Shown: one piece after another, positions 1-64,000 of the stretch
How positions within the stretch are numbered: position 1 is the first letter of the stretch
Layout of the letters: each line of letters starts with the position of its first letter
Source: Octopus vulgaris
Taxonomy: Eukaryota
NCBI GenBank assembly: GCA_951406725.2
Contig: OX597818.1
Location: 49,848,001-49,912,000, forward strand
Length of the DNA stretch: 64,000 bases
Direction of reading: 5' to 3'
The notes under the pieces: generated by a model
Databases searched by the model: none
What the model was told of the DNA's origin: nothing
What the model saw: the letters and a program-made list of their open reading frames with translations, nothing else
Program-made: the position numbers and the translations under genes

Positions 1-98
1 GCACAGGAGAATTAAAAATTACTGCCGATTTTAGCAGTTTTCTAACTTCTTGCGGAACCCCTGGACTGTACTGGCGGAACCCTGGTTGAAAATCACTG
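1..98. mobile_element. End of a hAT-like DNA transposon (terminal fragment)
   Basis: Repeated GCGGAACCC subterminal motifs followed by GGTTGAAAATCACTG, a typical hAT terminus (reads CAGTG on the other strand). The other end is outside the window. Confidence 0.45.
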
Positions 99-1016
99 GA
101 CTAAGACATCTATAAACTAAAAACATTCAATAACAAGGCCACATGACGGGGTACTTCCAGTTACGTAAGAGCAAAATAACAAACTTACGAACGATGGAAT
201 AGTTACCGTGGCTTATATCAACACCAATAAACGATTATTAACCATTTTATGGATTATAGAAGAAAGGTGATGTTTATCTTGATGGATTCGAGCTCAACAC
301 ATAAAGGGACGCAACTAAACACCGCAAGACATCTTCGACGCTCTACCGACTTTTCCGCTCTATCGGCATTTCTTAGATCTCTTGGATTCTATCAACATTT
401 AATATTGGTGTGACTGGACTCAGCTGTTGACGACATCCAGCTTCTTTTGTGTGCATGACACATATTTCATAACTGATTATCTTTCATATTTTTTTATTTA
501 CGGCAGCTACAGCTACATACACATTTATCAGGTTTGTAAAAAAGATAAGACATTCGACAAATGAATATCTTGTGGTGGTTAGTAATGAAGACACGTAGCA
601 AAGGGAGACAAAGATGAGGCAATTAAATCAGACAATGGTAAGTCTCACAGATCATATTAGAAACGTGTTTAAGTAAAAAATCTTTTGTCGAGGGGGAAGA
701 AATTCAACGAAGCATTAATCTCTGTAATCGTTGCAAAATAAATTGTAAAAGAAAAAAATAAACCAAATTGGTATTTTCTGTTAAATGTCAAATGGTTTGT
801 TAGAATGGTTTATATAGTCCACATCATAAAAGGTTAAATGAGAATTTATGAGGTTTAGGACTTTCTGAAAGGAACTAACGGCTTAAGTAAGGAAATTCCA
901 ACTAGATAAATTGACACCTGTTAACATAGTTCGCCAAGAACTTGCCATTAATACAAGTGTGAGATAAAATATAGTAAACCACGTACACTATATATATATA
1001 TATATATATATATATC

Positions 1017-1156
1017 GGAGTAAGCACATAAATGTGAAACTAGGTGGAAAAAAGAGTACTCAAATACCAGAGGTAGAGTAATATGCTTTATTTAAAAGCA
1101 GCAGAAATATAACAAAAGCTGTTACTCAGAGTTTCACGTTCCCGTTCGTCGGACAG

Positions 1157-1158
<2 letters not shown>
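1017..1158 (-). mobile_element. Short element between two (TA)n tracts, with a hammerhead-like fold (Penelope-like LTR remnant)
   Basis: Flanked by (TA)n at about 989-1016 and 1158-1200. The minus strand of 1117-1158 reads AACUGU-CCGACGA-ACG(GGAA)CGU-GAAAC-UCUGA-GUA-ACAGCU. Confidence 0.55.
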
Positions 1159-1202
<44 letters not shown>

Positions 1203-4200
1203 AGATACAAATGATTGATATCGCTCGCTCAGTATCATACTCTGGTAGATATTTGGGGGGAGGGGATTACCCTATGAATTTCAGATTATAATTAGGAAAG
1301 GAGATGGTGTGATTTATTAGCTAACATGAAAGAAGCGAATTCAAAGACCCAATCTTCGGCGAGGCGACAACACTATGACTACTACTACTACTAATAATAA
1401 TAATAATAATTATAATTTAGGCACAAGGCCAGCAATTTCGAGGGTGAATAGAAGTCGATTACATCGACACCAGTGAAGATACAACTGATACTTATTCTAT
1501 CGATCCCGAAAGGGTGAAAGATAAAGTCGACCTCGGTGGCATTTGAACTCGGAACGTAGAGAGCTAAAACGACCACTACCACTTACAGTAATAACAATCG
1601 TGGTCATATGCCACGAAAGCAACAGGTAAGAGGGCATTACAAGAATAGTAACAACAAGAATAATAATTAATAGGGTATGCTAAGTAGTGAGATAGAGTAG
1701 GTGGTGTCCAATGAATTACTAATTGAATCTCTTCGTACCGAAGAGAATCTTTGATAACCTTTACAGAAGTTGATGATAGAATATGATATAAAAACTGACA
1801 GAAAACTAAACTGTAGTATATGGAATTAAATTGGTTTACAAATTGAAATCTCAAGCGTTAATTCGATACAGCTGATGTAACTTGTGACTATATCTGCAAT
1901 ATCGTATAATGTCATAATGAATACGAACTAGATCCAAAAATATGAAAGGTCTGCATAATGATATGTATACAGAATTAAGTTTCTTGGACACTATTCATAG
2001 AGCAAAACTCGAATTAAATTTTAACAAACTGATCGAAAAGGAATTATGGGGGAGGAGAGATCTTTTCCTTAACTTGTTTCGAAAGGAAATACCAAAAGTT
2101 CTTCAGATTTTTTTTAAAGAGTTCAAATCTAAAAGGACAATATTGGAGGAAGCCATTTAAAATAATTCCAGAAAAATGAATAAAATACTAAAGTTAAATA
2201 ACAGGGGAAAGATGATAAAGACATCACTGATATTTTAGAAGAAATATATATATATATATATTATATATATATAGATATATATATATATTATAAAGTATTC
2301 AAGTTTCGGCTCTCTATATTTTAAATGCAATGTTTTCAGATTAATTTATATCGGGACATGTTACAAACTAAGATGAAAGAATCGTGATTTATCGGATAAA
2401 TACTTATTAAATGAAGATAATAATCTGAAATTGCCGAGTTGTTTATTCAAAACACCCACGCCCATTATAATAATTTTTAATCTATATAACTGATTTGTTA
2501 CTCAAACTTGAAAGTACAAGTAAGGATTTTATAATAAATTACACAGAGAATATATTTGGAATACGGTAGAGACGTACGGGTGTATAATAAAGGCAATCAT
2601 AGGCGAAAGGGTGGAATAAACATCAGAGGATTAAGAGATATTAACGGCCATATTGATAGATCTGCTTTTGACAAGCCGGTTAGTTTTTGTTTTCTTTGGC
2701 ATAAAATCAGTCTTGCAGAAGACAAATACTTACGGTTGTGTTCAACTTATGAACTGTAGAAACTTGATCCTATATTAAATAAGTATAAAAACTGAAATAA
2801 GTCCAATGACAAAGGAAGCCAACGTGTAAGTGATAAAATACTGCAATGACGGAAATATAGAACACGTCGTCAATAACCAACGTGGCAACTGAAGTTTAGC
2901 GAATCTAGAGAGCTACATGTTAGAAGGGAGACAACTTACGTAATTAATTAAGAAAAAGCACTCCACAGCGTTTATTTTATTTCAATTTATAAAATTAGAT
3001 TATACATATCGATGTAATGTTGACGTAGGAGATGTTTTTTTTTAGGGAACATTGGTCATTTTAGCCTAGCTGCAAAATGTAGATACTGTGGTTAAACTAC
3101 TTGTTTTATTTCTAAGTGGCCAAAAAAAAAAAAAAATGATAAAAAATGTAGAGTGATCCGATTAGCTTTAGCGCTTTTACTATTTCATCAGAAGTCGGCT
3201 GTTCATTTTTCTTACATAAGTATTTAATCGACATCTAATACTAATACTACTGCAAAGAGACTTTCCGCCACGCGTTCATTCGGCCTGTTAGAGTTAGCAG
3301 CCAAATAAACCCAAATTACCCTCTAATGTCTATAAAAAAAAAGACATACATTTGGTAACGTAGTTTTAGATACTTGAAAAAATGGGTGATCAACTGCTGG
3401 AATGCCTTTGACCATAGGTCTGCACAATCACGGCTAAACTATAGAATCTCAACGTGTTCACTCGACCTACTAGAAATGTCAGCCTAATCTCCCTCAAATC
3501 ATACCATATTCGCTTAAAAGGAAAGGACACATTGGATAAGATATTTCAAGACATTACACTAAAGATAAGATGGTCATGGCTGGAATGACTTTGATCGTAG
3601 ATCTGTTCGATCGGGGTTTATGAGACTAAACAGCAACTAAAACTGTACAAGTGAACTCACGAGGAGGTTCTATGTAATCGTTCAACATTCTAGGACTAAC
3701 TAAATCTCCTTCATATCACACTATGAATGAATGGATTTTTGTCGGAATTTCAGCTTGGTCAGTTGAAGCTATCTACTCGTTGAACGACAGTAAATGTGGC
3801 TGGATATTCCACAGATACAGCTTACCTTTAACGTTAATACATATGCCAAGTCAGCGCGACACAGAGATGGACAAAACCGAACCTTAGCTTTACAGGTGCT
3901 ATCCACTCGTCTCCTCAATTCTACGTCTGCTAGAGGTTGTAGTGAAAGGCACTTTCTCAGGATGTCACAGAACGTAATCGAAGCCGGGACCTTTTGATTG
4001 AAAAAGCGAACTTCCTAACCATTTGGTCAAATCATATTGGATCGTGTTTTCGTGAAATTGTGCTTAAAAATCACATTCGATTACGTATCTACTCAAACAG
4101 GTTTACTGCTGCCGCTACAATTACCACCACCACATCATCATCACTACCACAGCCACCACCACCACCGTCACCACCACCACTAATACTACTACAAAAGAAC

Positions 4201-4700
4201 TGGCCACTGCAATAAAATTAAAATATATCGTAAAGTCGGTGTATAAGACGACTCTCTAGAATTCCTGTTGAAAGTTTAGTTTTTTAACTATATTCGTTGA
4301 ATAAGACTACCCTATTATATATTTCTTTATTGCCCACAAGGGGCTAAACATAGAGGGGACAAACAAGGACAGACAAAGGGATTAAGTCGATTACATCGAC
4401 CCCAGTGCGAAACTGGTACTTTATTCATCGACCCCGAAAGGATGAAAGGCAAAGTCGACATTTCATAACGATAGGCTGTATAAGTGCCGGTTCTGGTTCA
4501 ACGAGTTGAAATTTTGTCCACATGTTTTGACATGTTTCAGTATGCATTAGACCAAATCCAACACACGTAACTTACAATTATAAAAGTATTAAAAGGTTTT
4601 ACTTTGTGATAATAACGCCGATATTCCAGTAGTCACATAGCCGTTCGATATATATCTATATATATCATATTCACCATAGGAACACAAATGGGGATTAAAA

Positions 4701-4791
4701 TTTACTACAACTGTTTCGGCGGAATTTTATTGATGTATTCATAGATTTGTAGTGGATACATTAAACCATAAATCCACCATCTTCAGGTAAA
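4701..4791 (-). ncRNA. Type I hammerhead ribozyme fold with a long stem II
   Basis: Minus strand: UUUAC-CUGAAGA-U-GGUGGAUU...AAUUCCGCC-GAAAC-AGUU-GUA-GUAAA. All core nucleotides are present and stems I and II can pair. Confidence 0.6.
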
Positions 4792-4824
4792 ATTTTAGGC
4801 AGGCATAAACAGGCAAGGGATAAG

Positions 4825-5228
4825 GGATCTTTTCGGTTTGAACGGCAGTTTTTTCTAGCGATGTCATATGAAATTGTCACCCATAATTATGACCCTAGTA
4901 TCGATCTATTGCATTTCAATCTGTTTTAGGGTTAGGGGTGGAGGGAAGGGTATCTTTTTTTCTTCAGAAATGTAAATAAACCCAATCTGTTTCTTAAACG
5001 AGAGACATATTCATACGGCACAGAATGTTTTCACCTCAATAGATGTCATTGATTGGTTGAAATTGCAGAAATTGAAGAAAAGAAAACAAATATCTTACAA
5101 ACTATAGAATTTTCTCAATAAAGCCAAGAGAAAAAGATATTTTATAAACACATCCTACCACTATACGAAATTTAAAAGTGTTATGTGGAAATTATTTTAA
5201 AAAACTGCCGTTCAAACCGAAAAGATCC
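4825..5228. mobile_element. MITE with GGATCTTTTCGGTTTGAACGGCAGTTTTT TIRs (Merlin-like), copy 1
   Basis: About 29-bp terminal inverted repeats. The 8-bp flanks GGGATAAG/GGTAAAAG match at 6/8. Near-identical copies lie at 8390 and 18143. Confidence 0.8.
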
Positions 5229-5457
5229 GGTAAAAGGGCCCACCTTGCCTGTTTATACCTGTTTAAAATTTCACCTGGAGATGGTGGATTTATGCTGTGA
5301 TGTAATCTATGAATACATCAATAAAATTCTACCCAAACAGCTGTAGTAAATTTTAAATCTCATTTGTGTTCTTTTTATACCTATGCAACACCTGGAACCA
5401 ACTCTGAGTCGGATCTATGGTTTATATTGGATTTGGTACCTACATATATACATACCC

Positions 5458-6051
5458 GCGAGCTGGCAGAAACCTTAGCACGTCGGGCGAATTGCGTAGC
5501 CGTATTTCGTCTGCCGCTGTGTTCCGAGTTCAAATTCCGCCGAGGTCGACTTTGCCTTTCATCCTTTCGGGGTCGATAAGTTAAGAACCAGTTACGCACT
5601 TGGGTCGATATTATCGACTTAATCTGTCTGTCTGTCCTTGTTTGTATCCTCCGTGTTTAGCCCCTTGTGGGTAGTAAAGAAATAGGTATTTCATCCGTCT
5701 ATACGTTCTGAGTTCAAATTCCGCCGAGGTCGACTTTGCCTTTCATCCTTTCGGGGTCGATCAAATAAGTACCAGTTACGCACTGGGGTCGATATAATCG
5801 ACTTAATCCGTTTGTCTGTCTGTGTCTGTCCTCTCTGTGTTTAGCCCCTTGTGGGTAGTAAAGAAATATGTATTTCGTCCGCCGTTACGTTCTGAGTTCA
5901 AATTCCACCGAGGTAGACTTTGCCTTTCATCCTTTCTGGGTCGATTAAATAAGTACCAGTTACGCACTGGGATCGATACAATCGACTTAATCCGTTTGTC
6001 TGTCCTTGTTTGTCCCCTCTGTGTGTAGCCCCTTGTGGGTAGTAAAGAAAT
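5458..6051 (+). mobile_element. tRNA-derived SINE family A (MetaSINE-like core), head plus three tandem bodies
   Basis: Head GCGAGCTGGCAGAA, B-box GAGTTCAAATTCC, core GCCTTTCATCCTTTCGGGGTCGATAA..GTACCAG, tail TAGCCCCTTGTGGG..AAAGAAATA. Further copies near 1410-1570, 4320-4460, 6466-6676, 31561-31690 and 41610-42295. Confidence 0.85.
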
Positions 6052-6719
6052 TAGTATATTACCAACGCATGATACCTCACTGGAAATTCAATGTTATGGT
6101 ACCTAGCCAGTCCTAACATCCTACGTCCTACGTGTTGATGCACCTAGATCCTAATGAATCCTATAATACACACACACACACGTATGTGTGTGTAGTATTA
6201 TAACTGTTATGTATCTGAAATGTTGATGTTAAATGCACTACAGGTATTTTCAATAATTTGCAAATACTTGCGTTTTGACAAAGCCGTGTGAAAGAGCACC
6301 CTGGTGAAACTAAACAGAGCGGACCATGAGATCCGGGCTGATTGTTTACAGTACGTCAGCTGTTGCAAATGACAACTGCTATATGTCACTAATGTGCAAT
6401 GTTATTTTAAAGTATGTCAGACAGGTTTATAATACATTGTTATTATTATTTTAATATAGCTTGAAGGCGGCGTGTAGGCAGAACCGTCCCAAACCGGACA
6501 AAATGCCATGCGGTATTTCTGGCTTTAAACTCTGAATTCAAATGCCGCCGAGATCGACTTTGTGTTTCATCCTTTTGGGGGTTGATAAAATACGTACCAC
6601 TCGTGAACTGGAGTCGATGATGTTGCCTAAACCCTGCCCCTGAAATTAATGGCTTTGTATCAAAATTTGAAACCATTATTTTAATGTAGTTTTATTCAGA
6701 TCTATAAGACTTAAATATA

Positions 6720-7064
6720 AAATGTGTTGCGCTGTTCTCTATTGCGATCGGTGATAATCTTGTCGCGATGTTGCTTGGTTACTAACATCGTGGTGGTTGC
6801 TTGCTGATGCGTTTTGTATTGTTTGAAGACCATCGTTGCGTAGTCTAGCTGGCTGTGTGCGCTACAAATGAAGTAACTCACGAACTTTTGACATATTCAT
6901 TGATGGACATGATTTACTTTGCTGGCACAGTGTCTTGTTGAAGGCTAACTGTGATACATCGTGAGTTCCGAAGTCGTCTCTTGCTCGAGGTGATCTGCCC
7001 GCGTGTCTGAGGTCGTCTGCTTGAGTACCAAGGTGGTTTGCCTGTGAGTTAGGCGCCAAACTGT
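6720..7064 (-). mobile_element. Possible LTR-retrotransposon 5' internal remnant with primer-binding site
   Basis: The minus strand reads ACA-GTT-TGGCGCCTAAC, like an LTR end plus a TGG PBS, followed by GC-richer sequence. No recognisable gag ORF. Confidence 0.3.
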
Positions 7065-7204
7065 TTAAGTAGGGTTTAAAAAAAGGGGGGGGTACGAATT
7101 TTAGATCATCCGAGAAGCCATATCACATCACAACTTCATGCTGATTAGTTGATTTATAAATCAACAACGTGAAACTGTTGTGGCTTACTCGTGATCCCAA
7201 ACTA

Positions 7205-7419
7205 CGTAGGGGTGCTGAAAAGTTCCTGGCTTTGGATAAAAGAAAATACAGGAGGATAAGTTAATTATGATTTTACTCAACATATTCCACTCACAGATTC
7301 ACACATTTATTGCAGCGGTCCTTCATTTTTTCTAAGCCCTGTAAAAGAACTCGGAAAGTTGAGCCTCCAACTAGGTCTTTCTTGAGAATTAAAGCCAAGA
7401 GCTTTTCCGCTCTCCCTCG
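7205..7419. mobile_element. Tc1/mariner-type MITE
   Basis: TA|CGTAGGGGTGCTGAAAAGTTCCTGGC...GCCAAGAGCTTTTCCGCTCTCCCTCG|TA: imperfect TIRs with TA on both sides. Confidence 0.65.
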
Positions 7420-7581
7420 TATTTACAGTACAAAACTAATATTAAGAAATTACAGAAAGTACCTTTCCCATGGGTATCATCATCATATTGTTTACAAAAC
7501 AATCTCTGCCGTTTCACATTTTTGTTCGGCGCGGTAACAATTCGGTCAGGTCGCCGTATCATCTGAAGCTAATGTTAAGAA

Positions 7582-8255
7582 GGCGGCGAGCTGGCAGAAC
7601 CGTTAGCACGACCGGTAAAAGGCATAGTGGCATTTCGTCCATCTTTGTGTTCTGAGTTCAAATGCCGTCAGAGTTGACTTTGCCTTTCATCCTTTCGAGG
7701 TCGATAAAGTAAGTACCAGTTGAGCACTGGAGTGGATTTAATCGACTTAACCCCACTCCTCCGAAATTGCTGGCCTTGTGCCAAAATTTGAGACAAATAT
7801 TAGTTTCAATTTTTGGCACAAGGCCAGCAATTTTGAGGAATGGACTAAGTCGATTAAATCGATCCAATGCTCAACTGATACTTATTTTATTGACCTCGAA
7901 AGGCAAAGACGACCTTGGTGGAACTTGAACTCAGCGTGTAAAGACGAATAAAATGATGCTAAACATTTTGCTTGGCGTGCTAACGATTCTGCCATCTCAT
8001 CACCTTTAATTTGAAACCAATATTAAGAAGACTTTTAAGGCGGCGAGCTGGCAGAATCGTTATCGCGCCGGAAAAAAATGCTTGAGCGGCACTTCTTCCG
8101 AGTTTACGTTCTGAGTTCAAATGCCGCCGGGGCCGACTTTGCCTTCCATCTTTTCGGAGTCGATAAAATAACTACCAGTTGAACATTGGAGTCGACATAA
8201 TTGATTTACTTCCTCCCCGGAATTGCTGGTCATGTACCCAAATTTGAAACCAATA
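7582..8255. mobile_element. Cluster of three family A SINEs (+, -, +)
   Basis: Copies at about 7582-7800 (+), 7801-8006 (-) and 8039-8255 (+), with the short-tail variant ending GGCCTTGTGCCAAAATTTGAAAC. Confidence 0.8.
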
Positions 8256-8389
8256 TTAGGAACAGCTGAGCCATTTCATGGCATTTATTAAATATTTTGA
8301 GGCTGAGTTCCAAATTCATTTGTTCACAAATATCAAAATATCGATAACTGAGATATAAGGTTCGATAAGTTTTGGATAATATAATTCAG

Positions 8390-8810
8390 GGATCTTTTCT
8401 GTTTGAACGGCAGTTTTTTTAAATAATTTCCACGTAACTAAACACTTTTAAACTTCGTATATTGGTAGAATATTTATAAAACATCTTTTTCTCTTGGCTT
8501 TATAGAGAAAATTCTATGGTTTGTAAGATATTTGTTGTTTTTTTCTTCAATTTCTGCACTTTCAACCAATCAATGACGTCTATTGAGGTGAAAACATTCT
8601 GGGCCGTATGAATATGTCCCTCGTTTAAGAAACAGATTGGGTTTATTTACATTTGTGAACAAAAAAGATACCCTTCCCCCCCTAACCCTAACCCTAACCC
8701 TAACCCTAAAACAGATTGAAATGCAATAGATCGATACTAGGGTCATAATTATGGGTGACAATTTGATATGACACCGCTAGAAAAAACTGCCGTTCAAACC
8801 GAAAAGATCC
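8390..8810. mobile_element. Merlin-like MITE, copy 2, carrying (CCCTAA)5
   Basis: Same TIRs as 4825-5228, in opposite orientation. Flanks TAATTCAG/TAATTTGG. Telomere-type repeat at 8680-8709. Confidence 0.8.
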
Positions 8811-8869
8811 TAATTTGGTGCCGGCAATTAACTGAATCATCCAGGTGGAAGAAAAAACAAAACATCTTG

Positions 8870-9150
8870 GTCTCATTTTTTCACGCTGAGAGTTGCTGAA
8901 ACATGGAACAAACTGCCGGCATCAGTTGTTAGTTGTCAGAGCACTGCATCCTTCAAAACTTCCATGCTTTCTGAGATTTGCCAACACTACACCTGATTTT
9001 CTCCACTCCATACACACACAGGCATGTATCTGACTCATACATTGTTCGCTTTCCAGACATTTTTACATTACTGCATGTACTTTATATGCACTTTCTGACA
9101 AGTTGTGGTGCACCTGAGCACTGTATACAATTAATTTCATTATATTATTA
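8870..9150 (+). mobile_element. CR1/L2-type LINE 3' end
   Basis: Translates HFFTLRVAETWNKLPASVVSCQSTASFK, matching the CR1 C-terminal FFxxRVxxxWNxLP motif. A 3' UTR and short ATT tail follow. Confidence 0.7.
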
Positions 9151-9441
9151 AGAGATGTCCCGCCTGCGAAATCTATTTTTTTTTATCCATGAGAGTTCCC
9201 GACCTATTTATGAACTCATTTGCATACAGCACTCAGAGCTCCACTATCAAACCAGTTTATTTGCTCTAACAAGTGGTGGGCGAGAAGATAAGCTCACTTG
9301 AATAAGGAATGACCATGCTTCTTTTCTCTTTTAATAATGCCTGTTGTTTTTGTTCTTGTTTCAACCATGGCTGCCTCTGCGTAGTTATTTGTGTTGTTGT
9401 TTACTTTGTAAAACAGTAAGGAGAGAGGGTTGCTAGCACAT

Positions 9442-9856
9442 CTATTTCTTTATTACCCACAAGAAGCCAAACACAGAGAGGACAAACAAGGACAGACAAA
9501 CGGATTAAGTCGATTATATCGACCCCAGTGCGTAACTGGTACTTATTTAATCGACCCCTAAAGGATAAAAGGCAAAGTCGACCTCGGCGGAATTTGAACT
9601 CAGAACGTAGCGGCAGACGAAATACCTATTTCTTTATTACCCACAAGGGGCTAAAGACAGAGGGGACAAAAAAGGACAGACATAGGTATTAAGTCGATTA
9701 CATCGCCCCCCGTGCGTAACTGGTACTTATTTAATCGACCCCTTAAGGATGAAAGGCAAAGTCGACCTCGGCGGAATTTGAACTCAGAACGTAGCGGCAG
9801 ACGAAATACCGCAAAGCATTTCGCCCGGCGTGCTAACGATTCTGCTAGCTCGCCGC
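9442..9856 (-). mobile_element. SINE family A, head plus two bodies
   Basis: Reverse complement of the family A consensus with one internal GAAATA-GG-TATTTC junction. Confidence 0.85.
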
Positions 9857-9929
9857 TAGCCCATCACCTTCTACCCACATTTTTCCCATCCACATTTTTA
9901 CCATATGAGGCCCTAACAGAATCCGATAA

Positions 9930-10385
9930 TAGGTAATAGATGGATGTGTCAACTGTGGGTGCAGTCTGAGCTGAGATGTGAGGATGTGACAGCACGGTTG
10001 CTTGGGCCAGGGCTTGTTTTGTAGATTCAAAGGCTGAAGTCATTGTACTGTCCCACTCCACCTGTCTTTTTGCACCTTTTTTTGACAATGCCTTGTACAG
10101 GGGCCTCAACACTTTTGCTGCAGAAGAGATGAAGCGATGGTAAAAGTTTACCATGCCCACAAATTGACGTAGAGCCTTGCTTGTGGTAGGGCGTGGAAAG
10201 GATAAGATAGCTTTTAGTTTACCTGGCAGGGGTGTAGCGCAGGCACTTGTGATTCGATGTCCCAAGAAGTCGATTTCTGTCGCACCAAAAACGTACTTGG
10301 CGGGGTTGATTACTAACCCATACTGTTCCAGCCTATCAAAAATAGTCACTAGGTGCTTCTTATGTAGCTCTGCAGATTCTGTGAA
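9930..10385 (-). mobile_element. Ty3/gypsy pol fragment (RT C-terminus, connection, start of RNase H)
   Basis: HLVTIFDRLEQYGLVINPAK..IDFLGHRI..LRQFVGMVNFYHRFI..AFESTKQALAQATVLSHP are hallmark gypsy RT motifs. Truncated on both sides. Confidence 0.9.
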
Positions 10386-12339
10386 TGAAACAAACTAGAT
10401 CCAAATCTTAATCGAATCGGCTTCCAAGATAATAAATGTCTGAACAAATATGTCCTAACTGTTACAAAAGAGCATTTAGTTCCGACGAAAAAGAAAACAA
10501 TAAAGTTTTCCATGTTTTCTTGACACAATCAACAAGGTATTTGTATCTCTTTAAGAAGAAAATTGACTAGGGGTTACTAACAACAACACGCCTCTTCCCA
10601 ACCCTATTTTATTGTAGAATGATTGTTCAACCCCAGTACAAGGTTGGAAGTCATTATTTCTCTTTTTGCAAATAGATTACTTTATCTAACATACTCAATT
10701 TTTTTTTAAGACAGCAGTGTGTGATTTGGGACATTGACAGCTATTTGTAGCAAAATCGAGGGCCCACATACAGAATCCTTCCTTGACAGGCGTATTTTCC
10801 AGTTATCTTTGAAGAACCTATTGTTATGACCTTGTTAGTTACTGTGCATACACGATTCTCTCCCTTGGCGAGACCATGTTTCCCTTTAAAATGTGACTTA
10901 CGCACTTCACTTCGTATTGAGAAAAGTATATATTGTAGAAAATTAACAGCCTACATTTGTTGACACATATGGTATAAAGTATTCTTTTTCTTCTTCAAAT
11001 AATTTCTGTGCTTAAATTGCTTTGTTTTGTCTCACGTTACCGCCTTCATGTTTTTACACTATGACCTACACCGTTTTCAATGTTTCTTTGAAGTCAAATG
11101 TCCCTTTCATGTCCCTTTTATAAAACTATCTGTATATACTACAAAATTTTTAATTTACAATACAATTGTATTGTTAATACATTTTATGAGATATTCATTT
11201 CTAATTGTTATAACACATATAAATATTTGACACATACGAATTGTATATTATGGGGTATTATTCTTTTAGGAAGTTGAATTTTAAAAAATTAATTCCTAGT
11301 GTTTTAATTTAATTGATTTGTTGAAAAAGAATACGGTACAGGATTCCTAATAAATTACACAGTTTAAACCTTCTCCCATCTAATTACGATTCTACTTAAA
11401 CTGAAAATAATTCCAGTCTTTTTGATATAGCTTAATATGATTAGTGTACCGGCATATAGTTGTGCCGAGTGTACCAATATGCAGAATCTAGATTTGTGCG
11501 ACCATCACACTGATTTCTTTCCTCATTTCATCATCTTCACAAAGTATTAAATACTTGTTTCAGTCTTTAGTCGAGCAATTCGCCCCCAGGACTTATTCTT
11601 TGTAAGCCTAGGTACTTATTCTATCGGTCACTTTTGCCGAACCGCCAAGTTAACAGTTGTTGCTTAACCTCCAGTTAACCTGTGATCAAAATTAGTCAAG
11701 ATATAACCATCTTGTGTTGTTAAATGTATCTACTATCCAATGTGTCCTTTCTTTTTAATGATGATGGGGTTTGATTTGAGAAGATTTGGCTGCTATTTAT
11801 AGCAGGTCTGTTGACTTGAGTTTTCACAACCGTTGAATGTAGAAATGTACCCAGCTAACATTATGCCATCCATTTAGCAATAAGATTTCATAACAGCAAA
11901 AAAAAAAACCAAAATAATTTACACATTGGTCTCTAGTGTGAGAAGAAATTTGCCATCAGTGATTCTTCTTGAATTTATTGTTGCATGCAAATAAATAAAC
12001 CTTTGTGGTGTGTTGTCTTAGTGTATTCACAGGTCAGCAGACCTGTGATCTAAGATTTTCCAACCTTGAGCTTCCAGTATTTTTTGCAGTATTTAAGACA
12101 CATCAAACAGTGTTCTTCTCTTTTTGCAAGATAGGAGAGATTAGAGGGAAATTTGACTGCTATTTTCTCAGGTTTGCACACCACACAGAAGTTTCCCCAT
12201 TGGCTCAATCAATCTTCAGGATTTGAAAGGATACAAACTCAAATTCTCCTCATTCAAAAAAATATGCTACTGCTGAGCAACACCCGACTCTATATTTCTT
12301 TGTTTGAAACATTTTTTATTGAAAAAAGATACAGATATA

Positions 12340-12738
12340 GGCGCAGGAGTGGCTGTGTGTTAAGTAGCTTGCTTACCAACCACATAGTTCCGGGTTCAGT
12401 CCCACTGCGTGGCACTTTGGGCAAGTGTCTTCTACTATAGCCACGGGCCGACCAAAGCCTTGTGAGTGGATTTGGTAGACGGAAACTGAAAGAAGCCCGT
12501 CGTATATATGTATATATATATATGTTGGCGTGTATGTTTGTGTGTCTGTGTTTGTCCCCCTAGCATTGGTTGACAACCGATGCTGGTGTGTTTATGTCCC
12601 CCTCACTTAGCGGTTTGGCAAAAGAGACCGATAGAATAAGTACTGGGCTTACAAAGAATAAGTCCCGGGGTCAAGTTGCTCGACTAAAGGCGGTGCTCCA
12701 GCATGGCCGCAGTCAACTGACTGAAACAAGTAAAGAGA
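12340..12738 (+). mobile_element. tRNA-derived SINE family C (internal TA/TG microsatellite), full length
   Basis: Head GGCGCAGGAGTGGCTGTGTG..GGTTCAGTCCC, then TTGGGCAAGTGTC, a central microsatellite and the tail GACTGAAACAAGTAAA. Other copies at 23140-23465, 24655-24835, 43575-43910, 51620-51950 and 60021-60290. Confidence 0.85.
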
Positions 12739-13514
12739 GAGCTTATTCTTGTAGAAAGTATGTTAACTCTCTGGGAATAACAGAGGAAGTTAATCCAAGA
12801 TGTTTTTAAATCCTGTACTTTGTAGTATAATATATATTTGGTCCATCAATTCAGATTCCTAGTAATTTCCACTTAACCTTTTTTTAAAATCATCATTTAA
12901 TGTCTGTTTTTCATGCTGGCATGGATTAGATGGTTTGACCAGAGCTGGCAAACTGGAGTACAGCACCAGCTTCTAGTCTGATTTGGTTTGGTTTATATGG
13001 CTGGAGCCCTTCCTAACATCAGCCACTTTACAGAATATACTGGATGCTTTTTATGTGGACCAGTATGGGTATGTTTGATAGGTATGTGCATGGGTGTGGT
13101 ACAGAAGCTTGCTTTCCAATCATGTAGTCTTGGATTTAGCGCCTTTACATGGCCCTGGGCAAGTGTCCTGTTACCCCAGGCTGATTAAAGTATGTGTGGC
13201 CACCCTTGTCTTGATAGCATGTGATGATTGTATATGAACATTACCATTGTATAAATGATGTTATTTGTTTCTGGTTTTCCATGAAGAACATGCTTGGTCT
13301 TGAAAAATATTGCCTTGCCTGCAAACAGATGAGGATTGGTGAAAGGAAGAGTATCAAAATGTAGAAAAGCTATCTCAGCAAAATTTTGTCTGATTCATGC
13401 AAGTGTGGAAAAGTGGATGTGAAGCAATGTGATTGTGTTCCATGTCACCAATACAGTTCAATATCAAAAATAATATTTATTTATTTTTTGCTTTTGTTTT
13501 GCAGGTATGTCAAG

Positions 13515-14054
13515 ATGAATTGTGTACTAAGAGCTTCATTGAACTTACATAGAAACTTTTCATCTATATTCAATGGAATCATTCAAAAGACTATTATATC
13601 AGGAAATTCTAACCAAACAATTCTTCGAGCCTTAAGTACCACGTCAACATGCAGCCAGTCTTTTTCTACAAAGAACTTTAATGTTCCTAGTGGACCTTTA
13701 ATTTCGAAATCACCATCCTGTCTTTTGTCCAATAATTCAAGTTTGTTTTCCATTCTGCCAACTTCTGGATTCCCTTGGCAACAAAAACGTACTTACAAAA
13801 TGAAGCTGTATCCAAAACTCAGGTGCAAAGGATGTTATTTTGTTTATAGGCATCGTCGTTTGTATGTTGAGTGTAACTTAAAACCTCGTCACAAACAGAT
13901 GGAATTTAAAACTAAAGGAGAGTTATGGAGGGAAGATTACTCAAAAGGAGGTGTAAAAACAGCAGCATTTTGGAAATGGTCTAAAGAAGCTTGGTATAAG
14001 CGTGGAGATAATAAATATTCTCGCTTTGATTGGTTACAAGGAAAATATGACTGA
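13515..14054 (+). CDS. MRPL36: Mitochondrial large-subunit ribosomal protein bL36m, 179 aa, single coding exon
   Basis: Ser/Arg-rich, acid-free presequence, then YKMKLYPKLRCKGCYFVYRHRRLYVECNLKPRHKQ (L36 CxxC..C..H zinc ribbon). Polypyrimidine acceptor TTTTTGCAG ends at 13504. AATAAA at 14102. Confidence 0.93.
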   Translation: MNCVLRASLNLHRNFSSIFNGIIQKTIISGNSNQTILRALSTTSTCSQSFSTKNFNVPSGPLISKSPSCLLSNNSSLFSILPTSGFPWQQKRTYKMKLYPKLRCKGCYFVYRHRRLYVECNLKPRHKQMEFKTKGELWREDYSKGGVKTAAFWKWSKEAWYKRGDNKYSRFDWLQGKYD

Positions 14055-14101
14055 GGAAAAAATATTTAGAAATTTTACAATTTTCAATTATTTCAGAATT
14101 A

Positions 14102-14107
14102 AATAAA
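14102..14107 (+). terminator. Polyadenylation signal of MRPL36
   Basis: AATAAA 48 nt after the stop, followed by a GT/T-rich tract. Confidence 0.65.
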
Positions 14108-14218
14108 ACTTTGTTTGTATTTTTGTTGTTTCTTTTCAAATTGATTTTTTAATCTATAAATTAATGTATTAAATATTAAATTGAATGATATTTAAAATAC
14201 TAAATATATTATTTAATA

Positions 14219-14686
14219 CTAGCACTATGACCCCTCAAGTGGCCTGAACTCTTTACATGAACACCACCCTGTACAGAACTCCATGTCCCCATACATGGCC
14301 TTGCTTTTTGCTTTTTGAGCCAAAAAATTAACTAACTGACGCTGAGTCATAGTGCTAGTGCATGCATATACCGCTGCGTGTGTGTGCACATATACACGAG
14401 TACTGTCCAAATCTCCGACCAATCACATACAGCTAGCTGGCTTTCAATTGGTGTATCAAGTTTCAGGCATTTTGATTGGGTTTTGGATAGAAAATTCACA
14501 AAAAAGTCACTTCTATTGATCTTTTAATGGCTTGCGGGGTGACTGGGGAAATGTAAAGATGTGCGCAACCACTCTTGGACGGTTTTGAATGACCATAGAA
14601 AGGGCAAGCCCTCTAACTGAAAAATTGTGGATTTGTATAAAGGGCACACTCACAGACAGACATTTTGCTGTTTATATATATAGAGA
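14219..14686 (-). mobile_element. Non-autonomous Helitron (same family as 59649-60020)
   Basis: The minus strand starts TC(TCTATATA) and ends CTAG, between host A and T with no TSD. The body is highly similar to the copy at 59649. Confidence 0.75.
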
Positions 14687-15163
14687 TCATCATCATTTAA
14701 CGTTCGTTTTCCGTGCTAGCACAGATATATATATATAAAATATTTATAATTATGAGTATAATTATAATTAGGGTTCAGCAAAAAAAAATTTGCTTCACCA
14801 CATACCGAAATTTAGAAATAGCAGCCAAGAAAACTAGCTTTATTATTGTATATATGTGTGTGTTTGTGTTTATCCTCTGCCACCACTTATCAACCGGTGT
14901 TTGTTTACATCCCTGTAACTTAGTGGTTCCGCCAAGAGACTGATAAAATAAATATCAGGTTTAAAAGAAAAAAGTACTGGGGTTAATTTGCTTGATTGGA
15001 AATTTTTCAAGGTGCACCATGGCTGCAGACTAATGACTGGAATAAGAAAAAGATAAAATAAAAATCAAGTATTAAAAAAATATTTTTAATAATGAATAAA
15101 GCAAAAGCATTTTGCTTATAGTCAGTATGTATTTGAAAATTACCTTAATAACCTCGCAGCTGT

Positions 15164-15640
15164 GGAGGTGCAATGGCCCAGTGGTTAGGGCAGTAGACTT
15201 GTGGTTGTAGGATCGCGGTTTCGATTCCCAGACCAGGCATTGTGAGTGTTTATTGAGTGAAAACACCTAAAGCTGCATGAAGCTCCGGCAGGGGGGGGGG
15301 TGACCCCTGCTGTACTCTTCCACCACAACTTTCACTCTTTCTTCCTGTTTCTGTTCTACCTGTATTTCAAAGGCCCAGCCTTGTCACGCTGAATCTCCCC
15401 AAGAACTATATTAATGGTATATGTGTCTGTGGAGTGCTCAGCCACTTGCACATTAATAAATGAGCTGCGACGTCACTGGTGCTTTTCCCTTGGATAACAT
15501 CGGTGGCATGGAGAGGGGAGGCTGGTATGCATGGGCAATTGCTGGTCTTCCATAAATAACCTTCCCCAGACTTGTGTCTCGGAGGGTGACTTTCTATGTG
15601 CAATCCCATGGTCATTCAGGTACGAAGTGGGGTCATAGCT
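15164..15640 (+). mobile_element. tRNA-derived SINE family B
   Basis: A-box TGGCCCAGTGG, B-box GGTTTCGATTCCC, conserved body GTGTCTGTGGAGTGCTCAGCCACTTGCAC. Related copies at 26668-27049, 30029-30352, 32285-32580, 34907-35270 and 51375-51562. Confidence 0.8.
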
Positions 15641-16077
15641 GAAAAATATCATTGCATATTACTTAAAACTTTGTGCAGCTTGATATCCCTTTGTACAAGT
15701 GAATTTGGTGAATCACAATCTGAAATAGGACACCTTCATGTTACTACTATTCTTTATAGATATGTGTCATATATTTCCCTGTTTGTTTTATTCATGTTGT
15801 TTAGTCCCAGATTGAGCAGACTTATGATCAAAGGTATTCCATCTATTAGGACCAAGAGTAACTGTGTTTACTTCCCAACCATGTGGTCAGTCCCACTGCG
15901 TGGCGTCTTGGCCAAGTGTTTTCTGCTGTAGCCCAAAGCCTTGTGAGTGGATATAGTGGACAGACACTGAAAGAAGCCCATCATCATCATTTAATGTCCA
16001 TTGTTCACTTTGGCATGGGTTCATGGGTTGGACTGGCACACTGGAAGGTGCATCAGACTCCAGTCTATATATATATA

Positions 16078-16320
16078 TCATCATCATCGTTTAACGTCCG
16101 CTTTCCATGCTAGCATGGGTTGGACAGTTCGACCGGGGATCTGGGAAGCCAGAAGGCTGCACCAGGCTCCAGTCTTATCTGGCAATGTTTCTACAGCTGG
16201 ATGCCCTTCCTAACGCCAACCACTCCGTGAGTGTAGTGGGTGCTTTTTACGTGCCACCTGCACAGGTGCCAGGCGAGGCTAGCAACGGCCACGGTCGGAT
16301 TGGTGTATTTTACGTGCCAT
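16078..16320 (-). mobile_element. 5'-truncated RTE-LINE 3' UTR (family D) with (GAT)n tail
   Basis: Minus strand GGTTGGCGTTAGGAAGGGCATCCAGC...GCGGACGTTAAACGATGATGAT. Many copies: 12890-13060, 23508-23925, 25795-26250, 27070-27213, 34265-34497, 35702-35950, 38065-38288, 38830-39062, 42822-43142, 48915-49255, 52237-52503, 54390-54610. Confidence 0.8.
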
Positions 16321-16329
16321 ATAATCACT

Positions 16330-16900
16330 ACCAGAACTAAAGAAGTTTCAGGTATGGAAGCAAGGTCTAGAATTGAAGGACCTTAGAGTTAACCTAGCAA
16401 AAACCAGTAAGTAGGAAGGCAGACAAATCCCTTCAGGTAGATGGCCTTGCTCGATCTGTAGAAAAGACATAGGTAGAAAATCAACTGTCTCTTCCTAAAG
16501 TCATCAGCTTGTTGACAAGGAAAACATGGGCTGGTAGGGAATTCCAAAAGTTTGATGTTTAGGGAGGAGTGATTGGGTGAAGTTGTTAGTGCAGTGCAAT
16601 GTAGGGTTAGACACAATGTGGGTGATGAGTGAGTCATGTGAATGTAAAGGGAGGGAGCATGAGATCAGCTTGCCCCAAAGAGCAGAGGCCACTGGTAACA
16701 ATAAAAAAGACAAAAGCCAAGAGCATATCTGTGGATCAAAGTTTGGAGTGAGTAGGTGAGTGACTGTGCAAACCAGTCTAAGATGTTTGTGTTCAATGGC
16801 AACAGTAGCAGTGAATCAAATGTGCAGTATTCTGTTGGGGATCTCACTCCAGGCTTGTAGAGAGTTAGCAACTGTCAGGAGCTGGCTTTGAAGAGGAAGG
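16330..16900 (-). mobile_element. Degenerate L2/CR1/Jockey-group LINE 3' fragment
   Basis: Minus-strand LLTLYKPGVRSPTEYC resembles the LxxLYKxxVRPxxEYC motif. A similar decayed piece lies at about 27230-27680. Confidence 0.55.
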
Positions 16901-18142
16901 TCAGTTTTTGAAATGCAATTTTTACTGCTATTATAACTTCAAAATTAAACTATTTTTAGCTAGCTATGATGTTTAATGTACTTTATATGTGAGTTTTGAG
17001 CATAATGGACATTAAACAATTTCTTTTTCGGGATCATTAATAAAAGTGCTTATGCATTCTCATAACATTTTCAATAGCAGACAAAATTGGCTGATTTAAA
17101 ATGTTATCTTAAAAAAGTCTCTCACTTGCGAATAGGATCTACTGAGAAAACAGTTATTCCGAAAAAGAAATTTTAAATACTAGATTAATGTATACTAGCC
17201 AGAAAAAGGGAAAAATTACCTCTTTCCTTCTACGATAATTATCATATTTTAGACTGATTTGAAGTCCTTGCCTGGACAAGTTCGGCATAGAAAGACCCTA
17301 CTTTCTAAAGGTATGATGGAATAGTCAACTCTTTGCTAAAAGCATTGGTGACATAAATAAAATGGCTTCTACCATGATCCAAAATTACATTGTAAGCTAA
17401 TCCTGCTGAGTTATAACATTGTTCTATGGCACTCCTCTGACAAAATAGCTTGAGGTATTCAGTTACAGCTTTTTACATTCTGAATTAAAATCCTGCTGGG
17501 TTCCTTCCTAGGTTGATAAAATAAGTACCAGTCAAGTATTGGGGTGGTCGATATAATCATCTGTTCTCACCATGTTTATGGCTTTCTTTAAACAGAAAAT
17601 CAATATTTATCTAAAATTTGAAATTGAATACAGATAAGTGTTTTGGATGATGCCATGAAATAAAGCAAGTTGAATGGTTTTATTTATTCTTAAGTGTTTA
17701 TATATCCCAATATGATACACAAACACATATTGTATCTAAACAGTAAACACATTATTATTAACAGCATAGATAATTGATTCAGTATAATGTTATGAAGAGG
17801 CAGGAAGATAGAAACAATATGGTAACACAAACGTTCTTTAGTATTGGAAAAAGATGTTCTAAATATATGTGTATTTGTAAGTAGCTCTGTTATTGCTTTT
17901 AAAATTACTTTTCAAAATATGATAATTTTTAAAAGCTAGTAATTGTACTTTTTGATAAATACATTGTAAATTGAAGCTAACGGAGTCTCCAAACATGACA
18001 TTTAGAAAATTGTGACTGTGTTCTATAACTGACAAAGACATCTATTACAAACTTATTTCATCTAGCTATATAAATAGGCACCTCAATGAAACATCAATGC
18101 TATTAGCTGATGATTATTTTGTTAGCTTGTAGTGCTAGACTG

Positions 18143-18565
18143 GGATCTTTTCAGTTTGAACGGCAGTTTTTAACATAATTTCCACGTAACTAAAAAATTT
18201 TAAACTTCGTATTCTGGTAGAATGTGTTTATAAATCATCTTTTTCTCTTGGCTTTATTAAGAAAATTCTGTAGTTTCTAAGATATTTGTTGTTTTTTTCT
18301 TCAATTTCTGCAATTTCAACCAATCACTGACGTCTATTGAGGTAAAAAAACATTCTGTGCCGTATGAATATGTCCCTCGTTTAAGAAACAGATTGGGTTT
18401 ATTTACATTTCTGAAGAAAAAAAGATACCCTTCCTCCCACCCCTAACCTTAACCCTAACCCTAAAACAGATTGAAATGCAATAGATCGATACTAGGGTCA
18501 TAATTATGGGTGACAATTTCATATGATACCGCTAGAAAAAACTGCCATTCAAACTGAAAAGATCC
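18143..18565. mobile_element. Merlin-like MITE, copy 3
   Basis: Same TIRs and body as copies 1 and 2. Flanks CTAGACTG/CTGGACCA. Confidence 0.8.
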
Positions 18566-19313
18566 CTGGACCATTGAGTTTCTGTATTATATGTTAATGA
18601 AGATGTAATGGCTATTTCAGTTATATTATTATCTAAATTACCAAATAAGCAATTAATTGTTGGAATTATAAAATTCAAGACAAATGATCAAAATAATAGC
18701 CTGTGTCTTCTTTTCTTTTGGAAAGTATAATATGAAAGAAATTTGGTTGCTATTTTGGAAGCTTCTTCATGGGCTTGTGTAACAGTTTTTGAAAGTTAAT
18801 ACTCTGCAATGGCACTTTGACACAAAGCTGAAATATTTAATATTACTTATTGTCTTTTAGTAATTACAATAGAATTGTTGATGTAAACTGTATCAAGTAG
18901 TTATCAGGTCAGGTATAAGGGCCATACATCACTGCATCCAGCATTTATTGGTATCTGCTCAGGGCATCTTGAGCAGTGTCCCAGTCAGTTTCCATCTTAA
19001 TGAAACATTTCAGCATTGGTTGTGGCCATGAGGCTGGTAGCTGACCAACACAAGTTGTCAGCCCAGCTGGATCCTCAGAGAAGAGAACACAGTATGCAAG
19101 ATACGACTTGAAAAATTAAGCAGCATGACCAGATAGTCTAAGCTGACACTCCCAAATTATACAAGACACAGGATGCCTCCCAAATAGTTATATTTATGAA
19201 GAAATTTTTAATGAGAGCACAATTTAATTCTTTTGGAATGTTTTAATGCTGAAATATTTGTTTGATAAAACTGGAGAAAATCAATTTTCTTTATAAGTTT
19301 TAATTAAGAATAT

Positions 19314-20687
19314 TCAAAGCTTTTTCAACCTTTTTGTTATTGCAGTTTTCATTTCTTGTACTGAACTAGATTTCATGGTATGAAAACAGCTTTCTCGAAA
19401 TTCTTCATTTGTAGATCTTCGAACAACGTTTGCAATCGATTCACTAACACTTGAAAAACTGTCTTCATTTGTATTTTCCTGATTTGAAGTATCTGTATGA
19501 AAGACAAGATCTGTGAAACTTTCTATTGCTATTCTTACATTTCTTTCATTGGTGTCAAAAACAGACTTCAAGTTGTTATGTAGATGTCCAAGAACATGTA
19601 AGCTCATGGCATGTCTTTTATCAGTATTGTCAAATATTATATAAATAACAACACAAAACTTTTGACATTTCAAAGTATTTCCATTTGTTAGTTGTGTAAC
19701 AAGACATTGTTCTGGCTGTAAAGAACTGTTTCTATTTTCAAAGGAATTATTTAGCAAAGCTTTTAGATTGTATTTCTCCCATGAAATAAAATTTAAAATT
19801 GTATGTGGAAGTTTTAAGGGTTCACCATAGGGACCAAAGGAGAAAAATTCAACTAAATGCTGTTTTTCTCCAGCATCTTCTTCTGCAAGAGGGAAAAGAA
19901 AACCAAGACAAGTCAAAGTAAAGATATTCCGGAAAATATTTTCTTTGGTGGAAATAGTTAAAGATGTTGTAGTACCTATGAAAGTCTTTCCTGAAATATC
20001 ATCTGTCTTACCAGTTTTAGTATTTTGATGTAAACCAATGAGTATTCTTTTATTACACAGTTCAATATAGTTATTAGTAGATAAATCAGGGTTGCATTTG
20101 ATACCTGATACTTTTAATTTATACTTGAATTCATCTGATGGGTTTAAAATTCTTATTTTTTTCAGATAATCAAGAATTTTGCTACATTCACTCAGCATAT
20201 GCGCATGATTTTGGTAGATTCTCAAATACCATGTAGCTTGACTTTGAAGGACTCTGTTGATACTTAGAGAAATTTCACTTAAGTCAGTGGTTTTATTTTG
20301 AGGATTTTTAATAAAAAAATAATTCCTTTGCAAAGCTTGATTGTCATTCAAATGACACTTTTGAATTTGACATAAGTGACTTTCATTTTTAATCAAGGAT
20401 TGCATTCTTTCTACTAAGAATTGCAATGTTTTGATTAATCCTTCCTTAAGATACACAGAAATATCTGAAATACTGCTAATGCAATATAATTTAATTTTAA
20501 ACAATTCTTGTTGGGTGCTATCATTTCCAGTGTTGCATGATTTTATATCAAGGGTAAGTGAAAACTTATCCCTTACAAATTGTTGCTTTTGTTCTAAAAA
20601 TATCATGCGTATTAGTTCTTCTACTGCTACATGAACAGGTAAATCTTCCATTTGGTCAATTCCAACTGCTGCCCATGTCTCAGACAT
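19314..20687 (-). CDS. TOP6BL: TopoVIB-like meiotic protein (SPO11 partner, DUF4554/C11orf80 family), 457 aa, intronless
   Basis: Uninterrupted 457-codon ORF in very AT-rich DNA. The motif order matches the vertebrate TOPOVIBL transducer as I recall it: FSFGPYGEPL (cf. FLYGPSGLPL), ISWEKYNL (TopoVIB WxxY, cf. VDWKKYHL), strand KFCVVIYIIF, and SESIANVVRRSTNEEFRESCFHTM (cf. VNSIMSILTGSTRSSFRKMCLQTL). Confidence 0.82.
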   Translation of the reverse strand: MSETWAAVGIDQMEDLPVHVAVEELIRMIFLEQKQQFVRDKFSLTLDIKSCNTGNDSTQQELFKIKLYCISSISDISVYLKEGLIKTLQFLVERMQSLIKNESHLCQIQKCHLNDNQALQRNYFFIKNPQNKTTDLSEISLSINRVLQSQATWYLRIYQNHAHMLSECSKILDYLKKIRILNPSDEFKYKLKVSGIKCNPDLSTNNYIELCNKRILIGLHQNTKTGKTDDISGKTFIGTTTSLTISTKENIFRNIFTLTCLGFLFPLAEEDAGEKQHLVEFFSFGPYGEPLKLPHTILNFISWEKYNLKALLNNSFENRNSSLQPEQCLVTQLTNGNTLKCQKFCVVIYIIFDNTDKRHAMSLHVLGHLHNNLKSVFDTNERNVRIAIESFTDLVFHTDTSNQENTNEDSFSSVSESIANVVRRSTNEEFRESCFHTMKSSSVQEMKTAITKRLKKL

Positions 20688-21292
20688 ATTTTCTCAGGCA
20701 AATTCTTAGAAATAAATCGTCTGCTACGACAAACGCTGCCTCTCTGACCCACACGAGTTACTTCCCTTGGTCGCTTCTATTATAAACCTATTGTTTCCCT
20801 CTGTTTTATTTGCTGCTACATTGAAGCTTAGCCTCTAGCGCTTTTTCTCACTAAAATATGTTCAAATCGCAATATTTCGATGAATTAAACAGCACAGTTT
20901 CTTAAAATTTATATTACATTAATCTCCAAGGTTAGTATAGTTATGATATTTCATCTTGTTTTTTGCAATGACTATTATTATTCATGAAAATACAATGACT
21001 TGCACGTCGGTTCACAGATATTACATATGGCGTAGAGGATATCCTTGTCCGCCCGAAAATCCTCATGTTTTTCGTTTTGTTTCAATTTTTGTATTTATCT
21101 CTTTAAACTACCTCTTAATTCTTACCAGATATTTTCAATATATCGTTTAAAGATTTCACTTATAGCATTATTCTAACAATATCTTATTCTGAGAAGCCAA
21201 TATATATATATATTATTGAAGGTGTGCTTGAATGTAACATTAATTTATTCAAAATATTCATGAAAATTATTTAAAATTATTTAAATTCAATT

Positions 21293-21857
21293 TAAATAAT
21301 TAATTGCATATATATAAAAAATTTACCAAATTTTTAACAGATTTTCCTGAAATACTCAGACATGAGTTAAGAATAATTTGTGCATCAATTTTCTTAATGT
21401 AGCAAAAACATTCTTTTATATCAAGAACATCTAAATTTCTATCTACTAAGCACATGTCAATCCATTCTAAAGAAAACCATGCTTGTATAAAATTGCTCAG
21501 CAATCCATAGAGATCTTTAATTTGTTCCACTGGCCACAACATGATGTGTAAATCACAGAAGAATCTGAATTCTAAATAATTAATTGCATATGTATGAGAA
21601 ATTTACCAAGTTTTTAACAAATATTCCTGAAATGCTCATAAATGAGTGAAGAATAATTTGTACATCAATTTTCTTAATACAGCAAAAACATTCTTTTATC
21701 TCAAGAACACCTAAATTTCTATTTACTAAGCACATGTCAATCCATTCTAAAGAAAACCATGCTTGTATAAAATTGCTCAGCAAATCTATAGAGATCTTTA
21801 ATTTGTTCCACTGGCCACAACATGATGTGTAAATCACAGAAGAATCTGAATTCTAAA
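21293..21857. repeat. Direct tandem duplication, two units of about 280 bp
   Basis: Units begin TAAATAATTAATTGCATAT at 21293 and 21573 and end GAAGAATCTGAATTC. They differ by scattered substitutions and a 1-bp indel. Confidence 0.9.
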
Positions 21858-24800
21858 ATTCTAACTAATAGTATTCTTTTAAATATGTTTACTGATAAAG
21901 CGCTCTGCAAATGAAGAATTTTACACACAGTAGATGGCTTTCAGGATTTTTAAATATATTTAAAACAAAAACCAAACGAAATAACGCTTTCAAAATTTAT
22001 TTGACTTGTGTCGCCTTTAAAAGCATCTTTTTTTTTTTTTTTTGAAAAAAAGCAAGCTAATTTTTGAGATTAAAGGTAGTCTATAATTAAAAGCGTTCCA
22101 TCTGTGACCATCTCGTTTATTTTATTATTTTTTTTGCATATCTCAGATTACATTGTCCGGTGATCCTTTGCATTTTGGCCAAAAGTAAATACCTACAAAC
22201 AAATCCAGGAATAATAGAGTAAAATACCAATATGAACGTCATTAAATTTTCTAAAGAAGCATATTTCAAATATGAAATTTTGGCATTCTTAGATCGCCGA
22301 AATTTCAATCTTGTTTTATTAAGATACGCTTAAGGATAGACTCCAGATAAACCTTGTATAGGTGACTAACAAAGATCTGCATTTAACTGTCATTGAATCA
22401 ATACCACCCTTGCTGAATACATTTACGTTTTATACTTAAAACATGATTAAATATCATTTGAAACAAGCTTTATTTATTCATTTAATTTTTAGAAAATGCA
22501 ATGATCGATATTAGTGTATGTTATTCTGGTGTCTGTTAGTATTTCCTTTTGGGTTCATAAAGTATCGCCCATTGTTCGATTTGTCCTTATGTATTTAAGG
22601 TGGTAAAATGTTATTTGTGAGAATTTGCTGTTATTTCTTGCATGTCTAGCGCTGGATCTCGCCGAGATCGACTTCGCGTTTCATCCTTCAGAAGGTTCTA
22701 AAGTTCTTCGGAGTTGAGTTGGTGTTTCTGTGAAGTTGTCAGTGAATGACGTTATTTACGTACTTGGAATTGTAGTAAAACGAAATATTAAACTCCAGGA
22801 TCGCCTAGAATCGGTGGCGATGTTTCGATATGACTCGCAGAAATGTAAACATCTGACGAGTCAAAACGAAAGATTGCCCTATGGTAAAAAACTAGGGATC
22901 AATCATAAAATACTTTCAAGTATTCTGCGAGTACAACTGCTAAATTGGTGTTATAATCTGCTTACTATGTTTTTCAAAATGGGAATTTAAAATGTGGATA
23001 TTTACTCGTATCATATAACTTTGGTAAAATTCATTTGGAGACTATGGATAAGGGTCACACAATAAAGGTTTTGAAGGCATTTGAATTATTTTTTCATTGA
23101 ATGCATTTGTAAGAATGATTAAATCAAAGCAAAATTGTGAAGATCGATCTTATTTATTTCGGACGTTTGATTGTGGCGATGCTGCGGCACCACTACGAAG
23201 GGTTTTGTTGGATAAATCAACACCAGTACATACTTTTAAAGTCTGGTATTTATTTAAATGGTCTTTTCTATCGAACCGAATAGTTACGGGGACGTAAACA
23301 AACCAACACTGTCAAAGTTTCTGCAGTTTCCATCTACCAAATTCACTCTCAAGGCATAGTTGGCACAGAACTACAGTAGAAGATACTTGACCAAAGTGCT
23401 GTGCAGTAGCACTGAATCTGAAACCATGTGGTTTCAAAGCAAGTTAGTTAACCACTCAGCTATGTTGGCAATTCCATTGAAATGCAGGTTAACAATGAAA
23501 TGCTACCATCGTTCGTTTAACGTCCGCTTTCCATGCTAGCATGGGTTGGGCGAACCAGATGGCTGCACCAAGCTCCAATCTGATCTGGCAAAATTTCTAC
23601 TGCTGGATGCCCTTCCTAACGCCAACCACACCGAGAGTGTAGTGGGTGCTTTTACGTGCCACCTGCACGAGGACCAGTCAGGCGGTACTGGCAACGACCA
23701 CGCTCAAATGGTGTTTTTTACATGCTACCTGCACAGGAGCCAGTCCAGCGGCACTAGCAACGACCTCGCTCGAATGTTTTTTCATGCGCCAGTAAGGCGA
23801 CGTTGATAACAATCATGCTCGAATGGTGCTTTTTACGTGCCACTGGCACGGAAGCCAGTTAGCCGCTCTGGCAACAATCACGCTTGGATGGTACTCTTAG
23901 TGCTCCACTAGCATGGATGCCAGTGCTACCAAAGAGTTGCAGTACTCTTTTAAAGGCTTGTTTCACCATCCATAAAAGTCACTTATTAGGAGGCCAATGT
24001 GATATGCTTACATGTATGTTGCTCCAACTACAGATAGAACAGGTAAGATTATCTCTGAACCCTCTACTATAAAGAAATTCCATAGAGTAACTTTCAGGCA
24101 TTACATTTCATTAGTTGGGGTATAATATGATTTTTCTTCAATTAATAGTAGTTCTTAATACAGACTGCCATTTGCTTCTGTTCAGTGCAAGAATTTCTCA
24201 TGTAATGAAGTTAATGTTCAAGGACTTAGGATAGTCTTTTGTGATATCATGAAATTTTTTCATGGTTTGTGTTGGAGACACCAAAAACTAATTCACCATA
24301 AGTTATTGCTTCAGAAGCTTGTAATCATGAAGATGGATTGTTTGACCAACACATAGCATGTAATACAATCAAATGTGGATTAATGTGTGGTATGTTACTG
24401 TTTGTTATGTCCAAAAGTGTTCTTATCTACTGCTGGGTTGAAAATTCCTTTTAGATTGCACAAGGGCAGAGCCACTGTTGTTGAGATTCATCATCATCAT
24501 CATCATCATCATCGTTTAACGTCCATATTCCATGTTGATCGATTTCGATTTTTATTTTTCTTGACAAAATTACGCCAAACTTAATTAGATGTGTCTGCAA
24601 TAAGAAAGTGTTCAAAATCAAAGTGTCAGCCACCCTGTGTGTGTGTGTGTGTTTCTTTTACTTGTTTCAGTCATTTGACTGTGGCCATGCTGGAGCAGCA
24701 CATTTAGTCGAACAAATCGACCCCAGGACTTACTCTTTGCAAGCCTAGTACTTATTCTATTGGTCTCTTTTTGTTGACCTGCTAAGTTATGGGAACGTAA

Positions 24801-26667
24801 GCACACCAGCATCAGTTGTCAAGCGATGTTGGGAGAAGTAGTTTCACAAACGTGGGAGTACTCAATATGTTGTTCAGAGGGAATATATTAATTACAGTAT
24901 AGTAGATAAAAATATTTTCCTTTTCCTTTTTTACATACTGAATAAAGCATTGTTCAGATAAATGTGATTTGAGTGAAGGTGATCTTTGAGAAAAATAAAT
25001 AAAACTTCTATTCAAATCACATCCATGACCTGAAGAATATAATAGTCAAATGTGGATTAATGTATTTTCTATGAATTAAAAATTACACTCTTACCAAACG
25101 GGGAAAAACGACATGGGCTTTTCTAATGAACTGAGATCAAGAAAAGCAAGGGAGGCAACTTCGAAATCCACATTTAGTTTGAATGGAACATTCAGTGGGG
25201 CCATGTGGTAATAACCTTAGTCCATATGGTAATACCTGAACCTGTTTTGATGTTATAAGATCTCAGAGAAGCAAAATTTTACCAGAAATACTAAGTCACT
25301 GAGATATAAAGATTTTGAGCAAACAATTATTGAATAAATGCAGTTATGTCTGTGAGTGTGGATTTTCCAAGGATGCCTTTTATATGAAGGTCATAATTAA
25401 GTGGAGGAACAACATATTTAATGTAATACAATCAATTAGATGGCAGAATTCATGATTTTTCAGTTATTTACCTAATCATTAAATTGTGTAAATTGTTTTG
25501 AGTGTTCTGCAGGCCCATGTACCCTTAATGAAAAGGGCAGTTTATGAGAAGGCTAGGGTTTTGAATGACAAATATAATCCATCTTATGGGCTTCCATACA
25601 GTTTCTGTCTAGCCAGTTTTACTCACAATGCTTTGATTGACCTGAAGCTATTATAAAAGACACTTGCCAATTGAATATCTTAATTTCAGTTTTATATCAG
25701 CAGAAATGAATTTTTTATTAAAATTCCCTTAACTCTTTAGCATTCAGATTACTCTGTCAAATGTAATGCTTATTTATTCACATTGTTAATATATTCATCA
25801 TCATCATCATCGTTGTTTAACGTCCGTTTTCCATGCTAGCATGGGTTGGACGGTTCGACTGGGGTCTGGGAAGCCAGAAAGCTGTACCAGGCTCCAGTCT
25901 GATCTGGCAGTGTTTCTACAGCTGGATGCCCTTCCTAACACCAAGCACTCCATTAGTGTGGTGGGTGCTTTTTACGTGCCACTGGCACAGGGGCCAGAGG
26001 AGGCTGGCAACGGCCACGATTGGTTGGTGCTTTTTACGTGCCATTGGCATGGAAGCCAGTCAAGGCGGCGCTGGCATTGGCCATGTCGGATGGTGCTTTT
26101 AAATGTGCCACCGACACGGGTATCACGACTACAATTTCCATTTGATTTTTTATTTTGATGTTGATGTACTTGACTCGATAGGTCTCCTCAAGCACAGCAG
26201 GTCACTCTATGATCCAAGGTAAGCACAGCAGGCCGTCCTGCGACCCTAAATACAATTAACTTATGTACCTTGTCATAATACATTACAATCATCACCATCA
26301 TTTGATGTCCATTTTCCATACTGAGATGGGTTGGATGGTTTGATAAGATCCAGCAAGCTGTAGAGCAGCGTCAAGCTCCAGTATCGGCTTTAGCATGGCT
26401 TCACCAGCTGGATGCCCTTCCTGATGCCAACCATATTTCTGCATGTACTGGGTGCTTTTTTGTGTCACCAGCAATAGTGAGGTTATCATGTAACTTACAA
26501 GACAGAAAAAGAACAGAGAAAAGGGAACATCTGATGAGCCAAGCACAGGTGTCTTGCTATAGAAGGAATAATTGGTTATCACACTTGTGGGAATACTTGG
26601 GAAAGTGATGAAGTGCTAATCTTTTATGTTCATTTCTTAAATTGGTATATTTTATTTATTCTCTCTT

Positions 26668-27049
26668 AGCACTCCGTCGGTTACGACGATGAGGGTTCCA
26701 GTTGATCCCAATCAACGGAACAGCCTGCTCGTGAAATTAACGTGTAAGTGGCTGAGCACTCCACAGACACGTGCACCCTTAACATAGTTCTCGGGAATAT
26801 TCAGCATGACACAGAGAGTGACAAGGCCGGTCCCTTGAAATGCAGGTACAACAGAAACAGGAAGTAAGAGTGAGAGAAAGTTGTGGTGAAAGAGTACAGC
26901 AGGGATCACCACCATCCCCTGCCAGAGCCTCATGGAGCTTTTAGGTGTTTTCGCTCAATAAACACTCACAACGCCCGGTCTGGGAATCGAAACCGCGATC
27001 CTATGACCGTGAGTCCGCTGCCCTAACCACTGGGCCATTGTGCCTCCAC
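26668..27049 (-). mobile_element. SINE family B, full length
   Basis: Reverse complement of the family B head and body, near-identical to 34907-35270. Confidence 0.85.
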
Positions 27050-27749
27050 TATTTTATTTATATACATATATGGTGTTAGGAAGGGCATCCAGCCATAGAA
27101 ACCATGCCAAATCAGATTGGAACCTGGTGTAGCCCTTCAGCTTACCAGTTTCAGTCAAACCATTCAACCCATGCCAGCATGGAAAGCAGACACCAAACGA
27201 TGATGATGATGATATTTATTTTTTGATATAGGATTGGTTTGGAGGAAGAGATGGTGTTCATAGCTTTTTGCAGGACAGTTGAAATGAATGTGGTTCACCT
27301 TCCTTCTCAACAGTTACAAGGAGAGAATTTCAGGAGTCCAACATTTTGTGAAGGGAAAACTAGCTGTATTGGTTTGTGTGTGGCTTGAGGTCAGGTGTGA
27401 ACACTATATGAATAGCAAGAAGAGGAGTATCTGACTAGATGTGGTACATGGTCAGCCAGTTGCAAAAAATGAAGTGTTGTAGTAGATAAAAAAAAAAAAC
27501 AGAGAAAGGAGATAAGACACCTGTCGGTTAAAGTTTGGAGTGTGTTTGTAAGGAAGGATAGCAAGAACTTTTTAGTCCAGCTACAGACAACCCCTACTGC
27601 TAATGACATAATAAAATGCAGCCAGGCCCAATGTAAAGTGGTTGGGGATGAAATAGGCATCCAGCTGTAAGAATTAAAATGAAAAGAAATTACCAGTATA
27701 CTATAATATATGAAGCAAAGTTGGCTGATTTTTGTCTGTTGCTCCTGTG

Positions 27750-28126
27750 CCAAGTCATACCACCAGAAAGACCAACAACAAGATTGAAGAATTGATCAGT
27801 GTGGAAGTTCTGCTGCATCCAACCATATAGTCCAGATGATGCTCCTCCATCTGACTATGGTCTCTTCCAATCAATGCAGCACTTTGTGAAAGGTCGCTGA
27901 TTTGGGTTTATTCGATGGAGGTGAAGAAGCCTGTCAAGAATGTTTTGCTTCAAAGTCAAAGGATTGGTACTTCAACCAAATCCGAAAGCTTGCAGATCGT
28001 TGGCAGAAGGTCGTGGAAAATGATGGTCGTTATTTTGAAGAATAGTTGTTGTTGATTTTGAATAAATTCTTGCATAAAAAAATCATTATTTTAATATGGT
28101 GCACAAACTTTTTCCTCTACCTAGTA
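27750..28126 (+). mobile_element. Mariner transposase C-terminal remnant and right end
   Basis: Decayed HP.YSPD.APSDY motif, then LFQSMQHF..FASKSKDWYFNQIRKLADRWQKVVENDGRYFEE*, then a TIR-like end at TA. Confidence 0.85.
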
Positions 28127-28324
28127 ATTTTTATTAAATTATTTTATATATTATCATTTTCAGAAATATGTATATGTGGAAAAGAGAATTGTATTTATAT
28201 CCCACCCTGCTCTGTTTTTGAAATTATTGTATAATTAATAAACATATCTTTTTTATCCTTCTTGTTCATCTAGATGCAACATTGAACTTAGCTTTCCTGA
28301 AAAACAAACTCCAAAAGACTGAAA

Positions 28325-29880
28325 ATGGCTTCAACAGTCGACAGATTTACTGATGTTAATCTTACTGATTACATGGATGTTGTTACTACATACAAATGCC
28401 GATTCTGTAATTTCTCCTGCAACCAGCCTCAAGAGATTGGTATACACGTTCGTAATGTGCACATCAAGACAACTCCTTCCAAATTGAGTACGATTTCAAA
28501 TATGCCTGATATTGAACAAGCAGAAAGTTCTTCAGGGGATGTCACTGTTGAGGAAGAGACAATACCTGATCTGTCTAAGACCCAGTCTGTAGCTGTTTCT
28601 CAAGAAGCGTCTTCATTGTCAGATGTAGACTCTGTTTCTTTGATTGAAAAATCTGATGCAGGGTCATTGATAGAGTTAGCTTCAAATCATCAACAAGTTA
28701 TTTTCACTCAAGGTTCTTTAAACGAGCCCCAAATGATTCCAACTCACAACGATATCTTATCAACTGGAAATATCGTACCATCTTACATTCCTCTGGAAGC
28801 TACTACAACTGTTGAAGACTCGTTGACTTTTGTTAATGAATCTGAAATTAATTCACAAGCAATTAGTCAGTTTTCTGTTGCTGCTTCTGACGACTTTTCC
28901 GAACCTAATATTGAAGGGGATGATGTTCTTACGAAAGAATTGTTTCTGTGTGGCCAATGTAGAATTGGGTTTAACAGTATTGAAGAATGTAAATCTCATA
29001 TCGTGCAAGTCCACAATATTTTGCCCCACAATGAAGACAATCAGTTACCTGGAGAACCTGTTAATAGAGTCAGTGTTGGAACACAAGTTGTGTCTACCAA
29101 AAAAAAGCCAGGTAGAAAACGGAAAAACCCATTACCTCAGAGATCCTCGTCACCTGTTTCAGACAAGGACTGGGAGGAAGATGAAAATAGCGAATGGTAT
29201 TCACGCAAAGGACGGAGTCGTAGAAAAATTCGCCCACCAAAAGCTCTGAAAGATGATTATTATTTAGGTAAAAAGAAAAGAAAGAACAAAGATACTAATG
29301 TTCTTACAGAAGGCTACAGTCTTAAGTGTAATCTGCAAGGATGTTTTGCCAAGTTTAAGAAGGACCAAAGTTTAAAGATTCACATTGCTTGCCACAAAAA
29401 GGATGCAAATAGGTCTTTCTTTGAGTGTAACATGTGTGCAGTTGAATTTCTTCTTTGGAAACATCTTAGGATGCATCTTTGGCGTTGCCACTCTATTGAT
29501 ACAGATCTTTTTGCATGTGAGAACTGTGAGTTCAAAACAGACACTACCCACAAATTACTGATTCATAAAGAAATTCATAGTGACCAGAGGCCGTATACAT
29601 GTGATATATGCTGGAAAGGCTTTAAGCAGTTCAGTCAGATGAGGAACCACCAAATGATCCATGCAGAACACCAGTCAAATGATGCTGATCGTTGGTATAC
29701 CACCAAACAGTGTGACATTTGTAAACGAACTTTTGCTAATCAGAAGTGTTTAAGTAAACATGTACAAGCTGTCCACAGTAAGATCAAACCATATGTGTGT
29801 TCATACTGTGGTCATTCAACAGCACGTAAAGCTATGCTACAGTTACATCTACGTATCCACACTGGGGAAAAACCATTCAA
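28325..29880 (+). CDS. C2H2 zinc-finger protein, coding exon 1 (817 aa in total, 11 fingers)
   Basis: AAAATGG start after an acceptor ending at 28273. Eight C2H2 fingers, with HSDQRPY and HTGEKPF linkers. Donor AA|GTAAGT at 29881 (phase 2). Confidence 0.92.
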
Positions 29881-30615
29881 GTAAGTAATCTTATAAATCT
29901 CAAAAAGCTTTCAGGCCATTTATAGTTATTCATTTGTATTGCTCTACCTGTTATAAGCATCTGCCTGTGTTCAGTGGAGACTGGTTCTTACAGAAATCTC
30001 ATATTGTTTCCAAACCCTCTTATATCTAGGAGCACTCTGTCGGTTGCAACGACGAGGGTCCCAGGTGATACGATCAACGTAACAGCTTGCTCGTGAAATT
30101 AAATGTGCAAGTGGCTGAGCGCTCCACAAACACGTGTACCCTTAATGTAGTTCTCAGGGAGATTCAGCGTGCCACAGAGTGTGACAAGGCTGGCCCTTTG
30201 AAACACAGGTACAACTCATTTTTGCCAGCTGAGTGGACTGGAGCAACATGAAATAAAGTGTCTTGCTCAAGGACATAATGCGCCGCTGAGAATTGAACTC
30301 ACGACCTTACAATCGTGAGCCGAATGCTCCTAACCACTAAGCCACGCGCCTTCTAGTTAACAGATTAATATATTTTTTATTAGCAAAAAAAATTAAAATC
30401 ATTAAAATGAACATAGTTACACCTGTATCATATTTTTAAGAGAGGAAGTCAGTCTGAGTTCAAATCTCAAATGTTAGAAAGAACCGAAAATGTAAATTTA
30501 AGCAGATATTGACATTGGTAGTTTTTATAATTTCAAAGTTATGTGAGCTTTAATGATTTATTTTCCTTTATATTTAATGTAAAACAATGATGCTCAATAT
30601 TTTATTTTTATTTAG

Positions 30616-31513
30616 GTGTGATGTTTGTCAGTATGCTACTGGAGATCACAACTCACTTCGCCGTCACAAAATGCGCCACTCTGGATTGAGACCATACAAA
30701 TGCCAATATTGCTCTTACTCGTGCATCCAAGCTATTTCTTTAAAAACTCACATGAAAAATAAACATCCTGATTCATCTGGAATTTATCACTGTGATATTT
30801 GTAACTACCGAACGGTAAATGCTACCAGTTTTACTAACCATGTCAGTGATCACAAGTACGGGTTGATTGATGTCCAAGAAGGCACCAACACTACCACCAA
30901 CACCGCCACCACCACCACAACTACCGCCACATTATCAACAACAACATCTACCACCACCACTGAAACAACTACTAATTCAACAGTTCTTTCTTCCAGTAAT
31001 AATAAAAGTATATTACAAAAAGTCAACGACCCTAGTAATGGTGAAATACAAACTCAGTTAGCACCTGTAGAGAACAGTGTTTCAAATCTAAGTGCAGATG
31101 ACATTATTAAAATGGCCCAAACAGGGAATAATCTGGTATCGACGGATCTCACTGCTGCAGAATTAATTTATGCTATTGCAACCAATTCTCTTCCGCAAGA
31201 CTCTCAGATGCTTACTGGGATGCAAGCAACCATAAATACATCTTCTAAACAAGGAATATCAACACACACAATTACTTTGCATTTACCACCATCTCAATCA
31301 CAGATTGCCTCAGATGAAAGTTCTGATCAAAGAAATGCTGGACATACTTTGTTGATGGTGCAACCGTTGGAACTGTGTTCTGTAAATGGTGATGGTAATT
31401 CACAGACTCTGCCTGCTGAAGATATAAGAGTGAATTTTCAACCAGCTGAAAGTTCAGTAACTGCCACAGAAGTAGTTTTGGCCTCAGATGATAAAATTAT
31501 TACTGCTGAGTAA
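30616..31513 (+). CDS. C2H2 zinc-finger protein, coding exon 2
   Basis: Acceptor TTTATTTAG|G restores KPFK-CDVC in frame. Three more fingers, a poly-Thr stretch and a Ser/Gln/acidic tail. Stop at 31513, AATAAA near 31776 and 32043. Confidence 0.92.
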
Positions 31514-32844
31514 ATTCGGTAGTTGAAATAAGCATCTATTCTTCAATATTTGTAACATTTTCAAATTCCTCCGAGGCCTACTTTACTTTTCATCTTTTTG
31601 TGGTTGATAAAAGAAGTACCAGTTGAGCATTGGGATTGATGTAAACATCTCCCCCTGAAATTACTGGCCTTGTGCCAAAATTTGAAATCAGTATTTGTAA
31701 CATTTAGATTTGTTTTGTTTTTAGACTGAATTATAATGATTTTCAGGAAAACCTGATGCCTCATTTGATCTTGAGAATAAATGGAATTGTATTCTTTCTT
31801 TTAGACTGTTATTTGGAATATGAGATATATTCCATGTTTTGTTTTTGTATTATGCATATTTGTGAAATTACTAGAGTTCAAACTCAGATAGAAATATTTT
31901 TAATATTCTCAGGTAGAAATATTTTTCAATATTTTCAGCAGAAATTTTTCTCAGTATTACTAATGTATCTTTCTGAAAAGATAGTGGAATATTTGCTATT
32001 AAAATGATGAAGATAGCTAAAATTTATGAATATATGGCTTATAATAAACATTTCTGTTAGTGTTAATATTCAAAGCTTGGAGTAGTAGAAAGCTAACCAG
32101 AAATAATTAGGCAGTAAATGGAAAAAAAAAACAATTAAAGATATAATCTTATACTTTAAAACTATATAGCTAATTGTTATTTATTCATTAGACACTTGGT
32201 AAACAAAACAAATGCTAACTTAATAATTAGGGCTGCAAGATCACAGAGACAATAATATATATATACACTATATTAAAAGGATTGTGGAGGCACATAACCT
32301 AGTGGTTAGAGCAGTAGACTCGCAGTTGAGGGATCGTGGGTTCAAATCTCAGACTGGGTGATGTAAGTGTTTATGAGCGAAATACCTAAGCTCCACGTAG
32401 CTCTGACAGAAGGTAATGGTGAACTTCTGCTGACTCTTTCGCCACAACTTGCTCTCACTCTTTCCTCCTGCATCTGGCAGCTCACCTGTGACGGACAGGC
32501 ATCCCATCCAGGTGGGGAACCTCTATGCCAAGGAAACCGGGAATCTGGCCCTATGAGCCAGGCATGGCTCGAGAAGGAACAAACAATATTAAAGGGATTA
32601 CATATAAAGTTTCTCTATCTTGTTTTCTGAGCTGAAATTTTGCCAGTTCTATTTTGTCTCTGGACAAATTATAATTACCAGTAATAGACTGGAATCAATA
32701 TAAGTGTTCTCTTATTTGAATTAATCATGCATTATATTGTAGCTTCAAGATCTCATAAGGATTTTTTTTTTTAGATTATAGGATAGGTGCGAGAGGCCAG
32801 ATCTGGCTATTTGAACATAAAACGAGTAGAATATTTTGGCCTGA

Positions 32845-33076
32845 GGGTGGTGAGCTGGCAGAAACGTTAGCACGCCAGGCAAAATGCTTAGTGGTATTTC
32901 ATCTGCCGCTACGTTCTGAGTTCAAATTCTGCCGAAGTCGACTTTGCCTTTCATCCTTTCGGGGTCGATAAATTAAGTACCAGTTATGCACTGGGGTCGA
33001 TGTAATCGACTTAATCCCTTTGTCTGTCCTTGTTTGTCCCCTCTATGTTTAGCCCCTTGTGGGCAATAAAGAAATA
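32845..33076 (+). mobile_element. SINE family A monomer inserted into a piggyBac-like MITE
   Basis: Full family A unit. The flanks 32710-32844 and 33077-33118 match the TTAA MITE at 44700, and GAATATTTTGGCCTGA/GAATATTTAGGCCTGA look like target duplications. Confidence 0.75.
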
Positions 33077-33281
33077 AGAATATTTAGGCCTGATATAGTT
33101 TAAACATTAAAGGGTTAAATTATATTGATATACAGTATATTTACTGATATATACATGATATATTTTCTTAATACACTTTAAAGTTGCTTTATTTTGTTAA
33201 TAGAAGTACAAGCAAGTTGACTATCATGATTGCTACCTGACTCTTTGAACAGAAAGCAATTTATAGTTCTTTGTGAATTTC

Positions 33282-34054
33282 AGATCTTTTTCAGTTTGGC
33301 TGTCAGCTTACGAAAATTCAAAGGTTATTAAAAATTTTTTAATTTGGTGCATTAATGTAGTTTTCCAAGCTGAATCTCAAGAGATGTTTCACTTTTACCA
33401 GAAAAAATTAAAAAAAAAAGTTATAGAGGTTTAAATTTTGATAATTTTCACCCAGTCAGAAAACAGGATTTGGAAGCTGTCATTTCGTGTTTGACATGTT
33501 TTAAAAGGAAACTAAATAAATCAACTTCTGCTTTATGCATGGCATATAACCCCCCCATAGCTTTTTTATTCTTTAGAATTTTCAGAAAATTTTTGTGAAT
33601 CTGTATTCTACACTTGGGAATTCATACAATTATGCAAAAACCATGCCAAAAAAAAAAAAAAAGTGGGGGTGCTTGATTTAAGGCTTATTTGGTTGTTATT
33701 TTTAGCACATCTCTTTACCAGCAGATGGGCACAAGCAGCAGCATACAGTGTCAATGCACTTGTTTTCATGTAGAATATATTTGTCAACATGTGCTATCTC
33801 ACAGACAAAAGAGTTCTTATGTTTAGCATGTTACTATGGAAACAGGCATGAATGTGCCTGTGGCTTATGATTGGCTAAAATTACCCAAAATTTTCAAACT
33901 TTAAAAGCTAATAACTTTTTATTGATTGATTTATTGCGAAAATGAATTTCAAAGCAGTGATTAGCATACAAAACCTTGTCATTATACTGAATATGAAATC
34001 AATTTGAGCAGGAATTGAAGAGATTGAAAATTGGCAGCCAAACAGAAAAGATCC
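33282..34054. mobile_element. Longer Merlin-like non-autonomous element
   Basis: TIRs AGATCTTTTTCAGTTTGGCTGTCA / TGGCAGCCAAACAGAAAAGATCC, related to the MITE TIRs. The 8-bp flanks TGAATTTC/TGAATTTT match at 7/8. Confidence 0.7.
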
Positions 34055-36449
34055 TGAATTTTCAGTGTAAACAGCTCAGGATTATTTCATATTTTTCTAG
34101 CTTTACTAATAAGATGTCATTAGCGAATGATTTCATTTTGAAATTAAGACAGAAATTTCATGATTAGATCTGCTTCTTCACTCTATAATATCATTTATTA
34201 TTGGTATAGATAGTGAATGTTATCAGAACTAAAACTTGTATTTATTACAGTCAAGGCAATAGGTTCATCATCATTGTTTAACGTCCGCTTTCCATGCTAG
34301 CATGAGTTGGACGGTTTGACTGAGGTCTGGCGAACCAGATGGCTCCACCAGACTTCAATCTGATCTGGCAGAGTTTTTACAGCTGGATGCCCTTCCTAAC
34401 GCCAACCACTCCGAGAGTGTAGTCGGGTGCTTTTACGTGCCACCAGCACAGGGGCCAGTCAGGCGGTACTGGCAACGGCCACGCTCAAATGGTGTTTGAA
34501 AAAAAGGAAAAATAAACTTCAGTTTGATAAAGTTTAAAAGTCAATTTATAAAAATGATTGATTCCTGATTTTGAAAAATGCCATATTTTTATAAAGTTTC
34601 TTCTTTTTCTATTTAATAAAATTTATTTATTTTATACTTTATTATCAGTTATAAATCCTAGTGTGTAATTGAGTTTTATCATTGTATTAACATCCACTTT
34701 ACTATGCTTGCATAGAATTTGTTAAGGCAGATTTTTCTGACTGGATGCCCTTCCTGTCACAAACCCTCACCTGTTTCCTGAAAGTAATATTTTCCTATAG
34801 TTAGATATGTTTTTCACTGAAGACTGGACACAAAGAACTTTGCTTGTATGGCATTGATACTTATTTTCAACAGTCACATGCTGTCTAGACAAGGGTACAC
34901 ACTGGAAGCACTCCGTCGGTTACAACGATGAGGGTTCCGGTTGATCCGAATCAACGGAACAGCCTGCTCGTGAAATTAACGTGTAAGTGGCTGAGCACTC
35001 CACAGACACGTGTACCCTTAACGTAGTTCTCGGGGATATTCAGCGTGACACAGAGTGACAAGGCCAGCCCTTTGAAATACAGGTACAACAGAAACAGGAA
35101 GTAAGAGTGAGAGAAAGTTGTGGTGAAAGAGTACAGCAGGGATCACCACCATCCCCTGCCAGAGCCTCGTGGAGCTTTAGGTGTTTTCGCTCAATAAACA
35201 CTCACAACGCCCAGTCTGGGAATTGAAACCGCGAGTCCGCTGCCCTAACCACTGGGCAATTGCGCCTCCACACAAGGGTACATACAAACACATGTACATA
35301 TGTATGTATCTGTACACACACATATATATGTGTGACAATGTTTAACATTAATATTTATTTATAAGACACTAGCAAGCATTATTCTAGGACAGGAAAAAAA
35401 GCAGGTATTCCTATATGATACAAAACTTATCTCTATTATATTTTGGCAACTGCATTACTGGTTACACCATAGAGACCCTGTCGTCAAAATGTATAAACGT
35501 TTTATTGATATAAACTAAAAATATTACCGCCTTATATTACATGTGAATTGTAGATAGTTTTGTAATCATTTCAGTATCAGTAGAAAGCATTTTTTATCAT
35601 TGTTTAACATAGTCTTATATCCTACTTCAGTGATTATAATAAGAACTAGCTCCAAGATAATGACTAAATACAAGATATACATTAACAATTGAGATTTTAA
35701 ATCATCATCATCATCATCATTTAACGTCCGCTTTCCATGCCAGTCAGGCAGTACTGGTAATGGTCACGCTCAAATGGTGTTTTTTTATGTGCCACCTGCA
35801 CAGGAGCCAGTCTAGCAGCACTGGCAACGACCTCGCTTGAATGTTTTTTCACATGACACCAGCACAAGTGCCAGTAAGGCGACGCTGGTAACGATTACAC
35901 TCGAATGGTGCTTTTTACGTGCCACCGGCACAAAAGCCAGTTAGCTGCTTTAAATATAATTATAAATTTATAAGCTTTAATCTTGGGAAGATAAAATAGG
36001 TTCTCCTATGAAAGAATAATTCTTATCTGCTGCATAACAATATTCTAACCTCATTAAACTATAACTACTAAGCAGTGTATTGCTATAATAAAGATTATAT
36101 CTAACCCACTAACTTATTTTGTCAAGGAATGAAATAACATAAAACCTGTACTAGCCTAGGTAAGTAAAACAGATCCAACAGTTAAGTATCAATGAGTAAA
36201 GACAAAGGAGGAATGAAAACACAACTAAAGAACTTCCTTCATCAGTTGCTTATCAGATATCATTGGGACTTCAACACCTTAAGGCAAACTCATTACTTTT
36301 GAATGTGTTAAAGAACCTCAGAAAATATAGTCTAATGCTGGTTTGGAATAGACAAGTAAAATACTTGTGTCCAAATCACAAATATATATATATATATGTA
36401 ATCATAAATAATAATTACTAACTAATCAGCATCATCTGATGTCCATGTT

Positions 36450-37500
36450 TCATCATCATCATCATCGTTTAACATTCGCTTTCCATGGTAGCATGGGTCG
36501 GACGATTTGACTGAGGTCTGGTGAACCAGATGGCTGCACCAGGCTCCAATCTGATCTGGCAGAGTTTTTACAGCTGGATGCCCTTCCTAACACCAACCAC
36601 TCCAGGCGGTACTGGCAACTTCTGTAAAGTTAGAAACACTTCATCATCATTTAACGTCTGTTGTCCATGCTCATGTGGGCTGGATAGTTTGACCAGGGCT
36701 GTGAAGCTGGGAGACTGCACCAGACTCAAGTCTGATTTGGCATGGTTTTTACAGCTGGATGCCCTTCCTGACACCAACCACTCTGAGACTGTAATGGGTG
36801 CTATTATGTGCCACTGGCACAAATGCCATTTGCATGACACCAGTACCTGCCGCAGCTACGATTTTCCTTGCTAGCAGGGGTTAGATGATCTGACTGTGGT
36901 CTGGCGAACCAGATGGCTACACCAGACTCCAATCTGATCTGGCAGATTTCTACAGCTGGATGCCCTTCCTAATGCCAACCACTCTGAGAGTGTAGTGGGT
37001 GCTTTTACATGCCACCGGCCATGCTCAAATGGTGCTTTTTATGTGCCACCTGCACAGGAGCCAGTCCAGCTGCACTGGCAACGACCTCGCTCAAATGTTT
37101 TTTCCTGTGCCACCAGCACAAGTGCCAGTAAGGCGATGCTGGTAACGATCATGCTTGAATGGTCCTTTTTATGTGCCACCGGCATGGAAGCCAATTAGCT
37201 GCTCTGGCAACAATCACGCTCATGTGGTACTCTAAGCGCTCCTCTAGCATGGATGCCAGTCATCGAATTTGACTTCGATTTTGATTTTACTTGCCTCAAC
37301 AGGTCTTCACAAGCAGAGTTTAGTGTTCAATGAAGGAAAGGTAAGCATAAGTGGGCTAGTTACACCCCTGGCATAGGCCACAAGGTTATGGTCTCATTTG
37401 GCTTGCTGAGTCTTCTCAAGCACAGCATATTTCCAAAGGTCCCAGTCACTAGTCATTGCCTATGTAAGGCCCAATGTTTGAAGGTCATGCTTCACCACCT
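36450..37500 (-). mobile_element. Stacked RTE-LINE 3' ends, the last reaching the ORF C-terminus
   Basis: Three successive family D segments. 37405-37500 matches the RTE ORF end seen at 48346-48560. Confidence 0.8.
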
Positions 37501-39539
37501 CACGAGTATAAACCAAGTTCCATTAGCAGCAAATTGAAAGATTAACAGGTTGAATTTCAACAAAGTTTTCTGTGAGAAGTGTAGAAGCTAACATTTAGGG
37601 TGTTGCCCTTCAGTTAAGAGTGAAGAAAAATAATGTTTGACAGAGAACAAACCTCAAAATGCTAAATTCTATGCTCCTCTGGGGACTGAGCTTATAGAAG
37701 CCGCTCATAACTTACCTTATGAAATAACTGCTGCTAACACAAAGCATCACCATTTCCTCAGTTATTGGAATTTATCTTACTTTGAAATGTGTTTGAGGCA
37801 AACATTTAACAAATATCAATAGAAACAACCAGTATATAAGTCTGTTTATTGACTTTGTAATTAATTGGAAGTAATTAATAAATTATGAAATAAACTTTTT
37901 AACCGAGATATTTGAGGAAACTCTGAGGTGGCAATTGAAAGCATACTCTCTGGGAAAAGTTTGCCTTCATATAAAAATGGGATGCTATTTGGTTGTAGAA
38001 CAGTGAAATTATAATATTGATCATAGCTGGAGAAGATTAAGTTAAGTATGATTTGATAGGCATCTGTGCAGGTGGCATGTAAAAAAACACCATTTGAGTG
38101 TGGCTGTTGTCAGTACCACCTGACTGGCACGTTAAAGCACCCACTACACTCTCAGGGAGGGCATCCAGCTGTTGAAACTCTACCAGATCAAGATTGGGGG
38201 CTGGTGCAGCCATCTGGTTCGCCAGTCCTCAGTCAAATCGTCCTACTCATGCTAGCATGGAAAGTGGACATTAAACGATGATGATGATAATTTGTCTCAA
38301 GAGGAGAAAATGGTACACCCCATGGAAACCTGTTTCCAACATTACGTAGCAAGCCCTCTGATGGACACCTCAGTGAGACACAAACATGACAGAATAAAAA
38401 CAACCACAGAAACTGAAGCATTGGCAGGTGGTTATACCTTGAGACAAATGCAGTCTCTTGTCAAAGAAAGAGACAGGTGGAAATTTCTTGTTGGTACCAT
38501 ATACTCCTCATGACGTTAAAAGAGAAAGAAAGAGAGATTAAAGAGCTGAAAAAGTGAATAATTAGTTTGGTGAATGCAAAGCATAATATAATTTGAATGG
38601 TAGCTGCAAGGTTGCAGTCGTTTATTTCCAGTAAACACTGACTGAACATAACTATGACCTGAAGCATTGACCAACCCCTCTTTTATTTAAACATAGTGTA
38701 CCTAACATCAGATTATCCAATATATCCTTCTTGTAAGAAGGAAGGATGTAATTTTGGGGTTGGTGGTGAGATTTAGGGACAAGTAGGTTGAATGACCAAA
38801 CAGAAGCCCCTTCACTAGTTCCCTGTGTAAAGCACCATCCATCCGTGGCCGTTTGCCATCCCCGTCTGGCACCTGTGCCGGAAGCATGTAAAAAGCACCC
38901 ACTACACTCACGGAGTGGTTGGCGTTAGGAAGGGCATCCAGCCGTAGAAACACTGCCAGATCAGACTGGGCCTGGTGCAGCCTTCTGGTTTCCCAGACCC
39001 CAGTTGAACTGTCCAACCCATGCTAGCATGGAAAGCGGACGCTAAATGATGATGATGATGATAATAAAAATCATCTAGAGAAAATGGGTGTCAGAAACAA
39101 GGCTAAAAACTATCTTTTCAGTTGTGACAATAGACAGATTTATGAAAAGTCATAAAGATGTCGATAATAGCTTGTTTATTCAGTGGTCGACCCAACACTT
39201 AGTATTGATTCCATCAGTCAATGCTTTGTAGCTACTCTCAAAGAAACTTCAAAATAATAACTCTCTTTTTCTCTCACTCACTTCGTAGCTTTTTTTTATA
39301 TTGTAAGATTTATGATGTTTCCTGTGGTTAAACTAATTTTTTTTTTTAATCACCGTTCCGAAATATATTTTTTTAAACTTTCTTTGTGAACAATTAAAAG
39401 AATTCTATTATGAGGAAGCTGGTTTTCACGCTCCAGATGACACACTAATGACGTGTACGCATGTTTTTTTTTGTTTTTTTTTTGTATGTATAAACAAACT
39501 TTGTAGTTTAACGTAATCTCCAGCGCAGACAACTATTAC

Positions 39540-39782
39540 ATTCATTGACGACTTTCACAATGGCCATTCCTATTTCTCCTATCGTACGATAACAACGTAC
39601 CACATCACACCTTCGACGTATTAACGAAAGTACATTTCCTGGACCCGGAAACGCCAATTCAGCTGTTCAAGGGAGGTAATCATGAGAGAGTTTCCCCCTC
39701 AACCCTTTGCGTCTCATCTTGCGTAACAGAGACAGAAGGAGATTTGACCCTTCAACCAAACACTATGTTTATGAACGGAAAG
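39540..39782 (+). promoter_or_regulatory. Candidate promoter and non-coding first exon of the DHTY zinc-finger gene
   Basis: CpG-enriched unique DNA with ATGGCC, opposed ETS-like sites (TTTCCTG, CCGGAAA) and AAGGGAGGTAATC. Ends in a consensus donor AAG|GTAAGC. The acceptor TTTTTCAG ends at 45852. Confidence 0.45.
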
Positions 39783-42700
39783 GTAAGCTGTCTTGTTTTT
39801 GTCGCATATCTACGTACATATACTTGGTTGTTGTATGCCTAGCTGTCCCTTTCTGCAGCCACAAATCCCTCAAACAATCCTATTCCTAATCTGGGATGTT
39901 ATTTTCTTTGTACTGATGCTTTCTCTCTACAAAACAGTTTTTATTTAGTAATTAACTAAAATGGCTCAATGGATCTTAATTGGATTTCGTTTTCACAATC
40001 CAGATCTCAGTTAACTATATCCTGTTCTTGTTTTTTTTTGCTTAGGTTATCACATAAATTTGACTGGCTAAATTTATACAATTCTATTAACGAAATCTTA
40101 GATGAGTTAGCATTTTTATATTCATTTTAACCCCTGGGACACCGAGTTCTGTTTGTTGTTGTCGCAAAGAAATTGAAAACAAAAATTCAATAGATTTATT
40201 TCAATATTTAATTAAGATCGCCTAATTTCTTTCAAAGAAAAAAAGTTTGAAACTAAAATATAAAATCTTAATTATTTATTTTGTAATATTTCAAAATTAA
40301 TTTAATTAATTTATGAGTTACTTTTCTCAACGAAGTTCAGGTATGTAAAACCACACATTACCCTGTTTAGTACAAAGTCCTTGAATTTTCAACAGGCTTC
40401 GACAGCAGGGCAGATTTCTTCAAAGATAAACCTGCCTTTCTGTGGGATATATATCCTAACAGTGACCATCATCTAGCTAAACCGGACTTACACGTGGCCG
40501 CCACTATTTGTGGCTTCGCATTTTTCGACAAGGTTTCCCCTCCCCTCCAACACGTCATTTTCAAGCTAATCAGTTTCTAAGTTGTTAAGCAAAAAAATAA
40601 CTTGTAACAATTTAGTTTTTAAAGGAACTAATAACGATATATCCACTTCAATTATTTATCTAATATCTTGTGTTATATCTCTTTATACATCATATACCTA
40701 TATTTGGTTACCCTATATTTGTCGAATTATATTTTGTATTCTTTCGGTTTGGTGTCATTCAAAATGTATTATTTTATTTATCGATTAACTTAGTTTATCA
40801 GATTTAAGTGGGGTTTGGGACATTTTATTTCTAAATCTTCGTAACAATTAAGTATGTTTCTTCGTTTTGTTTACTCATGAAGACAACCTCCTAAATATGT
40901 AAAAAGAAAAAGGGTTTGATTTCCCAAATATTTATTCGGTACGTACATTAGAGAGAGGCTGAATTCTCTATATTGTCTATTTCAGTACCTTATAAGTATT
41001 GTTCCTCTGAACTAGTTCGTTGCATACCCCTCCATCTAAGTTCACCCAATACCCCTTATTTTATTTCGCGTCACCTATCCTACGTATTGTTCTTCAGGTC
41101 CCACATTAACCATTATACCTGGGCCTTCACCGCACACCCAGAACGTTTCCCCTGCAGACGTTAACTTGCAGAAATATTCAACTGAACCTTAATCGTACCA
41201 ATGTCATCAGTCATTAAGGGTTTCACAAAGGTCACGAGCTCTACTCTTTCCTCTTATTTAGTATATATCGGGGTTCGATTTGCTTGTTTGCTGATGAAAA
41301 AAGTGCTTTCATGAATTGAACCAATTATCTCTCTTTATATCATCAAATGGCTTTGTACTCCACGCCCAAAGGAATTATTTTGACCAGGCTCCCGTGGCTT
41401 TTATGGGTTTTCCCCCGAGTAACCTTTCGAAGCACCTTCCCCTATTGGGAATTTCAATTGTTATATTTTCGTTGTTATCTCTGGAATTTTTACACCGTTT
41501 TTTGCAAACGGACAAAACCCTTTCTAACTTTCGTCCTGCGTTTTGCCCCTTTATGTTTTAATTAATTTTTGTCAGCCCTTGTGGCCAATAAACGAATTAA
41601 TTATTATTATTTAGTTCTAAGTACAAATGCAGCAGAGGTCGACTTTGCATTTTGGGGTCGATAAAATAAATACCAGTTGAACACGGATGTCCATGTAATC
41701 GACATTCCCCCACCCCTGAAATTGCTGGGTTTGTGTCAAAATTTGAAACCTGAGTTCAAATTCCGCCAAGATCGACTTTGCCTTTCATCCTTTCGAGGCC
41801 GATAAATGAAGTGCTAGTGAAACACTGGGGTTGATGTAATCGATTAGTTCTCCATCACAAAACAATTTCTGGCCATGAGCCTATAGTAAAAAGGATTTTG
41901 GGGCTAGCTGGTAGAATTGTTAGCATGCCAGGCAAAATGCTTAGCGGCATTTTGTCCATCTTTACATTCTGAGTTCAAATTCTGCCGAGGTCAACTTTGC
42001 TTTTCATCCTTACGGTACCAGTTATGCACTGAGGTCGATATAATCGACTAGACCCCGTCCCTCAAAATTTCAAGCCTTGTGCCTAAAGTAGAAAGGATTA
42101 TTATTACTATTGTAAACTTTGTGCCTATAATAGAGACTTTTATTATTTCATATGACAGCCATGGGTTGGCAGAATTATTAGAGCTTTAGACAAAATACCT
42201 TGTATTTCTCCTGGCTGTTTATGTTTTAAGTTCAAATCTGCTGGGGTCAACTTTACCTTTCATCCTTTCAGTGTCAATAAAATAAAATACCAGTAATTGA
42301 AAGAAATACAAAGCTCCTCAAAATAAATAGAGTAATGAAAGGGTTAAAGGGTACAAGCACCCCTCTGTTTCCACAAAAGAATTAACGGAAGATTCATGTC
42401 TTTTGGAAAATGATGTACATTTAGTTATTTACCCTTATAACATCTACTGTATTAAGTCAGCTGACTTTTGATTAAAAGTATTCAAGCCTGATCATCCCAT
42501 CTTCACCCACCCACCAGATGCAGTGTCTAAGCTTACATTATCCAATACATTTCTCCCTATTTTAAGACAGTAAGATGTCTATTTCAGGAAGCCAAATGAC
42601 TGTATGGAGCAGAGATTCTAAACATGAGCAGTACCACCCTCAAGGGGACTCTGGGCATGCTGAAGGGGGTTTTAGGCTTTAGGGGCCAATGAGATAACTT

Positions 42701-44409
42701 GATTACCATACTAAATTTTACCTTTAGTAGTTATTATATTATACATAATAAAACAATGGTTATTAAAAATGAAATGAGATCTCATCAGGCACAGGGAAGT
42801 CATTAACTTGTAATATTTTTCTGTGCTGGTGGCACGTAAAAAGCACCATCTGAACGTGGCCAATGCCACCGCCGCCTTGACTGGCTTCCGTGCCGGTGGC
42901 ACTTAAAAAGCACCAATCCGATCGCGGCCGTTGCTAGCCTCGCCTGGCACCTGTGCCAGTGGCACATAAAAAGCACCCACTACACTCACGGAGTGGTTGG
43001 CGTTAGGAAGGGCATCCAGCTGTAGAAACACTGCCAGATCAGACTGGAGCCTGGTGCAGCCTTCTGGCTTCCCAGATCCCTGTTCGAACCATCCAACCCA
43101 TGCTAGCATGGAGAACGGATGTTAAACGATGATGATGATGATATAAAGTAAATTTATAACTTTTGTCTTCTTTATCAAATGCACTGTTAAAAACATATAC
43201 AATCCATTTTTAGAGTAAAATTTATAAACTATCATCCATGTTTTAAGTTAGTTTAGTTGTGATACCTCATTTGTCATTTAGGTGGGTGCTAGGCATAACA
43301 ATTACTTAAAAGGGAAGTGGGGGGGGACTACAAAGAACCTCTGACATATAGATTCCCACATTGGATCCTAAATAATAATGAACTTCCAAAGGAGAAACAC
43401 TTTCTAACAATCAAGCATTACCTCAAGAAAAACGTCATGTTACGCATTTTCAAAATTAGTGTCTATGTGTCAGAACTTTCAACAGTGCACCTTGCTATCC
43501 CAGATGTCAGAAAATCCCCCACGAGATGGAATTTTTAGTTTCTGAGAGCCCATGAAGGTCATGGAAATAGCTCCTCTTTTACCTGTTTCAGTCAATTGAC
43601 TGCGGCCATGCTGGAGCGCCACCTTTAGTCAAGTAAATCGACCCCCAGGACTTATTCTTTGTAAGCCTAGTACTTATTCTATTGGGCTCTTTTGCCGAAT
43701 CGTTAGGTTACGCGGATGTAAACACACCAGCATCGGTTGTCAAGCGATGGGGGGGGGGGGGGGCAAACACAAACACACATCCATATATACATATATACGA
43801 GTGGCTTCTTTCAGTTTCTGTCTACCAAATCCACTCACAAGGCTTTGGTCGGCCCGAGGCTATGGTAGAAGACACTTGCCCAAGGTGCCCCACAGTGGGA
43901 CTGAACCACTTTTTCTTTTTTTTACTTTTAACTTACACTTTTTTTTTTTTAGGAAAAAAAAAAATCAACATAAGAAATAAATGTTAATAATTTAGGTACA
44001 GAGCCAGCAACTTTGGGGAAAGGATTAATTCATGACGTAGACAGATGATTTATTTTTACCCAGGTTCAAACAAGCTTATAAGTAGGTCTGGATGTTCTCG
44101 GTATGCTTGTCAGAGAAAGTAATGGGGTCATGAAATGGAGAGAGTGAATCTCCCTGAGGCACACCCCGCTTCATATTTTCACCCGAAAAGTATAGTTTAC
44201 TCGGGTGGAACCTGAATGCATTTGTAAAACTACATAACTAAATCCCACATGAAATTTTGTGATACTGTACCCTGATTTTGCTAAACCACCCCACTTAGAT
44301 CAGTGACCCTACATCTAATGGCTATCATTTAGGAACTCAAAGAGATGATGTATTTTAAAATTCACATCTCTGTTTCCATTTTTTTTCTCTTATAAAATAA
44401 ATTAAATGA

Positions 44410-44585
44410 ATGGTTGTATACTGTCAACTTAACGTGATGGTCCTGTAAGGGAATTACACCACTGCTGTTTAGCCCTAGGAAGCATCTCCCTTACAGGACC
44501 GTCACGTTAAGTTGACAGTATACAATCACTCTATCGCTCCACCACCGTACATATCTCTATGAGATATTTAGAAATTTAATATTTC
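44410..44585. mobile_element. Fold-back remnant of a Penelope-like LTR (family of 52738-53205)
   Basis: TTGTATACTGTCAACTTAACGTGATGGTCCTGTAAGGGA is inverted about 35 bp later, and the sequence is shared with 52738-53205. Confidence 0.6.
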
Positions 44586-44699
44586 CAAATTAAATGAAAT
44601 ATGAGAGATAAATATTATTTCTTTCAGCATTAGGCTGTCACCTGTTGTACAAGGGTTATTATTATTTTTTCATTTTTGCTTTATTTTATACTAGCTTGA

Positions 44700-44920
44700 C
44701 CCTTTAGTGTTCAGATTATTCTGTCAAACGTGATGTTTGTTTATTTATATTGTTTTGAATTCATCATGTATTATCTTGTAGTTTAGAGATTTCAGTGATG
44801 TGATTATTTTAGTTTTAGAATGACATGGTAGGGCTGAGGTGAGAGGCGAGATCTGGTCAGTTTCAATATAAAACAGGTTAAATATTTTGGCCGGATATGG
44901 CCAGTTTGAATGCTAAAGGG
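44700..44920. mobile_element. piggyBac-like MITE
   Basis: TTGA|CCCTTTAG...CTAAAGGG|TTAA: CCC/GGG termini and a TTAA-type target. Confidence 0.75.
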
Positions 44921-45457
44921 TTAAAAGCTGCCCTCCATGCAGACTTTTAATCTAGCTCCTGTGGAGGGCTAATTGGGCCTGCAGCCCAAAACTAAAGAGA
45001 GCTAAATGGTGTTTCATCAGAAATTAAGGACAGATGAGAATTAATTCTGTGATGCAATCATTATATTCCCAAGTTGTATTCCAATTGTTCGCCATTTTGG
45101 GATCTTTACCTTTTGACCGACAGATTTAAAAAATAATTTTTTTGTAACTAAACACTTTCAAACTTCGTATACTTGTAGAATGTGTCACATAAAACTTCTT
45201 TTACTCTTGGCATTGTTGAGAAAATTCTGTATTTTGGAAGTTATTTCTTGTTAAAGTTGTCGTATTTCGGAAATATTCACATTTCAACTCACTTTCAGTT
45301 TTAATTGCATCACCCCTGCCATCATCATCAGCAACAACAAAACTAGACTCAATATGAATGAATATACGTGTAAATACACATCTACACATATTTACAATTT
45401 GTAGCCCACTTTTGGAATAGGTACACTGTATATCTGTGTGTTGTAAGAGGCCATTAA

Positions 45458-45676
45458 CCCTTTAGTATTTAAACCGGCCATATCCGGCTAAAATATTTAA
45501 TCTGTTTTCTGTTCAAACTGACCAGATCCAGGCTCTCACACCTACCCTACAATGTTATTCTACGTTAAGTAATTACACCATCAAGATCTTGAAGATATGA
45601 GATAATGCATGATTAATTCAAATCAATGGAAATCAATAAGCATTATGTTTGATTGAATAATCTGAACACTAAAGGG
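45458..45676. mobile_element. piggyBac-like MITE, inverted relative to 44700-44920
   Basis: TTAA|CCCTTTAG...CTAAAGGG|TTAA. The internal sequence is the reverse complement of the 44700 copy. Confidence 0.8.
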
Positions 45677-46012
45677 TTAAATGAGAACTATGCTGAAAAT
45701 AATTAGGCTATCATGGGGCCTGCAAAGCAAGCCTTTACTTTTACTGTTATTGATGTTATTGTTGTTCTTGTTATTGGTGGTGGGGTGTGTGTGTGTATGT
45801 AAAAATGTACCAATATATTTCAATTTCCATTTTTTTTCTTTATATTTTTCAGCCTCAAGCCATTTAATTTAGAATTCTCAAGAATGTGTCTCTGACTGAA
45901 GATATGTATAACGAAGAAAGAAATATTTTTCTAATTAACCTTGCGCTTAAAAAATGAAAGTAACAAAGACTCATTGAATATAAAATGTTTTAAACAAGCT
46001 TTAACCCACATA

Positions 46013-47569
46013 ATGAATTGTGAAGGAAAATCTACTGGTGTAACGAACTCTAAGAAACCTTTACCTAAAAGCAATATCGGAAGACCTATAATGTTTGATT
46101 ACCACAAAAAAAATTTCCCCTTTCAGAGCCATTTAAATAAATATTTTAAAAACCATAACACAGAAAATTCTGGTAAAAAATGTTTTTTGAAGCCATTTTT
46201 TTATTCCAAAGGTCTTTCAAAGAATTTAAAGATACATTTCTTATATGAATGCACTTTCTGTCAAAAACTTTTTGCACATAATAGCAACCTAAGCAGACAC
46301 ATGAGGGTACATTCTGATGAGAAATTGTTCCAATGTAACCTTTGTGAAAAGTCTTTTACATCATCAAGTAACTTAGGTACGCATTTAGGAAATCATTCAG
46401 GAAGCCACATGACGAAGAATCCTTTTAAATGTGGATATTGTAAAAAAATATTTACCAAATCAAATGAACTTATCAAACATATTGAACTGCACACAAAACA
46501 AAATTCTGATCAACAAAAGTCAAGCTGTTCGTTGAAAGCTGTTCCTTCGAGTGAAGGTGGAAGAAGCTGCTCAGGTACAAAACATATTGATGAACAGTCA
46601 GCATCGCCCAAAGGTAACTGTAGTTTTGATCAACAGTATAAACCCGATCATACTTATTGTTTCAATGCCAGCCAGGAGTTGAATGATGGGAACGAAACGA
46701 ACCTACTTGCATTTGGCAACAAAAGTAAGTGCCATTCGAATAGCATTGAGAAAAATCAGTTACAACCTGATCATACATATTGGTCACATGCTAAAAAATC
46801 TCGCCTTTGTAAAAGGAAAGTAAAATCTTCACATTCCAGTCAAGAACCGTCGGTGAATCAATCTGATTCTAACAAGCCCAATATCGAGTCTGATCACACG
46901 TACAGCTCAGGTTGTAGCACTAACATGCTTGGTGATAAGTTACCATTAGAACCTTCAGCTTGTAACAGTGAACTTGTGCCTGAGAAAAATGCAAGAAAAT
47001 TGAAACCTGACCATACGTACAGTATTGGAGTTCATTGTAGCGAAAAAAAGACAAACGCTCAAGAGGATTCGTCTTTGCAGCTTGTACACCATTCTTCTCA
47101 TACAGATAACTGCAGTAATTCTGGGAGACCCATACCTCTGAATACTCAGCATAACCAAAACTCTCAACCAGTGAGTACACCTCTGAAAAAGTCAAGTAAA
47201 AACAATTGCCTTGATCAACCAGTTGAAACCACAGTACATTGTTCAAATATTTCTAAACCCGACCACACATATTCTCATAAAAAAGGCATAATTTCTAATA
47301 TGAATAATTTGAAAACATTTGGTAATAGGTCAGTTAAAACAGACTGGGAGAAACTAAGCTTTACACTTCAAGCTGCAAAAGAAAATCAGCCTTCCTTTGA
47401 TCATACATATTGTTTTGATGCTAAGCTCCAAAAAGAACCCGATGGAAAAGGTACAGATCATACATACTGCCTAGAAGAAGATGATTTTATTTGCTCACAC
47501 AATTGGAATGCAAACATGATGTCTGATCACACGTATTGTTTGATGAATGCCGTTACACGACACTTTTGA
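46013..47569 (+). CDS. C2H2 zinc-finger protein with eight DHTY (HCF-1-binding) motifs, 518 aa from the first in-frame ATG
   Basis: Three canonical fingers (CTFC..HMRVH, CNLC..HLGNH, CGYC..HIELH), then a Ser/Asn/Lys-rich tail with DHTY at 46646, 46769, 46892, 47009, 47261, 47399, 47456 and 47525. AATAAA at 47711. Confidence 0.88.
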   Translation: MNCEGKSTGVTNSKKPLPKSNIGRPIMFDYHKKNFPFQSHLNKYFKNHNTENSGKKCFLKPFFYSKGLSKNLKIHFLYECTFCQKLFAHNSNLSRHMRVHSDEKLFQCNLCEKSFTSSSNLGTHLGNHSGSHMTKNPFKCGYCKKIFTKSNELIKHIELHTKQNSDQQKSSCSLKAVPSSEGGRSCSGTKHIDEQSASPKGNCSFDQQYKPDHTYCFNASQELNDGNETNLLAFGNKSKCHSNSIEKNQLQPDHTYWSHAKKSRLCKRKVKSSHSSQEPSVNQSDSNKPNIESDHTYSSGCSTNMLGDKLPLEPSACNSELVPEKNARKLKPDHTYSIGVHCSEKKTNAQEDSSLQLVHHSSHTDNCSNSGRPIPLNTQHNQNSQPVSTPLKKSSKNNCLDQPVETTVHCSNISKPDHTYSHKKGIISNMNNLKTFGNRSVKTDWEKLSFTLQAAKENQPSFDHTYCFDAKLQKEPDGKGTDHTYCLEEDDFICSHNWNANMMSDHTYCLMNAVTRHF

Positions 47570-47884
47570 ATGTAGAACCCATTCCAGGATTACCCTTGTA
47601 GACATATATAAAAAATGTTAAGGATATATTTTATTGTTTGACATGAACTTGAAGTATATTTGCTCTTTTAAGGATCAAATTTTGCTACGCAAAAAAAAAA
47701 AAATATTGAAAATAAAATCTGGAATTTTTCAAGTATATTTCAATTTTGTTTCTTATTTCTGTTTCAGCAATTTTTTTTTTTATTTTTAAAATCTTTGTTT
47801 GATGAATAATTAATTTTATTTATATTATAAACTCCTTTTATTGTTACGTTCTTAAAATTACCTTATTGTAAATCTTTATCGTCA

Positions 47885-48560
47885 ATCATCATCTTCATCA
47901 TCAGCATCGTTTAACGTCCGCTTTCCATGCTAGCATGGGTTGGATGGTTCGACTAGTGTCTGGGAAGCCAGGAGGCTGCACCAGGCCCAGTCTGATCTGG
48001 CAATGTTTCTACAGCTGGATGCCCTTCCTAACGCCAACCACTCCGTGAGTGTAGTGGGTGCTTTTTACGTGCCAGGCGGGGCTGGCAATGGCCACAATCG
48101 GCTGGTGCTTTTTACGTGCCACTGGCATGGAGGCCAGTTGAGGCGGCGCTGGCAATAGCCACGTTCGAATGGTTCTTTTACGTGCCACCGGCACTGGTAT
48201 CACAACTACAATTTCCATTGATTTTGATCGATTTCGATTTCACTTGCCTCAACAGGTCTTTGCAAGCTGAGTTTTGTGTCCCAAGAAGGAAAGGTATGCA
48301 TTAGTGGACTGGCTACATCCCAGGTAAAGGCCACATGTTATGTTCTCACTTGTCCTGCCAGGTCTTCTCACGCACAGCATATTTCCAAAGGTCTCGGTCA
48401 CTAGTCATTGCCTCGGTGAGACCTAAAGTTCGAAGGTCGTGCTTCATCACCTCGTCCCAGGTTTTCCTGGGTCTACCTCTTCCATAGGTTCCTGCAACTG
48501 CTAGGGTGTGGCACTTTTTCACACAACTCTTTTCATCCATTCTCACCACATGACCATTGT
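47885..48560 (-). mobile_element. RTE-clade LINE 3' end (ORF C-terminus plus complete 3' UTR)
   Basis: GHVVRMDEKSCVKKC..GRGRPRKTWDEVMKHDL..DRDLW is a typical RTE C-terminus. It is contiguous with family D and the (GAT)n tail, which identifies family D as this LINE's UTR. Confidence 0.88.
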
Positions 48561-49759
48561 CAATCACCATTTAAATATGTTGCAGCACTCCTCTTTGCAC
48601 TTATCTTCCAACACACAGTATCTAAACATCTTGTAGCTATCACTGTCTTTACTTCCATTCTTTCCACACATTAACATCATGAAGCTTCTCTTCATTTACA
48701 ATATATATTGACTATATTTTGAATAGTGGTGTTAGCTGAGATAGAATTTTTGAATCCAAAGTATTACAAGGCATAATTTTAGAGCTTAAGATTTTGATCT
48801 CAAATCCTGCTGTAAGTGAATTAAAATTTCATCTCTCCATAGTGAATGAAATAAGTACATATAAAGTATTGAATTTAATTCAGACACGCAAATTTGTGAA
48901 GCGTTCCATATTTTTGCCAGAGCGGCTAACTGGCTTCCGTGCCGGTGGCATGTAAACGGTACCATTCGAGCATGATTGTTACCAGTATCGCCTTACTGGC
49001 ACCTGTGCCAATGGCATTTGTAAAAAGATTCGAGCAAGGTCATTGCCAGTACCGCCTGACTGATCCTCATGCTGGTGGCACGTAAAAGCACCCACTACAC
49101 TCTCGGAGTGGTTGGCGTTAGGAAGGGCATCCAGCTGTAGAAACTCTGCGACATCAAGATTGGAGCTTGGTGCAGCCATCTGGTTCACCAGCCCTTAGTC
49201 ATTCGTCCAACCCATGCTAACATGGAAAGCGGACGTTAAACTATGATGATGACGACTATAAACCTTTCATATAAAACTGACTTTATACATAAGTAAGAAA
49301 CTAATATTGATCACATGTTCGAAATCAGCATAAGAAATGTAATCAATATCAGCTTTATGTTGTGTAAAGTTAGAACAGAGTTCTTTCATACATGCACATG
49401 TTTTTAATTTCCATTGTTAACTATAACATTATTGATTATATGTTTCCATTGGATTAATCCCTGGTTCATGGCATTTCCAATGGTGAGAATAACAAAGAAA
49501 TGTCTCTAACTCAGTGGGCTTATTTTGGTTAGTATTGTTTTTTGCTGATATTTAGAGTCTGGTGTAAACTTGCCATGAAATGTTCTGAAGAATAATCTCT
49601 TTACTTACAGCACAATTTATATTTCTAGGTATAAATTCTGATGTATGTTCATTCATATATGTGTGATGGATTATGTAGCTTTGCTTATTTAACTAACATA
49701 CATACATATAAAACAGCTGTCCACTAATGGAATAAACATCTGTTCTTTAATTTCTCTTA

Positions 49760-50600
49760 TCTGTGTACATGTTCGACAGAGTATAAGCATCTTGAGAGAA
49801 AAGTTAGGCATAAGAAGAATCAGAGGTGGTGTGCAAGAGAGACAGCTGCACTGGTATGGTCGTGATGCGTATGGACAAGGACAGTTGTGTAAAGAAGTGC
49901 TGATCGCTAACTGTGGAGGGAACCTGTGGTGGAGATAGACCCAGGAAGACATGTGATGAGGCAGTGAAGCATGATCTTCGAACTTTGAACCTCACAGAGG
50001 CAATGACTAGTGACCGAGACCTCTGGTGATGTGCTCTGCTGAAGAACACCTGTCAAACCAAGTGGACCTGTGTTGGTGGCATGTAAAAATCAACCTTTGA
50101 ACGTTGGGCCTCATGGAGGTAAAGTGGCTGAGTTCCTTTCTAGTGTTGGGTCTCATGGAGGTGAGGTGACTGAGTTCCTTTCAAGCATTGGGCCTCATGG
50201 AGGCAGAGTGGCTGAGTTCCTTTTGAATGTTGGGCCTCATGGAGGTGAGGTGGCTGAGTTCCTTTTGAGCATTAGGCCTCATGGAGGCAAAGTGGCCAAG
50301 TTCATTCCGAGTGTTGGGCCTGGCGGAGGCAACGACCAAAACCTTTGGCAATATGTCGTGCTTGAGAAGACCCATCAAGCCAAGCAAAATTGCAGTCGTG
50401 GCAGATACTGGTGTCACGCAAATGGCACCTGTGCTGGTGGCACATTAAAGCGTCCATTACACTCTCAGAGTAGTTGGCATTAAGAAGGGCATCCAGCCAT
50501 AGAAAACCATGCCAAATCAGCCTGGTGCAGCCTTTCAATGTGCCAGCCCAAACATCCAACCCATACCAGCATGGACAATGGACATTAAAGGATGATGATA
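49760..50600 (+). mobile_element. RTE LINE 3' end with an internal 42-bp minisatellite
   Basis: Frameshifted LHWYGR..GRPRKT region, about five 42-bp units at 50103-50330, then the family D UTR and GAT tail. Confidence 0.8.
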
Positions 50601-52737
50601 ATATATATGTATATATATATAATATCCATTCACTAGACCAACCAGTGAATTTGGCAGGCTGAAACTATGCAGAAGTCCATTGTATATGTATGTGTTCTTG
50701 TATGTGAATGTTGATATTCCACAGTTTTGCACATCACCATTATGTCTGAGCAGAAAGGTGATATGGTGTTTACATCCCTTGTCGATGTCATGACTGGTTG
50801 CTCCACAGTTTAGAAGACGTGTGGAGTCAAAAATTCCATACTTGTAAAACAGCTAAAGATTGATGACAGGAAGGCTATTGAGTCTTAAAATCCCAGCTCA
50901 AATATATTTCTGTGCAAACCTGGAATAATGGATGGTAAATGAAAAAGATTGAATTTGATAAGTTTTCCCAAAGTAAGTATTGTCGGCCCACGGTTATGGT
51001 AGAAAATATTTGTCCATGGTACTACAAAATAGGATTGAACCATGAACCATGTGGCTGTGAAGCAGACTATTTAATCACAGCCATGCCTGTGTCCAAATGA
51101 TGATACACCTGCATATGTGGTTTGGATGTGTGAAAGCTGAAAATAAATGAGACAAACATGAGTTATGTTAGTATGCAGAAATTGGCTGAAAGGAAAACAA
51201 GGTATAAAAGGAATCAACTGTAGAATGTAAGAGAGAAGACTACTAGTATGGACAAGTGATGTGTATGAATGATGATGACATTGGGTAAGCAAGTGGCTTG
51301 TGGTCCAGACAGAAAGTTTGGGGAAGAGGGTGATTTCAAGAGGCCAAACCACATGAATGAGGTGAGCTGCATGATGCAGGAGGAAAGAGTGAGAGAAAGT
51401 TGTGGTGAAAGAGTCAGCAGAAGTTAGCCATCATCTTCTGCCGGAGCTGCGTGGAGCTTAGGTGTTTTGCTCATAAACACACCCATCGCCCAGTCTGAGA
51501 TTCGAACCCATGATCCCTTGACTGTGAGTCTGCTGCTCTAACCACTAGGCCATGTGCCTCCACATATATAATGTATTACACATTAAATCTTGGACAATAA
51601 CTTTTATATTTTTTTCTTTTTACCTTGTTTCAGTCATTAGACAGAGGCCATGCTGGGGCACCACCTTGAAGAATATTAGTTGAACAAATTGACCCAAGTA
51701 TTTATTTTTTAAAAATCTGGTGCTGAATCACTAAGTTACTGGGAGGTAAACACACCAACGCCGGTTGTTAAGCAGTGGTGACACACACACACACACACAT
51801 TTACATGATGGTCTTCTTTTCAGTTTCCATCTACCAAATCCACTCATAAGGATTTGGTTGACTTGAGGCTTTAGAAGACACTTGTTCAAAGTGCCACACA
51901 GTAGGACTGAACCTGGAACCCGTGTGGTTGGGAAGCAAACTTCTTACCACTCTGGTACATATAAGGCCTCTGCCTATATGTAAGTTTGTAAAGCAAACAT
52001 TATTTTATCCTTTTGCCAGATCCAGTATTTGGACTGTGTCATTGACTTCACAGTCTTGCCTGCTGTACTTTGATACTTATTTTGTTAATCTCTATTAAAT
52101 GACTGAGTCTTTGTTTAGAATAAAGCTCATAAATTCGCATGAAAAGAATGATACAGTATTTTTGCTCTAATTATCAATTGTTCCTTACTGTTATATATAT
52201 GTGTGTGTGTATTTCTTTTCTGTTCCATAATTTATCATGCCGGTGGCACGTAAAAAAGCACCATCCATACGTGGCCGATGCCAGCTCTGCCTTGACTGGC
52301 TTCTGTGTCGGTGACACGTAAAAACCACCAACCGTTCGTGGCTGTTGCCAGCCTCCCCTGGCACCTGTGCTGGTGGCACGTAAAAAGCACCCACTACACT
52401 CAAGGAGTGGTTGGCATTAGGAAGGGCATCAAGCTGTAGAAACACTGCCAACCCATGCTAGCATGGAAAACGGACGTTAAATGATGATGATGAGGATGAT
52501 GATCAGTGGTAGAACTAATGGAGAGGGCCATAAGTTCAATTCATTTCTGGGATGTAGATACATTTTTATCTTCTGTAATAAACTTTGTTGTGTATTTGTA
52601 TATATATATTAGATGTAAGAATAAACTGAGGTTGTACACAGGAAGAAGTAATGATCAAGGAAATCTGACTGGAAGCAGATTCTTCATAAAAAGGTGTCAT
52701 AAAAGATCTGCTTAATTAATTATAAAACTGTACAGGT

Positions 52738-53205
52738 AGTAGAAATATTATAATTCTAAATATCTCAGAGAGGTATAAGCCATAGCGGTATGATAGAGTA
52801 GTTGTATACTGTCAACTTAATGTGACAGTCCCATGAAGGGAATCATACCACTGCTATTTAGCCCTAGGAAGCATCAACGCTTCCTGTCAGCCTTGACACA
52901 TTTCCTGTGTCCTTATGTTTATAAAGGGGAGACAAGCACCTCCACCAAGCTAAGCCTGCATCCAGAGACTAGTTTCTGAGTCTTTACTTGTCATCAGTCT
53001 GGAGTAGCATGGCTTGCTAGCTGGAGATGCCTGTCTAGCCCTTGTAAACATATAAGAATTCTAGTGAAATAAATCCACTGATTACAAAAATAGAAATATT
53101 ACATTTCTAAATATCTCAGAGATATTAGTAGTAGTGGTACGATAGAGTAGTTGTGATTTCCTTCATGGGACTGTCACATTAAGTTGACAGTATATAACTA
53201 CTGTA
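52738..53205. mobile_element. Penelope-like LTR remnant with direct and inverted sub-repeats
   Basis: 52740-52805 recurs at 53092-53155, 52800-52845 is inverted at 53155-53200, and a hammerhead fold lies at 52961-53003. Confidence 0.6.
52961..53003 (-). ncRNA. Minimal type I hammerhead ribozyme fold (stem II partly decayed)
   Basis: Minus strand UCCAGA-CUGAUGA-CAAGU(AAAG)ACUCA-GAAAC-UA-GUC-UCUGGA. Perfect 6-bp stem I, complete core, palindromic ACUAGU at stem III. Confidence 0.65.
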
Positions 53206-53424
53206 CAGATAGTAAAAACTACCAAATGTTTATCATTATGTTATTAAAAGATACTTACTGAAGGAGCATTTAAATTATGTTGAGTAACGTATGATCTACT
53301 TTACAGAAGTATGTGTGTGTGTATTTTAGTATTAGAAAATTATATTTTAAATGGAAAATTTTATTAACCATAGGAAGTGTATTGAATAAAATTTGTATAT
53401 TGTGATGTATGCAACTATAGAAGA

Positions 53425-53785
53425 ATCAAATTGGTGAATTAATTAAAGAAAGTAACAGAAAGAATTATAACACAAATAATTATGAAGAGAATTTGCTTAG
53501 GTGAGATGCAGTGCCCGATATTCTCATCCTAGTAAAACAAATTCTTGAATTATTAAAATCAAATCTTAATTTCCATGGAAAAAAAAAGCAAAAAACTATG
53601 GTAGTTCGGTTTGTAGGTCTTTGACAGGTACCACGCCAAGCAAAAATGGGTTTAGTTGAATGGCTTGTGAGAACCACCCAAGCCATGTTTAGAGATGTCA
53701 TCAACAAAGTCGGAGCTAGTAATTCTTTCAGAGTGGAATTTAGCGAAAAGATAGGTGTCTGTCTAGGTTTCCAATATCAGAGGAG
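53425..53785 (+). repeat. Duplicate of 56653-57010 (decayed RTE reverse-transcriptase segment)
   Basis: Near-identical blocks of about 360 bp, with remnants VFDRVPR and GLVEWLVRTTQAMF. Confidence 0.8.
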
Positions 53786-54649
53786 TTATATAAAGGACAT
53801 GTCATAATGATTTATTCATTCTGAATCTCCTTGCTTCCACCATGTCCTGCTACACCACTTTCTTTCTGAGTTGTGATGCTTGATCAAGGATGGCTGTGAT
53901 TGCACACTTGCAATTTTTACTCTTTCCCAGAGTATTCTATCAACATGTCCTATTCTCTTCACTTCGTTTGGCGTTTTACTTTGAGAACATGTTCATCCTC
54001 CTTTTCTGCTAGTCTCTCCATTACCACACCCCCACAATGACACATTCCTTCCTTTACACTGTAACTTCCCCCAACGCCACCCTCTCAATAAACCTGTTTT
54101 GCTGGCATATTGTAACACCTCCCCACAAAAGTCACCATTCTTTTACCATTGTGTTTTAACTTTTCCCAACATCACATCTGAAGTCATACTGATCACTCAA
54201 ATTAGATGGAACCCATGGAAGAGGGAGACCCTGAAAGATATGTGATGGAGAACTGAAGGACAATCCCAAGACACTGAATCTTATGGAGAAGATGACAATG
54301 GATCGAGATATCTGGTACCTTGTTGTATTCAAGAAGACCCATCCTCCACAGCATCCCCCCTGATGAAGAGGATTGACCCACTAAAGTCCTGTGCTGGTGC
54401 CACATAAAAAGCACCTATTTTGGAACTATGTAGAGAAGTACCCGTGTTGGTACCACATTAAAAGCACTCAGCACACTCTAAAGTGGTTGGCATTAGGAAA
54501 GGCATATCCAGCTATAGAAACCATGCCAAACCAGATTGGAACCTGGTGCAGCTCTCCTACTTGCCAGCTCTGATCAAACTGTCCAACCCATGCCAGCATG
54601 AAAAACGAATGTAATTCGAGTTGGCCAAGGCCTAACGTAGTGGCTTTAA

Positions 54650-55069
54650 GGCGGTGAGCTGGCAGAATCGTTAGGACGCCGGGCGAAATGCTCAGCGGTA
54701 TTTCGTCAGCCGCTACGTTCTGAGTTCAAATTCCGCCGAGGTCGATTTTGCCTTTCATTCTTTCGGGGTCGATAAATTAAGTACCAGTTGCGCACTGGAG
54801 TCGATATAATCGACTTAATTCGTCTGTCTGTCCTTGTTTGTCCCTTCTGTGTTTAGCTCCTTGTGGGTAGTAAAGAAATAGGTATTTCGTCAGCCGCTAC
54901 GTTCTGAGTTCAAATTCCGCCGAGGTCGACTTTGCCTTTCATCCTTTCGGGGTCGATAAATTAAGTACCAGTTACGCACTGGAGTCGATGTAATCGACTT
55001 AATCCCTTTGTCTGTCCTTGTTTGTCCCCCGCCCCCTATGTTTAGCCCCTTGTGGGCAATAAAGAAATA
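54650..55069 (+). mobile_element. SINE family A, head plus two bodies
   Basis: Family A consensus with a GAAATA-GG-TATTTC junction near 54880. Confidence 0.85.
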
Positions 55070-55224
55070 GATATTTAGTTCCAGAAGCACACACTGACTC
55101 GCAGATGTAAGGGAGATAACTTTGTAAGGGAGATAACTTTCTGTTTTTTTATACTTCATTTCTCAAGTAACTTTCATTTGTTATTGGGTTTACTTGACAT
55201 TGAAGAAAAAAACATTTATTACTT

Positions 55225-55424
55225 ACTCTTTTACTTGTTTCAGTCATTTGACTGTGGCCATGCTGGAGCACCGCCTTTAGTCGAGCAAACTGACCCCAGG
55301 ACTTATTCTTTGTAAGCCCAGAACTTATTCTATCGGTCTTCTTTTGCCGAACCGTTAAGTGACGGGGACGTAAACACACCAGCATCGGTTGTCAAGCAAT
55401 GCTAGGGGGACAAATACAGACACA

Positions 55425-55486
<62 letters not shown>

Positions 55487-55630
55487 CGACAGGCTTCTTT
55501 CTGTTTCCGTCTACCAAATCCACTCACAAGGCATTGGTCGGCCCGGGGCTATAGCAGAAGACACTTGCCCAAGATGCCACGCAGTGGGACTGAAACCGGA
55601 ACCACGTGGTTGGTTAGCGAGCTACTTACC
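55225..55630 (-). mobile_element. SINE family C
   Basis: Reverse complement of 12340-12738 with an expanded (CA)n(TA)n centre. Confidence 0.85.
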
Positions 55631-55635
55631 AAATA

Positions 55636-55674
<39 letters not shown>

Positions 55675-55843
55675 GGTTTAAGTAATTGAGATTCAAGTGA
55701 ATTCTGATGAATTCACATGAATATGGTCCTTAACTAGGATGCACCGGAAATCTATATGGTGTTAACCATACGTCAAGTGGGGTGATTACAAATAGGAAAA
55801 AAGCAATTGTACCGATATTTTAATCCATTCTTGTTGCTTTTTT

Positions 55844-55879
<36 letters not shown>

Positions 55880-55881
<2 letters not shown>

Positions 55882-57120
55882 GATTGCAAGACGGTGTGTT
55901 GTTCAAAATGTCGCCCAGGAATGTGTATATGGAGTGATAACGTTGCAATAGCCAGTATTGATGCTGAGAAAAAAGAGGCATGGAAATGTTAGTACGGGAG
56001 GGTTCTGGATATGGAGAATGTATGGGAGTGAGAAGGACTACTTCAAACAGAACTAACGTAAGGGCCCAGCTATACGATCGATACTTAAGTATATGTATAC
56101 AGGGAAATAGCTAGAACATCAGGGATAATATCTGGCGATGCAGGGCAGTCACATAGTAAACCAGGCTGCATAGAGAAGTTTCATATCAAACTAGCAGTAT
56201 CGCCCGGCGTTGCTGGGGTTTGTAAGGGAAATAACTATATAAGCATTTTTAGAGATGTAAAGTATAATAGCCATCTCAATATGGCTAACCACAAAGGGGG
56301 GGGGGTTACTGTAGCTTTTTACGTTCTGAGATTTAATAATACATTTTTAGAGAGTTACTTCCCTTATATAATAGCAAAAAAATGCATTAAAAATGGGAAA
56401 AAATGATGGTAAATTTTTTTTAAATCGTAGACGCGCGCTAATACCCAGAAGGGCTCGATATGAATCACGACTATAAGATACCCGCTTTTGGTTACACTGC
56501 ACCGCAAAATGTGGGAGTAGTTAGGAATCTAAATCGTAGGAGACAGACACACAACTTCACTTTTATATATAAAGGTGACTATCACAGCAGTATTATCATC
56601 ACCTGTTACAAGAGCAAAGGATATATTTTAGAAGGTAGCAACTAAAGAAAAATCAAATTGGTGAATTAATTAAAGAAAGTTGCAGAAAGAATTATAACAC
56701 AAATAATTATGAAGAGAATTTGCTTAGGTGAGATGCAGTGTTCGATATTCTTATCCTAGTAAAACAACTTGAATTATTAAAATCAAATCTTAATTTCCAT
56801 GGGGAAAAAAAAGCAAAACACTATGGTAGTTCGGTTTGTAAGTCTTTGACAGGTACCACGCCAAGAAAAAATGGGTTTAGTTGAATGGCTTGTGAGAACC
56901 AACCCAAGCCATGTTTAGAGATGTCATCAACAAAGTCAGAGCTGGTAATTCTTTCAGAGTGGAATTTAGCGAAAAGATAGGTGTCTATCTAGGTTTCTAA
57001 TATCAGTGGAGTTCGAGACAAACTGTACCAGGGAACTTATGTGTAATGATGACTTACTTAGTTTTCATATCTAAATCTTTTGACTATCGAAAGAAAAATT
57101 CTAAAATGTATGAACATAAC
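55880..57120 (+). mobile_element. Old decayed RTE LINE ORF fragment, interrupted by a Helitron
   Basis: Remnants DAEKKEAWK, SSIIITCYKSKG and VFDRVPR occur in RT order, with many stops and frameshifts. Confidence 0.7.
56191..56574 (-). mobile_element. Non-autonomous Helitron (second family)
   Basis: The minus strand ends with the hairpin CCCAGCAACGCCGGG, then CTAG|T. The other end is TATATA-rich. The RTE frame resumes on both sides with no TSD. Confidence 0.7.
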
Positions 57121-57203
57121 TTAGAATCTAGTGATCTCAAAGAAAGTAAATTTAGCAATAACAAAAGTTTTGATTAACAAGGAAAAAGTCTGAACTGAAA
57201 AAG

Positions 57204-57785
57204 TGGCGAGCTGGCAGAAACGTTAGCACGCCGGGCGAAATGCTTAGCGGTATTTCGTCTGCCGTTATCTTTCGAGTTCAATTTTCGCCGAGGTCGACTT
57301 TGCCTTTCATCCCTTCGGGGTCGATTAAATAAGTACCAGTTACGCACTGGTGTCGATATAATCGACTTAATCCATGTGTCTGTCCTTGTTTGTCCTCTCT
57401 GTGTTTAGCCCCTTGTGGGTAGTAAAGAAATAGGTATTTCGTCTGCCACTACGTTCTGAGTTCAAATTCCGCCAAGGTCGACTTTGCTTTTCATCCTTTC
57501 GGGGTCGATTAAATAAGTACCAGTTACGCACTGGGGTCGATATAATCGACTTAATCCGTTTGTCTGTCCTTGTTTGTCCTCTCTGTGTTTAGCCCCTTGT
57601 GGGTAGTAAAGAAATAGGTATTTCGTCTGCCACTACGTTCTGAGTTCAAATTCCACCAAGGTCGACTTTGCTTTTCATCCTTTCGGGGTCGATTAAATAA
57701 GTACCAGTTACGCACTGAGGTCGATATAATCGACTTAATCCGTTTGTCTGTCCTCTCTGTGTTTAGCCCCTTGTGGGCAATAAAG
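57204..57785 (+). mobile_element. SINE family A, head plus three bodies
   Basis: Three units of about 185 bp joined by AAAGAAATA|GGTATTTCGTC. Confidence 0.88.
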
Positions 57786-58267
57786 TCTGAACTCTACTAA
57801 CACAAACGAAGTAACTTTGCTCAACATACAGCGAAGAAGCTGACGGAAATTTCATACAGTATATCCAACGTAAAATAGGGGCGCATAAAAGGACTTTGTA
57901 TCAAGAAACCTAGCCAAGATCTGATATACTAATGCTTCGAATTGTTTAGTAGACCCTTGGTTGGTTTCGCCGTTGATGTTTGTTTTAATTACATTTATCT
58001 ACGTTAGGAGCAAGGAAACTGATTATTTTGTGTGTGCCTTCCAACTAGTTGAAACAGTTCAATTCGACCTTTCACGACCTCTGTCTCATAACTCGGCCAC
58101 TTAACAATCAGGACAGGAAAAGGTTTGTCTAGGCAGCTGCGTCCTACTTCTCAACAAGTACAGCAACAGAGAAGATCACAGTTTAGGGGGGTCTAAATTC
58201 CTCACCACCATCACCTTTACAATGCGAGAGTACCAACCATCGTCTCACTTCAGCACCACCAAAACAG

Positions 58268-58291
58268 CAACTACTACTACTGCTGCTGCTG

Positions 58292-58343
<52 letters not shown>

Positions 58344-58362
58344 AACTACTACTACTACTACA

Positions 58363-58398
<36 letters not shown>

Positions 58399-58411
58399 GC
58401 TGCTGCTGTTG

Positions 58412-58452
<41 letters not shown>

Positions 58453-58464
58453 GCTGCTGCCACC

Positions 58465-58511
<47 letters not shown>

Positions 58512-58528
58512 AACTACTACTGCTGCTG

Positions 58529-58566
<38 letters not shown>

Positions 58567-58604
58567 GCCACTACTACTACTACTACTACTGTTGCTGCGG
58601 CTAT

Positions 58605-58649
<45 letters not shown>

Positions 58650-58705
58650 CACTACTACTACTACCACCACCACCACCACCACCACCACCACTACTACTAC
58701 TGCTG

Positions 58706-58768
<63 letters not shown>
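58268..58768. repeat. Compound trinucleotide microsatellite (ACT)n/(ACC)n/(GCT)n, about 500 bp
   Basis: Directly visible. It explains the poly-T/S/V/L ORFs in the track. Confidence 0.97.
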
Positions 58769-59648
58769 GGCCCGCAATTTGTCACACGCACAAATATTTT
58801 TTCACTAGCCATTTCAATGCGGTCAGAGAAGCTTACAAATGCTTTTTAGCAATCAAGCATTTTTTTTTATATATGCCGTTAAATACGTATACAGATTTGG
58901 ATCACTTGACTGAATTATGAAATTTTATAAACGTTTGCAAATAAACATTTTTATGTATAATGAAATACAACTTTTTTTTTTTATTTTCCTTCAATTTAAT
59001 CGATACATTTGTTCACATTGACGACTTCATCCACATTCACAGTCGTTTATATTGGAGACACCTTGTTCAATAACGTTTACTTTCGGTGACCTACATACTC
59101 AACGTTTACAACGGGTAATCCCGTATTTAAAACTGGAAAATCACAACAGTTTCTACAACTGCTCGTGTACAAGAAGACTAGAAGCAGCAAACAATAAGAA
59201 CTCGTGAAACAGACTTTCTCTAATTCATGGAAAAAATTTTCCGAATGTGTGGAAGGTTCTTCAGAAAGCAATTGATAACTTCTGATGTCTAAATGGGATC
59301 TTTACCTGTTGACGTACAGATTTAAAAAAACAATTTTTTGTTACTAAAGATCCGTCTAATTGATTTAATTAGCTGTGAAGGTCCCACCGAAAACAATAGC
59401 AAGAGAAAGAACAGGTGGAGAAGTTCAGAGCGCTATTAATTCTGCAGCGATTCTGTCTCCGGGAGACATTGAGGTTAAATGACGTGGCTATTTGCTGCAG
59501 ACAACGTGTGAAAGCTGGGAAATAAAATGAAGCAAGCATATTTGTTTAAAATGTAATTTTAGTGTGCATGGATTCATAGTTCTGTCCTGTTTCCTTTTTG
59601 TGTGATAAACTTTGTGTTTGTATGAGCGTGTATTTATTTATATGACAA

Positions 59649-60020
59649 CTAGCACAATGACCCGGCAACGCCGGGTCATAGTGCTAGTGCATGCATATAC
59701 AGCTGCGTGCGTGCGCACATACACGCGAGTACTGTCCAAATCTCCGACCAATCACATACAGCTAGCTGGCATTCAATTGGCGTATCAAGTTTCGGACATT
59801 TTGATTGGGTTTTGGATAGAAAATTCACAAAAAAGTCACTTCTATTGATTTTTATAATGGTTTTACAGGGTGACTGGGGAAATATAAAGATGTGCACAAC
59901 CACCCTTGGACGGTTTTGAATGACCATAGAAAGTGCGAGCCCTCTAACTGAAAAATTGTGGATTTATATAAAGGACACCCACACACACACAGACAGACAT
60001 TTTGCCGTTTATATATATAT
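59649..60020 (-). mobile_element. Non-autonomous Helitron with intact terminal palindrome
   Basis: Hairpin CTAGCACAATGACCCGGC-AAC-GCCGGGTCATAGTGCTAG at the CTAG end. Body shared with 14219-14686. Confidence 0.78.
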
Positions 60021-60286
60021 CCTTTGTAAGCCTGGTACTTATTCTATCGGTCTCTTTTGCCGAACCGCTAAGTCACGGAGACGTAAACACACCGACATCG
60101 GTTGTCAAGCGATGGTGAGAGGACAAGCACAGAAACACAAATACTTATATATATATATATGTGTATACGACGGGTTTCTTTCCATTTCCGTCTACCAAAT
60201 CCATTCACAAGGCTTTGCTCGACTCGAGGCTATAGCAAAGAACGCTTGCCCACTACAACCCGGAACCATGTGGTTGGGAAGGCAAC

Positions 60287-61223
60287 TTCTTATTTCTTTA
60301 TTGCCCACAAGGGGCTAAAAATAGAGGGGACAAACAAGGACAGATAAAGGGATCATGTCGATTACATCAACACCATTGCATAACTGGCACTTAATTTATC
60401 GACCCCGAAAGGATGAAAGGCAAAGTCGACCTCGGCGGAATTTGAACTCAGAACGAAACGGCAGACGAAATACGGCTAACGCATTTCGCTCGGCGTGCTA
60501 ACGTTTCTGCCAGTTCGCCGCCTTCTTATTTCTTTATTGCCCACAAGGGGCTAAACGTAGAGGGGACAAACAAGGACAGATAAAGGGATCATGTCGATTA
60601 CATCAACACCATTGCATAACTGGCACTTAATTTATCGACTCCGAAAGGATGAAAGGCAAAGTCGACCTCGGCGGAATTTGAACTCAGAACGAAACGGCAG
60701 ACGAAATACGGCTACGCATTTCGCTCGGCGTGCTAACGTTTCTGCCAGTTCGCCGCCTTCTTATTTCTTTATTGTCCACAAGGGGCTAAACGTAGAGGGG
60801 ACAAACAAGGACAGACAAGGGGATTAAATCGATTACATCGACGCCAGTGCGTAACTGGTACTTTATTTATCGACCCCGAAAGGATGAAAGGCTGAGTCGG
60901 CCTCGGCGGAATTTGAACTCAGAATGTAAAGACGGGCAAAATGCTGCTAAGTATTTTTCCCGGCGTGCTGACGTTTCTGCTAGCTCGCCGCCTTAATGAT
61001 AATAATAATCCTTTCCATTATAGGCACAAGGCCTGAAATTTGGGGGGAGGGGGCCAGTCGATTAGATCGACCTCAGTACACAACTGGTACTTAATTTATC
61101 GACTCTGAAAGGACGAAAGACAAAGTCGACCTCGGCAGAATTTGAACTCAGAACGTTAAGACAGACGAAATAATGCTAAGCGTTTTGCCCGGCATCTTAA
61201 CGATTCTGCCAGCTCGCTGCCTT
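60287..61223 (-). mobile_element. Head-to-tail run of four family A SINEs
   Basis: Complete units at about 60287-60522, 60526-60757, 60760-60992 and 61008-61223. The first two share private variants (GGGATCATGTCG, CAACACCATTGCAT), which implies local duplication. Confidence 0.85.
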
Positions 61224-61264
61224 AATGATGATGATGATGATGATGATGATGATAATGATGATAG

Positions 61265-63471
61265 TGTGCCAAAATGGAGAGCTGTACTAACATCAGGCCA
61301 AGATAAGCTCGGTAGAGTCAACGTAAGTAGGGGAATATTCCAAGGTGATAAACTCTCACCACTGCTATTCGTGTTTGCCCTTATCCTTCTTACATTGACC
61401 CTGAGCAAGGTTAAATCATGCTACGAATTTAGCAGTGAGGAGAAAATAAACCACCTCTTGTTTATGGACGACCTGAAATTATTTGCCAAAAGTGAGAAAG
61501 CTTTAGATTCACTGCTACAGACTGTTCGAGCTGTGAATGGTGATATTAGTATGGAGTTTGGAACAGATAAAGAGAGGGAAAATATATTCCAAGTCAGAAG
61601 GGATTATAGGGAATGAGGGTGACCGTTACGAGTACTTAGGTGTATTGGAGGCAGATAACACTCTCTGCCAAGAAATGAAAGATGTGGGAACCGAATATCT
61701 CAGGAGAGTGAAAAGAGTACTAAGCTCAAAATTAATTAGAAGGAAAAACATCTCTGCAGTAAACGCATGGGTAGTCTCTCTAATAAGATATTCTGATAAT
61801 TACCTGAACTGGACTAAAGAAGTGTAGTGGATCTTGCAAGCATGAAGTGGATTCGATCCACCATAGCCAAATTTAAATTAACACGGCAACAGAAGTTTTC
61901 CCACGGTGGATCAATGGTTTTTCTGTGACAGCAGTTTTGCATTTTCCAGATGCCTCTAGCTAGGCCGAAATAATGTCTTCACTACTTGACCCTTTCTAAC
62001 CTCTTCAACTTTAACAAAAGCTAGAATAGAGATAACAAGATCACCAACTAAATCTACTGTTCCCAATGATATCATAAAAGCAAGAACACCCCAAGCAAAA
62101 ATCAGTCGGTGACTACTCAACGAGTTCAGCCACATGGTGACGACTCAACCAGTTAATCACTCGGAGACAACGAAGTCTGGCTGACCAGCTAGAACCTTGG
62201 TCAGAAGGAGAAATGAAGTTTACTGTTAGCAACTATGAGACAACGTCTCACACCCTACAACTCTCACTAGCTCTAATTTTGTTCTCTTACAACATTCTAT
62301 CTCTCTCTGTAATTACTACTAAACAATGAAGAGGACCCAAACACAAACTTTACTTCGCATGCTTTTGTATTTATCATAACCTGCCCGTCGAGGCAAGGTA
62401 TTGTAACGTAACGGTAAATAAATATTTCCTTAAAACTTCATGTATTGTCCATCTTCCACATGTTACAACTTGCCGTTATAGCAACAAATTTTTATCGTTA
62501 CAACTGTTGACTCTGACATTTCATAATATTGTTTATAAATCAATTTCTCCCGCAACAGAAGAATTAAGAAACAGATTGTAAAATTAGGAAGACACAGTTC
62601 ATGTACCGGTCGTTATAACTCATAGGCAGGGTCGATAGATTATGCCTATTACAGAAGTAGGTGGGAGAGGTCTGATATCAATAGAAAACTGTGTAGAGAT
62701 GGCAAAACAAACATACAAGAGTATGTACGAAGCAATCAAGAAGGAGCAATTTCAGCTGTGAGAGGAGAGGAGGCAGAAGACGTTGGAGACGGCAACGGAA
62801 TACACGGAAAGAAAGCAGGAGCGAGAAAGAAACATCTGGGGAAAAGAACAACACGACCAGCATGCTAGACAGACACAGGACGTCGCAGCAAAGGAGTCTT
62901 GGTTATGGTTGAAGAAGGGAGACCGTAAGAAGCATACAGATTCATAATGGCCGCTCAAAGCCAGTCGTTGTGGACGAATATCATTATGGCCATAATAGAC
63001 AAATCCGCGGAAAGTGCAAAGTGCAGACTATGTAACGAGAAACAGTAATCTGTAATGCACATAATAAGTTTCTGTAGTCCTTTGTTGGGTATTAATGCAC
63101 AGAATGATCGCGAAATAAATGCCAGAGGACCAGATATTATGGTTCATGGCAAGGGTGAAAAGAATGCACCATCATAAATATGCCTATATCTACAGACATG
63201 AATCTATCATCAAAGAACAAGAAAAAATAGGAAAATACCAGAATTTGGCTTAAGGAAATATGACGACTCTTTTACTTGTTTCAGTCATATTTGACTGCGG
63301 CCATGCTGGAGCACCGCCTTTAGTCGAGCAAATCGACCCCCAGGACTTATTCTTTGTAAGCCTACTACTTATTTTATCGGTCTCTTTTTGCCGAACCGCT
63401 AAGTTACAGGGACGTAAACGCACCAGTATCGGTTGTCAAGCGATGTTGGGGGGACAAACACAGACACACAA

Positions 63472-63562
<91 letters not shown>

Positions 63563-63900
63563 CGACGAGCTTCTTTCAGTTTCTGTCTACCAAATCCACT
63601 CACAAGGCTTTGGTCGGCCCGAGGCTATAGTAGAAGACATTTGCCCAAGGTGCCACGCAGTGGGACTGAACCCGGAACCATGTGGTTGGTAAGCAAGCTA
63701 CTTACCACACAGCCACTCTTGCGACTGTGGAGGGTTTCTACAAAAGTAATCATCAGTTGCTGTAGGTGCCTTTAGGTACCGTCAGCAACAGACTTAACAA
63801 CTGCCTTATTGAGATTGATATAACTACAAGAGTTGCGTTGATTTTGGAAATCTGCTCTATTTGAAATAGCAAGGATTGTAAGAAGGGTTCCCGAAATCTA
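61265..63900 (+). mobile_element. Decayed R4/Dong-like non-LTR retrotransposon (RT, CCHC knuckle, REL endonuclease), interrupted by later insertions
   Basis: RGIFQGDKLSPLLF..INHLLFMDDLKLFAKS at 61330-61495, GGRGLISIE near 62660, WLWLKKGD near 62900, CRLC..H near 63020 and a PD motif near 63130. Insertions at about 61826-62560 and 63266-63723. Confidence 0.8.
63266..63723 (-). mobile_element. SINE family C inserted in the R4/Dong-like element
   Basis: Full reverse-complement family C copy with a (CA)n(TA)n centre. Confidence 0.88.
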
Positions 63901-64000
63901 AGGAAAGTAGTTGTGACCCGGCATCAAGGACATTGATTCCAAATGTATGGCATTCATGCACACCATGAATAATAATTATGATAATAGTTTATATTTTGCT

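Follow-up and report, generated by a model that had tools for sequence, protein, structure and literature searches.

A single-exon TOP6BL gene in Octopus vulgaris whose reading frame stops before the C-terminal domain

Does a long uninterrupted reading frame in octopus DNA encode TOP6BL (TOPOVIBL), a partner of SPO11 in meiotic break formation, and if so, how did the gene come to be free of introns and which parts of the protein does it still carry? The frame lies in a 64,000-nucleotide stretch of Octopus vulgaris contig OX597818.1 (hereafter the window), for which an initial annotation had proposed an intronless TOP6BL, probably hidden as an uncharacterized protein, with a degenerate ATPase site and an origin by retroposition. 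What that annotation overlooked is that the C-terminal tail is missing, which is more unusual than the intron-free frame.

Reading frame and family identity

19314..20687, minus strand: TOP6BL/TOPOVIBL coding region, one exon, 457 aa plus TGA

Translation confirmed the single 457-codon frame and placed it on the minus strand, which the initial annotation had left unstated, with the ATG at 20687 and the TGA at 19314–19316. All four peptides quoted there were recovered (VAVEELIRMI at residues 20–29, FGPYGEPL at 284–291, WEKYNL at 303–308, and SIANVVRRSTNEEFRESC at 417–434). An in-frame stop lies three codons 5' of the ATG, and the plus strand of the same interval is crowded with stops in its reading frame. 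Across 200 base shuffles of 16900–23300, the longest stop-free run averaged 93 aa and reached at most 157 aa, which excludes chance as the source of a 457-aa frame. Alignment with the scallop orthologue is colinear throughout (ORF residues 14–454 against scallop 5–459, 8% gaps), and the core of the protein is therefore complete, with no hidden in-frame intron.

A close relative recovered in the protein searches, P0002, has the same length (457 aa) and is 87% identical to octopus TOP6BL with no indel, and a contig from sequencing run X19 (another organism, a run of genomic size) crosses 19329–19928 of the ORF free of gaps. A contig from run X1 that covers 20341–20768 has a 13-nt deletion at 20690, just beyond the frame, and there are no other gaps in the run X1 pieces of the ORF. 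Three of the five substitutions listed for the ORF change an amino acid, a number too small to demonstrate selection.

That the minus-strand ORF is a true TOP6BL orthologue is, in our assessment, practically certain, and family identity as such is expected and unsurprising. The initial annotation had named a Pfam DUF4554 search and an AlphaFold model compared by Foldseek as checks on this identity, and both bore it out. DUF4554 (PF15091) scored 33.7 bits on residues 296–453, above its cut-off of 27 (E = 2.8e-8), and was the sole family reported for the ORF at a maximum E of 1, and topoisomerase VI B entries occupied the leading Foldseek ranks (described below). The best three ESM Atlas clusters were named type 2 DNA topoisomerase 6 subunit B-like (0.94–0.95). 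An unfiltered phmmer search of 1.84 billion representatives returned nine proteins at E ≤ 0.001, P0002 among them; seven of the nine matched DUF4554 at E < 0.1 and two exceeded its cut-off (P0002 scored 28.2 bits). Five of the nine, annotated as uncharacterized or unnamed, are from lophotrochozoans: Argopecten XP_069118223, Ostrea XP_048735956, Saccostrea XP_062577353, Haliotis XP_046571146, and Owenia CAH1792793. These orthologues are colinear with the whole 457-aa core at 17–22% identity to octopus TOP6BL and are 673–841 aa long.

A PDB sequence search gave no matches for the TOP6BL protein, and alignment there yielded chance matches only (E ≥ 0.16). A metagenome scan produced 112 pattern matches, none of them a relative. 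An alignment search (80–1472 aa, top 8000 candidates) recovered P0002 and P0008 only and missed the named molluscs, and is therefore insensitive. No squid, cuttlefish, or Nautilus proteins were recognized in the searches, which does not imply their absence. An ESM Atlas search with P0008 gave leads below 0.9. In a nine-row tree the octopus pair fell in an open fork with other lophotrochozoans; its branches are long and the tree is not relied on.

The exact octopus protein was absent from a collection of 15 billion proteins, in which two neighbors from the same assembly (MRPL36 and the zinc-finger protein encoded at 46013) are present, and the gene therefore looks unannotated rather than mislabelled. 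The expectation that it would be hidden as an uncharacterized protein thus holds for the mollusc orthologues, but not for the octopus protein, which was itself not found. We found no paper on a cephalopod or an intronless TOP6BL; an Octopus sequence may already appear in supplementary alignments S17–S19 of PMC9665070, or in PMC9671922 among its figures or in one of its supplements.

Fold and ATPase site

20088..20651, minus strand: degenerate GHKL-like (Bergerat-fold) domain, about residues 13–200 (model secondary structure; isolated GHKL matches over residues 12–210)
20583..20636, minus strand: helix 18–35, which includes VAVEELIRMI, where the N-box helix would lie (model; Met for the TopoVIB Asn, register by eye)
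19815..19838, minus strand: FGPYGEPL, a transducer motif conserved in the family (consensus FGP..P)
19770..19781, minus strand: WEKY (residues 303–306), counterpart of TopoVIB WKxY (aligned by hhalign onto WKQYGL with a probability of only 1.2%; W..YG in relatives)
19320..19490, minus strand: three terminal transducer helices, H400–424, H428–437, and H443–456, the predicted SPO11-binding 3H region (model)

We assessed the fold with an AlphaFold2 model built from a 10-row alignment (mean pLDDT 71, pTM 0.68). Foldseek placed topoisomerase VI B at ranks 1–14 (E 1e-9 to 1e-7), with MutL and gyrase ranking lower; seven of these rows are titled topo VI, and 1mx0, 1mu5, and 2zbk are topoisomerase VI B entries. 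Archaeal/bacterial TopoVIB was also the best match in the VIA structure search (2q2e_B, Z 17.6, rmsd 5.8, 310 aligned; 2zbk_B, Z 17.3, rmsd 9.4, 340 aligned, reaching residue 457), and the next family was ParE at Z 13.1. The GHKL domain and the transducer are common to both proteins, whereas sequence identity is about 11–12% and octopus TOP6BL lacks the N-box Asn. Comparison of alignment A1 with 40 prokaryotic TopoVIB sequences (drawn from 76 usable of 120 loci) by hhalign was not significant (at best 0.7% at full length, 1.2% for the C-terminal half, and 0.1% for the reversed control), and the TopoVIB link accordingly rests on structure and Pfam. The prokaryotic loci were picked by an N-box pattern, so that N-box conservation among them is circular. 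An archaeal-type TopoVIB with an active ATPase was rejected as an identity for this protein, which has no N-box Asn and an hhalign probability of at most 1.2%.

The initial annotation had located VAVEELIRMI where the N-box would be and had remarked on the missing Asn. The placement holds in the model, in which the GHKL-like domain begins with helix 18–35 and structural alignments to TopoVIB start at residues 13–14, and the Asn is indeed missing; the residue register, however (E24, with M28 at the Asn position), was set by eye, and hhalign did not recover it. With that register, Asn occupies the position in none of the nine full-length rows of alignment A1, octopus included. Loss of the Bergerat motifs is described as usual in animals by Brinkmeier et al. 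(PMC9665070), and mouse TOPOVIBL is reported to show no specific ATP binding (PMC11347134). Judged from the aligned rows and this literature, degeneration of the ATPase site is common to the whole family. It is therefore uninformative about this copy, and its use as the mark of a retrocopy, as first proposed, does not hold.

In mouse Top6bl and other metazoan TOPOVIBLs, a degenerate GHKL-like domain, a WKxY-like motif, and three terminal helices follow one another in the order found in octopus, and the N-box Asn is absent from both. The three helices bind SPO11 in mouse (PMC9665070); in octopus they have a block pLDDT of 81–91 from residue 411 and form the best conserved part of alignment A1. 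By extension from mouse, octopus TOP6BL would be a scaffold for a one-way cutting enzyme, whereas TopoVIB is part of an ATP-driven gate.

The missing C-terminal domain

19314..19316, minus strand: TOP6BL stop codon, where other animals run on into the C-terminal domain (model, motif scan, contigs)
18566..19313, minus strand: likely 3' UTR of TOP6BL, weakly indicated by run X17 contig cover

Octopus TOP6BL ends one residue past the third transducer helix. All eight of the more distant phmmer matches extend beyond this helix, by roughly 200–340 residues in the five named lophotrochozoans, where the tail closes with a W/F-containing helix motif, by several tens in P0007, and by about 30 in P0008 and P0010. 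P0002 stops at the same residue as octopus TOP6BL; it is probably an intron-blind gene call, so that its stop is not independent proof. The C-termini of the abalone and both oyster proteins carry the motif DDWL.[DE]..L.[LV]..W, of which Owenia has a partial form and scallop isoform X1 a divergent one, and similarity to the mouse REC114-binding peptide EDLWLQEVSNLSEWLNPG is seen in abalone, oyster, and Owenia (PMC9671922 for the peptide). Pocket residues of mouse REC114 are K95, V97, L104, M115, R24, and R117. Mouse Top6bl has a C-terminal domain at 452–579 with the REC114-binding helix, whereas the octopus ORF, a single coding exon, has neither. A 2022 survey (PMC9665070) gives the C-terminal domain and REC114-binding helix for all metazoan TOPOVIBLs, even the most reduced. 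The octopus ORF, being without them, is best classed as a variant rather than a standard member.

Two further proteins on ENA contigs, P0007 and P0017 (129 and 146 aa), consist of the three helices and a short tail only, like the 3H-only TOPOVIBLs described in PMC9665070.

We questioned whether the gene is truly tail-less, given that a weak late donor might splice to a last exon that went undetected, or a separate small protein might supply the helix. Such an arrangement would fit the scallop and oyster genes, in which a separate terminal exon encodes the helix; in addition, no run is proven to be RNA across the stop, and P0002, as a probably intron-blind call, would miss a last exon. Splice donors scoring at least 7/9 occur in the ORF at codons 226 and 384 only, however, and their use would delete the SPO11-binding helices. 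GT sites beyond codon 425 score at most 5/9 (two donors of the neighboring zinc-finger gene score 8/9), and among 90 donor-acceptor extensions near the ORF end, the eight longest contained no tail helix by eye. Reading through the stop adds 10 residues only. A motif matrix of the tail helix, applied to all six frames of the window, scored 12.2 at best against leave-one-out scores of 27–31 for four of its five training motifs; it fails on scallop (leave-one-out −14.8, the row being probably mis-registered), so that a scallop-like divergent helix would escape it. A tblastn search of the window with the tails of five orthologues found nothing under E 0.5.

Assembled contigs also cross the stop without a gap, namely a 1031-nt contig from run X17 (19085–20115) and a contig from run X19 (19095–19352). 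The long non-repeat contigs of run X17 (68 million letters) are confined to 18566–20694, i.e., the ORF and about 750 nt downstream, where ATTAAA occurs at +10, +67, +86, and +102 and AATAAA at +365 past the stop. This cover is mRNA-like, a weak hint given that the kind of run is not on record, and it argues against a hidden last exon, which we consider improbable. The TOP6BL product is very likely tail-less.

In the scallop Argopecten, isoforms X2, X3, and X6 (P0004, P0015, and P0016), three of the six annotated, are without the terminal helix exon. Going by these annotations, tail-less TOP6BL mRNAs may arise in bivalves through alternative splicing, and a transcript of this kind could have served as a template for retroposition. 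The octopus end (at about scallop residue 462) coincides with no scallop isoform break point.

Exon structure and origin of the gene

Scallop isoforms depart from isoform X1 at residues 58/59 (residues 68–69 of the octopus ORF in the window), 527, and 694, as seen in annotated proteins only, and an oyster Logan ORF is identical to the annotated protein over 209 residues before departing just ahead of the last helix. These breaks imply that bivalves have at least one core intron and a separate last exon; a single core intron (scallop 58/59) is deduced in this way, from isoform proteins alone. The intron-free coding region proposed at the outset is thereby upheld, with one frame in octopus that is colinear with the scallop protein and bivalve orthologues that bear signs of introns.

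Neither of the usual scars of retroposition was detected: no A-run of at least 8 lies within 2.4 kb downstream of the ORF, and no target-site duplication was found at the gene, where there is only one 10-nt direct repeat. Decay of both is expected in old copies, so that retroposition as the origin stays a deduction. Recent retroposition was rejected on the lack of a scar together with the intact, same-length relative P0002 at 87% identity; any retroposition is old.

20688..21099, no strand assigned: likely shared bidirectional promoter (CpG observed/expected ratio and head-to-head exon)
20803..20930, plus strand: first (untranslated) exon of a gene that lies on the opposite strand and is highly expressed, with the donor AAG/GTTAGT at its end
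28274..31513, plus strand: C2H2 zinc-finger gene, coding exons 28274–29880 and 30616–31513 (817 aa after splicing), to which the shared promoter likely belongs

The CpG observed/expected ratio is 1.2–1.3 at 20700–21099, compared with 0–0.24 at 19500–20699 (most of the ORF), and 116 bp separate the TOP6BL ATG from the first mapped base of a gene on the opposite strand. Two contigs from runs guessed to be RNA (run X1, 1768 nt, depth 163; run X2, 2653 nt, depth 45) begin with letters that fit 20803 or 20813 to 20930. The length of 2653 nt is reached by this exon together with the two zinc-finger exons, provided that the contig runs 31 nt past the zinc-finger stop (to 31544), and on these summed lengths the exon probably belongs to the C2H2 zinc-finger gene at 28274–31513. 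The head-to-head exon and the CpG-rich patch suggest retrogene replacement with a borrowed promoter, which lends circumstantial support to the retrogene origin initially proposed, although poly(A) and target-site duplication are missing.

Head-to-head gene pairs are common without retroposition, and the layout may instead be ancestral. TOP6BL would then never have moved, its introns having been lost in place, by cDNA gene conversion or stepwise, and its tail likewise missing. The lack of poly(A) and target-site duplication would be explained, and the locus is exon-poor (MRPL36 and the zinc-finger gene at 46013 each have one coding exon); the apparently intronless P0008 and P0010 belong to another lineage and point the same way. 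Loss of every intron together with the terminal exon is, however, more simply a single event, and the layout fits promoter capture by retrogenes as published (PMC5803294, PMC4772013). On balance we favor retroposition as the probable origin of octopus TOP6BL; intron loss in place is somewhat unlikely, and the fuller version in which the layout is ancestral and the gene never moved is unlikely.

P0008 (419 aa, on a 1.27-Mb ENA contig) and P0010 (427 aa, on a 4.2-kb Logan contig) are full-length TOP6BL-like calls with a very short, W-containing tail and, as far as their sequences tell, possibly represent an independent intronless lineage. Their full length on contigs implies that intron loss may recur among TOP6BLs by other routes.

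A retrogene at a borrowed promoter has precedent in meiosis. In amphioxus, SYCP1 was replaced by its own retrocopy, with a likely bidirectional promoter (PMC5803294), and the same layout is reported for other retrocopies that use the bidirectional promoter of a neighbor (PMC4772013). Amphioxus SYCP1 and octopus TOP6BL are alike in being meiotic genes with one coding exon, head to head with a neighbor. They differ in that loss of the parent, synteny, and expression are demonstrated for SYCP1, which gained a new multi-exon 5' UTR (PMC5803294), whereas octopus TOP6BL is known from sequence alone and, unlike SYCP1, is also without a protein domain.

Surroundings of the locus

MRPL36 (bL36m) lies at 13515–14054 on the plus strand, convergent with TOP6BL, and encodes 179 aa; its only coding exon follows an acceptor at ~13505. 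The C2H2 zinc-finger ORF at 46013–47569 (plus strand, single exon, 518 aa) has many DHTY motif repeats in its C-terminal half, and its protein is 99.8% identical to a member from O. sinensis and 96.7% identical to one from O. bimaculoides; at the 90% level both neighbor proteins share clusters with proteins of O. bimaculoides or O. sinensis, which identifies the window as Octopus DNA. The presumed first intron of the 28274–31513 zinc-finger gene contains a second CpG-rich zone (21900–23300, observed/expected mostly 1.1–1.6), possibly another promoter or an unmethylated patch, and a tandem duplication (21293–21857) with a unit of about 280 nt and pieces that are 92–99% identical. A MITE-like element at 18142–18566 with 30-nt terminal inverted repeats has near-full copies at 8390–8810 and 4823–5228 and is very high-copy in the sequencing runs. 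A run X19 contig skips it (18142 is joined to 18574), and it is therefore probably a lineage-specific insertion. ORF pieces at 9864–10394 (minus strand) and 61146–61616 (plus strand) resemble, by eye, fragments of retrotransposon reverse transcriptase.

Search for a second copy

The initial annotation left it open whether the retrogene replaced its parent or supplements it. A supplementary or slowly decaying retrocopy would leave the REC114-coupled job to an intron-containing, full-tailed TOP6BL elsewhere. This would accord with the importance of the tail in mouse, where delta17Ct females are sterile (PMC9671922), and with its presence in all metazoan TOPOVIBLs according to the survey (PMC9665070). 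Signs of expression of the octopus ORF are also weak, with cover at a depth of about 2 in run X1, where an intron was covered as well (depth 4), and none in run X2; run X19 has none at about 19930–20690, and such holes carry no proof.

A second Octopus TOP6BL protein was nevertheless not found in searches at 251–800 aa, 30–250 aa (where none of 349 candidates scored), and 80–1472 aa (top 8000 candidates), or by unfiltered phmmer. The same phmmer search found bivalve and annelid orthologues at 17–22% identity, and proteins from three Octopus assemblies are in the collection. The frame has, moreover, stayed open through 13% protein divergence. A supplementary or decaying copy is, in our view, quite doubtful.

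A possible SPO11 partner without a REC114 bridge

We give even chances to the joint reading that octopus TOP6BL is an old retrogene that replaced its parent, borrowed a promoter, and binds SPO11 without ATP while lacking the REC114 tail. Under this reading, an mRNA copy of TOP6BL would have inserted beside the 5' end of the zinc-finger gene before the sampled octopods diverged, either from a tail-less transcript or with the stop gained later, and the intron-containing parent would then have been lost. Extrapolating from mouse, the three terminal helices would hold SPO11 and the GHKL-like domain would bind no ATP, and a 1:1 complex would help SPO11 to engage DNA and dimerize, leading to meiotic breaks. 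Removal of the tail in mouse leaves SPO11 binding intact (PMC9671922), and the purified complex cuts DNA without REC114, with weak dimerization limiting (PMC11922745), so that by analogy a working core is still to be expected from the octopus protein.

Missing in octopus would be the tether to REC114-MEI4 condensates. The link to REC114-MEI4 would be either weakened or redirected, in the latter case most likely through direct contact of REC114 with SPO11. Male mice with the Top6bl delta17Ct allele still make breaks efficiently, though late, in addition to the female sterility noted above (PMC9671922), and direct contact with SPO-11 has been proposed for C. elegans DSB-1 (PMC13618423); by analogy with these cases, a rerouted or looser REC114 link would be the likeliest reading. 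In both systems the TOPOVIBL-REC114 bridge is absent or cut (PMC13618423, PMC9671922). C. elegans has lost the whole TOPOVIBL gene (PMC13618423), however, whereas octopus keeps the full core and would lack the bridge only, and the delta17Ct allele is engineered and harms fertility (PMC9671922), whereas the octopus truncation would be natural.

Tentatively, and with a little less confidence than in the joint reading, we propose that octopus meiotic breaks are made with a sole, retroposed TOP6BL whose tail was naturally lost and whose REC114 link was rewired, tail and introns having gone in one event. If true, TOP6BL would be a second case of a core meiotic gene whose place was taken by a retrocopy with a borrowed promoter, and the sequence in any case adds a TOP6BL gene that Octopus protein sets apparently lack. 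The way in which SPO11 is switched on by REC114-MEI4 condensates is an open question, and the mouse uses the TOP6BL tail helix as the bridge (PMC9671922). With that link missing, octopuses would need another way to control meiotic cuts, and would represent a "delta-tail" lineage that is fertile in the wild, with REC114 rewired to SPO11 or another partner. The octopus REC114 and SPO11 should then carry compensating changes, which offers a comparative test. An animal with the whole core minus the bridge would show the reverse of the reductions known so far.

Follow-up and report, generated by a model that had tools for sequence, protein, structure and literature searches.

The co-regulator HCF-1 is bound through a short linear motif, [D/E]HxY, which we take to be the ELM class LIG_HCF-1_HBM_1. 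CREB3/LZIP uses the very word DHTY; no paper on that use was found in the literature searched. Krox20/EGR2 is reportedly a C2H2 factor with such a motif. The KRAB domain of other C2H2 proteins is a folded-on-binding domain that is common to hundreds of paralogues and represses. The [D/E]HxY pattern has been described as the HCF-1-binding motif (HBM) (PMC13631171; PMC5644247); these and the other papers given below by identifier are cited for those parts of their text that were available. HCF-1 has one motif pocket, which is contested by dozens of transcription and chromatin factors, and its output depends on motif affinity (10.64898/2026.03.19.712392). Competitor peptides for HCF-1 are anti-proliferative (PMC13061025). 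THAP1, THAP3, THAP7 and THAP11/Ronin combine an N-terminal zinc-dependent DNA-binding domain with an HBM that recruits HCF-1 and OGT, activation by Gal4-THAP3 is HBM-dependent, and THAP4 has two non-canonical HBMs (PMC13631171). The zinc finger proteins ZBTB38, ZNF704 and ZNF518A have been named as HCF1 binders (10.64898/2026.03.19.712392).

The locus described here lies in a window of 64,000 nucleotides of the Octopus vulgaris genome (the whole stretch of DNA that was analysed; positions 49,848,001 to 49,912,000 of contig OX597818.1, assembly GCA_951406725.2). It is a single-copy C2H2 gene with an uninterrupted coding region on the forward strand (46013..47569; 518 amino acids plus stop). In the HBM proteins VP16/UL48, CREB3/LZIP, KANSL3, DIDO1, SETD1A, E2F and PGC-1, as far as their available descriptions go, the motif has the same three anchors, small middle residue and uncharged residue after the tyrosine (Y+1) as in the octopus protein, and it likewise lies in a part of a transcription factor that is predicted to be disordered. 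These known partners are described with one motif, whereas the octopus protein has eight conserved copies per chain and its relatives have eight or nine. The octopus protein resembles THAP factors in having a zinc-dependent DNA-binding domain N-terminal to the HBM, but THAP factors have a C2CH domain, one HBM and a dimerising coiled coil, whereas here the domain consists of C2H2 fingers and the valency lies within one chain. Krox20/EGR2, ZBTB38, ZNF704 and ZNF518A are likewise finger proteins tied to HCF-1 by a short motif; our tail, representative and profile searches found no orthology to such factors, and the available text of the literature searched reports no motif array for them. The KRAB/KAP1 system likewise joins C2H2 fingers to a module that docks a co-regulator. 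The octopus protein differs from it in having an array of linear motifs and no KRAB match, in being the product of one single-copy gene, and in that the array is absent from the paralogues sampled.

The gene was already predicted in three species, under the names 'zinc finger protein 184' (XP_014781270.1), 'zinc finger protein 429' (XP_029636805.1) and '429-like' (GAB1598794.1), which reflect generic finger similarity and are silent on the tail. The literature searched held no report on the motifs of this gene or on any HCF-1 motif array, no paper joining cephalopod C2H2 zinc fingers with host cell factor, and none on DHTY by title; subscription journals lay mostly outside its scope, and other multi-motif proteins may exist.

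The stop-to-stop frame (45935-47569, forward strand) comprises 544 codons, and its first ATG at 46013 opens the 518 amino acid protein, which is identical to database protein P0008. It differs by one residue from Octopus sinensis XP_029636805.1 and by 17 from O. bimaculoides XP_014781270.1. When the distant relative P0004 was searched against this genome, the window's C2H2 locus was the sole return at E values up to 1e-25, and the end of the tail had no significant match in the genome beyond the same locus. As both searches give one locus only, the DHTY-bearing gene is single-copy in this genome. A pyrimidine tract followed by AG (45828..45852, forward strand) is the likely splice acceptor of the coding exon. 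Four ATGs (45884, 45904, 45954 and 45985) occur between this site and the start codon (region 45853-46012), and they may open upstream reading frames that damp translation. The sole AATAAA in 47570-48600 (47711..47716, forward strand) is a possible polyadenylation signal. A CpG-rich stretch at 39001..42000, with no strand assigned, may hold a promoter and a non-coding first exon, putatively those of the C2H2 gene; its observed/expected CpG ratio is 0.74-1.03, compared with 0.21-0.37 in 37001-39000, and it contains a GTAAG donor-like site at 39783. TGACGT and CCGGAAA elements are also present in this island-like stretch. A sequencing-run search for the gene listed no RNA run as containing the sequence.

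A sequence-only reading of the window had proposed three zinc fingers, and three C2H2 fingers were found in the reading frame 46013-47569 (PF00096, three stretches, E = 1.3e-14, above the cut-off), fitting a tandem C-x2-C-x12-H-x3-H pattern. The first intact finger (46250..46312, forward strand, as are all features of the protein given below) has H, S, N and R at helix positions -1, 2, 3 and 6, as do six of the seven proteins listed. The corresponding residues are S, S, N and T in the second finger (46334..46396), with S, S, N and Q in distant relatives, and K, N, E and K in the third (46430..46492). Upstream of these, at 46094..46156, is a degenerate first finger in which both cysteines and one histidine are gone. 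In the distant proteins P0004-P0006 the alignment and finger lists show an intact C2H2 finger here, their fourth, and Pfam marks four finger stretches in P0004 and P0006. Judged by alignment, this fourth finger has decayed in octopods and is intact in the distant relatives. The interval 46094-46240 contains two decayed finger-like units ahead of the three intact fingers, and the second of these lacks its cysteine pair but has the block YSKG-x-SKNLK-x-H conserved throughout the six-protein alignment. The fingers are 92% identical to those of Argonauta and 65-67% identical to those of three distant relatives, with the base-reading residues mostly kept. The conservation of the fingers and their recognition residues suggests fixed DNA targets, and we infer that the protein uses these three fingers to bind one fixed site on DNA. 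None of the 15 Pfam matches of the window's protein at E values up to 1 is a KRAB family, and the same search gave no THAP (C2CH) match.

Beyond the fingers extends a tail of about 355 amino acids (46502..47566) that is predicted to be disordered, is 21% serine plus threonine and has no Pfam match. All eight DHTY copies claimed from the sequence alone were recovered at the same places, with the same codons and spacings (41, 41, 39, 84, 46, 19 and 23 amino acids) and in one frame. Motif 1 (46646..46657) is followed by C and is invariant in six of six proteins, while motif 2 (46769..46780) is followed by a W that is kept in all relatives. Motifs 3 (46892..46903), 5 (47261..47272) and 6 (47399..47410) were placed from the sequence and the six-protein alignment, as was motif 4 (47009..47020), after which the spacer holds a ninth, labile motif in distant relatives. 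In each of the five proteins measured, motif 7 (47456..47467) comes 19-20 amino acids after motif 6; motif 8 (47525..47536) comes 22-26 amino acids after motif 7 and precedes a conserved C-terminus that ends in R-H/N-F. A better notation for the motif is DHTY[C/S/W], and P often precedes it (four of eight in the window's protein).

When the 354 amino acid tail was shuffled 100,000 times, [DE]HxY was absent from 94,039 shuffles and occurred once in 5,810 and twice in 151; none had three or more copies. DNA repeat analysis of the gene found no long tandem unit, only short families centred on the motif codons (D1-D3, D5 and D12). AlphaFold2, with an alignment of only six sequences, gave pLDDT values under 50 over residues 190-544 of P0001, with one short helix, and the motifs are thus predicted to sit in an intrinsically disordered region. 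The ESM Atlas gave no usable match by features, and its structure matches all had TM scores under 0.3. Two further conserved elements were seen in the six-protein alignment: a block I-x-C-S-x-x-W/L preceding the last motif, and the C-terminus V-[T/S]-R-[H/N]-F (47543-47569), possibly a terminal docking or degradation signal.

The tail search returned five clusters of relatives among 1,452 candidates. The named relatives are all octopods (O. bimaculoides XP_014781270.1, O. sinensis XP_029636805.1 and Argonauta hians GAB1598794.1), the Argonauta protein being 69% identical to the window's protein. P0004, P0005 and P0006 are 38-40% identical to it and have nine motifs; because of this sequence distance we tentatively read them as more remote cephalopods, perhaps squids or cuttlefish. 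As P0004 returns only this locus and the gene is single-copy, P0004 is best read as its orthologue. Each of the 21 full-length relatives counted has eight or nine motifs (two fragments, 47 and 255 amino acids long, were excluded). The ninth motif lies in the long fourth spacer of the distant proteins and is labile, being GHTY in P0014 and P0016 and DHIY in P0006. No relative beyond the five clusters was found among 1.84 billion representatives, in the profile search or in the ESM Atlas, which does not prove absence. The tail matched five of the representatives, namely P0003, P0004 and three Ig/PKD-repeat proteins; the last three were rejected as unrelated chance matches without [DE]HxY. The profile built from the six-protein alignment recovered all five clusters of the family, plus eight generic finger proteins that lack the motif (2,435 candidates of length 277-1105 were scored, and distant or fused forms may be missed).

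Motifs and spacers have evolved very differently. Among the six aligned proteins, 32 of 32 motif positions are invariant, compared with 19 of 261 in the spacers and 50 of 84 in the fingers (motifs against spacers, Fisher p = 8e-30, the six sequences not being independent). Identity to the three distant relatives is 100% in the motifs, 65-67% in the fingers and 17-23% in the spacers, and so the test set in advance, in which motifs that were not conserved in orthologues would have counted against the idea, was passed. The first gaps range over 36-86 amino acids, showing that spacer length is free, which is what one would expect if the tail is a tether that carries short linear motifs. Measured against the 12-nucleotide majority word, the eight copies in the window differ at 12 bases, all of them third positions and all synonymous. 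The earlier claim that the peptide and not the DNA is conserved is borne out by this pattern, and together with the invariance of the motifs it indicates that the DHTY peptide is under selection.

The match to the HCF-1-binding consensus, also proposed beforehand, holds for all eight copies, which fit [DE]HxY within the predicted disordered tail. Such a match is weak on its own, since only 66 of 347 human D/EHxY peptides from disordered regions bound in an HCF1 screen (10.64898/2026.03.19.712392) and THAP5 has an HBM yet did not co-precipitate with HCF-1 (PMC13631171). We compared the flanks with the rules given for HCF1 ligands, using the verbal rules in the available text and not the scoring matrix of that study (10.64898/2026.03.19.712392). 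In deep mutational scanning, D/E, H and Y tolerate no change; the middle residue is small, Y+1 is uncharged, Y+2 is not proline and H-4 is often hydrophobic (10.64898/2026.03.19.712392). Five non-redundant proteins supplied 43 motifs, of which 42 have T in the middle; Y+1 is C in 27, S in 11 and W in 5 (charged in 0/43), and Y+2 is never proline (0/43). The motif begins with D rather than E, in agreement with the ligand rules as available. Position H-4 is hydrophobic in 20 of the 43 motifs; in the window's protein the count is five of eight against a background of 19% (binomial p = 0.008), and in relatives the enrichment is weak (3-4 of 8-9, p = 0.07-0.20). W at Y+1 is disfavoured in some peptide backgrounds (10.64898/2026.03.19.712392), and motif 2 carries this W in every relative. 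The fit of the flanks appears good, though not decisive, and the DHTY motifs are putative HCF-1 ligands. A complex prediction of the octopus HCF Kelch domain (P0027, 1-356) with residues 512-544 of P0001, run without alignments, gave a score of 0.03 and a mark of 0.34, which speaks neither for nor against docking. DHTY was absent from those supplements of PMC13061025 that were available as text.

The octopus genome supplies a candidate partner. An HCF gene lies on contig C4, with exons that cover Kelch_HCF positions 3-337 and match the octopus HCF protein P0027 at 91-100% identity. Other Kelch proteins in this genome gave weak matches in the Kelch_HCF search. The octopod HCFs P0027-P0029 contain no match to a pattern for the HCF-1 cleavage repeats, of which a fish HCF-1 has five; this is in line with invertebrate HCFs in general, which are not known to have such repeats. 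In alignment with vertebrate sequences, the octopus Kelch domain shows 68-79% identity. P134, which we take to be a residue of the HCF-1 motif pocket, S202 and R228 correspond to octopus P123, S191 and R217; the first two are present in all 47 sequences compared and the third in 46 of them (numbered on P0133, whose cluster contains mammalian HCF-1 records). S202R (10.64898/2025.12.28.696747) and R228D (PMC13061025) are both reported to disrupt the pocket. By this alignment, the genome encodes an HCF with conserved Kelch pocket residues. In a pull-down with a single DHxY peptide, HCF1, HCF2 and OGT were the top enriched binders (PMC13061025).

We consider it likely, with a probability of about 0.62, that the product of this single-copy C2H2 gene recruits the co-regulator HCF-1 in a multivalent way while tethered to DNA. 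In such a mechanism, the three fingers would bind a fixed DNA site and each DHTY would occupy the Kelch pocket of a single HCF-1 molecule, in the manner of the [DE]HxY motifs of THAP proteins, KANSL3 and VP16. The long, variable spacers would allow several HCF-1 molecules to be bound at once, or one to be held by rapid rebinding. Spacers of 36-86 amino acids could easily separate neighbouring propellers. Gaps of 19-20 and 22-26 amino acids measure about 65-90 angstrom when extended; at these last two gaps a neighbouring HCF-1 may still be accommodated, or rebinding may be served. One DNA site would gather an unusually high local dose of HCF-1 and its partners OGT and TFIID, and the likely outcome would be strong activation of target promoters through the links of HCF-1 to TFIID and OGT, and the Ser/Thr-rich tail would probably be O-GlcNAcylated. 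To judge from its spacings (41, 41, 39, 84, 46, 19+23), the array most likely arose when a unit of about 40 amino acids was duplicated internally, after which selection would have held the motif only. In the case of MYC, motif-mediated binding of HCF-1 does not bring HCF-1 to chromatin (PMC7793627), so HCF-1 binding need not mean chromatin recruitment. A bolder version, which we think less probable than not, is a cephalopod-restricted HCF-1 hub that gathers up to eight or nine HCF-1/OGT complexes per chain and either cross-links them with further chromatin partners, as a condensate-like activating cluster on the promoters it targets, or determines how much free HCF-1 a given cell type has.

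Three other explanations of the array itself deserve consideration. The protein might act as a sponge or buffer that withdraws up to eight HCF-1 per molecule from other partners and so reduces free HCF-1 in expressing cells, the fingers merely localising the sink. Titration of the pocket works in principle, as peptides with one HBM displace 101 interactors from HCF1 in human cells and make the cells proliferate more slowly (PMC13061025). Eight copies also exceed what known single-motif factors need for recruitment, and the four ATGs before the start codon could limit dosage. We nevertheless regard a sponge as unlikely, because fingers this well conserved (92% in Argonauta, 65-67% in distant relatives) suggest fixed DNA targets. 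It is also unusual for a transcription factor to reach the levels needed to titrate an abundant cofactor. About equally unlikely is that DHTY[C/S/W] is the ligand of another beta-propeller or adaptor, such as a Kelch-type ubiquitin ligase adaptor for which the array would be a multivalent degron, or that it is a metal-binding unit of Asp, His and Cys. The near-invariant T (42/43) and the frequent C at Y+1 (27/43) are tighter than a generic [DE]HxY or an HCF-1 ligand needs and could mean another or more selective partner, and the weakly matching Kelch proteins of the genome are candidates for that role. Against these readings, D, H and Y are exactly the positions at which HCF1 ligands are intolerant of change (10.64898/2026.03.19.712392), and the anatomy of the window's protein is that of a nuclear factor. 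Sixteen of the 43 motifs have S or W at Y+1, which makes Cys a frequent but not a required ligand; the spacing varies over 19-86 amino acids, no fold is predicted for the tail and the ESM Atlas held no structural look-alike. It is hardly credible that the repeat matters at the DNA level, for example as a target of the fingers that this gene encodes, or that it is just a neutral leftover of tandem duplication. Spacings that cluster near 41 amino acids do suggest duplication, and short DNA repeat families exist, but the motifs stayed at 100% identity while the spacers fell to 17-23%. As all eight copies are in one frame and all 12 base differences are synonymous third-position changes, a DNA-level motif is excluded as the conserved thing, provided that the distant proteins are correctly aligned.

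The sequence-only reading had further cast the array as an effector module for cephalopod C2H2 proteins, which lack the KRAB/KAP1 system. In its general form, this idea would make HBM arrays the shared module of the expanded family and a replacement for KRAB. Cephalopod C2H2 genes are greatly expanded, with 1,453 C2H2 sequences in O. bimaculoides, and the available text of the 2025 survey that describes this names no effector module, containing no mention of HCF, effector or motif (PMC12513265). Our counts run against the idea. From 89 other loci of this genome, taken from 150 of the 178 matches to this gene's fingers, we collected 97 non-redundant ORFs with at least three fingers (11 cut by the end of the locus; 22 with at least 150 non-finger residues), a sample of finger-bearing reading frames and not of separate exons. 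Outside the fingers, [DE]HxY was absent from 95 of the 97 ORFs, occurred once in two and twice in none, and shuffling of the 14,043 residues gave an expectation of 1.5 against the two observed. The DHTYC-codon pattern had 137 matches in the genome, and the sole cluster among the 100 listed is this gene. A two-motif DNA pattern had 304 matches; the 100 listed were, besides this gene, mostly tandem or dispersed DNA repeats, with a few isolated in-frame pairs such as C5:135775812. The eight other finger proteins from the profile search also lack the motif. With the gene single-copy and two motifs in none of the 97 ORFs, the module did not hold up as a family trait. On these counts the array belongs to one gene and not to the C2H2 family, the family-wide version being already contradicted for finger-bearing exons, and we consider a general KRAB replacement very improbable.

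That eight or nine motifs were retained, with spacer identity down to about 20%, suggests that the HCF-1 system has valency as a tunable variable besides affinity. DNA-tethered recruitment of HCF-1 would be a testable function for one of more than 1,000 cephalopod C2H2 genes that are uncharacterised, and the conserved pocket makes an assay directly possible in human cells. If the hub version were true, no multivalent scaffold for HCF-1 would be known from nature before this one, and the protein would offer a ready-made valency series on how HCF-1 dose sets transcription. The motif array leaves the cephalopod C2H2 expansion as a whole unexplained.

The window holds several other features. A second, unrelated multi-exon C2H2 gene lies at 28301-31513 (forward strand); its one DHKY uses a zinc-ligand histidine and is unlikely to be a free HCF motif. 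Reverse-transcriptase-like retroelement fragments were recognised by eye at 9864-10394 (reverse strand) and 61146-61616 (forward strand), as was a trinucleotide repeat tract of about 650 bases at 58105-58920. Two neighbours are usable for synteny, namely a ribosomal protein L36 family gene (PF00444; 13365-14054, forward strand) and a gene for a DUF4554 protein (19314-20693, reverse strand), presumably a TOPOVIB-like meiotic protein.
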